IMG/VR virus record: IMGVR_UViG_3300011471_000001
Span: 1 to 64,000 of that record
Length of the DNA stretch: 64,000 nucleotides
Reading direction: 5' to 3' (one strand)
From: an uncultured virus (IMG/VR IMGVR_UViG_3300011471_000001)
Taxonomy: Duplodnaviria; Heunggongvirae; Uroviricota; Caudoviricetes
Below, piece after piece: positions 1-64,000 of the stretch; position 1 is the first letter of the stretch; each line of letters starts with the position of its first letter. A program made the position numbers and the translations under genes. The notes under the pieces are model-generated. The model saw only the letters and a program-made list of their open reading frames with translations, was not told the DNA's origin and searched no databases.

Positions 1-1
1 G

Positions 2-478
2 GTTAAAGCCGTATTAGACATGTGCTGTGGCCCGCGCATGATGTGGTTCGATAAAGCCGATCCCCGCGTGCTGTATTCCGATATCCGGGAAGAGACCCAC
101 CAGCTGCCCGACCGGGAGCTTGTCATTAGCCCGGACGTGATTGCCGACTTCCGATCCTTGCCATTCCCGGATAACTCTTTTTACGTGATTACCTTTGACC
201 CGCCGCACCTGGAGCGGGCAGGCGAAAAGGGGTGGCAACGGCTCAAGTATGGAGTGCTCAATCGCGGAACCTGGCGCAATGATCTGCGCGCCGGTTTTAC
301 TGAGGCCTTCCGCGTGCTGCGCCCGAACGGCCTGCTGATTTTTAAATGGAATGAAACGCAGATCCGGGCGCGGGACATTCTGGCGCTGACTGACCAGAAA
401 CCTCTGTTTGGTCACATCAGCGGGAAGCGTGGTTTAACGCACTGGTTTACCTTCATCAAAGACGGAGAGCAGCAATGA
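2..478 (+). CDS. Phage SAM-dependent (probably DNA) methyltransferase, 5' end outside the window
   Basis: Frame is open from the window edge (VKAVLDMCCG). Motifs VLDMCCG, ADFRSLPF, FDPPH and FRVLRPNG are typical of this small phage methyltransferase family. Confidence 0.8.
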   Translation, partial: VKAVLDMCCGPRMMWFDKADPRVLYSDIREETHQLPDRELVISPDVIADFRSLPFPDNSFYVITFDPPHLERAGEKGWQRLKYGVLNRGTWRNDLRAGFTEAFRVLRPNGLLIFKWNETQIRARDILALTDQKPLFGHISGKRGLTHWFTFIKDGEQQ

Positions 479-828
479 ACCTGCGCAAATTCTTCCGCCT
501 CAAAGCGCCATGCGCTAACTGTCCGTTCCTGAAAGCTGGTGGCATCGAGCTGAATCCCGGACGTCTTGAGGGCATCAAAGCGCACCTGTTGCGAGACGAC
601 TACTCATCGTTCTACTGCCACAAAACGACGCACCACACTGGCGAAGAAGAGGACGAAGACGGCGGGGGTTACAGCCCGTTCGGGAAGGAGGCGCACTGCG
701 CCGGCGCTGTGGCGTTTTTGCTGTCCCGCGGCCGTCATAACATCGCTATGCGCCTGGCATTCATAGAAGGGCATACCGTGCCTGCAGACTTTGAGCCCGC
801 AATAAACATGATCGCCACTGAGAGCTGA
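475..828 (+). CDS. Hypothetical protein, Cys/His-rich (CxxCPF, FYCHK, AHC), possibly zinc-binding
   Basis: ATGA overlap with the upstream gene; GGAG RBS. Confidence 0.65.
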   Translation: MNLRKFFRLKAPCANCPFLKAGGIELNPGRLEGIKAHLLRDDYSSFYCHKTTHHTGEEEDEDGGGYSPFGKEAHCAGAVAFLLSRGRHNIAMRLAFIEGHTVPADFEPAINMIATES

Positions 829-838
829 GGAAAGCGCA

Positions 839-1132
839 ATGATCAACGATCGCGTGACGGATAAAGAGCTGGAAATATTCGCCGCTGAACCGCAAAACAA
901 CCTGGTGTTTGCGCCCAATCACGCGCTGGCGCAGATGATGGCCAGAGAGCTGCTGGCACTACGCCGGTCCGGTTCGGAGCTGGTGGAGGTGGCAAAGGCG
1001 GGGCTGGAGTATATCGACGCGATACCGACTGATATCGCCAGTGCATTTGACACTATGCCGGGTTTCGATCGTGACTGGGCCGAAGAGACAATAAGTGAAG
1101 TAAAACAGCTGGTGCAGACCGGCGTCCGGTAA
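839..1132 (+). CDS. Hypothetical phage protein (MARELLALR motif seen in Ead/Eaa-type early proteins)
   Basis: GAGGA RBS; operon-like spacing. Confidence 0.6.
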   Translation: MINDRVTDKELEIFAAEPQNNLVFAPNHALAQMMARELLALRRSGSELVEVAKAGLEYIDAIPTDIASAFDTMPGFDRDWAEETISEVKQLVQTGVR

Positions 1133-1192
1133 GCGTAGTTACCGCTGGTGGGCATGCCGATATGGTGCGCCACCAGCGACAATAGATTAATT

Positions 1193-1750
1193 TCAGGCGT
1201 GAGCAGCGGCGCGACGTTTGATCAGGCTGGTAGCAATAGATTCCACTTCTGCAAAGTCCTTTGAGACGCTGGCTCTTAGTGCCAGATTCCACTTGCTGAG
1301 GGTACGGGCGTTAACAATCAGTTCGCTGTCCGCTTTAATTCGACCGTTTTTTGCCAGCCATTCAGCAACGTCAGCCCAATCCCACAGCGGAGACTGGCCT
1401 TTGATACGCTGAATAGGGCAGGGGAAATCACCGTTGCCGCGTGTGCCGTCTTTCAGCATAGCGATAGCCTGGCGCGACATTTCTGTGATATCGGCAATAT
1501 CACTTAACCCGACCAGCGCAGAATCCACAGACATAACCGTAGCACCGATACCGGCAGACTCTACATTATCAATTGCTGATGCAATTGCGTCATTCAGTGA
1601 GTCAGCTTCGCGGTCAAACTCTATGTAAACAGAGTTGCCATAGGCTCCGATCATCCCATCGTCACAGCCGCTTTCAAACAGCGCATCTTCCAGTCCTTCG
1701 GTCTCATACGTTACGCCTGAGAGTGTCAGAGTGAAGTTATAAAGCGCCAT
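1193..1750 (-). CDS. Putative antitoxin: HicB-like N-terminal region plus HTH (AlpA-like) DNA-binding domain
   Basis: LFESGCDD and EFDREADSL N-terminal region; LVGLSDIA..SRQAI HTH; FPCP..PLWDW; lies downstream of a HicA-like gene. Confidence 0.65.
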   Translation of the reverse strand: MALYNFTLTLSGVTYETEGLEDALFESGCDDGMIGAYGNSVYIEFDREADSLNDAIASAIDNVESAGIGATVMSVDSALVGLSDIADITEMSRQAIAMLKDGTRGNGDFPCPIQRIKGQSPLWDWADVAEWLAKNGRIKADSELIVNARTLSKWNLALRASVSKDFAEVESIATSLIKRRAAAHA

Positions 1751-1817
1751 ATAAACCTCTTTATTTAACGTGGTTAAATACCTTTATGAACATGGCGGTT
1801 TGCACCGCCATTAATTA

Positions 1818-2072
1818 CTACTTTTTGTCTCTCTTCTGGCTTTTGATGTGTAGACATTCATCTACCCACCGCCTGATTTGAGCCGCATGGTGCTCCGGAA
1901 CTCTTGGAGTTGACCATACACTTCTTTGGTGGCTGCTATGCTCGTCAGTACTATCGCCACAACGTAATCTGCAATAGGGGTGTGCTGACTTGCCTGCGGG
2001 CACCATGACCCAGCCGTTTTCTAAAGCATACTCAATGGCCTCTTGAATATGCTTGTTCGGATGTTTCTTCAT
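1818..2072 (-). CDS. HicA-like toxin
   Basis: 84-aa basic protein with KHPNK..AIEYALENGW..SAH..SVWSTP pattern; GGAGG RBS; paired with an HTH antitoxin. Confidence 0.6.
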   Translation of the reverse strand: MKKHPNKHIQEAIEYALENGWVMVPAGKSAHPYCRLRCGDSTDEHSSHQRSVWSTPRVPEHHAAQIRRWVDECLHIKSQKRDKK

Positions 2073-2373
2073 TCGCCTCCGAATAATACAATTCTATTAT
2101 CTGTGTTGACATTCGTCAACGGTGAATGTCATTTAACCGTTGGTGCCAACACTCCGTGTCGCAGGCTGTCTACGGCCAGCTTTGACGGCGCATAAGCTAC
2201 AGGATAAATCCGTAATCCATCAATTAAATTGATAAATTCTATTGGTTAAGTGCCGGATAAGAGTAAATCATCTTGCTTGTATTGACAAGCAAAATCACGG
2301 TCTGTATATTGCACCTCATGGCGTTACTTTGGCGTCACCGCCCTGGCGGCTCCAGGCATTAAGGAACTACGCA

Positions 2374-3054
2374 ATGAATAACTCTCCAATGACTGCCACC
2401 GCTGCGCTTCAGCACATGTCTTACACCCTGACGGGCACAATCAAGCAGAGCCAGCAGCCTGGCTTTATCACGGCAGAAGCCTACGCGGATATCAAAACCA
2501 ATTATGAGCTGGTGGCCACCAGCTGCACCGACTTGGCGACCGTTGTTTGGCTGCGTAATCATCTCTGCTTTGGCTACAGTGGCGATGAACACACGTTTGA
2601 AGAGATCAACCTGGGCTACCGCGATCACATCGACTTCATCCTCAAATCAGGCTGGCGTCCTGGTGCTGCACCGGCGCACCCGATGGTGCTCGGCAATATG
2701 TTTGAGCTGGACTGGTGGGAACCTCAGCAGATCGTGGTGACAGCGCACACTGCGGATATCGTGACTGGCACTGCCACCATGACAGACACGGAAGGCGAAT
2801 ATCAGTTCGCGTTTAAGTGGACAATGATCATGGGTGAAGAAGCCGAACAACACGATCTGCCGTTCATGGTAAACATTACGGCAGCACGGTTTACTCTGCC
2901 GTATGAGTTCAAACTGTTTGAAGATGACGGACGTCCGCTCGATGCGCTGACTGCGCTACAGGAGCTGGACTGCGGCCTGGGCTTCTGTATTGAGTATTTC
3001 CCTGAAATTTATAAGCAATACGCCCCGTCAGAAGGGGTAACCAATCGAGGCTAA
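2374..3054 (+). CDS. Hypothetical protein
   Basis: ATG at 2374 follows an AAGGA RBS, so it is preferred over the TTG start at 2242; first gene of a + strand operon. Confidence 0.6.
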   Translation: MNNSPMTATAALQHMSYTLTGTIKQSQQPGFITAEAYADIKTNYELVATSCTDLATVVWLRNHLCFGYSGDEHTFEEINLGYRDHIDFILKSGWRPGAAPAHPMVLGNMFELDWWEPQQIVVTAHTADIVTGTATMTDTEGEYQFAFKWTMIMGEEAEQHDLPFMVNITAARFTLPYEFKLFEDDGRPLDALTALQELDCGLGFCIEYFPEIYKQYAPSEGVTNRG

Positions 3055-3056
3055 AC

Positions 3057-3281
3057 ATGACCGATAAAGCACGCGATCCACGGGCTTTAAATTCAGTTAA
3101 AGGAGCCGCCCCCGCGACGGCTCAGATTCAGATGCGCGTCATTCCCGAAGTTAAGAACCGGTACGTCGCGCAGGCGCAGCGGGAAGGGATGAAACTGTCA
3201 GAATGGATACAGCATCACCTCGATGCTGTATGCCAGTCGGCGGGCGAGGCAAAGCAACAGGATAAGAACACCAGTGATTAA
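3057..3281 (+). CDS. Ribbon-helix-helix-like small DNA-binding protein
   Basis: IQMRVIPEVKNRYVAQAQREGMKLSEWI matches the RHH/Arc pattern; GAGG RBS. Confidence 0.6.
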   Translation: MTDKARDPRALNSVKGAAPATAQIQMRVIPEVKNRYVAQAQREGMKLSEWIQHHLDAVCQSAGEAKQQDKNTSD

Positions 3282-3582
3282 ACAGGAAATCAGGGCGCTA
3301 TTTCTGGCGCACGGCTTCAAAATGGAGCAACAGCCAGATGGCAGTATCGATTTAAACCCTGCCTGCTATAGCATCGCTCAGGCACTTACAGAGCAGTATG
3401 GCGAAATTTACGGGCAACCGGCTGGGAATGTCGAGATCGCCGCTGGTGGAGGCGCTGAGGCGCGCACGATGGCGCTGTTTCACGATAAGGCGGCAAGCAC
3501 TGAGTTTCCGACCTACATCATGCGCAAACCGTCGAAAACTCCCGCGTTGGCCACCAGCAAAAATCCGGTATTCGGGCGCTGA
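3274..3582 (+). CDS. Hypothetical phage protein (FLAHGFK..QPDG..DLNP motif)
   Basis: Likely GTG start at 3274 overlapping the previous gene; stop overlaps the next ATG. Confidence 0.55.
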   Translation: MIKQEIRALFLAHGFKMEQQPDGSIDLNPACYSIAQALTEQYGEIYGQPAGNVEIAAGGGAEARTMALFHDKAASTEFPTYIMRKPSKTPALATSKNPVFGR

Positions 3583-3944
3583 TGGACGACAGGTTAAGTA
3601 AATACGGCTGGCTCTCATTCGAGGGCTGGCCGGACAGTGAAGTTCACGACTATCTCACTACTAAGTGTGGCATCATCCACGCCCGCAAGTTGCCGGACGG
3701 CAGCTGGACAGGACTTCTACGCCTTCTGTATACGCTCAGCGTCTGCATGGGGATCACGCCAACGGATGTGTATCAGTATCGCTGGTGCTTCGAAGACCCT
3801 GAAGAGGCCGTGCATCTCTACAAAAACGCCGTAGAAGTAGACGAGATACCGGAGCGCAGGGAGTCGCTGGTGGGCCACCGGCACACAACCGGCATCCCGC
3901 TCTATGTTGAGTTCGACCAGCTGGGCCTGCCAAAGTGGCGTTAA
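3582..3944 (+). CDS. Hypothetical phage protein
   Basis: TGATG coupling to the upstream gene; 120 aa. Confidence 0.6.
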   Translation: MDDRLSKYGWLSFEGWPDSEVHDYLTTKCGIIHARKLPDGSWTGLLRLLYTLSVCMGITPTDVYQYRWCFEDPEEAVHLYKNAVEVDEIPERRESLVGHRHTTGIPLYVEFDQLGLPKWR

Positions 3945-4066
3945 TTACCAAATGATGCATATAACGGTTAAACAATACACAAACGAATTAACTAAACTTG
4001 TTACTTTATGAGCCATTAAGTTAAATGGCCTTAATACCTGCTTATCGCTTTCAAAACGGAATAGTA

Positions 4067-5002
4067 ATGAATTTTTTAAAACGGTTCTCAAAGGACTACC
4101 GACGCATTACCTCTCGCCACAATATCCCTTACGCGCAGGTTGCCGGAAGTAACAGCCGTAATGATATATCCAGTGTTGTCATCCCCACTGTAGGCGCTGA
4201 CTTTGTTGAAGAGGCCATTCTTAGCGCCACGTTCGCAGCGCGTTATGCACCGGATCTACGTGAAATAGTTATCGTGACCGATCAGCCTGCTGCAGCATTC
4301 ACTAATCTGCCGGAAAAGACGCGGGTAGTGACTCTGGATATTCAGATCCCTAATCCTCAGCATCGCTACGCACAGCTCTATAAAAGCCGCCTTTTGAAAA
4401 TGCAGGCTCCGTTATCAGCCAGCCCGGACTCGAACGGCGTACTGATGATCGACTCAGATTTAAATCTCCTGAAAATGCCGAGCTACCAGCTGGAGAAATT
4501 CAACCTCTATTCATGCTTCCGTAATGGGCGTATGGGGGCGAAGTTTGAAAAACGTGGTTATCAGGACGTGCCAGCATACTACGCTAACAGCGTGCGTCCA
4601 GGTCTGGAACAGCACGTTAACAGCGCGTTCCTGGCGGCTACTTACTTCACATGGCAGAGACTTTGCCCGTTATGGGTTGACATGTTTAATGACACCTGGA
4701 CGACGCTACCGGATGACCAGCCACCTACGGATCAGCCCCCGCTTTCAGCTGCACTGGACACCCTGGATTACCAGACGGTTAATCTTGGAGACTGGACCAA
4801 CTGGCCGGTATCGAAAAAGATTGGTGGCACGCCCTCAGTCATTCCAAACGAGGTTATTGGCGCTCATGGCGGCTTCCCGTTAAGCGAATGGCAGAAGTAC
4901 CTGGATAACCCCACGCAGCCGCTGCTGTTTCGTAGTCAGGATTACACCCGCAAGGTGCGCTATCTGACGGACGAAGAGAAGCGATCTGGCACATCATCCT
5001 GA
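4067..5002 (+). CDS. Putative GT-A fold glycosyltransferase
   Basis: VVIPT, IVIVTD, KSRLLK, LMIDSD (DxD), VNSAF, DQP.L and H-G motifs resemble GT8-like enzymes. Start is 4025 or 4067. Confidence 0.6.
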   Translation: MNFLKRFSKDYRRITSRHNIPYAQVAGSNSRNDISSVVIPTVGADFVEEAILSATFAARYAPDLREIVIVTDQPAAAFTNLPEKTRVVTLDIQIPNPQHRYAQLYKSRLLKMQAPLSASPDSNGVLMIDSDLNLLKMPSYQLEKFNLYSCFRNGRMGAKFEKRGYQDVPAYYANSVRPGLEQHVNSAFLAATYFTWQRLCPLWVDMFNDTWTTLPDDQPPTDQPPLSAALDTLDYQTVNLGDWTNWPVSKKIGGTPSVIPNEVIGAHGGFPLSEWQKYLDNPTQPLLFRSQDYTRKVRYLTDEEKRSGTSS

Positions 5003-5086
5003 TGTACATGGCCACCAGCTATTCAGCTGGTGGTCGATCGGGCTTTTTAATGCCATAAGATCCCTTATCCGTCACACCGCTCTATA

Positions 5087-5114
5087 TAAAAAAAAGCCTG
5101 CGCATGGCAGGCTA
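5087..5114 (-). terminator. Rho-independent terminator, copy 1 (AGCCTGCCATGCGCAGGCT + T run)
   Basis: Hairpin followed by a T tract on the minus strand; near-duplicate at 5257. Confidence 0.6.
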
Positions 5115-5256
5115 ACGGACTCAAAGAGGTTGATTGAGGTTTCTCATAACGTGTGGGTTATGGGGTTCTCTGTAGAACGGGATTAACTGTAGCTTTGTCA
5201 GCCCGATAAACCAGCCTCAGAAAGCTAACTTTCGCGCCACCTCACATAAACAGGCA

Positions 5257-5281
5257 TAAAAAAGCCTGCACATGGCAGGCA
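5257..5281 (-). terminator. Rho-independent terminator, copy 2 (GCCTGCCATGTGCAGGC + T run)
   Basis: Hairpin followed by a T tract on the minus strand. Confidence 0.6.
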
Positions 5282-5437
5282 AATCGTATCGCAGGGAAGT
5301 CCATCTTGTGCGCACGGCTGCAATGGCCGTGCTGGTGGCAGGCTACAGGATCAACATTAGGTTCAGCTTAGGAAGTACCGTTACCAATATCACAAACCGC
5401 TTATCCTGGCCGTCACACTGACTCAGAGGCCACCAGC

Positions 5438-5854
5438 ATGACCACACCAACCGATTTAAACAGCACTCCCAACGATGCGGCCGCATTGCCCGACACATTA
5501 AACGCCGGCGAATTAACGTTAATCGCCGGCGCAGCAATTTCTCTGGCGATCGCCCCGGCGCCGCTGGTGGTAACTTTCTGCGCAACAGACGGCACGCGGG
5601 CGCAGCTTACAGTGAACAAGGGCAGGGTGACGTTTGAAGGCGATCCCGACGCTGCAGCGGAAATGTTTATCGAGGCGATGACGCGAAAGCACGCGGAGCA
5701 ATGGGGGGCGCAGCAGGAGCAGCTGGAAGAAGCAAAAGCCCAACTGGAGACATACTCGCACCATAATGGCCTGATGATGCTCTCACAGCGGCTGGTGGAC
5801 GCAGAGAAGGAACGCGACGCGCTGCGAGAGGAAATTAACCAGCGCCGGACATAA
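5438..5854 (+). CDS. Ead/Ea22-like early protein
   Basis: GRVTFEGD.DAAAEMF motif and coiled-coil tail (RLVDAEKERDAL); GAGG RBS. Confidence 0.5.
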   Translation: MTTPTDLNSTPNDAAALPDTLNAGELTLIAGAAISLAIAPAPLVVTFCATDGTRAQLTVNKGRVTFEGDPDAAAEMFIEAMTRKHAEQWGAQQEQLEEAKAQLETYSHHNGLMMLSQRLVDAEKERDALREEINQRRT

Positions 5855-6023
5855 GTTAACCGGTATCTTGGAAATGTATAACGTTCACTATAGTTAGCAG
5901 ACTTACATTTTATGTACTGGCGCATACTGGTCTACCTTCCAAAGCCGTGTGCGCACACGTTGCCGTTCTAACGTCCATGAAAGTTAATTTTTTAAAAAAT
6001 AAATGCGGCAGAGCCGCTATTCT

Positions 6024-6497
6024 TTATATTTTGTACCGGTAAATATTTCCAGAATGTGGGATCATTCCATGCTTCTGGAAAAAATTAAGGTAATATGGAG
6101 TCACTGCCTGTTTAAGCCCTTGATAGCGCATTTCATAAAAATCAAGATAATTGATGTAGGGGAACTGTTGTTTTACAGTTTTAGCAAAGCCTTTAATCAT
6201 GTGTATAGCATAACCGTTCTGAGTATAAGCAGTGTCCATCCCAAAATGACCAACTATTAAGACATCGGTTCCGGGGTTGTTGTGCAAAAGCTGTAACCAC
6301 CCAATTTCTTTAGAATTGTTGACCACCTTGATATCCCAAACACTCAACACCCCGGTTGGCATAGGTGTATGTCCCAAAGAGCTATTTGGCACTCCACTTC
6401 CTTGGTCCGCGCAGTCAAGAAAGTGATTTGCAAGTTTGTGGTGTAAATTAACTGTAACTTTTGGTTTTGAAAAAAAGTTTCTTAATTTTTTCAGCAT
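6024..6497 (-). CDS. AT-rich protein with a possible GNAT acetyltransferase fold
   Basis: EIGWL; HFGMDTAYTQNGYA (acetyl-CoA motif A-like); NFFQKHGM; AAGGA RBS. Confidence 0.5.
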   Translation of the reverse strand: MLKKLRNFFSKPKVTVNLHHKLANHFLDCADQGSGVPNSSLGHTPMPTGVLSVWDIKVVNNSKEIGWLQLLHNNPGTDVLIVGHFGMDTAYTQNGYAIHMIKGFAKTVKQQFPYINYLDFYEMRYQGLKQAVTPYYLNFFQKHGMIPHSGNIYRYKI

Positions 6498-6600
6498 AAT
6501 AAAATTCCTTTTTTGTAATATAAGGTTGTAGATTTATTCTAAGGCAGCAGAGGTAACTGTTTTCGAAAATAAATTATAGCTAACATTTAAACATTCCAAC

Positions 6601-7863
6601 TTACTTTATCTTGAGTATATCTTTTAAGCGGGTAGTGTATCGAGGTGACAGCATTTCACGCTTCATCTGCCACGCGCTGTCTTGCTCCCCCTGTCCCGCG
6701 AAGAATACCTTCCCCCTCCCGGATCGATTGATAGCGTCCAGCGCGGCCATTAAGGCATCTGAATTTGCACGCGGCTGCTGCTCACTGAACATGTCAAACT
6801 GCGCCACGCCAGACTGGTAAAAATCCCCCAGCATGACGCCTGCTTTTGCATACCGGTAGCCGTCGCGCCAGATAGTGCTAAGCCCGCGTAGCGCCGACTC
6901 AATAATGTCCCGCGTGTCGCTTGTGGGGTAGTCACAGACGCATGAGGCGGTATTCGAATACTGAGGCTCATTTGCGTGCCTGGCGGTAGAGATCGACACG
7001 CTGATATGTCGGCAACGCGAGTTCTGCTCTCTCAGCTTTTCTCCTGCACGGGTGGCGTAGAGTATGACGGCCTGCTTCATGTCCTCCAGCTCCGTGATCT
7101 TCTCACCAAATGAGCGTGAGTTAAGGATGTTCTGCTTCGGCGGCGGCGCGTCTTCCAGTGCGATGCAGGACTCGCCATTGAGCTCGCGGGTGGTCCGCTC
7201 AACGATGACGTCAAAGTTTTTCCGGATCATGCTGATATTGCTGTCCGCCAGCTGCAGAGCCGTGGTGATCCCCAGCTGGTGCATGCGCTTGGTAATGCGC
7301 GGGCCGATACCCCATATATCGCCGACGTCGGTCAGGTGAAGCAGCTTTCGCTGCCGGGTCCGGCTGGATAAATCGACCACGCCCTTTGTCTGCGTCCATT
7401 TTTTCGCAGCATGGTTAGCCAGCTTGGCCAGCGTCTTCGTTGGACCAAACCCTACGCCAATTATCAGCCCTGTTTCCTTCCGTATACGCTCACGCATCTG
7501 GTGTCCGAACGTCTCAAGCGGGATCACATTGCTGATGCCGGTGACGTCCAGAAATGACTCGTCGATAGAGTAAACTTCCTGTCCGGCAGCCATCTCGCCC
7601 AGTATGGCCATCATTCGGGCCGACATATCGCCGTACAGCTCATAATTGGAACTGAACACATGCACGCCGTTCTGCCTGAAAAAACGCTCATTCAGAAACA
7701 GCGGTGCCGCCATTTTGATTCCCAGGCGCTTTGCCTCCGCCGAACGTGCGATCACGCAGCCGTCATTGTTCGAAACGACGACAATCGGTTTACCGCGCAG
7801 ATCGGGTCTGAACACGGTTTCACAGGAGGCATAGAAGTTATTGGCATCGGCCAGCGCAAACAT
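6601..7863 (-). CDS. umuC: DNA polymerase V catalytic subunit UmuC (Y-family)
   Basis: FALADANNFYASCE, SNNDGCVIARS, YSIDESF, TKTLAKLAN and W.MKREMLSPRYTT motifs. Confidence 0.95.
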   Translation of the reverse strand: MFALADANNFYASCETVFRPDLRGKPIVVVSNNDGCVIARSAEAKRLGIKMAAPLFLNERFFRQNGVHVFSSNYELYGDMSARMMAILGEMAAGQEVYSIDESFLDVTGISNVIPLETFGHQMRERIRKETGLIIGVGFGPTKTLAKLANHAAKKWTQTKGVVDLSSRTRQRKLLHLTDVGDIWGIGPRITKRMHQLGITTALQLADSNISMIRKNFDVIVERTTRELNGESCIALEDAPPPKQNILNSRSFGEKITELEDMKQAVILYATRAGEKLREQNSRCRHISVSISTARHANEPQYSNTASCVCDYPTSDTRDIIESALRGLSTIWRDGYRYAKAGVMLGDFYQSGVAQFDMFSEQQPRANSDALMAALDAINRSGRGKVFFAGQGEQDSAWQMKREMLSPRYTTRLKDILKIK

Positions 7864-7865
7864 GC

Positions 7866-8243
7866 TTAATCTCCTGCAGGCCCGTTAAAGCCGATCCCGG
7901 CCACATCGGTTAGGGCATAAGCCACCACACCCCACACAGGAAGCTCCTGGCTCACATCGAGCAGTATTACTGTCTCGTCCGCGTCCAGGGCCTGGAGGGC
8001 GGGAACCGGATTGAGCAATAGCCGCCTCAGTGTCAGCTCGCCGTCGAACTCCGCCACGATAAGCTGGCCGTGCGCCGGCGTCAGGGCGCGATCGATGGCC
8101 AGCACGGTCCCTTTGACAATCCCGGCGCCGGGGCAGTCGGATTCACTGCGCATCAGATAGGTTGAGAAGGGGGAAAGGGATACCAGATCGCCCAGGTTCA
8201 GGCGCGTTTCAGTGTAGTTCTGGGCGGGGCTCTGAAAGGCCAT
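7866..8243 (-). CDS. umuD: UmuD'-like (HumD-type) S24 family subunit
   Basis: Starts at MAFQSPAQNY, equivalent to the post-cleavage GFPSPA of UmuD; WGVV near the C-terminus; directly upstream of umuC. Confidence 0.85.
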   Translation of the reverse strand: MAFQSPAQNYTETRLNLGDLVSLSPFSTYLMRSESDCPGAGIVKGTVLAIDRALTPAHGQLIVAEFDGELTLRRLLLNPVPALQALDADETVILLDVSQELPVWGVVAYALTDVAGIGFNGPAGD

Positions 8244-8416
8244 TGCAATGCTCCATTCTGATCAGCGTAATACAGCTCCTGTGATGAGTATAAGACGCTA
8301 CAGGCGGCAATGCTTGGATGTGTAAACCAGCGCCAGCACGAATTAACGGTCGCTTGTTCGTAAAGCTCCGCTATTCAAATGTAAACTATTTCCAACAAAA
8401 TTTTCAGGAGCATAGT

Positions 8417-8746
8417 ATGAGTTTCCCTACCAGAACAGAGCGCTTTAAACAATTCATCCAAAAACTTCGAGCCCATCCGCCAGTAGATAGTCGTGAAGAA
8501 GCTGTGTCATTGATGATGCGACTGATGAAAGAAGTTGAAGACTATTACCAGATTCCAGAAGGTTACGATGAGCGTATGAACGTTTTTTCTTTAAATACAG
8601 GTTGGAATGATCTTAGGTCTGACCCTTGCTATTGGGATGATGCAAGTACTGCGAAGCATCGCACTTTTGTGTACAACAACGGTAGAATTGTAATAGAGCG
8701 CGTAAAAGGGGAGAAAGGTTTAATCTTGGATAAACCCGGAGCTTGA
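8417..8746 (+). CDS. Hypothetical protein (109 aa)
   Basis: AGGAG RBS before the ATG at 8417; followed by a terminator. Confidence 0.6.
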   Translation: MSFPTRTERFKQFIQKLRAHPPVDSREEAVSLMMRLMKEVEDYYQIPEGYDERMNVFSLNTGWNDLRSDPCYWDDASTAKHRTFVYNNGRIVIERVKGEKGLILDKPGA

Positions 8747-8764
8747 CTCTTGATTCGCGGGCAT

Positions 8765-8790
8765 AAAAAAAGCCCCGATTAAGGGGCTTT
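8765..8790. terminator. Terminator hairpin AAGCCCC-GATTAA-GGGGCTT
   Basis: GC hairpin with an A/T tract between convergent genes. Confidence 0.7.
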
Positions 8791-8925
8791 AGAGCAAAGG
8801 CTAATGGCAACATCAATCAATAAACATCCGGTCAGTAAATTACCAAATCCTTAGATTTAAACAATTCATTTAATCGCCAGCCTGAAGCATTGTTACCTGC
8901 TAATTCTGGCAGGTACTAACGCCTT

Positions 8926-9720
8926 TTATTCCGCTTTTTGCGGTTCAGTCGCTGCCGCTGCGGCCACCAGCTCCGGCTGAGGCTGTGGGGCGTCGGTTTT
9001 CGCCTTTGCCAGCAGGATAGTGCGCTGCAGCTGCGCCTTTTCGATGGCCTCTTTCACCATATCAGCATCCAGTCCGACAACCGCAAACTTGTCCAGGCCT
9101 TCCATGCGGAAAAGACTCGTTTCCGGTGCCATTGCCTTCAGGGCTTTCTCGTTCTCAACTGTGATGTAGATCAGCTGTGGCTCGGCCTCTGCGCCGTCCG
9201 GGATATACACATAAGCATGCTGACCAACGCCTAACGCCTGGAGGAACAGAACACACACGGCCAGAGGCAGAGAGGTATGCGCCACGCTGACATGCTGTAG
9301 CCTGCCGGTCAAAACGCCGTGCAGCTTCGCGTTATGAGGCATGTACGGGCTTACCGTCTCCACGCGCCACATGCCGGTAAGCGAACCGTCCACAAACGCC
9401 TCGCCGGTAATGTTCATCGACATCTGACGCATGAGCAGCTGCGCAAAGCTCTTATCCAGCGTCGGAGCCAGAGGGAGTGCGCCGGTCTTCTCATTGATTG
9501 CGTCTACCGCTTCCTGACGTTTGGCGGCATCCTCTGGCAATTCCTGGCTGTGGAACAGCCAGTAGCGCTCATTTTTATTAACCCACACAGTGACGCCTTC
9601 AACTTCCTCCGGCTCAAAGCCCAGCGCAGCCACCAGCGCAATTTCGAGGTTTTCCGGAGCGATCTCGTTCTTCTGATTGACCTCAATGGCCGTGGTCTTG
9701 CTGATAATGTATTGAGTCAT
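8926..9720 (-). CDS. Hypothetical protein
   Basis: 264-aa ORF in an operon downstream of dut. Confidence 0.7.
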   Translation of the reverse strand: MTQYIISKTTAIEVNQKNEIAPENLEIALVAALGFEPEEVEGVTVWVNKNERYWLFHSQELPEDAAKRQEAVDAINEKTGALPLAPTLDKSFAQLLMRQMSMNITGEAFVDGSLTGMWRVETVSPYMPHNAKLHGVLTGRLQHVSVAHTSLPLAVCVLFLQALGVGQHAYVYIPDGAEAEPQLIYITVENEKALKAMAPETSLFRMEGLDKFAVVGLDADMVKEAIEKAQLQRTILLAKAKTDAPQPQPELVAAAAATEPQKAE

Positions 9721-9729
9721 GATTGCGCC

Positions 9730-10326
9730 TTATTTGCTGGTGGTCTTAGTGCTGGTGGTGGTGGAGGTGCTGGTTTCGTTCACCGCTGACTCTTCAACCT
9801 GAGCGGGTTGCTGCGAGTCGGCCGCGGTTGTGCCGGTACTATCTTCGACAGGCGTCGGGTTGCTCTGTACTGGCGTAGTAGACCCAAATCCGCCATCGCC
9901 GCGGGCGGTTTCTGATAGCTGATCCACTTCTTTCCAGGTGACTGACTCAACTTTCTCAATCGTTGCCTGCGCGATGACCATGCCAGCCTTCGGCTCGATG
10001 AACTGACCGCCTTCATCGGCAATCATGCGCAGTTTGATCTCGCCACGGTAATCGCTGTCGATGATGGCCACGTTGTTTGCCAGGCGCAGGAAGTTGTTCA
10101 CAGCCAGCCCGGAACGAGGATAAATCTTCATGCAGTAGCCAGGCGGGATCTCCACTGCCAGCCCGGTCGTAACCCACCACGCACGCGGCTGACGGGTTGC
10201 GCCCTGAGTCAGTACGACGTTATTTTTCACGTCCAGTGCGGTGATATCCCACGCTGCAGCGCCGTCCGAACCACGGAACGGCAGTTTGGCGTCTGGTGTG
10301 AGACGTTTGATCTTAATTTGAGGCAT
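9730..10326 (-). CDS. dut: dUTP diphosphatase (trimeric) with a low-complexity C-terminal extension
   Basis: AAAWD, PRSGLA, IIDSDYRGEI, IAQ and RGDGGFGST motifs. Confidence 0.93.
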   Translation of the reverse strand: MPQIKIKRLTPDAKLPFRGSDGAAAWDITALDVKNNVVLTQGATRQPRAWWVTTGLAVEIPPGYCMKIYPRSGLAVNNFLRLANNVAIIDSDYRGEIKLRMIADEGGQFIEPKAGMVIAQATIEKVESVTWKEVDQLSETARGDGGFGSTTPVQSNPTPVEDSTGTTAADSQQPAQVEESAVNETSTSTTTSTKTTSK

Positions 10327-10804
10327 GGCTTAACTCCGGTGATTTAAAGGTGTAATGGCGGCGCTTGCGGACAGAGTTCTCATAGAGAGGGACGTCTGTG
10401 TACTCCACCAGCCCGCGTGCAATCAGTTTCTTCACGGACTGCAGGAAGAGGGAATGGCTTACATCAAACTCCTGGCGCACCTGTCTGGCGGTGATGTACC
10501 GGTTCTGATCGAGCAGCATCAGAATGTACTCTTCGGTCTTCCCCATTTTCAGGGGCGTCAGCCTGGCGGCATACGCGGGCGTCACCGCCAGGCTGTACTC
10601 GTTATCAATGGATCGCGTGATCAGCCCGTTTTTCAGGAGGTCCAGCAGCGTTCCCCGGATGACGTGCGTTGACGTGTCCGGCAGGGCGCGGGTAAAGCGG
10701 CGGCGCGTGGCTATACGCTCATCCTTCAGCAGCATCAGCACAGCTGAGGCCGTTTCCGGATATCGGGCGCGAAAAACTTTAAGTTTTGGTAAAAGGCGCT
10801 TCAA
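10313..10804 (-). CDS. Tandem winged-HTH DNA-binding protein
   Basis: Two wHTH-like repeats (LLDLLKNGLITR; VKKLIARGLVEY); start uncertain. Confidence 0.55.
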   Translation of the reverse strand: MKRLLPKLKVFRARYPETASAVLMLLKDERIATRRRFTRALPDTSTHVIRGTLLDLLKNGLITRSIDNEYSLAVTPAYAARLTPLKMGKTEEYILMLLDQNRYITARQVRQEFDVSHSLFLQSVKKLIARGLVEYTDVPLYENSVRKRRHYTFKSPELSHASN

Positions 10805-10911
10805 TGTTCTGTTATCCTTGCCATTGGTTTATTTCGGATACCTACATCCAGTGGTTAACGTTTGAACCAGAACGAACGGGATAAGGGAGCCAGCAATGGC
10901 TCCCTTTTTCT

Positions 10912-11370
10912 TTAGTCCTGCGTCCACTTCTCGCCCGTATCAACGCACACCACGCCGTGACACACGCGCCCCTGATCCAGCCTGAAGGCCATGCCGCCCA
11001 GCTTGCTGCGCCTGCGGCAGAACTGCGCGCCTGACAGGTAGGCATGCGGCATAACAGACTCGATCGCGCCTTCCTCGGTACACTGGCCGTCCTCTGCGTC
11101 GGCATAGCCACGCGCAAACTCGCTCAGCACTTCTCGCCGGTCTTCAAAGCGAATGATTTCGCCCTGGTCCGGGTCGCGGGCGTACTCGATCGCGCCGTAT
11201 TTAGCGAGGGATGCGACGGTTTTGGGGTGCCTGAATATTTCCTCGCCCCAGTACTGCCCGGTGCAGGAATCGACGTAGGAGCCGCTGGAATAGGAGCCGA
11301 TAGGATTAGAGACGTCGTGTGCCATTGCCACAGCCACGAAGAAGTTAACGACGTTGCCGGTAACAGACAT
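10912..11370 (-). CDS. Hypothetical protein
   Basis: Overlaps the stop codon of the upstream gene. Confidence 0.6.
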   Translation of the reverse strand: MSVTGNVVNFFVAVAMAHDVSNPIGSYSSGSYVDSCTGQYWGEEIFRHPKTVASLAKYGAIEYARDPDQGEIIRFEDRREVLSEFARGYADAEDGQCTEEGAIESVMPHAYLSGAQFCRRRSKLGGMAFRLDQGRVCHGVVCVDTGEKWTQD

Positions 11371-11702
11371 TATTTCCCCGTAAAGAGCCGTTCCCGGCTG
11401 CTTAAGGTGTTGGTTTCCTGCTGGGTGAAAGCGCGGTCCACCAGCCCGACAACTGTGGCAAATTCACTTCTGAAATACTCCAGTAGCTTATTTGCGGCGC
11501 GGTCGGTGATGTTTTCCACGTAGTAGCAGGCGCTATATTGGTCGATCCTGGGTTTTTCGAGGGTCAGCAGTGGTGCGGCTTCTGACAGCGTAGACACGCC
11601 GTATTCCACCAGCGGCACTCCGCCGCGCTCGATGGCGGTAAAGGTCAGCTGGTGGCCGTCAATGGAGAACGTGCGCGTAAGTAAGATTTTTTGTCTGGCC
11701 AT
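11370..11702 (-). CDS. Hypothetical protein downstream of cre
   Basis: First gene after an operator-like site at 11758. Confidence 0.55.
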   Translation of the reverse strand: MARQKILLTRTFSIDGHQLTFTAIERGGVPLVEYGVSTLSEAAPLLTLEKPRIDQYSACYYVENITDRAANKLLEYFRSEFATVVGLVDRAFTQQETNTLSSRERLFTGK

Positions 11703-11795
11703 CGGTATTCGCAGGATGCGGGATGGCCCGAATTGTGGGGGATAAATGGTAACGTTACAATTATTTTTTCTTTAGATTTCAATAAATCTAAATCT

Positions 11796-12827
11796 CTATT
11801 CTCCGTCCAGTATTCCCGACATTTTCCCTTTCTGACTTTCAGAGCGGCGGAGGTAGCGCATAACGGTTTTCGGATCCTGCCAGGTGCCTTCCTGCATGAT
11901 CTGAGTAATCGTCGCATCACGTTCGGCCATATCCATCGCGGCACCCACGCGGGCGCTGTGGCCGGACCATTTGGCATAGCGGCCTTTGTTGTCCTGAACC
12001 GGCTCTTTCCCCAGCAGATCCCATGCGTCTTTGAAAATCTTCTCGGTCGCCGGCGCAGACATTGGCTTTTCCGACACGCCAGCCGTGTTGTTGTGGCGGA
12101 CCGGGCCGAAAACCATCGCGTCCGGATGATGAATCAGCCCGGACAGCTCCAGCCAGTGCATCAGATGACCGGCAGCGGCGCGGCTGAGGTGCTTGATCAC
12201 GCCCGCAGCCGTCACCATCGTTTTAGTGTGTGACAGGTTGATCACCACATGGCCACTGTCGCTGATATCCAGGTCGCGCACCCGGATGCGGCTGAGTTCG
12301 GACATACGGCACAGGGTGTTGTAGGCCACAAACAGAAACGCCAGGTTGCGCTGATCGGTCAGCCGGTCGGAGCGGCCCATGAGGTGCGACAGCAGCTGCA
12401 GGTCCGGCAGACGGAACGGCACAGCTTGGCCGGTGCGTTCACCCTGGAGCACGGCCTCGCGGCGGATGCGTTTCATGGAGCGCTTCAAGTCCACGCTTCC
12501 CCGGAGATCCGGCAGGCCGCTTTCCCGGCACAGCATGTTCATCATGGCATAGTGCTTGTCGATCGTGCTCGATGCCAGGCCGCTTTCTGCCATCTGCAGA
12601 AAGTACTCCCGCGCCAGTTCGGGGTCGATCGGCAGGTAGCCCACATCGCGCTCGTTACACCAGAAGGCCCAGCGCCGGATAACGGATAACAGGTCGCGGA
12701 AAGTATTCTCGGAATAAGCGGCCTTATCTGCGATGAATCTGCGCAGGTTATTTGCAATGTCTTCCGGCGTTAATTGCGTTAATTCTGCCGGGAGTGCGGT
12801 GGTCTTTATTTGAGCCAGATGTTTCAT
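11796..12827 (-). CDS. cre: Cre-family tyrosine recombinase (Panto/Dre-like)
   Basis: 343 aa; AYNTLCRMSELSRI, KT, WSGHSARVGAA and W..TVMRY catalytic residues; lox-like site about 190 bp upstream. Confidence 0.95.
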   Translation of the reverse strand: MKHLAQIKTTALPAELTQLTPEDIANNLRRFIADKAAYSENTFRDLLSVIRRWAFWCNERDVGYLPIDPELAREYFLQMAESGLASSTIDKHYAMMNMLCRESGLPDLRGSVDLKRSMKRIRREAVLQGERTGQAVPFRLPDLQLLSHLMGRSDRLTDQRNLAFLFVAYNTLCRMSELSRIRVRDLDISDSGHVVINLSHTKTMVTAAGVIKHLSRAAAGHLMHWLELSGLIHHPDAMVFGPVRHNNTAGVSEKPMSAPATEKIFKDAWDLLGKEPVQDNKGRYAKWSGHSARVGAAMDMAERDATITQIMQEGTWQDPKTVMRYLRRSESQKGKMSGILDGE

Positions 12828-13017
12828 TTATATATTTCATCCCAAATCAGAGAGACAACGCTACGCGAAATCTACGAAAACAGCAGGGGTGTGATGCGCC
12901 AGATTTCACGTAGCGACGCCTGATGCAAAACCGCTCAGAAAGCATACATTTTGCCAGCGGCATTGCTAACCTGATCATTTGATCATCAACCACTGATCAA
13001 GCATACATGAATTAGGG

Positions 13018-13051
13018 GAAACTTTATATAAGACTTATTATTTAAAGTTTC
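13018..13051. other. lox-like (pox-type) recombination site, 13-8-13
   Basis: GAAACTTTATATA-AGACTTAT-TATTTAAAGTTTC; arms are inverted repeats with one mismatch; lies between cre and c1, as loxP does in P1. Confidence 0.9.
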
Positions 13052-13332
13052 CTATTTTGACACTTTTTGTACAGCGACTGCCTGCAAGAGTAGCCAAATC
13101 GAAAAATTTGCAAATTCGTTACGTTATTATTCGTGATCGCTACCATGCCTTCATATATGATCATTTGGCATGCAAATTGATTGCTAAAGGTAACTATTAT
13201 CAGTCGGGACCATTGGCCCAGGCGCTTTGCACCTGATACCTGTTAGACAACCCTGAACACACAGTTTAGTTAATAAGCGTGTACAGCAGAAATATCTGAC
13301 AGATGCACAATGCAGACTATTCTTATTATTGC

Positions 13333-13354
13333 AATTCTAAGGAGAGTTAATTTT
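13333..13354 (+). promoter_or_regulatory. Putative repressor operator upstream of c1
   Basis: AATTCTAAGGAGAGTTAATTTT, one of 8 related copies in intergenic early regions. Confidence 0.6.
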
Positions 13355-13437
13355 ACATGGCTACTGATTCTGTCTATATTCGCCCCCATTAAGTCCAGAG
13401 AGACTTGCACCGCTCATTAATTTTTTGGAATACAATT

Positions 13438-14517
13438 ATGCCTAACTTCAGCGATGTAGAATTTGAGAAGCGCTATAAACATTTTCTACAGGTACAAAAA
13501 GAGTGGCTGACTCTCATCACGGACAACCAGATTTTCATTGATAAAAACGCTATGGGCGAAGAATGCCGCCCGATCGGCTTTATCACTGACAAGAAGACCT
13601 TTCAGCGCGCAGAGCACCTACTGGCCGACTGGCAGAGCTTTGCCGACCTGGCAGAAGAGAAACGTCAGGCGCGTTCTATCGCGATTACGACTAACCTTTA
13701 CCTGCCGGTGCCGACCCTTATCATTGAGCCGAAGCACGTCACTATCAACCGCTTCCGCGCTACGGCGACCGCGAACCACACCCGCGAAGATATCCTGAAG
13801 CGTTATGAGAAGCAGATCGGCAAGCTGCGCAAGGTTCCGTTCGCTGCCGGTGCCATCATGTCGCTGGAAGACGAAATGAAGGCGTTTGAAGCCGCAGCGC
13901 CAGGCGCAATGTACCGCGCCCGCACCAGCAACTACTCTGACATTCAGGTGACTGCGCGCTATACCGACGACAAAAAAGACGAGGGCGAATCGTTCCGTTA
14001 TGGCGCGCACGGCATGCTTATCTACGGTGAAAACCTGAACAAAGAGCGTGATATCAGGCTGAACGTTAACAGCAACGGCGGTTACACGTCCTCTTACGAC
14101 GCGATTTCCCCTGTGGCATGCTCAGTACTGCCGAATGCCAAGCTGTACACGATGGAAGACGTGGATTACAGCAAGCAGCTGGCCGCTCAGCGTTCTTCTG
14201 TGGCCTATACGGTGAACACGCGCCGCACTCAGTTTGAGACCAGGGCAAAGGCGAAGATTGCGAAGGCAAAGGACGCGCAGGAAGCACGTCTGTTTAAGGC
14301 TGAAATCGACGAAAACCGCGACCTGCTGGAAAAGCTGGAAGCATACGACTGGGCGCTGCTGGAGAAGAAGGTTGCTGCAGGCGATACCGAACAGCTGACC
14401 ATGCCGGAGATCCGCAAGCGCTACGGTGGCGAAGAGCCACGCGCCGGAAAAAACATGCGCAACATGTACAGCCTCCTGCGCGAACTGGAAAGTAACCTGA
14501 AAAATCAGGGCAAATAA
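13438..14517 (+). CDS. c1: C1 primary repressor homolog
   Basis: Segments LYLPVPT, YRARTSNYSD and SSYDAISPVAC..PNAKLY align with recalled P1 C1; position between pacB and the lox site matches P1. Confidence 0.8.
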   Translation: MPNFSDVEFEKRYKHFLQVQKEWLTLITDNQIFIDKNAMGEECRPIGFITDKKTFQRAEHLLADWQSFADLAEEKRQARSIAITTNLYLPVPTLIIEPKHVTINRFRATATANHTREDILKRYEKQIGKLRKVPFAAGAIMSLEDEMKAFEAAAPGAMYRARTSNYSDIQVTARYTDDKKDEGESFRYGAHGMLIYGENLNKERDIRLNVNSNGGYTSSYDAISPVACSVLPNAKLYTMEDVDYSKQLAAQRSSVAYTVNTRRTQFETRAKAKIAKAKDAQEARLFKAEIDENRDLLEKLEAYDWALLEKKVAAGDTEQLTMPEIRKRYGGEEPRAGKNMRNMYSLLRELESNLKNQGK

Positions 14518-14549
14518 CAAGCAGTATTCTGCCACCAGCAGAGAAAACA

Positions 14550-14575
14550 GAAGGGCGCATAAGCGCCCTTTTTTG
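14550..14575. terminator. Terminator AAGGGCGC-ATAA-GCGCCCTT + T tract
   Basis: Hairpin between convergent c1 and pacB. Confidence 0.8.
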
Positions 14576-14643
14576 TAGCCGTAAATCAGTCAGTCTGACC
14601 AAATTTCAGTCAGTTACTGACTATAGTGGTTGCCTGCTGGTGG

Positions 14644-16155
14644 TCAGCCCAGCAGCGCGTCCAGCTCCGACAGCTCATCCAGTTTGCTCTGCGTAAAGTC
14701 AGCCATATCTTCGCTCAGTTCGGCCTCTGCCGGACGGTAGCCAATCAGGAAGATGAAGCAGTAGGTATCCCAGCGGTCAGGCGATTTGATGTTAAGTTTC
14801 TGCCGCATCTGAGGCTTCGGCACCATCATAATTCGCCCCATTTCATCCATGAAGTACGGAATCTTTGAGCCCTGCTCTGCCGTGTGCTGTGACATATCAA
14901 TGCGCATCCGGCCCGACCGGATCGCGTCAGCGGCCATGATGTTCGACCAGGCGCGCTGGTTCTTGAATCGCTCTCTCACCTTCTTACTGAAAGGCGGCTG
15001 GCCCCAGCGGATACTGATTGCATTAACGCCCCGGCGCTCCAGCTGCTTGAGCGTACCCGAACCCACTCCGTCGCCATCTACCGCAATGGTAATGCCCGGA
15101 TAGCGCTCCTGGGTGCATTCGTTGGCGATGTAGTCACCGAACGAGATCGGGTCCATTGTACCGGGCATTTCCAGCAGCTTAAACGACACGACGCGGCGCG
15201 CATCGCCGTACCCGGATACTTTGCAAATGTTGAGGATCGACTTATCGCGCCCGTTACCGACGTCGGCGGTGGCCACCCATCCCCAGCCCTTCTCCAGATA
15301 CACTTTCCGGCGCGCTGCGCGATCGCACTCGTCACGCCCCAGCAGATAGCCGCTGACGTTGCGCGGGAAGCGGCCCAGCACCTTCACCATGTATTCCAGC
15401 GAGTCGCGCCCGCCGTACTCCACCAGCTTTTCACGGATGAATTTCAGGGTAACGTGTGGCGCTTCCTCGGAATTAAGCACTATGGCATTCCAGAAGCCGT
15501 TAGGGTTATCCGGGTGTCGGGCTAACGAATGGTGCGAGTCATAGAAGTAACCACTGGGGCGAGTAGGCTGCGACATCATCAGCATGCGGTTATCTTCTTC
15601 TGTCAGCGCACCACGCATGATTGCGATCGCTTTGTCAGAGATACCCGACGCCTCATCGAGGATCAGCAGAATGTGTGCGGCGTGCTCACCGGCAAGCGCT
15701 TCCTCGTTACCCAGGCGATAGCCCTTACAGAGCACCTCCCAGATGCCCTTACGCGACTTCTCGTAAAACATAGTGTCGGTCAGGGTGAAGTAGTTTTGAA
15801 GCCACGGGTGACGTCTGGCGGCGTTCGCCCAGTAGGTTTTGACGTACTTGAAAACGCCGGTCTTAACCTGCCCGATTTTGTTGGCCACGATGATTACGCG
15901 GGCATCCGGGTACATGATCATGTAGATCAGCAGCATCATGGCCGTCAGGGATGATTTACCCGTACCGTGTCCAGACGTCACGGTAGTCTGGCTCCCGGTC
16001 TCCTGTACGGAGTTCATGATCTCTTCCTGCTGCCAGGTGGGGATCATGCCAAACAGCTCAACGACGGCCAGCGCCCAGTTATAGCGGTAACGGATAACCA
16101 TGTCGCGCCAGCGCGGGTCTGTGGTGACGCTCTTTACGCGCTTCTTACCGCTCAT
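14644..16155 (-). CDS. pacB: Terminase large subunit PacB
   Basis: Walker A SGHGTGKS, Walker B ILDEA, nuclease-domain ADVG and SPDRWD. Confidence 0.92.
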   Translation of the reverse strand: MSGKKRVKSVTTDPRWRDMVIRYRYNWALAVVELFGMIPTWQQEEIMNSVQETGSQTTVTSGHGTGKSSLTAMMLLIYMIMYPDARVIIVANKIGQVKTGVFKYVKTYWANAARRHPWLQNYFTLTDTMFYEKSRKGIWEVLCKGYRLGNEEALAGEHAAHILLILDEASGISDKAIAIMRGALTEEDNRMLMMSQPTRPSGYFYDSHHSLARHPDNPNGFWNAIVLNSEEAPHVTLKFIREKLVEYGGRDSLEYMVKVLGRFPRNVSGYLLGRDECDRAARRKVYLEKGWGWVATADVGNGRDKSILNICKVSGYGDARRVVSFKLLEMPGTMDPISFGDYIANECTQERYPGITIAVDGDGVGSGTLKQLERRGVNAISIRWGQPPFSKKVRERFKNQRAWSNIMAADAIRSGRMRIDMSQHTAEQGSKIPYFMDEMGRIMMVPKPQMRQKLNIKSPDRWDTYCFIFLIGYRPAEAELSEDMADFTQSKLDELSELDALLG

Positions 16156-17471
16156 CAGGCGTCATCCTCGCCCGTCATAACGGATTGGGTATCGGTCATA
16201 ACGGATTCGTCGTCGGTCATAACGGATATCTCAGGCGGGATATCATCGTCGTCTCCGTACAGCTCCGCCGTAGCCATGTAATCAAAGTTGCCGCTGAGAT
16301 TACCCTCGCCCGCTGTTTCGCCGGCGCGGTTCTCTCCGTCTGCCTGGACGTCACCGAATCCGCTGCCATCCACCAGCGCTGCCACTTCCGCACGGCGCGC
16401 CTCAACAAACGCCGCGCTAGTGGCCTGCTGTTCCCGGAACTTACGTGCATCCTGGTCCAGCTGGTCCTCTGTAACCGCGCCGGTTTCATCAACTAGCGGC
16501 TCGGCGTTCTTGAGCTCGTTCTCAAGGCGTCTGGATAGTGACTCAGGCAGTTTGATACCGTGCCGCTCGATGTACTCGGCCGTCTCCAGTAAATCCCAGT
16601 CCTTTTCCTCGCGCAGCTGGTAGGCGCGGCTAATCACCTCACCGGCGTTATGCGTCAGTGCATGCTTCTCATTGTCGCGCCGGTTCTTGTCGGTGCCGCT
16701 GGCGATCGCCGCCACCCGCGTAGCGTGGTCATTAACCAGATAACCGACCTCGATCATCAGTTTGGTCATCTTGAGGATGGGGTGTGGCCCGCCGCCGCCT
16801 TCGTCATCCTCCTTTTTGCCGCCGTTCTTCAGGTTACTGGCTTCCAGTTCAAACAGTTCGACCGCCCGCGCCGTGGTGCGCTTCAGCAGGTCCATGTGAG
16901 CCAGCGAGTCAAACAGCACTGTCATGGCGCTGGCTTCCACGCCCTCGCCCAGTACCTCTAATGCTGATTCGTAATCCTCCGGCCGCGGGTAGCCGCGCCG
17001 GTTGGCCACCAGCTTAGTTTCATGCCCTTCCTCAAACGGTTTTCCCTCCCCGCGAGGCTTTGGGGTGTGCTTCGGGCGCCCGGAATCCTGATCACCGGCA
17101 TTTATGATCTTTTTGGCATGTGAAGCATTGGGCTTTTTCTTCCCGCCAGGCTGCGCTACTGCGTCAGCGCGTGGTTCCAGCACCCCCTCTAAAGCCGCGC
17201 TGTGCCTGACTTTTCGCCCGTTTCGGCGGATGATCAGGTCTTCTTGCCTGGCGTGATCATTTTGATGATCAGAAGCGTGATCACTCGAATGATCATGATT
17301 GTGATCACCAGCCTGATCACACATTGCGGCCAGCGCTTTGCCGTTCAGCTCCCGGCGTGCGGTGTTAAACGGCAGACCGTAGTGCTCACAGTACTCTTTG
17401 ACGGTTATCCCGTTCTGCGCCTTCTGCTCGATGAAGGCTTTTCTGTGGTCATCCCAGTTAACTTTGGACAT
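16155..17471 (-). CDS. pacA: Terminase small subunit PacA
   Basis: Coupled to pacB; N-terminal HTH; DH-repeat region produced by TGATCA pac repeats, as in P1. Confidence 0.85.
   Translation of the reverse strand: MSKVNWDDHRKAFIEQKAQNGITVKEYCEHYGLPFNTARRELNGKALAAMCDQAGDHNHDHSSDHASDHQNDHARQEDLIIRRNGRKVRHSAALEGVLEPRADAVAQPGGKKKPNASHAKKIINAGDQDSGRPKHTPKPRGEGKPFEEGHETKLVANRRGYPRPEDYESALEVLGEGVEASAMTVLFDSLAHMDLLKRTTARAVELFELEASNLKNGGKKEDDEGGGGPHPILKMTKLMIEVGYLVNDHATRVAAIASGTDKNRRDNEKHALTHNAGEVISRAYQLREEKDWDLLETAEYIERHGIKLPESLSRRLENELKNAEPLVDETGAVTEDQLDQDARKFREQQATSAAFVEARRAEVAALVDGSGFGDVQADGENRAGETAGEGNLSGNFDYMATAELYGDDDDIPPEISVMTDDESVMTDTQSVMTGEDDA
17230..17320. other. pac cleavage site (cluster of TGATCA/Dam hexamers inside pacA)
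   Basis: Seven TGATCA in about 90 bp, six of them at 10-12 bp spacing; P1 pac is likewise inside pacA. Confidence 0.8.
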
Positions 17472-17504
17472 GGTTTATCGTTCAAAAGAGGCCAATAAAC
17501 CGGG

Positions 17505-17525
17505 ATGGTATGGAGTCTGTAATTT
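17505..17525 (-). promoter_or_regulatory. Late promoter upstream of pacA (AAATTACAGACTCCATACCAT)
   Basis: Motif repeated before lyz, lydA, R and pro. Confidence 0.75.
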
Positions 17526-17656
17526 GCAGTGATCACATTAATGATCACTATCGCAGCTAACGCGCCGTTTTGGTCCCTTACTAATGGACAAAACCGGAAT
17601 ATGTGGTACTTTGATTGCTCGTTCGCAGTATGAAATTAACCACTGGATAAAATTAA

Positions 17657-18784
17657 ATGACTAAGAATAAAGCTGTTTTAGTGGCAGTAGACGCAGGCTC
17701 TGGCAACGTAGCACTGACTTATGCTGAGGAAGGCACAGGGCGCTGGATCACCTCTGTTACCCCTTCACTGATACTGGAGGGCCACCAGCAGTCTTTCGCG
17801 GCTGAATCACAGTCAACGTGGCTGACAACGGATGCCAGCGGCAAAGAGCGCGCCTACACCGTCATGAAGAAAGGCTATGACCTGTATGACACCTGCGACC
17901 CTAACTATCAGGTCTCACCCGCTCACCGCGTCCTGATTGCCGATGCACTGCACCGTGCTGGCCTCGGCGGGCGTGATGTGATCATTGGTGAAACGTTGCC
18001 GGTGAATCAGTTCTACAGCGCTATGGGTGTGATTAACGAAGCCCGTATCCGTGAGAAGGTTGCCAGCCTGAAGACGCCTGTCACCAATTACCGCGACGGC
18101 AGCGAACCGGCTAACATCATTCACGTCGAAGTATTCCCTGAAGCCGTTCCTGCCATCGTTTCGGCACAGGCTGATAATCCGGAGCTGGCTGACGCTGAGC
18201 AGACGCTGGTAGTGGACTTGGGACGCTTTACCTGTGATATCGCCCTGGTAGATAAAGACCTGATGCCTGTGAAAAAGGCCAGTTATGAGCACGGCGTTCA
18301 GAAGATGATCGAGCGTGTCCATGCGCTGCTGCCTGAGTTTGAAGAAAAGCTGGGTAAATCGTTCGGTGCATCCGATCTCAGCGTTGATAGCGTTGATGCC
18401 ATCATTCGTCAGGGCTATATCGGCTCCCGTCTGGAAAGCGCTAAATCGAAGCGTATTGATATCAGTGAAGTCATCAATCAGGCCGCATCTGAGCTGGCAG
18501 AGAAAATCTGGCAGGACGTGCGTGCGCTGCACCGTAATACCCGCGATGTTGACGTTGTTCTGGTTGTTGGCGGCGGTGCTAACTACATCGCTGGCAAGCT
18601 GTCAGGACTGACCGATCACACCGCTGGCTGGCATGATGTTGTTGTTGTGCCGAATAACCCTGAAATGGCTATTGCGCGTGGCGTCTATCTGGCGCTGCAG
18701 GCCTCAGAGGCCGATATTCTGGCTGATATCAGCAGTGCGGCGTCTGTAAGCGATATCCGTAGCCGGACCAACGAGAAGGGCTAA
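17657..18784 (+). CDS. parM: ParM/StbA actin-like partition ATPase
   Basis: AVDAGSGNV, LPV..F, PEA, VVDLGRFTCD, VGGGA and AIARG actin-fold motifs. Confidence 0.85.
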   Translation: MTKNKAVLVAVDAGSGNVALTYAEEGTGRWITSVTPSLILEGHQQSFAAESQSTWLTTDASGKERAYTVMKKGYDLYDTCDPNYQVSPAHRVLIADALHRAGLGGRDVIIGETLPVNQFYSAMGVINEARIREKVASLKTPVTNYRDGSEPANIIHVEVFPEAVPAIVSAQADNPELADAEQTLVVDLGRFTCDIALVDKDLMPVKKASYEHGVQKMIERVHALLPEFEEKLGKSFGASDLSVDSVDAIIRQGYIGSRLESAKSKRIDISEVINQAASELAEKIWQDVRALHRNTRDVDVVLVVGGGANYIAGKLSGLTDHTAGWHDVVVVPNNPEMAIARGVYLALQASEADILADISSAASVSDIRSRTNEKG

Positions 18785-18786
18785 CT

Positions 18787-19329
18787 ATGGCACAGGTGAT
18801 TAAATTTACCGGGCTGGAGGAAGGCGGGCTGTTCAGCCGCTCTATGCTCGAAGACTACAACAAGCTGAAGACGAATCCCGCAAAGCGCGCCTTTGTGATT
18901 AACGTCATTCGATCGGGCTATGCAGTCGAAATGATGGGCCTTGCGCCTATCCTCGCGCTGATGGAAGAGACGTATGCTGATACGTTCATGACCATGACCA
19001 AGCGTGAACGGCTGCAGCGCCTGCTTTCGCTAATCAGCGTTACGCTGGGTGAAACCACTCCACCGACGCCGGGTATGCAGCCGGTACAGGCACCAGTGGC
19101 AGAACCAGCCGCCGCTGTCGTTGCAGCGCCACCAGCTGAAAAGGTTCAACCGGCACAGGCCGATAATCCTTCCAGCGAAGCCGCTCAACCAGCACAGGCC
19201 GAGAGTCAGCCGGAGGCGGTTAGCGTTACTCATAATCCGGATGACAATTCATCCAAGCGCGTAGAAGAAGCACCCAAAGGTGTTACATCAAGCGCCTTAA
19301 AGCTGCAACGCCACAGAGTTTCAGGCTAA
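18787..19329 (+). CDS. Putative ParR/StbB-like centromere-binding adaptor
   Basis: Directly downstream of parM; folded N-terminus and long disordered Pro/Ala/Gln tail. Confidence 0.55.
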   Translation: MAQVIKFTGLEEGGLFSRSMLEDYNKLKTNPAKRAFVINVIRSGYAVEMMGLAPILALMEETYADTFMTMTKRERLQRLLSLISVTLGETTPPTPGMQPVQAPVAEPAAAVVAAPPAEKVQPAQADNPSSEAAQPAQAESQPEAVSVTHNPDDNSSKRVEEAPKGVTSSALKLQRHRVSG

Positions 19330-19344
19330 GCCGCTCTGCCCCGT

Positions 19345-19752
19345 TCACATGAGCGGGGCATTTTCCATCCTTCCCCGTCTGCACATATCCATCAGTTGCC
19401 GCGCCAGCGCGCATACCGACAGCTGTTCCATTTCCTTCTTCTGCAGCACACGCTTTGTGGCGCTTTCCACACACAGCGAGTCGTAATTCAGATCCTTTCT
19501 TCCCCGCACCTTGAAGATGTAGCCGTTCATGGCCTCCAGGCGATACTGCCGGGGATAGGCATCGGGATGTACCCGGCATTGTGCGAACGGCGAACGGACA
19601 AAGGAGCGCAGGATATTCGAGATAATGCCGGTGTTCACCAACAGGTGCGGGTATTCCGTTTCCACCAGCCTAGTGACTTCGGCCACTGTCATATAGTCCT
19701 TCCTGCGAATCAACAGATCGGCCACCTCTATACTGCTCACCTTTTGCTCCAT
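19345..19752 (-). CDS. lpa: Putative late promoter activator
   Basis: HTH-like N-terminus; upstream of pacA on the same strand; preceded by an operator copy, as P1 lpa is. Call rests mainly on synteny. Confidence 0.5.
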   Translation of the reverse strand: MEQKVSSIEVADLLIRRKDYMTVAEVTRLVETEYPHLLVNTGIISNILRSFVRSPFAQCRVHPDAYPRQYRLEAMNGYIFKVRGRKDLNYDSLCVESATKRVLQKKEMEQLSVCALARQLMDMCRRGRMENAPLM

Positions 19753-19781
19753 ATACTGCTCCGCTTGTATTAACTACAAGC

Positions 19782-19803
19782 AATTCTAAGGATTGTATAA
19801 TTC
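19782..19803. promoter_or_regulatory. Putative repressor operator upstream of the lpa candidate
   Basis: AATTCTAAGGATTGTATAATTC. Confidence 0.6.
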
Positions 19804-20103
19804 GCACAAGTGGTAACGGTTTAAATATCGCCATTATTAGCAGGTATAAGCGCGTTTTAGAGACGATTCCGGGGGCGAACGGCGCATGCCTAAACTGGCT
19901 GGTGGCTGTATGAGTGAATGACGATCTCAGTACTGGCAGTGCATTACTGTACGCTCGATGCCGCGTAACCGGACCGCTTTAAATATAGTTTTAAGGGGGA
20001 TTATCACGGTCAACCCGATTTTTTTACTTAGAGTTTATGCGATGTGTGGAGTGCTGCCGGTGCCGGGTGAGCATCTTCACCCGGACGATCATGTATCAGG
20101 CTG

Positions 20104-20502
20104 TCAGCGGAGGCTTCTCAGGAAGTGGCTGACGGTCGGGGACCACAAAGTTACTATGTCACTTCCTAACTGCTGGATGACTGCGCTGTAATCGCTTAAT
20201 GGCACATTCTCCTCTGCATCACCCATAAAAATCAGTTGCTGAGATGTACCGGCTTTCGCTGCGTCCACGCTGTAGGCAAATCCGGGAGTAGAACCGAAAT
20301 GCTCCACCAGCTGCTCTGCCCGCCATGCGAAACGCACACCACAGTTCTTCCGGAGCTCGAGCGTCACCGTGCCGCCGACGAGCATAGCCGAAATTTCTGT
20401 ACCGGCACTAGGATAACTGCGTTTACAGGAGACAGACGTAATTTGGCAGTTGGCAGCGTGCCAGTCCAGCGCTGGCAGGTCACTGATTTTAACTGTTTCC
20501 AC
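20104..20502 (-). CDS. Hypothetical protein
   Basis: GTG start overlapping the upstream stop codon. Confidence 0.5.
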   Translation of the reverse strand: METVKISDLPALDWHAANCQITSVSCKRSYPSAGTEISAMLVGGTVTLELRKNCGVRFAWRAEQLVEHFGSTPGFAYSVDAAKAGTSQQLIFMGDAEENVPLSDYSAVIQQLGSDIVTLWSPTVSHFLRSLR

Positions 20503-21086
20503 TACACCAGCCTCCAGTCGCTTGCGAGAAGATCCGTTGAGGCTGGCGCCCAGTCGGAAACCGTTAGCTTTTCGGTATCAATGAGCAAAAGCTGGGGCAT
20601 CTGCGTTACGGCCACATCTTGGCTGCAATCAAAGTAGCGGGCCGGTACGCCATACATATCTGATCCATTCAGTGCTGCGCGTGTCAGCCCTCTGGTGAGG
20701 CGCAGATGAACCCCCTTCCCCCATGCTGCCCGCGCCACCTTGCAGCCCTCTGACAGCCACAGCTGCGCGACGGCCAGCGGTGCTTGCTCCTGCCTGAAAC
20801 TCAGTTCCCCGGTATCAATCATCGCTTCGTTGCGCAGGATAAGATCATTCAGCTTAATCAGCGCGGCACAGGCGGCGTGGTTCAGGGTTTCGCCAAAACC
20901 GGTCATTGTCAGGCCGCTTTTGCTGATAACGGCTGCGTACCCTTCAGTTTTGGGCTCAGACGTCTCTGTAATGGTGTATCCCAGGCGGGCAATGACAGCC
21001 AGCAGCGCCATGTAATCGCCTGCATAGTCGGCTTCTGCGTCTGCAATCATGGCGATCGTTGCATTCAATTGTTGAGCGGTCATCAT
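20502..21086 (-). CDS. Protein with a C-terminal DUF2829/Tad2-like domain
   Basis: EGCKVARAAWGKG...WAPASTDLLASDW motif. Confidence 0.6.
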   Translation of the reverse strand: MMTAQQLNATIAMIADAEADYAGDYMALLAVIARLGYTITETSEPKTEGYAAVISKSGLTMTGFGETLNHAACAALIKLNDLILRNEAMIDTGELSFRQEQAPLAVAQLWLSEGCKVARAAWGKGVHLRLTRGLTRAALNGSDMYGVPARYFDCSQDVAVTQMPQLLLIDTEKLTVSDWAPASTDLLASDWRLV

Positions 21087-21088
21087 TA

Positions 21089-21337
21089 TCAGTAGCCCCG
21101 TTTCTGCTTGCGCTTCTGCGCTGCTTGCCTGCGTTTCTTCTCTGCGGCCCAGTGCTGCTGAGCTTCCGCAATGCTTGTGGCCAAATGACGCATTCCCCGT
21201 TCGATCTCTTCCTGTATGGGTGGACGGGTCTCATCCACCAGCAGCGCTCTCACCTGCGGGACCGGAACGGTCGGCGGACGACGGGCTACCCAGCTGAGGC
21301 TTCCCATAATTGCGCCCATCAGTGCGATCTTCTTCAT
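21089..21337 (-). CDS. Small basic hypothetical protein (MKKIALMG...)
   Basis: Internal ATG at 21337; stops 2 nt before the next gene. Confidence 0.45.
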   Translation of the reverse strand: MKKIALMGAIMGSLSWVARRPPTVPVPQVRALLVDETRPPIQEEIERGMRHLATSIAEAQQHWAAEKKRRQAAQKRKQKRGY

Positions 21338-21476
21338 GCGTTTTCTCTTCCTGCAGGCGTGCCGAATCCCCGGCAGGCGCCGGTGATTAAAGTTCACCTG
21401 GTTAAATCCGGCGTGGGATACGCACGGCGATAATTTGAAGCCTGCGCCGGCGCGTGGCCGGGTGGCTGTAATAGCA

Positions 21477-21577
21477 TTGTGCTGACCGGATTCGAACTGG
21501 ATACCGTCCGTCTGTCCCCATCAGGCCTTAAGGCTGTTACATGGAACGGCGGTTGCTTCCGTTAAGCTACAACACAA
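21477..21577 (-). ncRNA. tRNA-like RNA with an enlarged anticodon-arm hairpin
   Basis: Acceptor TGTGTTG/CAGCACA, TAGCTTAACGGAAGC D-arm, GTTCGAAT T-loop, ~50-nt hairpin in place of the anticodon arm. Confidence 0.5.
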
Positions 21578-21799
21578 CGGTAAAAGCACATTGCAGGCGC
21601 TCTTACCTGTTGTCCTGTCTCAGCCCGCCACCAGCTGCGCGATAAGCCATTTGTGACCGGCAAACAGTCCGGCATTCAGAAGGCAGTGAAACATGACAAA
21701 CTGCATGGCTCTGATGGTCTTTGTGTAAGTGCTGTCACTCATGCGCATTGCGTCCGGATTGGCTGGCTGTCTTACCCTGATCATGCCAGAAATAGCGTC

Positions 21800-22189
21800 T
21801 CAATATTCTGGTAAATAAAAACCGCGAATACGTGTTGCTAATAGCTTATTGCAAAGGGATATTGCCCCTCTCTGCGCCAGCATCAGCTGTGACTCTACGG
21901 GCGATAATTCCTGAAAATGAGGTAAGTCCTGCATCATTTTAATCATCTGATCTTCCATATCTGACAGTATTTTCAGTTCCATAATGGCGCGCTGCTGATA
22001 CGGTTTAAGATGTGAAACATCGTCCATAACGACGTAGCTTTCAGCCAGTTCCTGCTCAGTTACAAGGGCGATACAGGATCCATTTTCATCCCATAATGCG
22101 TATCTGCAAAACCCACTATGTTTTTCTATGCGCTCAATGGTTAAAGGCTGCGGTCTTGCTAAAGCGAGACGATTTTTACCCTGACCCAT
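21800..22189 (-). CDS. Hypothetical protein with a C-terminal helical domain (crAss001_48-like)
   Basis: GAGG RBS; PYQQR..E...F..L...E..LM.AQ...L..RI..F pattern. Confidence 0.5.
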   Translation of the reverse strand: MGQGKNRLALARPQPLTIERIEKHSGFCRYALWDENGSCIALVTEQELAESYVVMDDVSHLKPYQQRAIMELKILSDMEDQMIKMMQDLPHFQELSPVESQLMLAQRGAISLCNKLLATRIRGFYLPEY

Positions 22190-22427
22190 ATATCCCTCTC
22201 ATAAACGTTTATGGTGGCCGGTGCCATACCCGGCAAATAACCTCTCAAGTGACTGGTCAACCTGGTTACTGGCGGCTTTAACCCCTGTGTACGCGACTGA
22301 AGAATCGGGGGCCAGTCTTGCGATCGCAGCAGCAACTGCGAATGCACCACAACGGATAGAGCACTGACCATTCCTAGTCCAATGGCGCTCTACGCAAAGC
22401 ATCAATGCTCTTTCCTGTTGGTATGCC

Positions 22428-22556
22428 TTATTTGCGGCGCTGCTTCTTCCTGCCGCCTCTTAACGCCCTGATGAATGTCTCGATGGCATAGATGGCCACC
22501 AGCGCGTAAATCACGGTGAGAAATGGGTGCTCTGCAGCAAATTCTGATAACGACAT
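22428..22556 (-). CDS. 42-aa single-TM peptide with a basic tail
   Basis: MSLSEFAAEHPFLTVIYALVAIYAIETFIRALRGGRKKQRRK; AAGGA RBS; too short for the ORF track. Confidence 0.55.
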   Translation of the reverse strand: MSLSEFAAEHPFLTVIYALVAIYAIETFIRALRGGRKKQRRK

Positions 22557-23505
22557 AATGCGTCCTTTGTAGAGGAATGCTGTCTCTTCCAGCTGTCAGA
22601 ACTAATCGCCCAGGCGCTCAACCTGCAATGACGTTATCCCGCTGGCTGGCACATTCTGTGTTGACCGGATAACCAAATAGACGAAAAGGAAATAAAACGC
22701 CCAGGCTCCGCACCCACATGTCCCAAATGCCCCACTTTCAGCCACCAGCAGGGATCGCTGGCTTGTCGTTACTGGCCGGGTTCAATAGAGTTGCGGTGAC
22801 CGTTTCCCGTTAACGCGGTTGTTCACTGAGGCGGGACTTAAACCCGCTTTGCTTTCGCAGCCCATCGCTGACCGCCCGTGTTAATTCACAGGCAAGGCTT
22901 CCGCCCCGTGGATTCCGGATCCACAACTCCTACGGTGTATTAAAGCGATCACCACAACGGCCGAGAACACTGAGCAACCACGCACCGGATGCTCGTTTAA
23001 GTCACCCTTCAGTGTCCTCGCCGTTATGGGCTGGTCTTTCCCAGCAGCCACGGCGTGTTGAGGCCTGCCGATACCCTGCCCCGCCACCAGCCAAATTAGC
23101 CAGTAAACAGGGCATCGCCTGGTGTTGACGTGTAGTGCATGGGGGGCTGGTGCCTCCAGCTGTCCGATACGGAACCTACGGACGGGCATAGAACAGGAAT
23201 TTGCACACCGAGAGGTGATTGTTCCGGCCCGCGTGCGCATAGCCGCATTCCCCCATTTGTGAGCGCGCTGACAGAGGTAATCTTTCGCCAAACGCCAGGT
23301 AAAAACGTCAGATGCACCAGCGCGCTCACAAATAAAGATCCCTTACGAGGATCAGGCGGGAGCATGTTTAAGCCTCATGGAGCATTCTTTGCGCGGGTTA
23401 GTCCAAGACCGCGTTCACTGCCATGACAGGAGGGGCTACTTGCCGTTCACCCTTCTCATAACACGCCTGGAAAAGGTAATAAACCAGGTGCGGCCCGTTA
23501 CGAAC

Positions 23506-23569
23506 TGGTGCAGGTTGACGGAATTGAACCGCAGACAATGGAACACTCTACCCACTGAGCTAAACCTGC
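23506..23569 (-). ncRNA. 64-nt tRNA-like RNA lacking an anticodon arm, ending in CCA
   Basis: GCAGGTT-TA-GCTCAGTGGGTAGAGT-(11 nt)-TGCGGTTCAATTCCGTC-AACCTGC-ACCA. Confidence 0.6.
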
Positions 23570-23954
23570 TGAATACTTGCCGGTGCATACCCGGCGCGGA
23601 CACTTAGGTATCTGGTCAACCTGTCCGCTTGCGTCACGTATGAGGTCAGGAAACCTCGCCAGATTTGCAGTGCGTTTGCCTCGCTTGCTAAAGCGTTTTC
23701 CCCGTTTCAGCCGTCAGCACACCCTGATGCACTCACGGCTGAAGCTGAAAAAAAAGCCCGGAAACTACCGGGCCAAAAACCCTACTACACACAGCAAAGC
23801 CTACTCTGGAATAGACTCTGATTTGTGAAAAAAGAGCGGATTAAACAGACAGTTATGATTAATCCGCCAAATGCCTATTATGATTTTTGCACGGAGCCTT
23901 AAAGCTCTTGTCAGCGGGGAGGAATGTACACAAAACGGAGTAATGAAGCAATGA

Positions 23955-23978
23955 AAATCTAAGAAAACTCTTAGATTT
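23955..23978. promoter_or_regulatory. Palindromic operator AAATCTAAG-N6-CTTAGATTT ahead of the RNA-rich early region
   Basis: Perfect 9-bp inverted repeat of the operator half-site. Confidence 0.65.
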
Positions 23979-23998
23979 TCAAAGCAAGAAAGAAGGGG

Positions 23999-25288
23999 TT
24001 AGCGGCGTTTTACTTTGGGGTTTCTGATGTTCTCTATGTCGCCGTTCGCCTGCGCCCACTTTATGCACCAGCTGTTCACGGCAGCGCGAATTTCATTCAC
24101 AGAGGCCTCACTCAGCCCCTTCACTTTTGCCAGCTCGTCAGGCAACTCACCACCAGCATCGGCAACCGTCTCATACCCGGCCTTTGTCAGAGCATTAAGG
24201 ATGCGTGTCGGTATGACCAGCTCGGAAACAGGCGCAGCTTTGCCGTCCAGAATGCGTTGATGAAGACGCGGGAAATCCTGCGCCAGGCGCTTCATGATCC
24301 GTGTGTGCAGCTCGTCATTGATAGCCGTGTCCCACATCGGCGCAAGCTCAGGCAGCAGGCGGAAGACAGGATTGCCCCATATTCCCGGCACCACGTCCAT
24401 TGCCAGCATCATCGCGGTACGGATCTGGAAGTGGAAATCAGCCGTCTCGATAGACACGTCCCGGACACCGTGGAAAACGCTCAGGCCAAAGTGGAAGTTG
24501 TAGATGTAGCAACCCACGTCGCCAGAGCCATCCGGCAGCTGAAGGAGGAACTGCTGCACATCTTCCCGGCCATCGTGAAACTCGACACGCTCCTTCAGGT
24601 GGTTATAAAGAGCGGTAGTCTTCATCAGGTCATTGGCTGTTGCGGCGCGCTGGCGGCGCTCTTCTCCGACAACCTTATCCGCGATGTTGAGTTTGCTCTG
24701 TAACTCCTGCCGCTTAAGGCTGTCTTTTTTGCGATCGGCGCGCTGCTGTGAAATGGTTTTGTCACGCTCATTCAGGTCTCGCGCCAGGCGCTCAGGATTC
24801 TTGCGTCGATACTGTTCAAACTCCTGTGAGACAGAGGTAAACGCCAGCTGCGCGGTGGTCAGGGCAGACCTGATACCCTCAAGCTGATTCTCAGCATTGA
24901 TTACGCGGTTGTCCGCCTCCAGCACACGCTGAGTAGCCGCTTCACGGGCCTCTTCAATGGCGTTCTCGGCATCGAGACGAATTTTCGTTACCTCGCTGAC
25001 CAGTGCGGACTGCGCACCCAGCTGCTGCTGTACCTGCTCCAGTGCGTCTAATAGCAGGTTGTAGGTGTCAGTTTCATGATTAAGGCGCATGCGAAGATCG
25101 ATCTGGATCTGCTCCAGAGCGTTCGTGCAGTTATCAAGAAGGCGCAGCTCCAGGTCATCAAGCGTTAGGCGTTTACGGATGGAATTAAGCTGGCCGTAAG
25201 CGGTGACAAAGGCCTGGTGAAGAACTTCATCATCGACGTTGCATACAGGGAGATTTTGCAGCTGCTGGAGTGGAGCGAGTGTAGTCAT
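23999..25288 (-). CDS. Coiled-coil protein with a C-terminal RpoA alpha-CTD-like/HhH domain (possibly PmgS-like)
   Basis: Long heptad region; PVSELVIPTRILNALTKAGYETVAD..ELAKVKGLSEASVNEI. Confidence 0.65.
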   Translation of the reverse strand: MTTLAPLQQLQNLPVCNVDDEVLHQAFVTAYGQLNSIRKRLTLDDLELRLLDNCTNALEQIQIDLRMRLNHETDTYNLLLDALEQVQQQLGAQSALVSEVTKIRLDAENAIEEAREAATQRVLEADNRVINAENQLEGIRSALTTAQLAFTSVSQEFEQYRRKNPERLARDLNERDKTISQQRADRKKDSLKRQELQSKLNIADKVVGEERRQRAATANDLMKTTALYNHLKERVEFHDGREDVQQFLLQLPDGSGDVGCYIYNFHFGLSVFHGVRDVSIETADFHFQIRTAMMLAMDVVPGIWGNPVFRLLPELAPMWDTAINDELHTRIMKRLAQDFPRLHQRILDGKAAPVSELVIPTRILNALTKAGYETVADAGGELPDELAKVKGLSEASVNEIRAAVNSWCIKWAQANGDIENIRNPKVKRR

Positions 25289-25344
25289 ATTGAGAATCAG
25301 ATCCGCGTGTAATTTGCGGCGGATGATAACTCGAAATTAACCAC

Positions 25345-25367
25345 TGTCTAAGGCTTTTCTTAGATTT
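25345..25367. promoter_or_regulatory. Operator TCTAAG-N6-CTTAGA
   Basis: Intergenic, upstream of the gene starting at 25288. Confidence 0.6.
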
Positions 25368-25429
25368 GGTTAAACTATCAGGGTGAGGTTGCTGGTGGCG
25401 TTATCGTGGACTCCGCCACCAGCAGAGGG

Positions 25430-25726
25430 TTACAGCAGTTTCAGCGCCGTTACGGCTATGGCGGCCACAGTGATAATCATCAGCACGTTCAGCAGTACAG
25501 ACGGCACCTTGATCTCGCCTGTCTCATACTCTGTCTGCGTCATCCTGCCCAGGTAGCTGTGCGAGATCAGCACTGCGTTTTCGTCAAAGCTAAGCGTAGC
25601 CCGGACGTTCTCAAGCGTCTGGCGGGAAATCTGACGTGTGGCCAGCTGGACGATTCCGGATCTCATCTTCCCGTTGTCACCCATATAGCAGACAGTATGG
25701 TAGTGGTATGGCTTATCCTGGCCCAT
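25430..25726 (-). CDS. Hypothetical protein with a C-terminal TM anchor
   Basis: Coupled to the upstream gene; hydrophobic C-terminus. Confidence 0.6.
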   Translation of the reverse strand: MGQDKPYHYHTVCYMGDNGKMRSGIVQLATRQISRQTLENVRATLSFDENAVLISHSYLGRMTQTEYETGEIKVPSVLLNVLMIITVAAIAVTALKLL

Positions 25727-26244
25727 CAGCTGATAACTACCCAGTCGCTGACGCGCATATCGTTAATGCTCAGTTCGTGTATCTCAACGCCGCCGTCCGG
25801 TCGGGTCAGTATCAGCACGTCACAGCCTTCATGCTCCTGCTCAAGCGACACAAAGTAACCCACCGCCCACGCTTCCCGGCGCATCAGCAATTCCGGATCC
25901 TCTTTCATCTTCAGCAAGGCGCGGTCATAACTGCACGTAATGGCACCGATTCCAATTTTGCTCAAACCTTCGATCTGTGCCGTAGTCATGCGTCCGCGTC
26001 CTTCTGTTAATGATTTTCTCAAGATGTAACTGATCCCCTTCACGCCGCCGAAATAGTTCAGCTGGCGGTTACTCATGCCGCTGCGCGACATAAGCTCCTG
26101 CTTCGGTACTTTGAAAATGCCGACGTCCATAGCCATGTCGGCAAAAACCGAAAGCCCACGGCCCAAGCCGTCGCGCGTCTTTTTACGGCGCGCATACTGC
26201 TCAAAGGTGGGGCATCCAGTAAAAAACTGCGCGTCAAAAAGCAC
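25726..26244 (-). CDS. Hypothetical protein
   Basis: Operonic ORF with DUF2829-like DMRVSDW C-terminus. Confidence 0.5.
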   Translation of the reverse strand: MLFDAQFFTGCPTFEQYARRKKTRDGLGRGLSVFADMAMDVGIFKVPKQELMSRSGMSNRQLNYFGGVKGISYILRKSLTEGRGRMTTAQIEGLSKIGIGAITCSYDRALLKMKEDPELLMRREAWAVGYFVSLEQEHEGCDVLILTRPDGGVEIHELSINDMRVSDWVVIS

Positions 26245-26835
26245 TTATTCGCTCCAGAAACCGTCATTCTCATGCGCTGGCATTGCTTCGCCTGCTTTGA
26301 GAACTGCGTATTGCTCAATCACGCTGATCGTCTCTTCAGGTGAAAATGATAAAAGAACGTAATACCCCTGCTCTTTCAGGCGACGCATCCACGTCAGCTG
26401 AAACTCAGAAGGCATATTCTTACCGTGTTTCTGCTCTACCCGCATTCCGTGATAGATGCCTGCCGGTATTTCCAGGGACATATCCGGAACGCCCCGCTTT
26501 GCGCCTTCAGCCTCTATCGCTGCGGCAGTCGCCTTTAAGCGAAATCCTCCGTTTGGTACGGCATACAGATGGTCATAAATAACCCTGTTGTGACGGTGAA
26601 AATGGTCAAAGATTCGAACCTGATCGTAATGCTCTTGTTTGCCTTTGCGCAGATCGGGATTTTTGACGAGAGCGGCCAGCGCTTTTGCGTGAACCGATAT
26701 TTCTAAAGCTGCCGCTAACCAGGCAGAGGTTTTGCCGGATTTTACCGACGCTCCACCAGCAGATTTAACAGCTGCTTTGGTGCGGGTTTTTTGATTTTTT
26801 TTATAGGAGTGCAACCACTCTTCACTGAAGCGCAT
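26245..26835 (-). CDS. VRR-NUC domain nuclease
   Basis: AVPNGG, EGAKRGVPD, RVEQK and Q..WMRRL...GY motifs; ATG start at 26835 preferred. Confidence 0.8.
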   Translation of the reverse strand: MRFSEEWLHSYKKNQKTRTKAAVKSAGGASVKSGKTSAWLAAALEISVHAKALAALVKNPDLRKGKQEHYDQVRIFDHFHRHNRVIYDHLYAVPNGGFRLKATAAAIEAEGAKRGVPDMSLEIPAGIYHGMRVEQKHGKNMPSEFQLTWMRRLKEQGYYVLLSFSPEETISVIEQYAVLKAGEAMPAHENDGFWSE

Positions 26836-26971
26836 ATCCGAAATTGCCAACCGATGATTAATTAGTCTAAAAAGTGGATCTGCGTTGGGGGGTATTTTTA
26901 ACGCTGAGACGGGAAAAAACAAGCCTGTAATCTACATCTTTGAAAGATAGTTATTACAGGCAGTTATCATT

Positions 26972-27136
26972 TTACTGGTGGGCCATCCACATGAACGCCA
27001 GGCTGTAAACGATACCGAGCGTGCTGAAGCAAAGCACAAGGAACCTGCCAATCACATTAGAAAAAGGCGTGGCTTTTGCCGAAAGAGCCTTGTTTGAAGT
27101 GGCATTAACAAAATCACGCTGCGCAAAATTATTCAT
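26972..27136 (-). CDS. 54-aa small membrane protein
   Basis: MNNFAQ...GRFLVLCFSTLGIVYSLAFMWMAHQ; flanked by hairpins. Confidence 0.45.
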   Translation of the reverse strand: MNNFAQRDFVNATSNKALSAKATPFSNVIGRFLVLCFSTLGIVYSLAFMWMAHQ

Positions 27137-27251
27137 GATATATTCTCTTTGTTAGGTGCAGGGGTGTACGTCGCCAAACTGAACCCCTGCAAAGTGAAAG
27201 CCCGGCCTTATGGTCGGGCTTTTTCTTTGTCACCACCTTAGCGGCTTAACG

Positions 27252-27273
27252 CAATCTAAGGGTTTTCTAATTT
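27252..27273. promoter_or_regulatory. Operator CAATCTAAGGGTTTTCTAATTT
   Basis: Matches the repeated motif; lies at the head of the leftward early operon. Confidence 0.6.
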
Positions 27274-27290
27274 ACCGTCAATTTAAATCG

Positions 27291-27572
27291 CTACTTTTCG
27301 TCACTTTTCACCTGTAGCAGGACTTCCCCGGCTGTTTTTAGACGTTCCAGCGCGTCCTGTAGGGCAAAAATCCAGCTGGCCTTATCCAGCTCCCGTACAC
27401 GCTTTACCCGCTCCTGTGTTGATGGATTGATGACCCATACCCATTCTTCATGATCCTGGCGATTACGCATCGTAAATACCCCAGTCGGGGGGTAGAAATT
27501 CAGCTCAGCACCATTGGCATAGGCATAGGCTTCCAGCTCCTCCAGCTTAAGGTACTTGTTCTCTCGCGGCAC
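27291..27572 (-). CDS. lxc: Lxc-like repressor modulator
   Basis: Position after ulx as in P1; weak pattern similarity (LEAYA..NGAEL..MR..W..VI...VRE...SW). Confidence 0.5.
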   Translation of the reverse strand: MPRENKYLKLEELEAYAYANGAELNFYPPTGVFTMRNRQDHEEWVWVINPSTQERVKRVRELDKASWIFALQDALERLKTAGEVLLQVKSDEK

Positions 27573-27580
27573 GGTGTCTC

Positions 27581-28009
27581 CTAAAATCTTCTTTTCTCTA
27601 TGGATTCATCATAGCTGACGTACATGTAAGGTTCAGTATCATCCGCCGAAGGCATCACGGGAAGCAGATGTACCGCGCTGAATACGGCATCGTTTTCGGT
27701 ACGGTCGTCAGCGTACAGGTGCGCAGCTATGACCGTAAGAGCAGGACGTGAAAGCGAGTATATTTCAGCTACATCGCTTTCGACTACCTGCCCAAATTTA
27801 GTAGTAGCACGTTCCAGCAATAACGTTTTGACGGCAGGCCACCACGGCCCAAAAGCCCGGTACGCAAACCTCGCACTGCTGACGCGCTTTACTAAATTTT
27901 CCAGATAGTTTACTAAAAAGGCCTCTTCGGTTCGCCCGTCCAGAGCCAGCGGTAGCAGGCTCTCGATGTAGGTTTCGGTTGGCTTGATGGTATCAATGAG
28001 TGTCGTCAT
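27581..28009 (-). CDS. ulx: Ulx, DarB packaging helper
   Basis: 142 aa directly downstream of darB (P1 synteny); YRAFGPWWPAVK. Confidence 0.7.
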   Translation of the reverse strand: MTTLIDTIKPTETYIESLLPLALDGRTEEAFLVNYLENLVKRVSSARFAYRAFGPWWPAVKTLLLERATTKFGQVVESDVAEIYSLSRPALTVIAAHLYADDRTENDAVFSAVHLLPVMPSADDTEPYMYVSYDESIEKRRF

Positions 28010-28039
28010 GTTTGACGGCCCTCGCGGGCCGCTCCTGAA

Positions 28040-31000
28040 TTATGCGTTTACAATATCGTTGCGTAGCGCATCGAGATCGTGGGAGGAAGGGATAAGCCAA
28101 GCGGCTTGTGTGAACTCGTTTCCGGCTACCGGATCTTCTTCAAAATTCCAGAATTTCGCGCCGTACTTCTCTTTGATGAGATCACGCACCGCTTTGCGCT
28201 TAAGCACCGGCTTATCACTGGTGTCCGTCAGGACATAAGCGCCACCAGCCGGGAAGTCGATTTTAAAGGTGCGGTTCTTCCACTTGCGCGAGGCCACCAG
28301 TTCCTGCTCGTTTTTCATGACCTGGAAGCCATCGGACTGCTTCTCTGCCTGGACGGTACGCACGGTCGTTGCCGCTGCCGCCGCGAGTCTGTTGGCTTCT
28401 TCACGGCGGGCCTGCACAACGTCAGGCGACAGCTTGCCGGTCATCAGCGCTTTATAGTCGTCCCACGTCGTCGCGTACTCACGGTAATCGCCTTTTTCCA
28501 TTCGATCCAGCCACAGATAAACCATCGTTAGCTGCCGCTTAATAGCGCTGGAAGAGGCGAACGTTTCGACATTGATTCCGGCGTCATCGAGCGCACCCAG
28601 TGAAACGCCGGCGCGCAGATAAATTGCAGCCGGTGACTCCGTTACGGTTGCTGCGCGGTCAACGTCACTGTAAGAATCAAATTTAGACTTCACCAGCAGC
28701 ACGGCAATACCGGCCTGGCTATCACTCTCACTCATCTGGCGGAATTGCTGCAGCGCGGCGGCGGCATACTGTTCTGTCAGTGATTTGACAGCCTGCACCT
28801 TACCGTCGGCCATCTCGTTACGCAGTTGTTCGAATATTGCTTCGTACTCATGACGGTTAGAGAAGCCCTCCATGCCGTTACGGAACTGACGAAGGCTGAT
28901 AACGTTGCTCCAGTAGTAACGGTCCTGCCCTGCGCCCAGGAAGGCGGCATGTGCCTCTTCATCATTCGCGCCGGTTACTGACCGCTTTTTGGGGTCGTTC
29001 GCTTCGAACTCGGCCACCAGTCGGTTAAAGACTTTAACCACGTCCGCCATGCCCGCCTGCTTCCCGTAAGCCTGCAATGCCGTGTCGTAGTTACGGCCAA
29101 ACATTGCCTTAAAGAAGCCCTGCGCGCTGTAGATGTTGTTGTCCACGCTGTACTGATAAAGCTCACGCTTCAACTGCTCATCGGTGTGATCCGGGTACAG
29201 CCACGTTTCAGCCGGTCGCTCTTCGCTGGCGCTGATCGTGCCTCTCAAGTAAGCCAGTTTCAGGCTGCCGTCATTGTCGCGGTAGAGCCATCCGTCGGTG
29301 TTCACATTCAGGACGCCCGCGTGAATGGCCGCGTAGAAGTCAGCACGGCTCAGCGTGTCAGCCAGGTTTACCGGCTCGATGCCCTTCGCTGCTGTCTGGA
29401 GCGCTTTTGCCTGATCACTGGTGATATCCACGCGGTCGCCCACCAGCGCAGACGGCATTTCAGCAAAGCCACCGATACTCGGACCGGTATAGCAGCGCAA
29501 CGGCTTGTGGATCAGCTCAACCTCAACCGTATTTTTCTCCGGGAAGAATTTGCGGATCTGGAATACGCCCTTTTCTTCGCGGTCATCGTTGAGCCAGATT
29601 TCATAAGTCGCGCCAATTCGCACCAGCTGGCCATCGGGCAGTTTCATGTACTGCTCCGGGGCGCGCAACACGTCCGGATCGACTTCCAGCGCACCGGACT
29701 TAATTGCTCGTTCCACTTCCCCGCGAGAGCGCTTAATGGTGCTGGCCGCACTTTTAGAGCGCATCAGCGCTTTGCGTGCGCCGCTCAGCTCCTGCTCCAG
29801 CTTCTTCTGCTTCGCCAGATTTTCACGCAGTGCAGCACGCGCTACGCGGCGATCCTGACCACGCCAGGCATCAGCTGACCGCTTGCCCTCTCTTTCAAGC
29901 TCACGGTTATAGGCTGCTTCAGCGTCGGTGACGTCCTCGCGCAGGCCATCAATCTCGCCGTTGATCGCATCAAACGCTGCTGACAGCCTGGTAATGTTCT
30001 CTTCCAGCACTTCAACAGGTGTAGCAGCGGCGACGCTTGCCTTCAGGTAGATATCCAGCGCGGCAGCGGCTTCGCGCTCGGCCTGCTGACGGTCGGCTTC
30101 ACGCTTCGCTTTCAGCTGTGCATCGACGCGGGCGCGGCGCTCTTCCGGATTAGCGGCCAGCAGTAGGCTTTGCTCTTCTTTCGACTCCACATCGCCGTTT
30201 TTAATGCTGGATACGTCGGATTTCATGACGTCGTTGATCCAGTTTTTCTTGCGCTGCAGCGTCTCCAGACGGAACTCGTCAAATGACCCTTTGCCACAGT
30301 AGTAATGCACGCGCATGGTGTCGCGCTCGGAGCCCACGCGGGCGCCGCGTCCGTTACGCTGGTCGATACTGGCTGGCGTCCAGGGGAGTGTCAGATGGTG
30401 CGTATCGGCGGTGCCTTTATGCAGGTTGATCCCCACTTCGGCCTTTTTGTTGCAGATGATGATTGGCGTGCGGCCTTCGTTGTAGTCGGCGGCGATCCCT
30501 TCCATACCGGCCAGCGAGGCGTCACTCTGCGCGGCCTGATAATCCTCATAGCGCGCCAGATCCTGATAGTACTTATCCCATGCGCCTTCCTTAAAGCTGC
30601 CGTCCGCTTTTTCCACCGGCTCAACCGGTTTCTTCACGGGCTTCAACTTCACGCCAGACGCTTTGCTGACTGTTGTGGCGTTGATGATGCCTATCTGCTG
30701 CTCCGCCAGGCCCAGGGCGCTGGCGATGATGCGGCGCAGCTTGTTGTGCTGGGACTTTTCATCCATGAAAATGATCTGCTTACCGTCTGGCAGGCCTGCC
30801 TTCAGGTTTTCAATCAGCGCGGCATACTTCGGCGGTACCGGGTGCGAGACGTTTTCCATGCTGATACCGGCAGCGGCGATCGCATCCAGTACCTGCTGCT
30901 CCAGCGTGTCGCTCACCACCAGCTCCACGACGCCCCCGCGATTCTTCAGTGTGGTCTTGACTACCTTGCTGGTGCGCGTGTCGATTAGGCCGGTTTCCGC

Positions 31001-34000
31001 GTCCTCAGCGGTCTCTTCATCATCACCGACAAGCAGCTGGCCACCAGCCTCACCCGGCAGCGAGCGCGCCACCTGTTTCGCCAACTCTGTGTCCTCTTCA
31101 CGGAAGCGGAACGTGATAGCAGAGCGGTACAGGTCCGGATCGATAACCACCTTATCCATGTCGCGGATAACAGAGAAAATGAAGTCGTCTTCGTTTTGCA
31201 CAATGGAAATATGACCATCGCCATTGTCCTCTACGGTTTCCTTTTGCCCGATACGGCTGGCGCGCAAACGGAGCTCTTCATAAAGCTCTTTCTGGTCCCG
31301 CGTCATCGGCACGCCAACGGTTTTCTCGTCGAGGCCTGGGATCTTCACGCTGTCTTTCACGTCAGCAGCAGATTTAAGCGTCGTCCAGCGATGGAAGATG
31401 CCGCGCAGACCATCAAGGTTTTTGAAGCCCACCAGCCCCTGCTTGTCTTCCAGTTCGCCTGAAATCTTCTGGACGGTAACGGTGTCGGTTTCCCCGAATA
31501 CGCGCACAAAGTCATCCGGCGTCAGTATCCCCATCGCCTTCCACTCATCCAGCGACACGACGTGTGACAGCATGTTAAAGGCGTCAATCGGGGAGTTAAC
31601 CAGCGGTGTTGCGGTCAGCATAACGACGCCGCGGCCGTTGTACTTCTTCATCATGTACTGGCTTTTCACGGCCATATCGCGGGCAATCTTGGAGACGGAC
31701 GGATTAGGCAGGTAGGCCAGCTGGCCCGCTTCACGTCCGGCGCTGTGCGAGTTGCGGTAGTTATGCCCTTCGTCTGCGATCACGCTGTCAAAGTGCATAT
31801 CCTCAAAGTAAGGGATCTGGCTCTTTTTCTTCGTGCCGGTATCGGCGGCTTTGTCGCGGAGTTTGTTACGGGACGTGGCGGCGCGGTGCGTAGACTTCAT
31901 CAGGTCCGTGCGGCCATTCTCAATCTGGTTAAAGACCGCCTGGCTGGAGTTTTCCTCGATTGTCTCCGGGCGCATCGGGATATCGCCAAACTGCTCTTTG
32001 GTCATCACCACGGCGCGGTAGTTGGAAACCGGGATCATATTCATGCGCTCAAGCACGGTTGCGGCCGCGGACTCTTTCACGACATTACGCATCACCGGCT
32101 GGCCGTCTTTGTCCAGTTTCGGCTCGTTGTTCTCGTCGCGCTCCTGGGCCTGCATGATCTGGCCATCTTCACCGCGCACTTCGTCCAGCCCGACAAACAG
32201 GATGTTCTGGAAGGCCTCGGCGCTGTAGAAGCCCTGGGCTTCGTGATACCAGTTCTGGAGGACCGCTTTTGGCACAACGTAGACAGTTCGCTTACTGCGC
32301 CCCACCTCGTAGTTATAGGCTTCCAGCGCCAGCGCCGTGGTGGTTTTACCCAGACCCGTGCCAAAGCCCATGATGCCGCGGCCGTCTTCCGACAGGCGCC
32401 GGACTTCCGCATTCTGATAGCTCAGAGGAATACGTTTGCCGCTGATCTGCTGCAGCTGCAGCGAGGCAGACGAGTGCTCAAACGGAACGTAGCCGTTAAA
32501 GGCGTCGTTGTAGTCGCTGACGACGGTTTCCACATCTGGGTGCGTGCGCAGCCAGTCGTTGAAATGTGACTCCAGATCGCTGATGCGCTTCAGGTACGCA
32601 TTGGCATTTACCCCGCGTGGCTTCACGCCATTCAGGTAGTTTTCCAGCTGATTGTAGAAGCCGTCTTTGTAGCTGGCGCGCTTGAACTCGGTCACGCCGC
32701 CTTTGCTGGTGACAGAGCGAACCTGGTAGCCAGAGAAAACGCCGTCTTTGCCTGCGTAATTGTCTTCTGCGGTCAGATAACCGTTGTCGTTTTCCAGGTC
32801 CTGCGTGTATTTGAAGTCATCAAAGCCCTGTTCGATAAGAAACTCTTTGATCAGGCGGCGGTCCAGCCAGCGGGCATTCAGGTTAACCGTAATGTCTTCG
32901 ATCGGCGTGTGATTGCGCTTCTCGTTAATGGCTTCCAGCTGGCGGACATAGTTCGCCTTTACCGGGCCATCCGGCGAGTCGTCAATAAACGCCGCCAGAC
33001 GGGAGACTTTGCCGCGCACGTTCCCGCTGGTGGCGCGGGCCAGTGGCATGATGTTGCCGTTGCCATCGAGGGCGATCTCCGGGAAGGTCGCCAGGTGCGC
33101 CAGCAGCGCGTCGTCATCCTCCGGCAGTTGGCCGGTAAACGCGGCGCGGAAGGCGGCCAGTGCAACCGGAACCAGATCAACGTCGCTGAAAAGATGTGAT
33201 ACCACCTGCTCCGGGCTGGCGAAATCAACTGCCACAGCCTCGCTACGGTCGATGGTGCCGTTCAGCAGCGCCGACAGATCACCTTCACGGCTGACGTTGG
33301 CCTGAAAACTCAGCCAGCCCTTTGCGCTGGCGTCAGACAGCCCCGCCAGTTTCAGGCCTTTCGGCGTGCCGTACTGGCCCACCTCTTCGCTCACAAGGCG
33401 GGCAGCGTCGGCAATGATGCCGCTGGCGTCGCCGCCCAGCATCTGTGTATTCAGCGCGTCATTGATGCGCAGACCGATAATCGAGGCACGCATAACGCGC
33501 CAGCGGTGGCCGGGCTTCTGCTGCATAGCGAAACGGATCGCGGCGTGAATGCGATCGTCAAACAGCTGCGGGTATTCCACGCTGGCGGCATACAGGGCGC
33601 GGCTGTCCAGCGACAGCATGCCGTTGATGGTGCGCGTTTTTGTCTGCAGGTCGCCAAACGTCGCCGCGCCGAACCGCTCCGCGTCGATCCCGCTCGATGC
33701 GGTGGTGGCGTCTTTGATAAAACGGGTGCCGTCATAGGTGTGCCAGACGCCAGCCATGAGGCGCTTATCACCTTCAACCGGCGACTGCCAGACGGCGGCA
33801 GGTGTACCCAGCCGGTCCCAGTCGATACGGCTATCAAAGCGGCGCGACAGCGCGGCCTTCATTGCCGCATTGGTCAGCTGGCCATCTTTCTTCACCACCA
33901 GGATGTTATTGAAGTCAGATCGCTCAGTTTCACCGTGAACAAAGCGACGGCCTTCGGTTTCGAACCACTTGCCCCGGATGAACGTTGGCCATAGCACGCT

Positions 34001-34909
34001 TGCCGCCTCAAGCGACTGTTCATCGCTATCATGCACCAGCTGCGTCAGCGCTTCGGTATGCTTTCGCAGTACCCACACATCCACCACCGTTGCGGTACCG
34101 CTTTCGGCAAACGTGCCGGACGGCATGCGGTGCGCGCCCAGGAACTCCGCCACACGGGAAACGCGATCGCGCAGCTTTCTGTTATTGCCGCCGCCGTCTG
34201 TCATGCCGTTAGGAACCACCAGCACCACCAGCCCGCCAAACTTCACCTTGTCGATAGTGCGCATGACAAAGTAATGCCCGACGTTAGTTTCATTCCGGTA
34301 AGCCGGATCGAGCTCGGCAAAGCCAGTACGCGAATCGCCAAACGGCACGTTACCTACGGCATGGTCATAGCTGTTGTCAGGCACAGATGCCGCCAGCTTC
34401 TCAAACGCGCCCAGGCGGACATCATCCTCCGGGTGCAGCAGCTGGTTAATGCGTCCCGACGTGTCAGAAATCTCCGCCGACGTCATCATTGCGCCGGCGG
34501 GTTTAGTCTCCTGGAACACGCCCGTTCCCGCGGACGGCTCCAGCATGTGTCCGCTGGTGATGCCGTAGTCTGAAAACAGATCCCAGATGCCCTCCGTCAT
34601 AAACGGCGGCGTGTAGTACTCATACTGACTGCCGCCGCTGCCTTCCAGACCGCCCTCACCGCTGTAGCCCGCCAGTACACGGCGCTGCTCATCGGTCAGT
34701 TTATTGCCGTCAAAGCCCTGCGGCAGTGAGTTAAGCAGTGCGATCGCATTATCGTTTGCACTGCGGCGCTCACGCTGCAGGCTCACGCCTTCCCGCTTGG
34801 TCACGCCAAACGCGACTACGGTCCGCTGTTTGTGCAGGCGCATGACCTGCCGGATCAGTTCCTCAACCGATCCCGCTTCCTGCACCGCCCTGTTTGCTAC
34901 ATTTTCCAC
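28040..34909 (-). CDS. darB: DarB antirestriction protein (N6-methyltransferase plus SNF2-like helicase)
   Basis: 2289 aa; LEPSAGTG and GNVPF methyltransferase motifs; GTGLGKT, DEGH, TATP and QRNGRGAR helicase motifs. Confidence 0.92.
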   Translation of the reverse strand: MENVANRAVQEAGSVEELIRQVMRLHKQRTVVAFGVTKREGVSLQRERRSANDNAIALLNSLPQGFDGNKLTDEQRRVLAGYSGEGGLEGSGGSQYEYYTPPFMTEGIWDLFSDYGITSGHMLEPSAGTGVFQETKPAGAMMTSAEISDTSGRINQLLHPEDDVRLGAFEKLAASVPDNSYDHAVGNVPFGDSRTGFAELDPAYRNETNVGHYFVMRTIDKVKFGGLVVLVVPNGMTDGGGNNRKLRDRVSRVAEFLGAHRMPSGTFAESGTATVVDVWVLRKHTEALTQLVHDSDEQSLEAASVLWPTFIRGKWFETEGRRFVHGETERSDFNNILVVKKDGQLTNAAMKAALSRRFDSRIDWDRLGTPAAVWQSPVEGDKRLMAGVWHTYDGTRFIKDATTASSGIDAERFGAATFGDLQTKTRTINGMLSLDSRALYAASVEYPQLFDDRIHAAIRFAMQQKPGHRWRVMRASIIGLRINDALNTQMLGGDASGIIADAARLVSEEVGQYGTPKGLKLAGLSDASAKGWLSFQANVSREGDLSALLNGTIDRSEAVAVDFASPEQVVSHLFSDVDLVPVALAAFRAAFTGQLPEDDDALLAHLATFPEIALDGNGNIMPLARATSGNVRGKVSRLAAFIDDSPDGPVKANYVRQLEAINEKRNHTPIEDITVNLNARWLDRRLIKEFLIEQGFDDFKYTQDLENDNGYLTAEDNYAGKDGVFSGYQVRSVTSKGGVTEFKRASYKDGFYNQLENYLNGVKPRGVNANAYLKRISDLESHFNDWLRTHPDVETVVSDYNDAFNGYVPFEHSSASLQLQQISGKRIPLSYQNAEVRRLSEDGRGIMGFGTGLGKTTTALALEAYNYEVGRSKRTVYVVPKAVLQNWYHEAQGFYSAEAFQNILFVGLDEVRGEDGQIMQAQERDENNEPKLDKDGQPVMRNVVKESAAATVLERMNMIPVSNYRAVVMTKEQFGDIPMRPETIEENSSQAVFNQIENGRTDLMKSTHRAATSRNKLRDKAADTGTKKKSQIPYFEDMHFDSVIADEGHNYRNSHSAGREAGQLAYLPNPSVSKIARDMAVKSQYMMKKYNGRGVVMLTATPLVNSPIDAFNMLSHVVSLDEWKAMGILTPDDFVRVFGETDTVTVQKISGELEDKQGLVGFKNLDGLRGIFHRWTTLKSAADVKDSVKIPGLDEKTVGVPMTRDQKELYEELRLRASRIGQKETVEDNGDGHISIVQNEDDFIFSVIRDMDKVVIDPDLYRSAITFRFREEDTELAKQVARSLPGEAGGQLLVGDDEETAEDAETGLIDTRTSKVVKTTLKNRGGVVELVVSDTLEQQVLDAIAAAGISMENVSHPVPPKYAALIENLKAGLPDGKQIIFMDEKSQHNKLRRIIASALGLAEQQIGIINATTVSKASGVKLKPVKKPVEPVEKADGSFKEGAWDKYYQDLARYEDYQAAQSDASLAGMEGIAADYNEGRTPIIICNKKAEVGINLHKGTADTHHLTLPWTPASIDQRNGRGARVGSERDTMRVHYYCGKGSFDEFRLETLQRKKNWINDVMKSDVSSIKNGDVESKEEQSLLLAANPEERRARVDAQLKAKREADRQQAEREAAAALDIYLKASVAAATPVEVLEENITRLSAAFDAINGEIDGLREDVTDAEAAYNRELEREGKRSADAWRGQDRRVARAALRENLAKQKKLEQELSGARKALMRSKSAASTIKRSRGEVERAIKSGALEVDPDVLRAPEQYMKLPDGQLVRIGATYEIWLNDDREEKGVFQIRKFFPEKNTVEVELIHKPLRCYTGPSIGGFAEMPSALVGDRVDITSDQAKALQTAAKGIEPVNLADTLSRADFYAAIHAGVLNVNTDGWLYRDNDGSLKLAYLRGTISASEERPAETWLYPDHTDEQLKRELYQYSVDNNIYSAQGFFKAMFGRNYDTALQAYGKQAGMADVVKVFNRLVAEFEANDPKKRSVTGANDEEAHAAFLGAGQDRYYWSNVISLRQFRNGMEGFSNRHEYEAIFEQLRNEMADGKVQAVKSLTEQYAAAALQQFRQMSESDSQAGIAVLLVKSKFDSYSDVDRAATVTESPAAIYLRAGVSLGALDDAGINVETFASSSAIKRQLTMVYLWLDRMEKGDYREYATTWDDYKALMTGKLSPDVVQARREEANRLAAAAATTVRTVQAEKQSDGFQVMKNEQELVASRKWKNRTFKIDFPAGGAYVLTDTSDKPVLKRKAVRDLIKEKYGAKFWNFEEDPVAGNEFTQAAWLIPSSHDLDALRNDIVNA

Positions 34910-34973
34910 TGTGTAACTTTCCCTCAGATTGCATAAAGCGAATATGCTCTATTTAATTCTAAAGGTTTATTAA

Positions 34974-36686
34974 ATGAGGCGTATAACTTTGACTACTAAA
35001 AAAAAGGCACAATCCGTTTTAAGCGCGTTAAGGCAGGCATTCCGTGGAGCGACGACACAGGCACCACAGAGCCTTGCCTGGACCAACGGACAGAACGTGG
35101 TTGTCTCACGCTCAGGGCTGGCGGCGATGGCCTACAACGAGGGGAAGGCGGGGGAAATGACTTCTGCCGGCGACAGTCTTTACCTGGGCGCGGAGCTGCC
35201 GCTGGACAGGCTGCAGCGATATGCGATTCTGGAGGAAATGGCGAACAGCCCGACGTGCTCCGCCGCACTGAATATCCACATTGGCCACGCACTCGCGCCG
35301 GACAAAAAAACCGGACTGGCGTTCTCCATCGTGCCGGTCGATCCGTCCGACGCAGAAGGCGCGGCGCGTGCGAAAGAGCTACAAGACGATCTGGGCGCGA
35401 TGATTAACCGGCATCTGCCGTCGCTGGCCATGACAATGGCTATTTTCGGCGTCTCTTACGTGCGGCCCTATGCCCGTACTGGGAAAGGGATCACCAGCCT
35501 GGAAAACAGCTATTACTCGCTGCCCTACTTCATTCAGGAGTTTTACAAAGGCGATCAGCTGGTGGGTTTCGGCGGGGATTACGTGCTGGCACCCGACACC
35601 CACACCCGCACGCTGTCTACGCCGTGGTCGCTGGTTCCGATGAAAAATCCCTATTGGACGCCCACGCGCAACGTGCAGCCGGTAACGTCAGGCAATCGTG
35701 GTTACTCTCTGCTGTCGGAAGAGGAAGACAAGGAGGTAGCGGAGACGCAGAACTACGGCACCAGCTTCCTGGCGCACGCCTATGAACCTTTCCTGAATCT
35801 TACTGGCGCGCTGAATGCGCTGAAGGCAACGCGCTATAACGCCGCCAAAATTGACCGGCTGATCGCCCTGACAACTAACTCACTCGATCCAGTCGTCGGC
35901 GCGAACTACACCCGCACCGTGTCGCAGACGCTCAAACGCCACGGCGAAGCACTCCAGAAAAAAGCGGTGAACGGTAACACCATGCCAACGGTGATGAACC
36001 ATGTGATCCCGGTGATGGGTGACGGCAAGAACGGCATTACGATCGATACGCAGTCGATACCTGCTGACATTACCGGTATTGAGGATGTGATGTTTCACCT
36101 GCGCCAGCTGTGCGCCGCACTCGGCATCGACTCAACAATGCTGGGCTGGGCCGATCAGATGGCAGGCGGGCTGGGCGAAGGTGGCTGGATACAGACGGCG
36201 ATTCAGGCGGCGCTCCGGGCGCAGTGGCTTCGCCAGGGCGCGCAGGAGATGATTTACCGGCTGATCGACATTCACCTGGCGTTTAAATATGGCAAGGTGT
36301 ACCCGGTCAATGACCGCCCCTACGTGGTGCAGTTTAACTCCATGAACACTGCCATTCAGGAAGAAGAAAGCCGCGAAATGGACGCCCGCGCCAACTTCAT
36401 TACCCTGATGGTGCAGATTATGGACGCGCTGCAGGCTAATAACAAGCTGGCGGAAAACGATACGTTTATGCGTTATCTGTTCAGCGATCAGCTGAAAATG
36501 GACGGCAGCACGCTCGACAAAATGCTGGCGGAGTTTGAGAAAAGCAGGAAGAAAGCTGACGCGCAGGAGGATGAAGGCGGCGGCGGCATGATGAACGAAT
36601 CGGCGCCTGACGGTTCGGATCCGGCCAGCTGGACGCATGATGAGCTGGTGGCATTTGCCCGTTTTGTGACAGCACCCGGCAGCTGA
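34974..36686 (+). CDS. prt: Portal protein Prt
   Basis: 570 aa, divergent from darB as in P1; start codon uncertain. Confidence 0.75.
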   Translation: MRRITLTTKKKAQSVLSALRQAFRGATTQAPQSLAWTNGQNVVVSRSGLAAMAYNEGKAGEMTSAGDSLYLGAELPLDRLQRYAILEEMANSPTCSAALNIHIGHALAPDKKTGLAFSIVPVDPSDAEGAARAKELQDDLGAMINRHLPSLAMTMAIFGVSYVRPYARTGKGITSLENSYYSLPYFIQEFYKGDQLVGFGGDYVLAPDTHTRTLSTPWSLVPMKNPYWTPTRNVQPVTSGNRGYSLLSEEEDKEVAETQNYGTSFLAHAYEPFLNLTGALNALKATRYNAAKIDRLIALTTNSLDPVVGANYTRTVSQTLKRHGEALQKKAVNGNTMPTVMNHVIPVMGDGKNGITIDTQSIPADITGIEDVMFHLRQLCAALGIDSTMLGWADQMAGGLGEGGWIQTAIQAALRAQWLRQGAQEMIYRLIDIHLAFKYGKVYPVNDRPYVVQFNSMNTAIQEEESREMDARANFITLMVQIMDALQANNKLAENDTFMRYLFSDQLKMDGSTLDKMLAEFEKSRKKADAQEDEGGGGMMNESAPDGSDPASWTHDELVAFARFVTAPGS

Positions 36687-36830
36687 CCAGCGTTAAAAAA
36701 AGACCGCACATCACATCCAGGGAGGTGTGCGGTTGATAAACGCCTTATCAATGCGATACAGAGGGAGGTGTATTAAGAATGATATTTTGCTGACCGGCAA
36801 ATCAATACCCCAGAGAGACTGACAGGCAGC

Positions 36831-37097
36831 TCATTTTTTATTCGGCTTTTTTGCGATGCTTAACAAAACAGCAGCATCAGACTTAGCCGTGTTTATATCG
36901 GGGAGTACCGCGCAGTACGGACACGGCGTGACCCCTGTATAACTTCTTTTTGCCACGCTCAGCGCCTGGACTAACGAGTAACAGCTGCCGATAAAAGCCC
37001 GGTATTCTTGAACCGGTAGCTGCTTACAGTCAGTCCGGTGCAGCAATAACCCGCTGCTTCCGTGGTCGCTGACGTAGAATTTTATGGCCTTACTCAT
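36831..37097 (-). CDS. Small HxxxC...CxxC zinc-binding protein (paralog A)
   Basis: FYVS..LLLHRTDC..LP..R.FIG..CPYC; AAGG RBS. Confidence 0.6.
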   Translation of the reverse strand: MSKAIKFYVSDHGSSGLLLHRTDCKQLPVQEYRAFIGSCYSLVQALSVAKRSYTGVTPCPYCAVLPDINTAKSDAAVLLSIAKKPNKK

Positions 37098-37695
37098 GCC
37101 ATGACCTTTTGCTGTGTGTAACCCAAAGTACCATTCGGATGGATGCCATTCGTGATTGTCCTTAACCCGTCATAGCGGCAGACGTATCTATGCAAAATTT
37201 ATATAACAAACTTTTTCACATTAGCCCGTCTGCGTTAACAAAACTTATCACTATCTTTCTGAATTAAAAAACACTTTTAACGGACTGTATTTTTGACCTG
37301 TACAGATAAAAGTTTTTTTGCAATGGAATTAAAGTCAGTAAATGAATCTAACTCACTGATTTTCGTCCGAGCTTAGATAATGAGTTGATAGAATATACCT
37401 TTAAGTTAAGATTTATTACCGGTAAAAAAAACCAACAGAAACTGAGGTAAATATCATAATGTTGCTGGATATCCGTTTAATGATCAGTTTTTATGTATAA
37501 TCTACCGTTAATTCAATCAAAATAATTGATCTTCCATTTCCGACTGTTAATCTCAACAGGAAATAATACATAAACGTTATTATTTTACTGTCTTTTGACA
37601 GATTAGCAGCACAAAAAAAGCCGCACTCGGATATTCCGGTGTGCAGCTTCAGATAATTATCTTATGGAAAAAATGCCCTGCTGTGTCAGGCGCAG

Positions 37696-38157
37696 CTAAT
37701 TGCTCCACTCATATACAAAGTGTTGCACCGCAATGACCTTCAGGCCGCTCCTGATTTTCACAACCTGTTGCGGACCAGCCTGCTCCTGTGCGATCGCCTT
37801 CTTCATCAGTGGCGCTGCAAGCTTAACAGCCGTCGCTTTAACAGGCTGGCATGTCTGCGTCGCCATCGCCTTCTTTGCTTTGGGCGCAGGCCTCTTTTTA
37901 GGTTTCTGACTGAGCTTAAGCAACCGCTCTTTGCGAGAGTCTTTTTCTTCAGGATTCTGGATTTTTAAACATACAGGGCATCGCTCAGAATTACTGTGAT
38001 GGCCCAGTGCCACAGTCATTGCCTGTTGCGTGGTGTAGAGCGTGCCGATAAATATCCGGCTTTCAGGCGTTTTTGGGAGAAGTTTACAGCCTTCACGGTG
38101 CAACAGAGTGCCGCTTTCATAGTGAACGGAGACGTAGTATTTCTTTGCTTCTAACAT
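37696..38157 (-). CDS. HxxxC...CxxC zinc-binding protein with a Lys/Ala-rich tail (paralog B)
   Basis: YYVS..LLHREGC..LP..RIFIG..CPVC; AAGGA RBS. Confidence 0.6.
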   Translation of the reverse strand: MLEAKKYYVSVHYESGTLLHREGCKLLPKTPESRIFIGTLYTTQQAMTVALGHHSNSERCPVCLKIQNPEEKDSRKERLLKLSQKPKKRPAPKAKKAMATQTCQPVKATAVKLAAPLMKKAIAQEQAGPQQVVKIRSGLKVIAVQHFVYEWSN

Positions 38158-38385
38158 GCCAATTCCTTTAAGCTGTATTGATCCTGATTCAACAGGAGAA
38201 AGATAATGATATTGATTATTATTATTAGTAATTGGTCTGCGGGTATGAATCCTGTAAATTCAGCCTGGCACTGAATTTTACGTACCCAAATGAGAATCCC
38301 TGACGTGCAGAGTTAATTAAACTAAATTAACCCACGCAACCTGTACCGGACCTGATATCTCAGCCATAAGGAAAATTATGACGCT

Positions 38386-38589
38386 TTAGTGTAGCAGCGA
38401 AATAACTTTCCAGTCAGCTGAAATAATGTCGTCAGGAGTAGGATCATAAAAAGACAGTACGCCAGACTCGCTCATGACAATAAACTGCATCTGACTGTCG
38501 GCATTTGTTTCAGTGAATACATGAACAGGTGTATCACCCCACTTGGCACGACGACAGATATTACTTTCAGTCTGGCTGATAGCTGTCAT
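38386..38589 (-). CDS. DUF2829/Tad2-like small protein
   Basis: CRRAKWG...YDPTPDDIISADWKV; ATGA-coupled to a leader ORF. Confidence 0.55.
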   Translation of the reverse strand: MTAISQTESNICRRAKWGDTPVHVFTETNADSQMQFIVMSESGVLSFYDPTPDDIISADWKVISLLH

Positions 38590-38642
38590 GGCGTGGTTAA
38601 AACCTGTTGCTGCTGGGATGGCGTGTCGGGGATATCAGACAT
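38586..38642 (-). CDS. 18-aa leader ORF in the icd position (MSDIPDTPSQQQQVLTTP)
   Basis: AGGGAG RBS overlaps the C4 target b2; stop overlaps the next ATG. Confidence 0.45.
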   Translation of the reverse strand: MSDIPDTPSQQQQVLTTP

Positions 38643-38694
38643 GAAATGCTCCCTGTGCTTTGAGATGCGTCACAACGGGAGCTTCCAATCTCCG

Positions 38695-38778
38695 GGTGGT
38701 GACGTTGACAGGGTTGGAACTACCGGTGCACAAGAAAACCGGCCTACCCGAAGGTAGTCCCACCAACGCCACCATTGA
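38695..38778 (-). ncRNA. C4-type antisense RNA (immI-like), boundaries approximate
   Basis: Segments TTCTTGTGC and GTTCCAAC are complementary to a1/b1 upstream and a2/b2 downstream; overlapping Ash-type reading frame (GRPVF..GSSNPVNVTT). Confidence 0.7.
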
Positions 38779-38978
38779 TACGCCCTGATTCATCCGGACG
38801 TGGTAGCGCCGAAGGCACTATGTGCCCGTTCTTATGCTTTGGGACGGTTCCAATCCTGACCGCTTAACTCATGCGGCGCGCACACTAAAGCCCCCATGCT
38901 GATAAATTCAATATGTCTTATGTGAAATTATACACTGGTCATTAGATCCAGATGCGACTGAAGAATCGCTAACCTCAT

Positions 38979-38999
38979 AAATTACAACCTTTCTACCAT
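38979..38999 (+). promoter_or_regulatory. Late promoter upstream of pro (AAATTACAACCTTTCTACCAT)
   Basis: Same spacing as the other late motif copies. Confidence 0.65.
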
Positions 39000-39069
39000 C
39001 CCTTCGCGCTGGTGATCACCTGCGCTGCCGCCGCTTTGCGGGGTATCCCATTGTGATTATGAGGTTTTT

Positions 39070-40071
39070 ATGAACACTCTCCGCACTGTTACGGATCGTT
39101 TTTCTCTGATTGATAAAATCCGCCGCTTCACGCCACAGAATGACCGCAATTATCTGCTGCGCTCTGTCCGCGAAACGTTCGCCAGCCCCGAAACTCTGGA
39201 GAGAATCCAGCTGGGGGAAATGTTCGGATATTACGGCCACGGACGCCGCGCCGCCTATTACGCTAAGACCGGGCGGCTCAATCTGCCGGAATTTGCGGTT
39301 GTCATGGTTGACGGGAAGCCGGTGACGCTGGAAAACGTACCGTCTAACCGTACGCTGGATGTAAGCGTGGACGATAACGGCATTGTGACTCACGTTCAGG
39401 AGATTCTGGACACTGAGCCTGGCAACATCGTTGACGGCATGAACCGTTCTCGCGCTGGTGGCTGGTCGTGGGCGACTGGCGGTGATGATAACGCCATTTC
39501 CAAAGTGACCAGCTTCCACGGCTTCGATTATGTGACCAATCCAAACTACATCAGTCAGGATCACCCTGCTCTGCTGCTGGAGTCGGCCAGCGAACGCGCT
39601 GACGCTATGCACGCAGGCCTGATTGAAAAGGGGTATTCGGAGAACCAGGCGGCCGACATTATTCAGCATTTTGAAACCCTGCGCGGCCAGGCGGCAATGC
39701 TGGAGTCTGTGGATTCTTCGCTGATGGAATCTGCGCTTCACATCGAGCATGGAAAGCGTTTGGAGCTGGAGGAACGTCTGCGCAACGCGCAGCTGATGAT
39801 CGAGAGTGCAGGTACTGTTGCAAAGGCGCGCCGCCGGATTATGAAGGATGCGCTGGCTAACATGCCGCTGTTTTTAAGTAAAGCCCAGCAGGCGGCATTA
39901 TGCCGGATGGACACGCCAGAAGATGCGCAGATTGTCGCGGCAATGCTGGAATCAATCGGCACAAATGCGACTGCCACGCTACCGATCGGAACCGCCCACC
40001 AGCACGCATTACCAGAGACGCGCCCGCCAGCCGTGGACTCAGCACCGCTGCTGTGGATTAACACACGATAA
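39070..40071 (+). CDS. pro: Head processing protease Pro
   Basis: GYYGHGRR, GGWSWA and GFDYV..PN motifs; follows prt as in P1. Confidence 0.8.
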   Translation: MNTLRTVTDRFSLIDKIRRFTPQNDRNYLLRSVRETFASPETLERIQLGEMFGYYGHGRRAAYYAKTGRLNLPEFAVVMVDGKPVTLENVPSNRTLDVSVDDNGIVTHVQEILDTEPGNIVDGMNRSRAGGWSWATGGDDNAISKVTSFHGFDYVTNPNYISQDHPALLLESASERADAMHAGLIEKGYSENQAADIIQHFETLRGQAAMLESVDSSLMESALHIEHGKRLELEERLRNAQLMIESAGTVAKARRRIMKDALANMPLFLSKAQQAALCRMDTPEDAQIVAAMLESIGTNATATLPIGTAHQHALPETRPPAVDSAPLLWINTR

Positions 40072-40434
40072 GAAGGGAAAAAGAAATCGTGCCCTGAAAC
40101 TGGGGGCACGTTTTAGTCATAACTAAAAATTAGGAAAAAACTGAGTGTTGATCCTTTGTCGGATCGCGTTTATCATCCGGCCTCAAATTCAGTTTAGCGG
40201 CTGAATGTGAAGACGAAAAAAAATCGCCTGTTAGCGCAGACGATTTTTAAACAACATTGTGTGGTTTTGCGGACCACACCGGCGTTGTGCCGTACAGCTT
40301 CTGTAGCAGGAAGTTGCTTTTAAACCACTGACTCAGGCATTGCACCTGCTGTCTCGTGGAGGACATCATCTCTTAATTCCCAGTAGCAAGGAATTAAGGC
40401 ATGCCCATGTCCCAAATATCAAGGACTCAAAAGC

Positions 40435-41325
40435 GTGTCTATAGTAGCTAAAAGCGCCGATCCCGGCAACACTTTTCCCGCATTTTGCTCAAATATCGAG
40501 CACAGATCTGTCCGAATTACAGGCTTTGATCTCACCCATATTATCGAACTTTCCCCCCTCCCGAAGTCAGTTACCCGTGTCTTAAAATTCGCCTGCAATC
40601 TGGCCGGTTCCACGTCCGATTTCATCATCATCAAATCGCTCAGGAATCTGGCCGAAGAAGCCGGTTGCAGTATCTCTACAGTTCAGCGTGCTTATCGTGC
40701 TGCAGTCAAGCTGGGGATCCTCAACTATGAAGAGCAGCGTGACGAGAAAAATCACAGCGTCAGCAAGCCCAGTAAATACACGTTTACCAGTAAAGCGCTG
40801 TCCTTTGTCCGGGCCAGCCTGGAAGCCCTGAAAGAGGCAAATCTGAAGCCGTCCGGACGCCAGACCATAGTCCGGAGAGTTATCGCTAAAGCATTCTTTA
40901 AAAACGATTTTATCCACAGCACCCCTAGTCAGAATGAACAGGCTCCCCCTGGTCAATCTGACCAACAAGAATTAAGAGATCCCTCCAGTAAAAGAGAAAT
41001 ACAAAATGGGGAGCCATTAAATTCTGTGGTTGAAAAATCATCAGAACCACAACCGGCCGCGGTGAAAAAATTCGGGCTCTACCAGAACACGCAAAAGCAG
41101 CTGGCGGCTGCATTGTCAGCAGCGCAGAACGAACGAAGCGCTGAAGAGTTTCAGCGAAAAGGCGGTGTACTGCATGAAGCCTACCAGGCGCTGAAGTCTA
41201 CCTTCAGGGCAAAGCCTGCTGGTGGCAGGAAGCCGAAAGGCCGCCGCTACTCTGACCCATTGAGCGGCAGCTTTTCGGCGGGTGTGGATTACTCAGTCAT
41301 ACCGGAAGGCTTTCGCGGTTGTTAG
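40435..41325 (+). CDS. repL: Lytic replication initiator RepL
   Basis: ACNLAGSTSDFII, LAEEAGCSISTVQRAYRAAVKLGIL, YTFT and TPSQNE..P.Q.D align with recalled P1 RepL; GTG start with AAGGA. Confidence 0.8.
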   Translation: MSIVAKSADPGNTFPAFCSNIEHRSVRITGFDLTHIIELSPLPKSVTRVLKFACNLAGSTSDFIIIKSLRNLAEEAGCSISTVQRAYRAAVKLGILNYEEQRDEKNHSVSKPSKYTFTSKALSFVRASLEALKEANLKPSGRQTIVRRVIAKAFFKNDFIHSTPSQNEQAPPGQSDQQELRDPSSKREIQNGEPLNSVVEKSSEPQPAAVKKFGLYQNTQKQLAAALSAAQNERSAEEFQRKGGVLHEAYQALKSTFRAKPAGGRKPKGRRYSDPLSGSFSAGVDYSVIPEGFRGC

Positions 41326-41813
41326 TCGGTAACAGTGCCACCAGCGTTCACATAGGCCGTCAGTAGCACTTCAATATTGTGCGTTTTCTGACCATACGGC
41401 GAACCAGTGAGCGAGGCCCAGATATCGTTAGTTTTGCCGATCGCCGTGCGGATCCGCCCAGCCAGAACGTCGGCATAAGCACCCTGCTCTTTCAGCAGCT
41501 GATCGAGTAATCGCTCCTGTGAGGCGGGACTAAAATCAGGCAGGCTCAGCTGCTTTTTGTAGGCAGGCCAGTAGCGATAAAGCTGCTGATAGCGGCCCGC
41601 TGCGGTTGATGCCAGGCCGCTGTGATTAATCTGTTTTGCCTGACGATGTGCAAACGGGTGATCGCTGAAATCGGTGAAGATTTCGCCCTGCTTTTCGCCC
41701 AGCCCGGTCACGATAACGTCATAGCCACGCATACGGGTTAACTGGTGAGTACTGGTGCCTTCGGAAAAGGCCAGCATGTCGCCAAAGGCTTTACGGTTTG
41801 GAGATTGATCCAT
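41322..41813 (-). CDS. Endolysin, lambda R-like lytic transglycosylase
   Basis: AFGDMLAFSEGT, STAAGRYQ, DFSPASQ and WASL.GSPYGQ motifs; ATG at 41813 follows a late promoter. Confidence 0.9.
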   Translation of the reverse strand: MDQSPNRKAFGDMLAFSEGTSTHQLTRMRGYDVIVTGLGEKQGEIFTDFSDHPFAHRQAKQINHSGLASTAAGRYQQLYRYWPAYKKQLSLPDFSPASQERLLDQLLKEQGAYADVLAGRIRTAIGKTNDIWASLTGSPYGQKTHNIEVLLTAYVNAGGTVTD

Positions 41814-41846
41814 GTTGGTTCCGCTCTCTTGTTGATGGTGAGACGG

Positions 41847-41867
41847 ACTGTATGGAGTTTGTAATTT
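41847..41867 (-). promoter_or_regulatory. Late promoter upstream of the endolysin
   Basis: AAATTACAAACTCCATACAGT. Confidence 0.75.
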
Positions 41868-41936
41868 GCGGTGGGAAGAAAGGCTGCATGGTGCGGCCAT
41901 TGTGTGTTAGCTCATAGCGGCCATTAAGCACCTGGA

Positions 41937-41960
41937 GTCCGCTCTGTGCCAAAAGCAGAC
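41937..41960. repeat. 24-bp imperfect palindrome GTCCGCT-N10-AGCAGAC (left cassette border)
   Basis: Related copy at 44553-44576. Confidence 0.5.
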
Positions 41961-42347
41961 GTAGTTGGCCACATGAAATGTGCGGATAGAAAGCTGTTAA
42001 AGAGGCGTTAATGCTTCAACCATAGTTTTCTATTCAATTAGAATGCTAACGATATTTTAGGCTACCAAGTTTTTATTAATCAAAGGTTGAATCATGAATT
42101 CACACGTTATTTAGCAGGAGATCTTTTTTTATGAAATATATCCACAACGCAATTGTGCCGTGCTAAAACTAATCAAGCTCCATTAATATTCCTCATAATC
42201 ACGCATAGTTTGTGATTGTTACAGAATTAAATACTGCACGTATGTTGCTGAGCGTTAAAAAAATAACTCCTTGAATCGTAGTATGTTAGCTCACATAAAA
42301 CATACCAATCCCATACGGGAATAATCTAAAATATTTGAGGTGCATCT

Positions 42348-42644
42348 ATGTCTAATGACAAAAAACCAAAAATAAATGATACTGACTCTGTCGTAATCTA
42401 TGAAGCTTCTGATGCCATAAATGACTTGAGTATAGAGGCAAATAAAATAGATGCGCCTGAGAAGTTTTGTGAAAACTACGATGATATAGTTAAGGTTTTG
42501 AATAAAGCCATAGAATGTTTAGATAAAGTACACCTACCTGTTGTAGTTAAAACCGTTCTCGCACTGATAGCTATAAGAGAACTTTTAGCAAAAATTCATT
42601 CAGGATTTTGCCCTGTAAAATCACAAGGTGAAAAAAATGAATAA
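42348..42644 (+). CDS. Hypothetical 98-aa helical protein (AT-rich cassette)
   Basis: GAGGT RBS; overlaps the next gene. Confidence 0.6.
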   Translation: MSNDKKPKINDTDSVVIYEASDAINDLSIEANKIDAPEKFCENYDDIVKVLNKAIECLDKVHLPVVVKTVLALIAIRELLAKIHSGFCPVKSQGEKNE

Positions 42645-43221
42645 AAACGGTTTTTTCAGCGGAGAAATAATAACTCATTGGTTGACAGATCAAACTCCAA
42701 ATAGAAATATGCAGTTAGTGGATGGTTATTCATATAGAGATCCTGACGAAAAAGATTGGGTTGCGCCAAAAGGTAGTATAATTAATGGTGCCAGCATTCC
42801 TCAGGCACTTTGGGACGTAGTTGGCTCTCCCTACATAGGTAACTATAGAAATGCATCGGTTATTCACGATGTAGCCTGCGACCAAGCAAAAACCAAAGAG
42901 GACCGAAAAAAAGCCGATATAATGTTTTACTACGCCTGTCTCGCAGGGAATTACCCTAAATTTCAAGCTAGGGTATTTTATGTTGCCGTCAGAATTGGTG
43001 CTTGGATTGATGCGTCAAATATGATAGTAACTGACACCACTTTCGATGAAAGTTTTTTCAAACCCGAAATCAAAACAAATAATCCTAGTGACGCCGATCT
43101 TCGTAATATATTAAAAGATATAGGCACTGCTGTTTATGACCTCCCTGATGACACAACTTCTGAAACATTGGATTCAGTTATAGACCCTAAACTTACTTTC
43201 TATATGAATTCCTATAATTAA
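42637..43221 (+). CDS. DUF1353 family protein
   Basis: W.APKG...GASIP..LW...GSP....ASVIHD..C and ADIMFY..C...Y.AVR motifs. Confidence 0.75.
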   Translation: MNKNGFFSGEIITHWLTDQTPNRNMQLVDGYSYRDPDEKDWVAPKGSIINGASIPQALWDVVGSPYIGNYRNASVIHDVACDQAKTKEDRKKADIMFYYACLAGNYPKFQARVFYVAVRIGAWIDASNMIVTDTTFDESFFKPEIKTNNPSDADLRNILKDIGTAVYDLPDDTTSETLDSVIDPKLTFYMNSYN

Positions 43222-43457
43222 TATAAATACGTGAACTTAAAATTATCAGCGACATAATTTCGCAGATATATAAATCGTCAAATAATTTATATAACGTCGC
43301 GTGCGAGTTAATTCACAGGGCATTGATAATTTCAAATAATATCATGTAGTTACATAATGCTTTAAAAAACCACAACCAGTTACCTATCTCACCCATGTTC
43401 CGAAACTGGTTATGAAGTTGTCGCGAGTAACGTGCAGCACGCATACAGGAGTCCATA

Positions 43458-44390
43458 ATGAATGCTATTTTCTATAAATTTACAAAATACAACTTTATCC
43501 TTGCAATCGTTTCATTCACTGCAATTGCAAATGGACAAAAAAATTTAGAATTAAAATGTCGTTTGAATGAGGGCGTTACACAACTAAAAGCTTCAGAAGG
43601 TTACTGTAAATTTGATTCGCAAACACAATCCTTCAAAGGAAATAGTGCAGAACAAGCCGAATGCCTGCTGAGATTTATTCCTCAAGGAAATGGCAGTCTC
43701 AAAGAATCAACGATAACTCCATTTCTAAAAAATTTAGTTGGAAAAAAAGCACCAGACCCTATAAGCTTGATGAAGTTCATCTCCAGAAGGAACATAAATG
43801 AGAACGACTTAGGTGGGTCTTTAAATACTACCATTGGAGCAAATTACTTCATCATCCACGACACTAGCTACCCTAAATGCTCGACTGCAAACAGTTACTG
43901 CCCACCTAACAATAGTTTTCCTCCTGATATGAACAGCGACTCTTGGTTATTTAATAAAACTTTCGATAATAATAGTAAAAACGCACATGTATATATCAAC
44001 CGTGTTGGGGCGTCAAAGAAGGTGCGAGATTTCTCTCAAGGAATGGAAACTACAAAATTTGAGGTCTGTACAAACCCCAAGGTTAAATCAGGCCTTTTTG
44101 TGGGAGTTGAAAATATACAACCACGTAGGGACAGCAAAAAAAACAAAGAATTTAAACCTGGTAATGGCTATGAAGGACCTACTCCAGGATTTACAGATAT
44201 ACAATATGAAAGGCTGGCACTAATCTATACGGCTGCAAGTGTGAGGCGAGCGATATGGTTGATTCCCGCCTTTCACGGCGTAATCGATCATTATTATTAT
44301 GACGGCCATGATGATCCACAAAACTTCGACACAGTCACTTTTAGCAAAAAAGTTGAAGAGATTAGGGACGAAATCATGAAAACCAATTAG
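43458..44390 (+). CDS. Secreted N-acetylmuramoyl-L-alanine amidase-like (Amidase_2/PGRP fold) protein
   Basis: Signal peptide; IIHDT, AHVYI, GVE, FH..ID and HDDP zinc-amidase-like motifs. Confidence 0.6.
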   Translation: MNAIFYKFTKYNFILAIVSFTAIANGQKNLELKCRLNEGVTQLKASEGYCKFDSQTQSFKGNSAEQAECLLRFIPQGNGSLKESTITPFLKNLVGKKAPDPISLMKFISRRNINENDLGGSLNTTIGANYFIIHDTSYPKCSTANSYCPPNNSFPPDMNSDSWLFNKTFDNNSKNAHVYINRVGASKKVRDFSQGMETTKFEVCTNPKVKSGLFVGVENIQPRRDSKKNKEFKPGNGYEGPTPGFTDIQYERLALIYTAASVRRAIWLIPAFHGVIDHYYYDGHDDPQNFDTVTFSKKVEEIRDEIMKTN

Positions 44391-44552
44391 TTATACAATA
44401 ACTACAGTCACCCACGTTTAATCTAGCTATTCTTGCGTCGTAGATAGAAAATTACTCGCAATGGTTGATGTGAGTCTGGAATATTTTATTTGTTTAAACT
44501 CGATTAAATACCGTTTCTATAGACACTTTTTTGGGAGTTATGAAGTGCAGAT

Positions 44553-44576
44553 GTCAGTTCCTCGTTCAAAGCAGAC
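44553..44576. repeat. 24-bp imperfect palindrome GTCAGTT-N10-AGCAGAC (right cassette border)
   Basis: Direct-orientation relative of 41937-41960. Confidence 0.5.
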
Positions 44577-44653
44577 GGTCAGATTTAATGATGTGCAGCC
44601 AGTTAAAACCGTCAGCTCAAGTCTGAGCTGACGCATATTAAGAACCAGTAAAA

Positions 44654-46030
44654 TTAGTTCGTTGCCTGCGCGCTAACAGACTCAAAAATGGCAAAGTTCA
44701 TGCCCTTGCCTTCACCAAATTCCTCTTCGATCTCCCCGGATACTGCCGTGAGGACGTCGGTCAGCGTCAGCTCACCGCCGCCGAACATATCCCCCAGCGC
44801 CTGCTGCTGGTGTAACAGCTCGTCGTTAATCTTCTGCGCCATCTTTTTAAACGCGGCTCCTATGCGTTTCGCACTGCGATTGTTTGCCACGATAAACAGC
44901 GCCAGCGCTTCGGCCTCTTTACTGGATTCCTCAAACAGCCCCTGCTGCGCCAGCACTTCCTGTATGGCCTGCCCGCTGTCTTTTGCCTGGCGCACCAGCT
45001 TGATAGCATCCTGCAGCGCGGCGATTGCCTGCTGATCAAGACCATCCACCGACTGCACCCCGTCCACCAGCCCGGTGACGGCCTGCCGGTGGACATCTCC
45101 GGACAGTATCTGCATCTGCGCAAACTCGCTGGCCGCCGTATTGAGTGCCGTCAGGATGTTGCGCATTTCAGGATCCGGCTCTTCAGAAACCAGCTTAACC
45201 AGGCGTTCATCCTTGTAGGCGCGGGCAAAGATCGCATTCTGCATACGGTCAATAAGCTGCTTCGTCGGGCGCCCGTCTTCGGTCAGCAGGCCTGCCGTCG
45301 CCGTGTCGCCAATCTCTTTCATGAATGCCCGGATAAAGCCGTCATTTGAGCGCGCCAGAAGGTTGCCGTCGTCGGACGGATTGAATATGGCCATCAGACG
45401 CTCATCGAGCATTTCGGCATCAACAAAGGCCTTCTCACTCGCCGCCATTTCCTGCAAATCGGAGAGATTGGAGTCTTTCGCAAACTGCGCCCGATCGACG
45501 TCAGTAATGCGCTCACGCACCAGTACCGGCATATCCATCTGCGCAATGTCTGCCGCTTTAAGGCCGTAGTCTTTTGCGTGGTCGATCAGATACTGCCGGT
45601 ACTCGTCGGCCTGTCCCTGCTCATAGGCGCGGGTGATCCCCATCGATCGGCCATTGCCCGACTCAACCACGTTATCAGCGCCTACGATTGGCGCGCCGTG
45701 GCTGCTCATGCCTGAATCAGTCAGCTTCGCCGGTCGGAGGTTGCCCGCGATTTTGGAGACCTGCACTTTGCTGGTCAGGCGCGTGCGGTCGCGTGGCTGC
45801 AGCTCAGCCGGGAAAAGCGGGTTTATGGTGCCGTCGAGGTTGTTAGAGATAATCAGGTGGCGCGCATCCACCACTTTAAACGCCGTCTTTACTTCCTGCC
45901 CTTTACCGGTCACGACGTATGACGATCGCCCCGTTGTAGTCTGCGCTTTACGCAGTGAGCCCACCAGCCCAATCAGGGCAAATATGCTGCCAGCATCGCT
46001 CAGCAGATTTCGTAATTTCTCGTTCAGCAT
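44654..46030 (-). CDS. ddrB: DdrB-like protein (ParB-like domain)
   Basis: LQPRDR, GAPIV and VESGNGR motifs; last gene of the darA operon. Confidence 0.7.
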   Translation of the reverse strand: MLNEKLRNLLSDAGSIFALIGLVGSLRKAQTTTGRSSYVVTGKGQEVKTAFKVVDARHLIISNNLDGTINPLFPAELQPRDRTRLTSKVQVSKIAGNLRPAKLTDSGMSSHGAPIVGADNVVESGNGRSMGITRAYEQGQADEYRQYLIDHAKDYGLKAADIAQMDMPVLVRERITDVDRAQFAKDSNLSDLQEMAASEKAFVDAEMLDERLMAIFNPSDDGNLLARSNDGFIRAFMKEIGDTATAGLLTEDGRPTKQLIDRMQNAIFARAYKDERLVKLVSEEPDPEMRNILTALNTAASEFAQMQILSGDVHRQAVTGLVDGVQSVDGLDQQAIAALQDAIKLVRQAKDSGQAIQEVLAQQGLFEESSKEAEALALFIVANNRSAKRIGAAFKKMAQKINDELLHQQQALGDMFGGGELTLTDVLTAVSGEIEEEFGEGKGMNFAIFESVSAQATN

Positions 46031-46073
46031 TTTGATTCCGGGAATAAAAAACCCCGCCGAAACGGGGTGATGA

Positions 46074-46469
46074 TTAAGCAGCGAGGCCGCTGGCGGCTAT
46101 CCAGCTGGCGGTCTGTTGTCTGGCGTCGTCGAGCTCCAGATAGACACCGATGTAGTCACCGACGCGGCGCAGCGTCTCGACAAAATCCAGCTGCGCCTGG
46201 CTGGTGAACTTACCGGCCAGAAAGTCAGTAACCACTTCGGGAACGGGCTGATCTTCCTTCAGGGAATCCGGCTGTGGCTCAGTGACCGGCGCGGGTGCCG
46301 GTTCGCTGGTGGCGGGTGCTGGCGCAGCGCCATAACCCAGCTGGAGCATGATCGTCTCCATCTGGTCATTGAGATCCAGTAGGTCCAGCCCCTTCACGGT
46401 CGGCGCTTTGATGATCAGCTCGTCCAGCTGGTCGGCTAAGTCCAGCTTTTGCAGTACGGTCAGGCTCAT
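46074..46469 (-). CDS. ddrA: DdrA-like protein
   Basis: Coupled downstream of darA; synteny. Confidence 0.6.
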   Translation of the reverse strand: MSLTVLQKLDLADQLDELIIKAPTVKGLDLLDLNDQMETIMLQLGYGAAPAPATSEPAPAPVTEPQPDSLKEDQPVPEVVTDFLAGKFTSQAQLDFVETLRRVGDYIGVYLELDDARQQTASWIAASGLAA

Positions 46470-48931
46470 GCGGCCACCCCATTACGCTGCACGGCCACCA
46501 GCAGATCGCTCAGGTGCTGCACGGCGTCATTGACCAGGGACTCGTTTTCATCGAACACGCCCGCGGCCGTCAGTGCTGCGATGGCTTCCCGGACCTGGCT
46601 GCGTCCAGCGCGGATCACGTCCATATCGTCGGTATCGAGCGCGGTCAGCCCCTGGAGGTAATCAATCGCCTTCTGTGCTTCGGTGTCAGCTTCCGGCACT
46701 GGTTCTGGTGCTGGCTGCGGTTCCGGCTGTGGCTCACCTGTGCTCAGTTCCTCCACCAGCGGAATACGCTTGCCGGTAATCATCGCGGTCTCCACTGCCT
46801 TCAAATACTCAGGACTCTGATTAGCTTCCACGTAGTCCGCTGCCTGCTTGACCTGCTCACTGCCATAACCCAGCGCTTCGGCCCAGGCATTTACCAGGTC
46901 AGACGCCCAGCCTACGAGATCGCCCAGGCGTTTCGCCGCCATCCAGAATGGGTCAGTGCTTTCACGGTCGTCAGTCACGTCTGTCTCTTCCTGCTTTGGC
47001 TCACCTGCGGCCAGGGTCTGCAGTCTGGCATTAATGGCCTGGTTGAAGTAGATCAGGTCTTCGCCTTCGGGATAGGCCACGCCAGTCAAGTTTTTTCGGG
47101 CAACCATGCGCACCTGTTTTGCATAGGTGTCCGGGTCTTCTGCGGACATTTCCAGATACTGCGCGGCGTAATCACCCATCTTGTCGGCCACGGTGACGGC
47201 CAGCGCATCGAGATCCGCATGTGTCGGGATCAGCTTCAGCTCAAAGTCGGCAATCTCTTTGTCGGTCAGCGGACGGTCGTAGGAAATGATGCCGTTGCGG
47301 GCAACGCCGCTATACGGCTGGCCCGCTGCAGGCTGGTCGGTAACGGAGGCATACTCAGGCGGTACCGCGCCGATACCCACTGGCCGATTCACCAGCGCAT
47401 AGCGCCAGACGGCTGCTGGTGTGACAGGCTCCGGTTGTGGCTGTGGCTGTGATTCAGGTTGTGGCTGTGGTGCGGGCTCTTTTACAGGTACCTCAGTGCC
47501 ATTCATCCAGTCGGATTTGAGCTGCTTCCAGGCTGCCATAAAGAGCGATTTATCCCCACGATCCACTCCATAGAACAGCGCAATATCACCCTCTTTCTCG
47601 CCTGCTTCTTCGGTCTGAGAGTTGGTAAAATCTTTATCCAGCTCCTTCTCTGCATAACGCATGAAGTCCTCTGGCCCTTCAACAGACATAAGCAGGCGCC
47701 CATCACGCTCAGCGCCTTCGCCTTTGGTCATTTCAGTGGCACGCGCTGACAGCTTACGTTGCCCAGGCGTTGGCTCTGGCTCTACCGGCGCTGCCGCACC
47801 TGCCGCAACGCGATATGGCTCCGCCGCGCCGGTGCGGTAGGCTTTGAGCAGTTTGGTAGCCGCTTTACCCATCTCTGCGCCCTGGCTGGATTTGGACGGC
47901 ATTTCAAACGTGGTCCCGTCCGATTCGGTGATGATCACCTTGCCTTTAAGCTCTCCGTCCTGGTCATAGCTGTGATAGCGGACCGTCGCGCCGTTGCTCA
48001 GCGTCGCCTGTCCGTCCATGTTCAGGCGCGCTTTAACCTGGATAGTGCGATCGCTGAAAGTGTCCGTGCTCTCAGGCTCACTGGCTTTCGCCTGCTGCAA
48101 CGCCGCCAGCTGTCCGGTAAGGTCGGCATTAATCTGGCGCTGTGCCGCGACTTTGCCGCGCAGCATCTGCTCATTATCCTGCTGCATCAGCACGCGCGCA
48201 GTTTGTGCATCCACCACCTCCAGCAGCGCAGACTGCTGCTCAGCCAGCTTGTCCGTTTCGGCTTGCGTGGTTTCCACTTCGGCGCGCAGCTTCGTTTGTG
48301 CGTCCTTCTGCTTTGTGAACTTGCCGCTGTTCTTCTCGATCAGGTTAGAAAGCGCCTGCGTGACCTGCTGCAGCGATACATCCCGTCCGCCGATCGGAGC
48401 CACAATGTGCGTCACATCGCGCTTGTTGATCAGGAACTGAAACGCCACCAGCGTATCCTGATTGCGGATTTTGCCGTTGTCAGCGGTCGGAGAGTGGAAC
48501 ACCAGCGACACGCTTTGCCCGTCTGATAATGGGATCAGCGCACTCATAACCGGTATGCTGGCCACACGGCGCACTTTACCAATCACCGCGCCGCCCACGG
48601 TTTTCTGCCCGGTCGTATCCGCGCCAGCATCGTTAGTGCCGGCGCTGATGTTGGTCCCGTTCAGGCCACGGTTTAAGGCCTTCACAAAGGCGCGCATGGT
48701 CTGTGCCAGACGCATGCGCTCGGTGCTGATCGCTTCAAACATCGCACCCTGCACCAAGCTTTCATTTCCCAGATAGGTGTGATCGATGTCGTCGATCGTG
48801 GCGCTTTCCAGCATCATATCCGCGCTGCTGCCAGTCATCAGGCCATCGTAAACCGCCTGCGCCAGGACTGCGCCCGGTGTGCGGCTCTGGAGGTCCAGCA
48901 CCATACGGTTGCTTAAAATCTCATTCATCAT
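46466..48931 (-). CDS. darA: DarA antirestriction/head protein
   Basis: LSDGQSVSLVFHSP and NKRDVTH.VAP N-terminal domain; YAL..RP.GIGAVP C-terminal domain; synteny. Confidence 0.85.
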   Translation of the reverse strand: MMNEILSNRMVLDLQSRTPGAVLAQAVYDGLMTGSSADMMLESATIDDIDHTYLGNESLVQGAMFEAISTERMRLAQTMRAFVKALNRGLNGTNISAGTNDAGADTTGQKTVGGAVIGKVRRVASIPVMSALIPLSDGQSVSLVFHSPTADNGKIRNQDTLVAFQFLINKRDVTHIVAPIGGRDVSLQQVTQALSNLIEKNSGKFTKQKDAQTKLRAEVETTQAETDKLAEQQSALLEVVDAQTARVLMQQDNEQMLRGKVAAQRQINADLTGQLAALQQAKASEPESTDTFSDRTIQVKARLNMDGQATLSNGATVRYHSYDQDGELKGKVIITESDGTTFEMPSKSSQGAEMGKAATKLLKAYRTGAAEPYRVAAGAAAPVEPEPTPGQRKLSARATEMTKGEGAERDGRLLMSVEGPEDFMRYAEKELDKDFTNSQTEEAGEKEGDIALFYGVDRGDKSLFMAAWKQLKSDWMNGTEVPVKEPAPQPQPESQPQPQPEPVTPAAVWRYALVNRPVGIGAVPPEYASVTDQPAAGQPYSGVARNGIISYDRPLTDKEIADFELKLIPTHADLDALAVTVADKMGDYAAQYLEMSAEDPDTYAKQVRMVARKNLTGVAYPEGEDLIYFNQAINARLQTLAAGEPKQEETDVTDDRESTDPFWMAAKRLGDLVGWASDLVNAWAEALGYGSEQVKQAADYVEANQSPEYLKAVETAMITGKRIPLVEELSTGEPQPEPQPAPEPVPEADTEAQKAIDYLQGLTALDTDDMDVIRAGRSQVREAIAALTAAGVFDENESLVNDAVQHLSDLLVAVQRNGVAA

Positions 48932-49545
48932 GCTGCCTCTTCCAGTTGGGCGATCTGCTCTTTCAGCTGGCGGGTGATCGCCTGCTCCTGATTAAGCTCG
49001 GTCTGTAAGCTGTCCGCATTTTTTTGTGCCGTGTCGGCATCCCGCGTCAGCTGGTCAGCCTTCTTCTGAGTTTCCTCGATACCCGCTTTGTAGGCGTCGC
49101 GCTGCTGGCGCACTTCGGCCAGCATCTGCACTGACGATTTCACACCGCGTTTTGGCTGCGGAGAGGCGTCTTTGCTGGCGGCGGCGCGTGCCATCTTGCG
49201 CGCCAGCGCCTTCTGGAATGCCGTCGAGCCTTTTTTAAATAACGCGGCCAGCTGGCGTCCCAGGTCGGGGATCGTGGTGACGTGGGTAAACGGCACGTTT
49301 TTACCGTTCAGTTTCAGGCCGGAAATGTCGCCGCTGTCGTTGACCTGCACGGTCATAATCTGCTCGTCCATGCCGGTGAGGCTGAAGGTTTTAGTGAGAA
49401 CGCCATCCTTTTTCCGGGCTGCGCCGGCGGCGGTGATTTTGGCTACTTCAAAGCCGCTGGTGGCGATCGCCTTTTTCAGCTTTGCCAGCCCCTTCTCGTT
49501 GAGCTCGTCAAAGCTCAGAAGGACGTAGGTCTTAGGATTCAACAC
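48928..49545 (-). CDS. hdf: Hdf (DarA-like fragment)
   Basis: Between lydB and darA; coiled-coil C-terminus. Confidence 0.7.
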   Translation of the reverse strand: MLNPKTYVLLSFDELNEKGLAKLKKAIATSGFEVAKITAAGAARKKDGVLTKTFSLTGMDEQIMTVQVNDSGDISGLKLNGKNVPFTHVTTIPDLGRQLAALFKKGSTAFQKALARKMARAAASKDASPQPKRGVKSSVQMLAEVRQQRDAYKAGIEETQKKADQLTRDADTAQKNADSLQTELNQEQAITRQLKEQIAQLEEAA

Positions 49546-49987
49546 GGTATTCTCCCTGCTCTGACTGGCTCAGCTGGTAGGTTCTGGTGACGGTATCCTG
49601 CAGCGGGAAAATGCGATAAAGCGGATTCAGGCGGCTGTTACCGTGGGTGACACGCACTGTCAGTGACCACTCGCCCGGTTCCAGATAGCGCGTATCGATC
49701 AGCAAAAATTCTTCGCTTACGCCTTTTGGTGAGAGGTCCAGCGTGCGCTGCTTGCCGGAAATGACCACTGTCGGATCGTTACTATCGCGTAGCCAGTACT
49801 CAATTTTGGCCCCTGCAAGTTTACCCACGCAGGCAATGTTGAGGCGGACCGGGAATGCCAGCGCATTGCCGCGCACGGTGGCCACACCACATCCCAGCAA
49901 AGACACTTTTTTACGGGCTAAAGCGCAGCGATCGACAACCATCGCCGCCGCCATCGCTGTGATAAACAGGTTCTGGTAATCAATCAT
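49532..49987 (-). CDS. lydB: LydB-like antiholin
   Basis: Follows the holin; N-terminal hydrophobic segment; synteny. Confidence 0.6.
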   Translation of the reverse strand: MIDYQNLFITAMAAAMVVDRCALARKKVSLLGCGVATVRGNALAFPVRLNIACVGKLAGAKIEYWLRDSNDPTVVISGKQRTLDLSPKGVSEEFLLIDTRYLEPGEWSLTVRVTHGNSRLNPLYRIFPLQDTVTRTYQLSQSEQGEYRVES

Positions 49988-50301
49988 GGGCCGGAGCCTC
50001 CTTTTGACCCAAATACGCCGTTTATTGCCGCAATGAGTCTTTCTTTAAACACGGTTGAGAGTTCTCGCCAGTTGTTGCTTGCAACTAACACGGCAAGGTA
50101 AATCACGATTTCGTCCAGTCCCTGCTGGCGGGCAAAGAAATAGGCCGTGAGGCCCGTAATCAGCGCCAGCACAAGCTCGGTGGTAAAGTTGAATACTGTC
50201 GGTCGGATCCGGTATTCGCGCACTCCCAGCAGGAAAACGCCTGTGCCACTCAGCAAAGACAGGAGAAGCGAAACCGCGAGCATTTTTTCTACATCGGTCA
50301 C
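49984..50301 (-). CDS. lydA: Holin LydA-like
   Basis: 105 aa with 2-3 TM segments; first gene after a late promoter. Confidence 0.7.
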   Translation of the reverse strand: MTDVEKMLAVSLLLSLLSGTGVFLLGVREYRIRPTVFNFTTELVLALITGLTAYFFARQQGLDEIVIYLAVLVASNNWRELSTVFKERLIAAINGVFGSKGGSGP

Positions 50302-50336
50302 ATACCCCCCTTAGCACCTGGTAATCAGGTGGCGAG

Positions 50337-50357
50337 AGGGTACGGAGTCTGTAATTT
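50337..50357 (-). promoter_or_regulatory. Late promoter upstream of the lydA-dar operon
   Basis: AAATTACAGACTCCGTACCCT. Confidence 0.75.
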
Positions 50358-50434
50358 AGAGAGGTAAAGAAAAACAGCGCTCGAAGGCGCTGTTTATTTT
50401 GGGAGGATACAATTTATTCGCTTTTATAGAGGCC

Positions 50435-50965
50435 TTAAACGGTCGAAGGCACGGCTGGCCAAGAGAGATTTTCAGTAGTGGATAGGTCCATTGCCTTGAG
50501 CGCTTTTACATAGGTATTCCACTTCTTCAGAGAGGCTCGATCTTCATCACTAATTTCATCCAGTAATAGATCGTTTTGCCATTCATTCATAGTCTGACGT
50601 GCTATAGCGATCAACTCCTCGCGCTCAGCCTCAGCTTTGACTGTCAGCTCAATCGCGCTGTAAACACGAGGAATTACCTTGCCATTAAGGAAAGACCAGC
50701 CCCCAGAAATGTTGGCTTCGGAGGGAACGCACTCAGCACTTAGCTCGACAACACTTAAATTTTCTGGCCAGATTCTGGAAGCGTCAGATTCAATAAAGCG
50801 AACCACACCAGATTCGTCAAAAGCAACTTTAATTGTGTCCGTATCGAACCGGGTTAAATGATAATACCAATCAAGGCCGTCTTCTGTTTGAAGGAAAAAT
50901 GCGCCCGGCATGATCAAATCACGATGCTCAGGAATATACGGTGTTAGTTTTTTGAGAATTAACAT
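50435..50965 (-). CDS. Tail fibre assembly chaperone (Tfa/U-like)
   Basis: EDGLDWY and WQNDLLL..ISDEDRASL.KW..Y..AL...WP motifs. Confidence 0.85.
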   Translation of the reverse strand: MLILKKLTPYIPEHRDLIMPGAFFLQTEDGLDWYYHLTRFDTDTIKVAFDESGVVRFIESDASRIWPENLSVVELSAECVPSEANISGGWSFLNGKVIPRVYSAIELTVKAEAEREELIAIARQTMNEWQNDLLLDEISDEDRASLKKWNTYVKALKAMDLSTTENLSWPAVPSTV

Positions 50966-50966
50966 T

Positions 50967-53900
50967 TTACAGTTGTCCTATGGTGTACCAGCCACCGTTT
51001 ACACATTTTTGAATAGCACGATAAAAAATCGTATCGCCTTCTGGAGTAGATCCTTCGGTCCACCATCCTGTCATAACGCAACCAGCAGGAACCCTAATTG
51101 CTGTGCGCATAACACCACTTCCTTCTCCAGCCATACGCACATCCTGAACGACATCACCGGAGCCCCGTGAAAAGAAATTATTGCTAACCCAGTTGCTTAA
51201 ATAACCGCCCCAGCATCCACCATAAATATTACCGTCGCTTTGAACAAATGATCCACCACCACCAGAATAAAGACGATCTCCAGCGATAACGCTGCCATTA
51301 ACATTAAGCTGATGACCCATTGTAACATAGCCATTCGAAGCGGTTACAGTTATAGGCCTTAGCCCATTCCATGTGCCATCTGGATCATTTTGGTTTGTGA
51401 AAAGCATATAGTAATTCGAACCATCGAACCGATGGATCATACCTGCGTTTCCACCACCAGGACGTATGCGCAATCCATCAGCATCTTCAGTAACTATTTT
51501 ACCATAGACATAAAGTTTATTAGGCGTGGAACGATGTGTTAGAACGTTATTTGCGTAAAAATCGAGAATGCCATCACCTGGACAAACAAACCCTGTATCT
51601 GAGTCTCCGATATTAATAGAACCACTACCAGTATTAAATACACCTGTACCTAAGTTTCCAATACTGATATGAGATGTTGTGAATAAAGTACCTCTGACAT
51701 AAACCGCATCGTCAAAATGTGCATCTTTATCGACAACTAACTGGCCCTTTAACCGCGATGAACCGATGAGATTAACATTAGCAGCAATAATATTCAAAGC
51801 TGCTTGTCCACTCACCTTTGCCGTTGTCGAATCAACCAGAATACGTGCGTCATAATCATTCAGCTGCGTTGTTGAGGAATTAAAGTCGATGTAAGGTGTG
51901 GTCGAAATAAGGCTTACCTGGCCTCTAAACTCCGCCGAATTATTTGCTTTTAATACATCGCTTACCTCCAGTCCGCCTTTTACCGACAACGCAATATAGC
52001 TGGCCGGAAGGGTTGTATCCGTTCCGCCAATGATCGTCTGTCCGCGCAAAAAGTTCGGTGCAGTTCCCTGCATGTACAGATTCCAGCGGCTTAATCCACT
52101 GCGTGCTGTCTGACGTCCTTCAAAAGCATAGGCCGTTGCAATACTGGCACTCGCTTTGTCATAAGAGCGGAAGGATGTCAAAAGCGTGACAGCAGCGTTG
52201 GTGTTTACAATGTTGCTGTTGCCCCAGAACTCTACCAGGTCAGCCACAGTCTGCCCGGTGTTACCATCACCTACTGTAAGTTCCGCCCCGAAACCGACAC
52301 CAAGTGTTTTTGCGTCTGCGCCAATGTTTGCATAAGCCATTGCTGCAATCTGCATTGAGCCCGACATATTCCCTTTGCCGGGTGCGGCGTTCCCGATTGT
52401 CAGCATACGACCTATGCTGTCACTGCCGCCGCCAAGTGCAAGGTGGCCTTTGTCGCTGAAGAGCGCGATATTCTGGTTCCACGTTACACCGTTATCCCGG
52501 TTATCAACATCGAGACGCAGGCTACTGCCCTCGCCTCTCAGGCGGAAGCCCGCTGCGTCTGCGTCGCGATCGATAAAAGTGATTGTAGGCGCAAAGCTGT
52601 TAACTGTGATTCCCTGGGTGCCGTCACTGCTGCTGCCCGTCACCACCAGCGCGGCATTGGTCAGATCGCCTACAGCTGTTGCCCCCTTTGCCAGCACGTT
52701 TACCGGCCCGGTAAAGTCAGCCCCCCTGTTTACCGTAAGGTTGCCGCCGACAACCGCGTTGTTCAGGAAGTTCATTGTCGAAACGTTGGTTTCGCCGGTA
52801 CCGTCGCCTGACAGGGTGAGCCATGTACTCGTGATTGAGTTACCCCAGGAAACGGCATCGTTACTATCCCTGGACTGGCCGAAATACCAGTGCAGCGTGT
52901 CATCTGACTTTTTGCCACGCAGATAGTAGGCTTTATCTTTGGTTTTGGGCTTCAGCTGCAGCGTAATTGCGTCAGCTTCAAAGAGTCCGGCACCGTCCGA
53001 CGACAAGCCTCCACCACCAGTGATAGCCAGCCCGCCAGCCCCCTGCAGCGTTGCAGAGCCATTCCCGCTGTCCAGCCAGAGCCGTGCAGTGACATTGCCG
53101 CTGACTGCGCGCGCATCAAGGATAGTTTTACCGCCGCCATGACTCATGTTACTGACGGTCAAGCCACCCAGCGCCCTGCCGTTCCACTCGTCATCCGTAG
53201 CTGAAGCCAAGCGACCATAGATATTAAAAATGCTGGTTTCACTGGCAGGCGCAACACCATCAACCTGATCGGTCCGGACAAACGTCATGTACGCAGGGTA
53301 TGGTGTTGAGCGGATTACCCCAAATCGGTATCCGGCCCGAACCTCAGAGCCGACCGTCAGATCCTTTGACAGCGTTAACTTATCAGTGTTGATATTGGTC
53401 AGCTTACTGGTGCTGGTAATATCGTTATTATCGCCCGCCTTTGCTCCGCCTGCCTTAACCAGGTCCGCCAGTGTCATGCTGGCGCTGTCCATCACCTTAC
53501 GCCAGCCGTTTGTGTCCGCGCCAGTTGATAGCCCGGACCACGCCCAGGAGCCTGAAACTTTGCCCGCCGAGCGCCAGTACATCATGCCACCCTGGGCCAC
53601 CAGCAGCTGCAGGAGCGAGGCGTCGGCGTCATATTTCCGGCGCATATTAAATAGCTGGCCGCTCAGCGTCTGCGTGGTTTTACCGAGATCAACCGGGCCA
53701 TCGCTAAAGGTGCCGCTCAGTGTCCAGAAAGCATTTTGCTCAGTCACGGAGACGTCAGCCAGCAAAGTGATTTTACTGTTCAGTACCAACGACGGCGCAC
53801 CCAAGCCAAACGCGCCAACGGCCATCAGCGCACCCGGCGTCATGTCCAGCGGATTGGTCTGCTGGTCTGCCTGTGCGGCGGTACCGAGGCCGAGGTGATT

Positions 53901-54662
53901 ACGGGCCTCTGACACGTCCGGTAGATCAGCCAGATTCTCGCTGGCGACAAGCTGCTTCTCATTGACCAGCTGATCCAGCTCGATGTTTTTACGGAACATC
54001 GCTTTGTCGTGAATATCCGAGCCGTTATTGGCAATGACCATGTTGTTATCGATCATGCCTTTGAGTATTTTCAGCCCTTTAAGGTTGGCCGCAATCAGCT
54101 CATCATCGCTCGTGTAGATCGAATCCAGCGTTATACCGACCTGCCGGTTTATACGGTAGTTTGTGACGATCATCGCCTGCGTAACCTGCGTAGTGCCGGT
54201 TGGCACCAGTACGCGGCAGAGCTCCAGCTGGTTCGGCTTCAGCGCAACAGAAATATCCTGCGCAAAGACGCGAGCGGCCTCAACCGTGGAGGTGATATCA
54301 ACCTGGTCAGTCTTGACGCCCAGTTTGTAGTTTGCCTCAAGCACAATACGGGTAGTTTTGCCCGCCATGACTGGCAGCGTCAGATCGGCCAGATGCTGAA
54401 CGGTGATCTGATGTGCGTTCACATCGACCGAAGCCGCACCCTGCCCGCCTTCCGCCCCTTTTGAGGTAACGATAACGTTTAGCCCGGAACCGGCGACCGG
54501 CGAAAAGCCCAGGTAAAAGCCGGATCGCACTATACCCTTCAGTTTTCGGTTTAAAGCTGAGCTGGTGTAGGTCTCAAGGTACTGCATATCGGCCGACAAT
54601 GGCGCGGTTCCATAAGCCTTGCCCGCCATAACGCCGATATCGGTAATTTCATTACTGCTCAT
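50967..54662 (-). CDS. Tail fibre protein (S-like)
   Basis: ENLADL..ARNHLGLG, LMAVGAFGLG, IGDSDTG and DGNIYG..WGGYLS motifs; C-terminal YRAIQK..NG.W. Confidence 0.9.
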   Translation of the reverse strand: MSSNEITDIGVMAGKAYGTAPLSADMQYLETYTSSALNRKLKGIVRSGFYLGFSPVAGSGLNVIVTSKGAEGGQGAASVDVNAHQITVQHLADLTLPVMAGKTTRIVLEANYKLGVKTDQVDITSTVEAARVFAQDISVALKPNQLELCRVLVPTGTTQVTQAMIVTNYRINRQVGITLDSIYTSDDELIAANLKGLKILKGMIDNNMVIANNGSDIHDKAMFRKNIELDQLVNEKQLVASENLADLPDVSEARNHLGLGTAAQADQQTNPLDMTPGALMAVGAFGLGAPSLVLNSKITLLADVSVTEQNAFWTLSGTFSDGPVDLGKTTQTLSGQLFNMRRKYDADASLLQLLVAQGGMMYWRSAGKVSGSWAWSGLSTGADTNGWRKVMDSASMTLADLVKAGGAKAGDNNDITSTSKLTNINTDKLTLSKDLTVGSEVRAGYRFGVIRSTPYPAYMTFVRTDQVDGVAPASETSIFNIYGRLASATDDEWNGRALGGLTVSNMSHGGGKTILDARAVSGNVTARLWLDSGNGSATLQGAGGLAITGGGGLSSDGAGLFEADAITLQLKPKTKDKAYYLRGKKSDDTLHWYFGQSRDSNDAVSWGNSITSTWLTLSGDGTGETNVSTMNFLNNAVVGGNLTVNRGADFTGPVNVLAKGATAVGDLTNAALVVTGSSSDGTQGITVNSFAPTITFIDRDADAAGFRLRGEGSSLRLDVDNRDNGVTWNQNIALFSDKGHLALGGGSDSIGRMLTIGNAAPGKGNMSGSMQIAAMAYANIGADAKTLGVGFGAELTVGDGNTGQTVADLVEFWGNSNIVNTNAAVTLLTSFRSYDKASASIATAYAFEGRQTARSGLSRWNLYMQGTAPNFLRGQTIIGGTDTTLPASYIALSVKGGLEVSDVLKANNSAEFRGQVSLISTTPYIDFNSSTTQLNDYDARILVDSTTAKVSGQAALNIIAANVNLIGSSRLKGQLVVDKDAHFDDAVYVRGTLFTTSHISIGNLGTGVFNTGSGSINIGDSDTGFVCPGDGILDFYANNVLTHRSTPNKLYVYGKIVTEDADGLRIRPGGGNAGMIHRFDGSNYYMLFTNQNDPDGTWNGLRPITVTASNGYVTMGHQLNVNGSVIAGDRLYSGGGGSFVQSDGNIYGGCWGGYLSNWVSNNFFSRGSGDVVQDVRMAGEGSGVMRTAIRVPAGCVMTGWWTEGSTPEGDTIFYRAIQKCVNGGWYTIGQL

Positions 54663-54667
54663 GTGCG

Positions 54668-55111
54668 TTACGCCGTTTTCTGTTCGATGGTGACGATAAG
54701 ACGGTAGGCCTTACCACGGAATACGGTGTCCTGCTGCAGGCACAGTACGGCAAACGCTTTGCCGTCGGCATCCACCAGCGTCAGCGTGTTGAGGTCATAG
54801 GCTTTGCCCTCCGGAAGAATGGCTTCATCCAGCTGAATGGTGATCGAGATATCCGCGCCGGTGCTGGTGAGGACCAGAGGCGTTTCTGTGAATTTACCAG
54901 TCAGGTTGTCATTGCTGAATGTGGAGGGAATATCCGCGATGTTCCAGCCGCCAGCGGCGTTACTGCTGACCAACGTGGACTTGCCCCAGTAGGCTTTCAC
55001 CATCTGGAATCGGGATCCCTTGCCGATGGAGGATTCGGCGCGACGGATGTAGTAGTAATCCAGCAGCTTCGCTTTAAACAGCTTGCTGCTGACAGAAATA
55101 GTATCAGCCAT
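54668..55111 (-). CDS. Tail fibre/baseplate protein R
   Basis: 147 aa upstream of the tail fibre gene; synteny with P1 R. Confidence 0.65.
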   Translation of the reverse strand: MADTISVSSKLFKAKLLDYYYIRRAESSIGKGSRFQMVKAYWGKSTLVSSNAAGGWNIADIPSTFSNDNLTGKFTETPLVLTSTGADISITIQLDEAILPEGKAYDLNTLTLVDADGKAFAVLCLQQDTVFRGKAYRLIVTIEQKTA

Positions 55112-55140
55112 AAAAAAGCCTCTCAGAGTTAAGAGGCCAG

Positions 55141-55161
55141 AGGGTATGGAGTTTGTAAAAT
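55141..55161 (-). promoter_or_regulatory. Late promoter upstream of the R-S-U operon
   Basis: ATTTTACAAACTCCATACCCT. Confidence 0.7.
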
Positions 55162-55172
55162 CCGATGGTCAA

Positions 55173-56264
55173 CTACGCGACAAATTGCTCATAAAAAAGC
55201 GTGGCGATCGTGCTGGTGCCATTGCCGTCGTCGGGCAGTGGCAAGATAAACTCCGGCGTCCCGTCAAAGGGAAATGCCATTGTCACGCTACTGCCGTCCG
55301 TATCGGTTGCTGTAACGCCCTGGCTATCGCCCTTCTGAATGGCAATGTACTGCACGCCACCGTCGGTGAATAACCGGGCGCGGCTGTCACTGGCAGCGCT
55401 GGCGATATCAATGGGTGCTGGCGCTGCGTCCGGCCTGGCGCGGTAGTCATTCGTCCAGGCATCAGCGGCAAACATGTCGTAGCGTTCGCAGCGCCTTACC
55501 TGCCATAGTGGCACTGCGGGAATATCAAACTGCTGCTGTGTGGCCATGTGCAGATTTTTGATCTCAGACTGGAGATCCGCGTATGACAATTTTGCCTGAT
55601 AGTCGATACCGGCGCTGATAAGCCTGATGCTCTCAGCGTCGGCGCTCAGCTCAAACGAGATAAAGAGCGATAAGCCGTCAAACACGATGTGAAGCGGTAG
55701 CAGCGGCGCAATGATCCGGTCAAACTGTGTCAGCAGCTTCTGTACGGCTAAATCCTGCTCCATGTAGCCATATCGCTCATACAGCTCATTCAGCGCCACC
55801 GAGATTTGCGCCCGTGATGTCAGGAAGAACTCACCATACTTCTCTTCTGCAATCGCAAGACCTTCTTTTGTGGTAAAGAAAGTGCCATAGGGTGCCAGTT
55901 CCTGATCCACCGGCGCATACAGCTCCTGCCAGCTGACTGGCAGGTTATCGAACTCGCGCCAGAACGTTGAAGTGATAGGCTTATCGGTTCCTTTAAAATG
56001 CACTTCGTCCAGGCGCTGCGCCAGCAGCACGGGCCTGCTGGTGTCGGTGGTCTCCGCCACGATGAAGAAACGGCCATATTCGCTCATGCGCAGCGTCAAG
56101 TCGTCCTTGTCCATCGTGTAGTAGCTTTTGCGGTTAGTAATACGCTCCAGAATCGGCTCTACCGTGTCCTCAAAAATATTCTGCAGCGCGTTAGCAAACC
56201 CTGACCACAATTCAGAGCCCTGTTTTTCCTTCGTAAGACGGTCTTTTACCCAGTTTCTGATCAT
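55173..56264 (-). CDS. Baseplate/tail protein (P1 gp16-like)
   Basis: Synteny between bplA and R. Confidence 0.65.
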   Translation of the reverse strand: MIRNWVKDRLTKEKQGSELWSGFANALQNIFEDTVEPILERITNRKSYYTMDKDDLTLRMSEYGRFFIVAETTDTSRPVLLAQRLDEVHFKGTDKPITSTFWREFDNLPVSWQELYAPVDQELAPYGTFFTTKEGLAIAEEKYGEFFLTSRAQISVALNELYERYGYMEQDLAVQKLLTQFDRIIAPLLPLHIVFDGLSLFISFELSADAESIRLISAGIDYQAKLSYADLQSEIKNLHMATQQQFDIPAVPLWQVRRCERYDMFAADAWTNDYRARPDAAPAPIDIASAASDSRARLFTDGGVQYIAIQKGDSQGVTATDTDGSSVTMAFPFDGTPEFILPLPDDGNGTSTIATLFYEQFVA

Positions 56265-56273
56265 GGCCGTGCC

Positions 56274-57707
56274 TTACAGGTAGTTAATATCAAACGTGGA
56301 GTTAGCCACATCGAGATAGATAAAATCATTCAGCTGCAGGGCCGTTTTCATATCGTGCGGCGTCAGCTCATAGGAGATAAACAGGTTCAGCTCTTCAATC
56401 ACGCGCCACAAGTCTTTAACCTGCACTTGGGAGAAGTGTTTTCCGGCTGCAACGCCATTCTGATCGCTGTCACCAAACGTTGTGGCATTGCGTCCGAAAC
56501 GAACCTCCAGCGCCTCCTGAACGGCTTTCTTAGCGTCTGACAGAATGACGTTCTTCTTCGCCAGCGCGGTCAGTGAGATCGTAAATGGTTCCTCCTGTGT
56601 CGGGACGTAGCGGAATTTCTTGTTAATCTCATTAGGAATAGCCTTGATAGCCGTCATGATCATGATCTCAAGCTCAGCCTGCGTGTAGCCCGGCTTATGC
56701 CCGCAAAAGAAGATCGTGTTGATGTTGCTCAGCGACTTAATGCCGGTTGAAATCTCCTGCTCCTGCTCACCCCAGGCACTGATCCAGGACATACCCGGCA
56801 CTGCACGATTCAGGAAGTACTTATAGTCACCACCCCAGACTACCTGCTCGTCATACGCCACGTAGTACTGCGCCCGATTGCGCGTTTCCTCCGTGCTTTC
56901 GAAGCCGCTGCCGCCCGTGATTGGCGTCATGGTCACAACCTCGATCTTGCTGTTCATGTCAGCAATGTTGCCCGCTGGCGTCAGCTTCTGGCCCTGCGTC
57001 AGCGTGGTGTCGCCACGGCTACACCACACATCCAGATCGACTTTACTCCCGGTCTTCGGCATCTTGCCGATCGCACCGTCACCAAAGCGCACGCCCAGCT
57101 GCTCAGACGGTTTGTAAACCAGCACGTAATGTTGGCTGGATCCACGGGAAAGACGAAACAGCGGGTTATTTTCCCATAGCGATTTGTTCTCGTTTTCCGT
57201 CACAAACACATCCATAGAGACGGTTTCCTCCGTGATGTCACGCGGCAGCATTACCGTGTAAAACGGCGCTTCGGCGTCGATCGCGGATGACACGTTGACG
57301 TGTTCCATCTGGCGGACGTCGTTCACCACGACGCTGCCGCCAGCAGGGATGATCACCACGTCAGTTGTGACGTAGGGCAGCTGCGCATTGGACAGAAACT
57401 CCGCATAAATTGGCAGCTGAATGACTTCATCTGTTTTGTTGGTGATCTTCACACTGCCCCATGACGGCGTGATTAAATGGCCGAGATAGTTGCGATCTTC
57501 GGCTGCGGCCAGAATGCTTGAGCGCTTCGTTGCTGTTGAGATAAACCCCTCCGTCAGGCCGCGCTCAGCGGTAGTCTGCGCGGCGTAGATAATCTGCGCC
57601 CCAAACACGGCCATCATCTGAATGAACTGGCTGTTGGTAAATTTTCTCCACCAGCTGTTGGCCTGCAGCTGGCCGTTAAACTTTTCCAGTAATTCCTGAA
57701 TACTCAC
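56274..57707 (-). CDS. bplA: Baseplate wedge protein BplA
   Basis: RFGDG..G..P, GG...E..EE.R and DY motifs of baseplate J/gp6-like proteins. Confidence 0.8.
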   Translation of the reverse strand: MSIQELLEKFNGQLQANSWWRKFTNSQFIQMMAVFGAQIIYAAQTTAERGLTEGFISTATKRSSILAAAEDRNYLGHLITPSWGSVKITNKTDEVIQLPIYAEFLSNAQLPYVTTDVVIIPAGGSVVVNDVRQMEHVNVSSAIDAEAPFYTVMLPRDITEETVSMDVFVTENENKSLWENNPLFRLSRGSSQHYVLVYKPSEQLGVRFGDGAIGKMPKTGSKVDLDVWCSRGDTTLTQGQKLTPAGNIADMNSKIEVVTMTPITGGSGFESTEETRNRAQYYVAYDEQVVWGGDYKYFLNRAVPGMSWISAWGEQEQEISTGIKSLSNINTIFFCGHKPGYTQAELEIMIMTAIKAIPNEINKKFRYVPTQEEPFTISLTALAKKNVILSDAKKAVQEALEVRFGRNATTFGDSDQNGVAAGKHFSQVQVKDLWRVIEELNLFISYELTPHDMKTALQLNDFIYLDVANSTFDINYL

Positions 57708-57719
57708 AATTTACCCCGG

Positions 57720-58079
57720 TTAACTTTTGTTCATGGACACGGCCAGCGGGCCGTAAGATGTGATAAAGGTGATCTGCCACGTATCGACGTTCTGCGGCGC
57801 GCAGCGGATAGCTCGCAGACCCAGCCCTGGCAGATCGATACGCAGCTTTTTAATCAGTGCGGCCTCAATAGCGACTTCGGTTAAATGGCCGGTCTCAGAG
57901 CCGACTGGCTCATGTTTGTAGTCCTGCATGGTGTTACCCCATCCGGGCAGGCCGTAAACGCTGCCCTGCGGCGTCCTCAGCCATTCCTCAAGCCGGGCAA
58001 GCCAGGCGTCTGACTCCCCGGCTTTCACCACTACCCCGCCCTGATCTACGCGCATCAGGCAGTCAATTTCGTTTTGCAT
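57720..58079 (-). CDS. pmgA: PmgA (gp25-like baseplate protein)
   Basis: L.TP.GS..G.P.WG motif; synteny. Confidence 0.7.
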   Translation of the reverse strand: MQNEIDCLMRVDQGGVVVKAGESDAWLARLEEWLRTPQGSVYGLPGWGNTMQDYKHEPVGSETGHLTEVAIEAALIKKLRIDLPGLGLRAIRCAPQNVDTWQITFITSYGPLAVSMNKS

Positions 58080-58082
58080 GTG

Positions 58083-61000
58083 TTAGTCCTGCAGGAGTTC
58101 GTTGAGCGCCGGGTCGTTGATGCTCAGGGTTGATGACGTGCGGGGAGCTGGTTGCGCCGTGTTGACCACTTTGTCCGGTGCGGTATCGCTTTTCTTCTTC
58201 GTGACGCCCAGTAGTGCCTCCAGCTGGGTGCGCATGCCTTTCAGCTCTTTGAGCATGTCCTGATCGTGACTGTTGGTGTCACCGCTCATCATCGGACGCA
58301 TGCCGCTGCGCGGGAGATCGGTCACATTCTGGATCTGAGCCGGGTGATTCAGCAGAGGCTGCTGTACAGGCCTTGTCTGCGCCGCACTGGCGCCACTCAG
58401 GTATGACTTACCGGCGCTGGCCAGCGACTCAGTGCCACTGTCGAGCCAGCCGCCAGCCTTGCTTGTAAGTGGTGCAATGGCGCGGAGCATGCCGGGATCG
58501 GTAATGCCTGCCTGGTCCAGCACGCTGCTGATCATGTCGTTGCCGCTGAAGCCACCCAGTGTCTGACTGAATGTGTCACTAATGGCGGGCATGATCGAAG
58601 CGCTGACGGCGTTCACTCCATCTCTTGCACCCCCCAGCATGCGATCAAACAGGCCGCTGGACTCCAGTGCGGCGGCGGGTGTCAGGGTGCTGGCCACAGT
58701 GATCGGTGCATCAGAGGTTGCAGAGCCTGGACGGGCGCGCACGCTGCCGGTTGAGACGTGAGATATAGCAGCGGGACGTGAGCGGCTGGCAATCTGATCG
58801 GGCGCCAGCGCGGCCAGCTGGAGGCCCGCGGGAAGAGACTCACCACCAGGCAGGGACAGGCCGCTGGTAGGACGTTTGCGGGACATACCAGCCACGCCCA
58901 GGGATTCGGTTGCGCCCTGCACTTTCCCGTCAGCCCACTCATTCAGAGCTTTGACCTGCCCCCATGCACCTGCTCCAGCGTGTTTGATCTTGTCCGCCGC
59001 GCCGTTAGCCGGCTTATCCTTACCGGCTTCTTTTGCAGCAGCAACCTGCGAGGCCGTGGGCGCTGCCGGGGCCACTGCTTGCGATGCTGCAGGCGCTGGC
59101 ACGGGTACGGGTGCGGGTGCGGCGGCGGCCACTGCGCCAGCCGTCAGCTTCACTTTGTCGCCAGCAGAATAGAGTGAGTCCACCGCAACGGGTGCCTGGC
59201 CCTGCTTCGCACGCGCTTCATTCACCGACTTAAGGGATTCGTCACTGAATTTCCCGCCGACCCACTTGCCATTTTCATTGTGGCCGATGGCGTTCATCAT
59301 GAAGTCGTTTGTGACCTGCGGATTGCCGCCTTCGATGGTGGCAATGCCACGCATCATCTGCGTCATGACTTTAGGATCTTTGAGGTCCAGCTGCTGATCG
59401 CCACGCACGCCCAGCTTTTTCGATAGTGAGTCCACGTACTGTGATGTGTTGTTTTCACTCTCCGGCGCGTACAGCTTGATGATGTCCTGCACGGTATTCA
59501 GCTTCTTGTAACCAGCTGCTTTAGAGGTACCTTCTGAATAACTTGTCAGCTGATTCGCCAGCGCCCTGAATCCTTCCTCTGGCGTGTTGAACTTAGCGAA
59601 TCGGGCTTCACCTTTACCGTTTTTGGCCTCCAGGCTTGCGCCTTCCTGCCCCACATAATTCAGGTTGCCAAAGTTGTTGTTGCGGAAGGATCGGACCTTC
59701 GCATTTGCGCCGCCCACATTGAGATCTGCGCCGATGCTGTTTTGCGCCACGTCGGCATAATCAGCGGCGTTTTTGCCCTGCGTGCCTACGCCGTCCTCGC
59801 CCCACTCGCCACCCTGCAGCTGTGTACCGAGGCGGTTTATAGCCGTAACGGTTTTCGTGGTGCCATCGGTGATCGCCTTCGTCTGCTCCGCACTGGTGCC
59901 GGTCAGCTTGTCATAGATGCCTGATGCGCTGGTTGAGAAGGCGCTGAACATGTCGCCCACTTTGCTCAGCCCGGAATCCAGCCCTTTTGCAATGTCGCCG
60001 GTATCAAACGTCAGTGATTTAGCCACCCCGTCCATACCCAGCGCTGACGCTCCTGACGCGAGTAGCCCGGACGCGCCGGATACCAGCCCGCCCATGTTCA
60101 GCACGTTTGCTGCGGTGTACTCGCCCTTCTGTCTGCCGCTGACGGTAGCGCCTTCTTTGAGGCCAAAGGCCTTCTGCTGTCCCGCTGTGTCGTTGTAGCC
60201 TTCGTATGCGTCCATGCCTGCGCCGAGCACGGTTCCGACCAGCGGGATCGCTTTAAGCGCAGTTTTACCGGCGAGTTTACCGGCCACTTTCAGCCCGCCT
60301 TTTTCTGCGGTCTTCTCCGCTGCGGCTTCCGTGGTTTTTTCAGCGACTTTAATCCCGCCTTTTGCAGCGGTCTTCTCCGCTGCGGCTTCCGTGGTTTTTT
60401 CAGCGACTTTGATCCCGCCATTTGCAGCGGTTTTCTCTGCTGCAGCTTGTGTGGCTTTTTCACCTGCTTTAGCCGTTTCACTGCCCGCCATGCTGCCTGC
60501 GGCTATCGTTGTACCGGCTGCAGCCGTCGTCGCAGCTACGCCACCAATCGTTGCCGCTTTTTTGCCGCCTTTGAGAACACTCAGCGCTTTCGACAGCAGG
60601 CCTTTCTTTTTCGGTTTGGGTTTGGGTTTGGGTTTAGAGGTATCGGGCTTGCCTTTGCCGTCCGGCAGCAGATCACCAGCTACGTCAGCAACATCAGCAG
60701 CAGTTGAGAGCGCACCGCGTTTACGGCCGCGGCGTTTACGCCTGCCGGGGATCAGCGAATCCATGAGCCCGCCAGCTCCTTTCCCCGACACATGCGACAG
60801 CTTTTTAACCTCCTCCCGCACATCGTCCAGGGCATCCACAATGCGATCGTCATTGGCGGCGATCACTTTGGTCTGTTCCTGCGTTACCTGAATGGCTTTT
60901 GCCTGTTGAGTGGATTTAAAGCCATCAGCCGATTTTGGCTTGCCGATCGCTGGTGGCGTTCTGGCTTCGGTTGCCACTGGCGGGTGTGTCAACGGTGGCT

Positions 61001-61826
61001 CAATTTTCAGCGCAGCGTTGCCTTCGGTTTTACCCTGCATGAAGTTTTTCAGCGTCACGACGTTCTTTCCGACTTCGGCGGAAATGTCGTACATGCCTTT
61101 ACCCATCATCCATAGCGGACCACCAGCAGCCGTTCCAGCAATGTCTGCGCCGGAAGACATACCATCGCTGTTCGTTTCGGTGGCAGATTCCAGCATGCTA
61201 CTTAGGGAGCGGAAAAATCCCTGCTGCTGTTTTTGCTCAGCGCGCCGCGCATTTTTTTCCTGTGTTGCTGCTGATGCAGCCGCAGAATCACTCCGTGCTG
61301 TAAAGCGCCCATTTGAATCACGCCCGCCAGCGCTCACCTTTCTAGTGCCGTTTAAAGATACCTTTTCGGCCTCAATATTCCGTTTTAGTACTTTATCAGG
61401 GTTCTTTTTAAGCCCGTAGCCTCCTACAGGAACTAAATTGGCCCCAATAGATTCTTTTTGTGCCTTATAAAAGGCCTTTTTAGTGCTTTTATTATTACCC
61501 CATTCAGTTAAACGAACTGAATTGGATTTTCCCGTCCTATTTTGGCCCTTAATAAGGCTCTTTTTATGCCTATTTGGTTTTTTGTCAGAGTGGGGTAGCT
61601 TTCTGGTGTTCTCACTATTTTCCGGCTGTACATCATTTTGACCGGCGCTACGACGTGTCAGCGATCGCGTAACAGTCATCCCTGACGCGGCATTATTTCT
61701 GTCGGCGGAGGATGGCTGTCTCGTACCTGTGAGCGCATTGCGAATCAGGGTTAACTGTTTTAACTCTGCTTCGCTGGCTTTCTGAATTGCATCAATGATG
61801 CGGGCCTGATCCTGCTGCTTCATCAT
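58083..61826 (-). CDS. sit: Tape measure/structural injection protein with a lysozyme-like domain
   Basis: 1247 aa, Ala/Gly-rich; RNNNFGNL, FAKF.TPEEG and YAP.SENNT..Y motifs. Confidence 0.8.
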   Translation of the reverse strand: MMKQQDQARIIDAIQKASEAELKQLTLIRNALTGTRQPSSADRNNAASGMTVTRSLTRRSAGQNDVQPENSENTRKLPHSDKKPNRHKKSLIKGQNRTGKSNSVRLTEWGNNKSTKKAFYKAQKESIGANLVPVGGYGLKKNPDKVLKRNIEAEKVSLNGTRKVSAGGRDSNGRFTARSDSAAASAATQEKNARRAEQKQQQGFFRSLSSMLESATETNSDGMSSGADIAGTAAGGPLWMMGKGMYDISAEVGKNVVTLKNFMQGKTEGNAALKIEPPLTHPPVATEARTPPAIGKPKSADGFKSTQQAKAIQVTQEQTKVIAANDDRIVDALDDVREEVKKLSHVSGKGAGGLMDSLIPGRRKRRGRKRGALSTAADVADVAGDLLPDGKGKPDTSKPKPKPKPKKKGLLSKALSVLKGGKKAATIGGVAATTAAAGTTIAAGSMAGSETAKAGEKATQAAAEKTAANGGIKVAEKTTEAAAEKTAAKGGIKVAEKTTEAAAEKTAEKGGLKVAGKLAGKTALKAIPLVGTVLGAGMDAYEGYNDTAGQQKAFGLKEGATVSGRQKGEYTAANVLNMGGLVSGASGLLASGASALGMDGVAKSLTFDTGDIAKGLDSGLSKVGDMFSAFSTSASGIYDKLTGTSAEQTKAITDGTTKTVTAINRLGTQLQGGEWGEDGVGTQGKNAADYADVAQNSIGADLNVGGANAKVRSFRNNNFGNLNYVGQEGASLEAKNGKGEARFAKFNTPEEGFRALANQLTSYSEGTSKAAGYKKLNTVQDIIKLYAPESENNTSQYVDSLSKKLGVRGDQQLDLKDPKVMTQMMRGIATIEGGNPQVTNDFMMNAIGHNENGKWVGGKFSDESLKSVNEARAKQGQAPVAVDSLYSAGDKVKLTAGAVAAAAPAPVPVPAPAASQAVAPAAPTASQVAAAKEAGKDKPANGAADKIKHAGAGAWGQVKALNEWADGKVQGATESLGVAGMSRKRPTSGLSLPGGESLPAGLQLAALAPDQIASRSRPAAISHVSTGSVRARPGSATSDAPITVASTLTPAAALESSGLFDRMLGGARDGVNAVSASIMPAISDTFSQTLGGFSGNDMISSVLDQAGITDPGMLRAIAPLTSKAGGWLDSGTESLASAGKSYLSGASAAQTRPVQQPLLNHPAQIQNVTDLPRSGMRPMMSGDTNSHDQDMLKELKGMRTQLEALLGVTKKKSDTAPDKVVNTAQPAPRTSSTLSINDPALNELLQD
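60283..60450 (-). repeat. About three 60-bp tandem repeats encoding AAAEKTAAKGGIKVAEKTTE
   Basis: Lines 60301 and 60361 are nearly identical. Confidence 0.85.
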
Positions 61827-61990
61827 TCCGACCTGCTGTTAGTCTTTCTCATTTGCTCTGTGAGCGTGTTATTCATCTGAATGGCGCGCCATAACGGCAG
61901 TGCGTCAACGTCACCGACTGGCTGGCGTGCGGTCAGCGTCAGGTTGTCAATGATGGTTAGCCATCCATTGAGGTGAAAATCGTGGAACAA
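61823..61990 (-). CDS. Probable frameshift extension (GT-like) of the tail assembly chaperone
   Basis: Open +1 frame overlapping the end of pmgB; its TGA overlaps the sit ATG. Confidence 0.5.
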   Translation of the reverse strand: MFHDFHLNGWLTIIDNLTLTARQPVGDVDALPLWRAIQMNNTLTEQMRKTNSRSE

Positions 61991-62765
61991 AAAATCCAGA
62001 GCGAAATGGGATAAACAGTTGAGTGGTATTCATCTGCTTATCCTCCTTTTCGCAAGCGACGGGCGGGAGCAGAAGCCGGACTTCACCTTGTGTGATTTGC
62101 ATCAGCAAGCCGTGGCGCAGGTTGCGCTGCATCAGCTGGATATGAGCCACCAGCGGCGCGAACTCGAGATCGGGAACCATGCCTTCCAGAATGTCGAAGC
62201 GGCGATTTGCGGCCTCTTCAAAATCAGCTGGATCGTCATCCAGCTCGGTGCAAAGTGCGAACTCTGCAATACGCATGCGCATAATGGCGGTTTCATAATC
62301 CGGCGCGTCAGCATCCGGCAGACCGGCACGCATGCGCTCCAGCATTTCCTGCCCGCGCCCGGTCAAAGGCTTGAGCGTCCAATCAGTTGGTACGCCGTTT
62401 ACAGGGACATTCACGCGCTCAACGGGCTCGATGGTTAGCAGCTCAACGGTCTCCGCCAGTTTACTCAAATCAAAGTCATAGGTGTGCAGTTCCTGACAGT
62501 GCTCACAGCTGTAGTGAAACGCCTCCAGGTTGTCAGCGCGGCTGTTAATCATGATCCACCACAGCGCTGTGCGTCGCTCCTGTGCGGTCCAGTCGCGGCT
62601 GTCATTCATCGGACCTTCCTGCAGGGCATTCAGGTATTCCGTAACGCGCCGTTCGTCACCTAACATGTCGGGAGAGCAATATTTCAGGGCGTCTTTGATC
62701 ACCGGCTGTCGAAAGATGATTTCAGTGGCAGGGCGCGACGCCAGCGGCAGTGGAGGGATGATCAC
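61947..62765 (-). CDS. pmgB: PmgB, putative tail assembly chaperone
   Basis: Between tub and sit; CxxC motif. Confidence 0.65.
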   Translation of the reverse strand: MIIPPLPLASRPATEIIFRQPVIKDALKYCSPDMLGDERRVTEYLNALQEGPMNDSRDWTAQERRTALWWIMINSRADNLEAFHYSCEHCQELHTYDFDLSKLAETVELLTIEPVERVNVPVNGVPTDWTLKPLTGRGQEMLERMRAGLPDADAPDYETAIMRMRIAEFALCTELDDDPADFEEAANRRFDILEGMVPDLEFAPLVAHIQLMQRNLRHGLLMQITQGEVRLLLPPVACEKEDKQMNTTQLFIPFRSGFFVPRFSPQWMANHH

Positions 62766-62776
62766 AGTGTTGTCCT

Positions 62777-63499
62777 TCAGAATTTAATGAGGTTTGATGC
62801 GGATGATTGAACCTGGTTTGTAATTCCCCCTGTTACTCCTTTCAGCAGTCCGTTTGCGAGACTTCCGGCGCTGGTGTACTTCACAAATGTCACCGGAATG
62901 GTCGCAAACTCGCCCACGGCATCGCGGGCGCGAGAGATCTCGCCGATCGTGGTGATAAAGCCTTTCATTTCCTCTTCAAGTGAGGTGCGGCCGTCCTGTG
63001 AGACACGGTAGATCCGGATGTTGAGCAGGTAGGCTGGCGGCAGATTAAAGGTGCCGTCTCCGTTATGGATCCGCGCACGGCGCTCCTTAAACTTCTGCAG
63101 AATTTCGCCATCCTCGTTATCACGAACGGTCATCGAGACAGAGCCCGCCGTGATGTGAGTGGGCTTCACGGACTCGTTACCGCCGATCAGTTTGCTTTCG
63201 GTCTCAACGTTGCCCGTGCTGTAGGTGATATCTTTCACGTACATGTCCACGCGGGAGAAGCCGTCTATCTCGATGTTCCACTGCCAGCCCTGCGCGTACC
63301 GGATGCGCATAGCCAATTCGAGGATGGTTTTCGCGTTGGCCAGCTCAGGCGGCAGACCAGCATACGATGCGCCGGCGCCGCCGCTCATGGTGGCGGAGGC
63401 ACGGGACAGGATGTTAGAGATCAGGTTGCTTCCAGCCTGTTTTGCAGTGCTGGCAGCAAAGCCTTTGATGTTCCCGGCCAGACCGTTAAAAAAGCTCAT
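62777..63499 (-). CDS. tub: Tail tube-like protein Tub
   Basis: Synteny; beta-rich core. Confidence 0.6.
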   Translation of the reverse strand: MSFFNGLAGNIKGFAASTAKQAGSNLISNILSRASATMSGGAGASYAGLPPELANAKTILELAMRIRYAQGWQWNIEIDGFSRVDMYVKDITYSTGNVETESKLIGGNESVKPTHITAGSVSMTVRDNEDGEILQKFKERRARIHNGDGTFNLPPAYLLNIRIYRVSQDGRTSLEEEMKGFITTIGEISRARDAVGEFATIPVTFVKYTSAGSLANGLLKGVTGGITNQVQSSASNLIKF

Positions 63500-63508
63500 A
63501 GCGCCCCC

Positions 63509-64000
63509 TTACCAGGTGCTCATTGCGGGGATAATTGCCCGGCTGGCGGAGATCTGCATTTCCAGATCGGTTTTACGCTGGTGGAGCGTTGCCTCATCCG
63601 GCAGAAACGATGCGTCGAACTTACCGGCGATGTGCAGGCGGCGCAGACGCTCAACATTTGGAATGGCGATCAGCACTTCCAGGTAGTCTTCGAGCAGCCC
63701 GGTAATGTCTGCCGGTAGCTGTGTCTCTTCGTAATCGCAGTCACGGATATTGCGGAAGTAGAGCAGGGTAAACGGCCATTTCTCGCGGCCAGTCAGCTCA
63801 AGCTCAATGGTTGAATCGTAGGGATCGGCATACACCAGCGCGCCATTGAAATCGTTCACGTTTACCAGTGACAGGTAATCAGACGGAAAAGGGAGGCTTG
63901 CGCCCCCCAGTTTCTCAATGCGTTTACGGCCTGGTACACCGGCCCGATCCTGATAGACGCCGAGAGCCTGGCGGAGAAGGCTGGTTAATAACGCCTCTTC
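63509..64000 (-). CDS. pmgC: PmgC-like head-tail protein, 5' end outside the window
   Basis: Frame appears to stay open to the window edge; synteny. Confidence 0.55.
   Translation of the reverse strand, partial: EEALLTSLLRQALGVYQDRAGVPGRKRIEKLGGASLPFPSDYLSLVNVNDFNGALVYADPYDSTIELELTGREKWPFTLLYFRNIRDCDYEETQLPADITGLLEDYLEVLIAIPNVERLRRLHIAGKFDASFLPDEATLHQRKTDLEMQISASRAIIPAMSTW

Follow-up and report, generated by a model that had tools for sequence, protein, structure and literature searches.

The closest described system is the dicBF leader of the E. coli Qin prophage, a repressor-controlled early operon with micro-ORFs (as we propose for the locus described here), whose mRNA yields a 190-nt RNA on cleavage by RNase III and the 53-nt DicF on cleavage by RNase E (bioRxiv 10.1101/2023.04.14.536235, in the accessible part of its text). 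The P1 ban-operon leader and the D6 tRNA region have, like the present locus, an operator, a 'dicF-like region', long stems, cloverleafs and the genes tciA/B/C. STnc100 and PasD are related prophage small RNAs (bioRxiv 10.64898/2026.05.13.724894, in extract), and STnc100 has been found in vesicles by PCR (PMC12370729, in extract). RNase P cuts C4, CI and anticodon-less t-elements serving as cleavage signals, according to the sections of PMC5499578 consulted, and the last 47 nt of RprA constitute an active processed form, according to those of PMC9262595.

The locus compared with these systems lies in a 64,000-nt stretch of DNA (the window), the first part of a 90.5-kb virus record. By its sequence, the virus is a D6/P1-type phage-plasmid of Pantoea type: the marks of that group are all present (C1, PmgS, Lpa, terminase, Ulx, C4 RNA and a partition ATPase, ParM). 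The part of interest, hereafter the island, is a gene-poor, minus-strand region of ~2.5 kb with pmgS on one side and an 82-aa gene, a Tad2-like gene and lpa on the other; in D6, the tRNA region, which runs from pmgS to lpa, occupies the same position. Its closest matches are Pantoea plasmids of 87–95 kb (10 records), and a search of GenBank phages with the island returned no match. The borders and putative control elements are:

13405..14517, plus strand: C1-type repressor gene (E 3e-33 against D6 C1, 29% identical across 90% of the query)
20502..21337, minus strand: 82-aa gene and Tad2-like gene, downstream border (Pfam PF11195, E 5e-10; annotation in relatives)
23923..23951, minus strand: predicted sigma70 promoter, TTGCTT-17-TACATT (under the scanner's threshold)
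23952..23981, no strand assigned: operator-like palindrome abutting the -35 box on its upstream side (13-bp perfect arms)
23999..25288, minus strand: pmgS-like gene, upstream border (PHROG 1660, E 5e-110)
25344-25367: second operator-like site, before the pmgS-like gene

No perfect palindrome in the 90.5-kb genome is longer than this one, which an earlier note on this DNA had taken for an operator; it abuts the predicted, conserved promoter, and repressor binding to it is a prediction. It is retained in six of the eight relatives shown, the other two (L024 and L028) having a replacement, and weaker kin of it stand before other genes of the genome. The promoter boxes TTG(C/A)TT and TGTACATT occur at the same spacing in all eight. 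The C1-type repressor is the likely binder of this palindrome, the sequence of which differs from that of the P1 and D6 operators.

We propose, with a probability of about 0.6, that the island gives rise to a repressor-controlled precursor from which host RNase III, RNase P and RNase E would release small RNAs and short mRNAs. The earlier note had suggested a polycistronic precursor cut into small RNAs and micro-mRNAs; comparison of sequences supports this in part and leaves it the best reading, one that draws on the known processing of the homologous dicBF leader. The comparison covered 21 IMG/VR loci anchored on pmgS, seven plasmid regions and pattern scans; some records are duplicates, and identical rows were counted once. 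Of 18 hits in a GTDB pattern scan, six were real and 12 due to chance. In what follows, paired cells and double (compensatory) changes are counted on hand-written structures, and the double changes stem from few lineages. The scaffolds, stems and cloverleafs of the island are, in the direction of transcription:

23703..23745, minus strand: hairpin after the terminator (15 pairs, 2 with double change, 17 sequences)
23575..23700, minus strand: scaffold with AGGTTGACCA arm, copy 1, and GCCGG hairpin (99.4% of cells paired; double change in 4 of 10 pairs)
23255..23333, minus strand: long stem, its interior variable, with a predicted site of RNase III type (none of 275 cells broken, 12 sequences)
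23139..23256, minus strand: STnc100/PasD-like cloverleaf (GCGGCTATGCGC...GGAGGCACC), with a 7-bp acceptor-like stem on a 5-bp arm and a variable middle
23065..23120, minus strand: long imperfect hairpin (z -4.9 with hand-picked ends; 1 double change)
22950..23050, minus strand: GGAAAGAC hairpin, then a predicted RNase III-type site in a long stem of variable interior (double change in 6 of 32 pairs, 15 sequences)
22790..22958, minus strand: closed multibranch RNA of about 170 nt, holding the T-arm-like hairpin 22847-22831 (double change in 2 of 58 pairs, 9 sequences)
22575..22780, minus strand: patchy non-coding module with the second GAAGAGAC hairpin at its end (mostly absent from L003, L011, L022 and L024)
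22348..22422, minus strand: long stem, counterpart of the RNase III stem of E. coli dicF (interior -30 to +66 nt, arms kept)
22210..22351, minus strand: cloverleaf scaffold with AGGTTGACCA arm, copy 2, acceptor-like stem TGTGGTG/CACCATA (no double change, 14 Pantoea-type sequences)
21575..21612, minus strand: predicted RNase III-type site in a long stem immediately 5' of tRNA mimic 2 (no double change, 11 Pantoea-type sequences)

The AGGTTGACCA arm is the hairpin of the 'dicF-like region' in the P1 GenBank record, and in E. coli it stands just before DicF, between ydfC and dicB, in the order long stem, arm scaffold, DicF, STnc100-like cloverleaf. The arm on its own occurs in 4,414 of 5,426 E. 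coli genomes. The long stem, the AGGTTGACCA scaffold and the STnc100-like cloverleaf of that leader are homologous to those of the island, in which the AGGTTGACCA arm, long stems and cloverleafs likewise lie behind an operator; as its parts have known kin, the island is a variant of the dicBF/P1-ban leader type. However, it lacks both DicF and dicB, is four times longer than the dicBF leader, and has instead two copies of the arm, two tRNA mimics, a kissing-loop RNA and an RprA-seed RNA. Rfam gave no DicF match (RF00039) in the region, and a candidate DicF within the 23255-23333 stem was rejected, being a weak resemblance that Rfam did not support. In some relatives, TerB and DUF3927 genes are inserted.

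Among relatives the long stems vary in interior length by -37 to +66 nt around conserved arms, the one at 23255..23333 surviving a 37-nt interior deletion in L001. The dicF long stem and three of the window stems have a common ...CCGTTGTGG end, the fourth window stem overlaps the cloverleaf at 23256, and all four are directly 5' of a unit with an acceptor-like helix. Counting back the 190 nt stated in the accessible text on dicBF places the dicF cut in the 3' arm of its long stem, five bases before GTTGTGG (+/-1), and by analogy we infer an RNase III cut near 22359/22358 in the stem 22348..22422. The cloverleaf at 23139..23256 has the core architecture of STnc100 and PasD, namely an acceptor-like closing stem, AAU followed by a hairpin, and the GGAGGCACC arm (bioRxiv 10.64898/2026.05.13.724894, in extract), but its stem sequences and its middle are its own, and the STnc100 model (RF02076, gathering score 47) had no match in the genome at E 10. 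All 63 acceptor cells of this cloverleaf are paired, over nine distinct end sets; its T-like arm had been a selection criterion and was left out of the pairing support. The multibranch RNA was found only in this phage group, with 17 metagenome hits. By pairing, the minus strand is favoured in nine of ten modules.

Between the long stem at 23255..23333 and the first tRNA mimic lies a module that extends the comparison beyond the P1-like phages:

23340..23505, minus strand: multi-helix RNA with a predicted kissing loop (TCAYGG with CCRTGA), common to lambdoid prophage leaders

Here, 95% of cells are paired, with double change in 5 of 32 pairs (13 sequences), and in all 40 distinct loci the two loops complement each other, by one type of pairing in 27 and by the other in 13, a difference that perhaps reflects a single event. 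The RNA was found in 46 viral stretches, 24 of them not P1-like, and in 20 of these 24 a PKKS motif, which we take to be RecE-like, lies downstream. It was present in six of 5,426 E. coli genomes, and GenBank phages gave no match to it. An Asp-anticodon mimic in the kissing loop, suggested by a motif, was rejected as it has no matching stem. Phi80 M3 RNA was set aside as a homologue, being annotated as a homologue of oop.

The modules of the island are also found, differently ordered, in D6 and P1, in E. coli, in plasmids of Enterobacter and Leclercia, and in lambdoid leaders. This bears on an alternative in which they act in cis on an unprocessed early transcript, in antitermination, pausing, stability or translational control of the tad2-like, lpa and packaging genes, with no free small RNAs except the first, terminated one. 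Such a role would suit the location of the island, flanked by the operator and by essential late-control genes, its early terminator, which has to be read through, the GGAAAGAC hairpins repeated after promoters in lambdoid leaders, and the occurrence of the kissing-loop RNA near the start of many leaders. We nevertheless consider it rather unlikely: module order is shuffled, the set of modules changes by gain and loss (L014 is missing 1.36 kb of it), the dicBF homologue is processed, and the GGAAAGAC hairpin is not the annotated phi80 nut core. Phi80 nutL was rejected as a homologue because its annotated core, CTGTATCACCGG, is unlike the GGAAAGAC hairpins.

Two units resemble tRNAs:

23506..23569, minus strand: tRNA mimic 1, 61 nt plus CCA, with acceptor, D and T arms and no anticodon arm (Rfam tRNA, 41.8 bits at 23569-23509)
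21477..21576, minus strand: tRNA mimic 2, 100 nt, no encoded CCA (Rfam tRNA, 25.6 bits)

Both had been noticed before, together with the suggestion of an Rfam scan; that scan recovers the first above the tRNA cut-off and the second under it. ARAGORN called 0 genes on these units, and relaxed settings allowing introns gave only noise. Each has a 7-bp acceptor stem, a D arm with GG and a T arm with TTCRA; a 5-bp anticodon stem with a 7-nt loop, sought in both, is missing from mimic 1 and replaced in mimic 2 by a long helix with a constant GACA bulge. P1 and D6 carry tRNAs that decode (Asn, Thr, Ile), in contrast to the window, where mimics alone occur. In mimic 1, 99% of cells are paired and double change affects 1 of 16 pairs, a weak signal in that 27 of 500 shuffles reach its score; in mimic 2, the values are 97% and 5 of 27 pairs (16 sequences). 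Both carry window-only changes that weaken the T stem. In the slot of mimic 1, 13 of 30 records have the allele of the window, 15 a different short-armed tRNA mimic, and two are cut. C4/CI and the plant mitochondrial t-elements, as portrayed in the sections of PMC5499578 consulted, have stacked acceptor and T-like helices within a longer precursor, and the t-elements, like the mimics, are without an anticodon arm; they are, however, unrelated to the mimics in sequence, and RNase P cleavage of the latter is a prediction.

The retention of elbow and acceptor with loss of the anticodon arm in two independent alleles of one slot, the CCA encoded by mimic 1, and the Tad2-like anti-defence gene adjoining the cassette could also be explained if the mimics were counter-defence decoys, soaking up host enzymes that attack tRNA acceptor ends or elbows. 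This is quite improbable: without an anticodon loop, the mimics cannot decoy anticodon nucleases, CCA is altered in L025, L026 and L129 and absent from mimic 2, and no partner enzyme was identified; a decoy role, raised in the earlier note, found no support in the analysis.

The island had also been described as dense in hairpins, and as a claim about stability this does not hold. In an unbiased 90-nt sliding scan, the mean minus-strand z is -0.76 in the island versus -0.32 elsewhere, but 3 of 25 scan windows (12%) fall below z -2 versus 11% of 615 elsewhere, and other blocks of the 64-kb window are lower. Since the island is no more stably folded than background, the case rests on comparison between relatives; z-scores of single hairpins use hand-picked ends and were not counted as proof. 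All the strings quoted in the earlier note are found in the window, among them GCGGGTTTAAGTCCCGC at 22847-22831 (minus strand), GCGGCTATGCGCACGCGG at 23246-23229 (minus strand), GGAGGCACC at 23157-23149 (minus strand), and the stem arms 23256-23270/23318-23332, which form a 16-bp perfect inverted repeat. The hairpin near 22830 that had been called T-arm-like is present, but relatives keep only T54, A58 and T60 of a T loop, and not TTC (their loops being TTTAAGT, TTTCACT and TATCACT). A 20-nt inverted repeat (22824-22843/22995-23014) is lost in relatives and was rejected.

Open reading frames are few, as had been stated, yet three small ones, about 26% of the island, stand by their conservation:

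22428..22556, minus strand: gene for a TciC-like membrane peptide, 42 aa (36% identity over 33 aa to P1 TciC; conserved ORF and ribosome-binding site)
21800..22189, minus strand: patchy inserted gene, 129 aa (PHROG 774, E 5e-45; most relatives without it)
21620..21742, minus strand: conserved 40-aa ORF (frame and protein kept in L001-L004, L008, L011, L024, L025 and L124; annotated in relatives)

Segment 21745-21612, a candidate RNA, is occupied by the last of these instead, and three longer frames across 22881-23426 (136, 89 and 95 aa) were rejected on account of frame-breaking indels in relatives.

The support for the RNA modules is compensatory change and selection. Structural covariation, proposed earlier as a check, is seen as double changes in many modules, to differing degrees. 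Relative to L024/L025, the Pantoea-type relatives farthest from the window, the pmgS four-fold sites differ by 0.52-0.53 and the 42-aa ORF of the island at 17 of 42 residues, versus 4-14% for the arm, kissing-loop, cloverleaf and 170-nt modules and 28-30% for mimic 2. The four-fold sites of the 42-aa ORF also show little divergence (1-3 of 11-19), and some of the conservation may therefore be due to phages exchanging the island, in addition to selection. That the island is merely a decaying D6/P1-type tRNA cluster, with pseudo-tRNAs and leftover processing stems alike only through recent exchange, accords with the real tRNAs found here in D6 and P1, the lack of a stability excess, private destabilizing changes in the window copy and low synonymous divergence within the island, but is the least probable of the explanations weighed here, because compensatory changes extend across genera, covariation that already weakens it, and because shortened and lengthened arms are equal in length across lineages with half of their pmgS four-fold sites different.

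The first RNA of the island has a predicted target elsewhere in the window:

23747..23917, minus strand: first RNA, a small RNA with an RprA seed (Rfam RprA, 26.9 bits against a cut-off of 70)
23798-23784, minus strand: RprA-type seed in the first RNA (14-nt exact match)
23774-23755, minus strand: intrinsic terminator closing the first RNA, 170 nt past the promoter
37108..37120, minus strand: predicted target site of the RprA seed (13-nt perfect complement, -23 to -11 of the 88-aa gene 37097-36831)

In RprA (RF00034), a 3' seed is followed by an intrinsic terminator, as in the first RNA, which differs in lacking the 5' half of RprA, in its other terminator and in its phage promoter, and misses the Rfam gathering score of 70. 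The 14 nt are identical to RprA of the Pantoea host, which is present in four of four Pantoea host genomes; of 500 shuffles, 1 gave a match of 14. In a relative from Enterobacter, a stretch of 56 nt shows 91% identity to E. coli rprA. Among 120 viral loci read with a 22-nt match to the 3' part of RprA, none has the host 5' half and 59 have the match beside array motifs.

The target site adjoins the ribosome-binding site of the 88-aa gene and is kept in eight of eight orthologue leaders (54-100% identity) versus none of seven other copies (one of these, L304, being 53% identical). A-to-G changes in the site among orthologue leaders still permit G-U pairs, and in G012 one change is matched by a compensatory change in its own seed. 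By duplex energy, the 88-aa leader ranks fourth among 243 ORF leaders. The gene is missing from five of ten genomes searched; G010 and G011 have the site without a phage copy of the seed, and G007 lacks the gene but has the seed; host RprA may therefore be the sole RNA to which the site responds. It is best read as an RprA-seed target usable by host and phage RNA alike. The pairing, which would be Hfq-dependent as for RprA, was noticed after the fact, and silencing of the phage 88-aa gene by the first RNA is a prediction; of the regulatory roles envisaged in the earlier note, that of this RNA is the one with sequence support.

On the precursor reading, events would run as follows. C1 bound to the palindrome would hold the promoter low in the lysogen. 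On induction, the promoter would become active and some transcription would stop at 23755, yielding an RNA of roughly 170 nt, the RprA-type seed of which would repress the 88-aa gene and probably host RprA targets as well. The terminator at 23755 demands read-through for the rest of the island to be transcribed, and no antiterminator was identified. Read-through RNA would be cut by RNase III in the four long stems, which each lie immediately 5' of a cloverleaf; RNase P, acting at the stacked acceptor and T-like helices, and RNase E would trim the products to cloverleaf RNAs, tRNA mimics and short mRNAs. The mimics and cloverleafs may act as handles for cutting and stabilization that carry variable loops and protect the messages of the three small ORFs.

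A literature search, with most subscription papers (including the P1 genome paper) outside its reach, returned no paper dealing with the island, with phage-plasmid tRNA mimics that lack an anticodon, or with an RprA copy in a phage; the accessible parts of PMC6799933 and bioRxiv 10.64898/2025.12.28.696737 mention tRNAs and tci genes only. Until now, DicF, STnc100/PasD and the P1 'dicF-like region' have been treated as separate oddities; the island shows them to be interchangeable parts of one type of phage early leader, and provides testable items in its predicted cut sites, the kissing loop and the seed-target pair of the RprA mimic. More tentatively, temperate enterobacterial phages may share a shuffled library of RNA 'morons' on tRNA-like handles, and the processed-RprA copy made by this cassette would couple a phage gene, together with the targets of host RprA, to the lytic switch: under envelope stress the 88-aa gene would be repressed by host RprA, and on induction the phage would supply a mimic of its own. 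The anticodon-less tRNAs would be either decoys for toxins that act on acceptor ends or what t-elements correspond to in prokaryotes. Should the mimic be functional, a copied seed would give temperate phages access to the envelope-stress regulon of their host.

Outside the island, the gene-poor cassette of RNA modules, a conserved complement of its RprA seed (14 nt identical to the Pantoea host sRNA RprA) marks a candidate target site beside a Cys-rich gene:

Window 37108-37120: RprA-seed complement, adjoining the RBS of the 88-aa gene
Window 36831-37097 (-): 88-aa Cys-rich gene

The 153-aa paralogue of this gene (window 37696-38157) lacks an RprA-seed complement. A second conserved GCACGCAGCA site, at 88265 of the whole record (G000:C1) and also in genomes G005, G007, G011 and G012, could likewise pair with the seed.

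Operator-like sites and an immI-like region are also present outside the island, and two Tad2-like domain genes lie on either side of it and pmgS:

Window 8850 and 25344; G000:C1 69387, 76498 and 82725: further operator-like sites with AAATCTAA half-sites, upstream of gene starts
Window 38692-38779 (-): C4 antisense RNA, immI-like region
Window 38635-38793: 52-aa ORF overlapping the C4 RNA
Window 38386-38589: 67-aa gene following these two
Window 25726-26244 and 20502-21086: Tad2-like domain genes

Because relatives L024 and L028 carry a different sequence at the island operator position, they may belong to another immunity group.

Further RNA modules occur in relatives:

L006 5866-5993; L038 and L045 3247-3373: tRNA-like unit whose anticodon arm carries a 66-nt insertion
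L005 3979-4062, also L024, L025 and L129: a third tRNA mimic, whose anticodon loop is enlarged (called 'tRNA-Stop' by ARAGORN)

The former is annotated in L077 as a 129-nt tRNA-Met; in the more distantly related Pantoea group, the latter is inserted 3' of the 170-nt multibranch RNA. In the D6 and P1 leaders (L138 5760-5720 (-), L139 1518-1622), a short frame, ANDDLMMVAA-stop, absent from the window, resembles a tmRNA tag; the Rfam permuted tmRNA matches it only weakly (E 0.15). Hairpins of the GGAAAGAC type, two in the window and up to seven in series along lambdoid leftward leaders (L039, L135), matched no Rfam family. In L014 (9332-9349), a natural 1.36-kb island deletion is bounded by two ...CCGTTGTG ends, an arrangement that shows how modules can be lost and shuffled.
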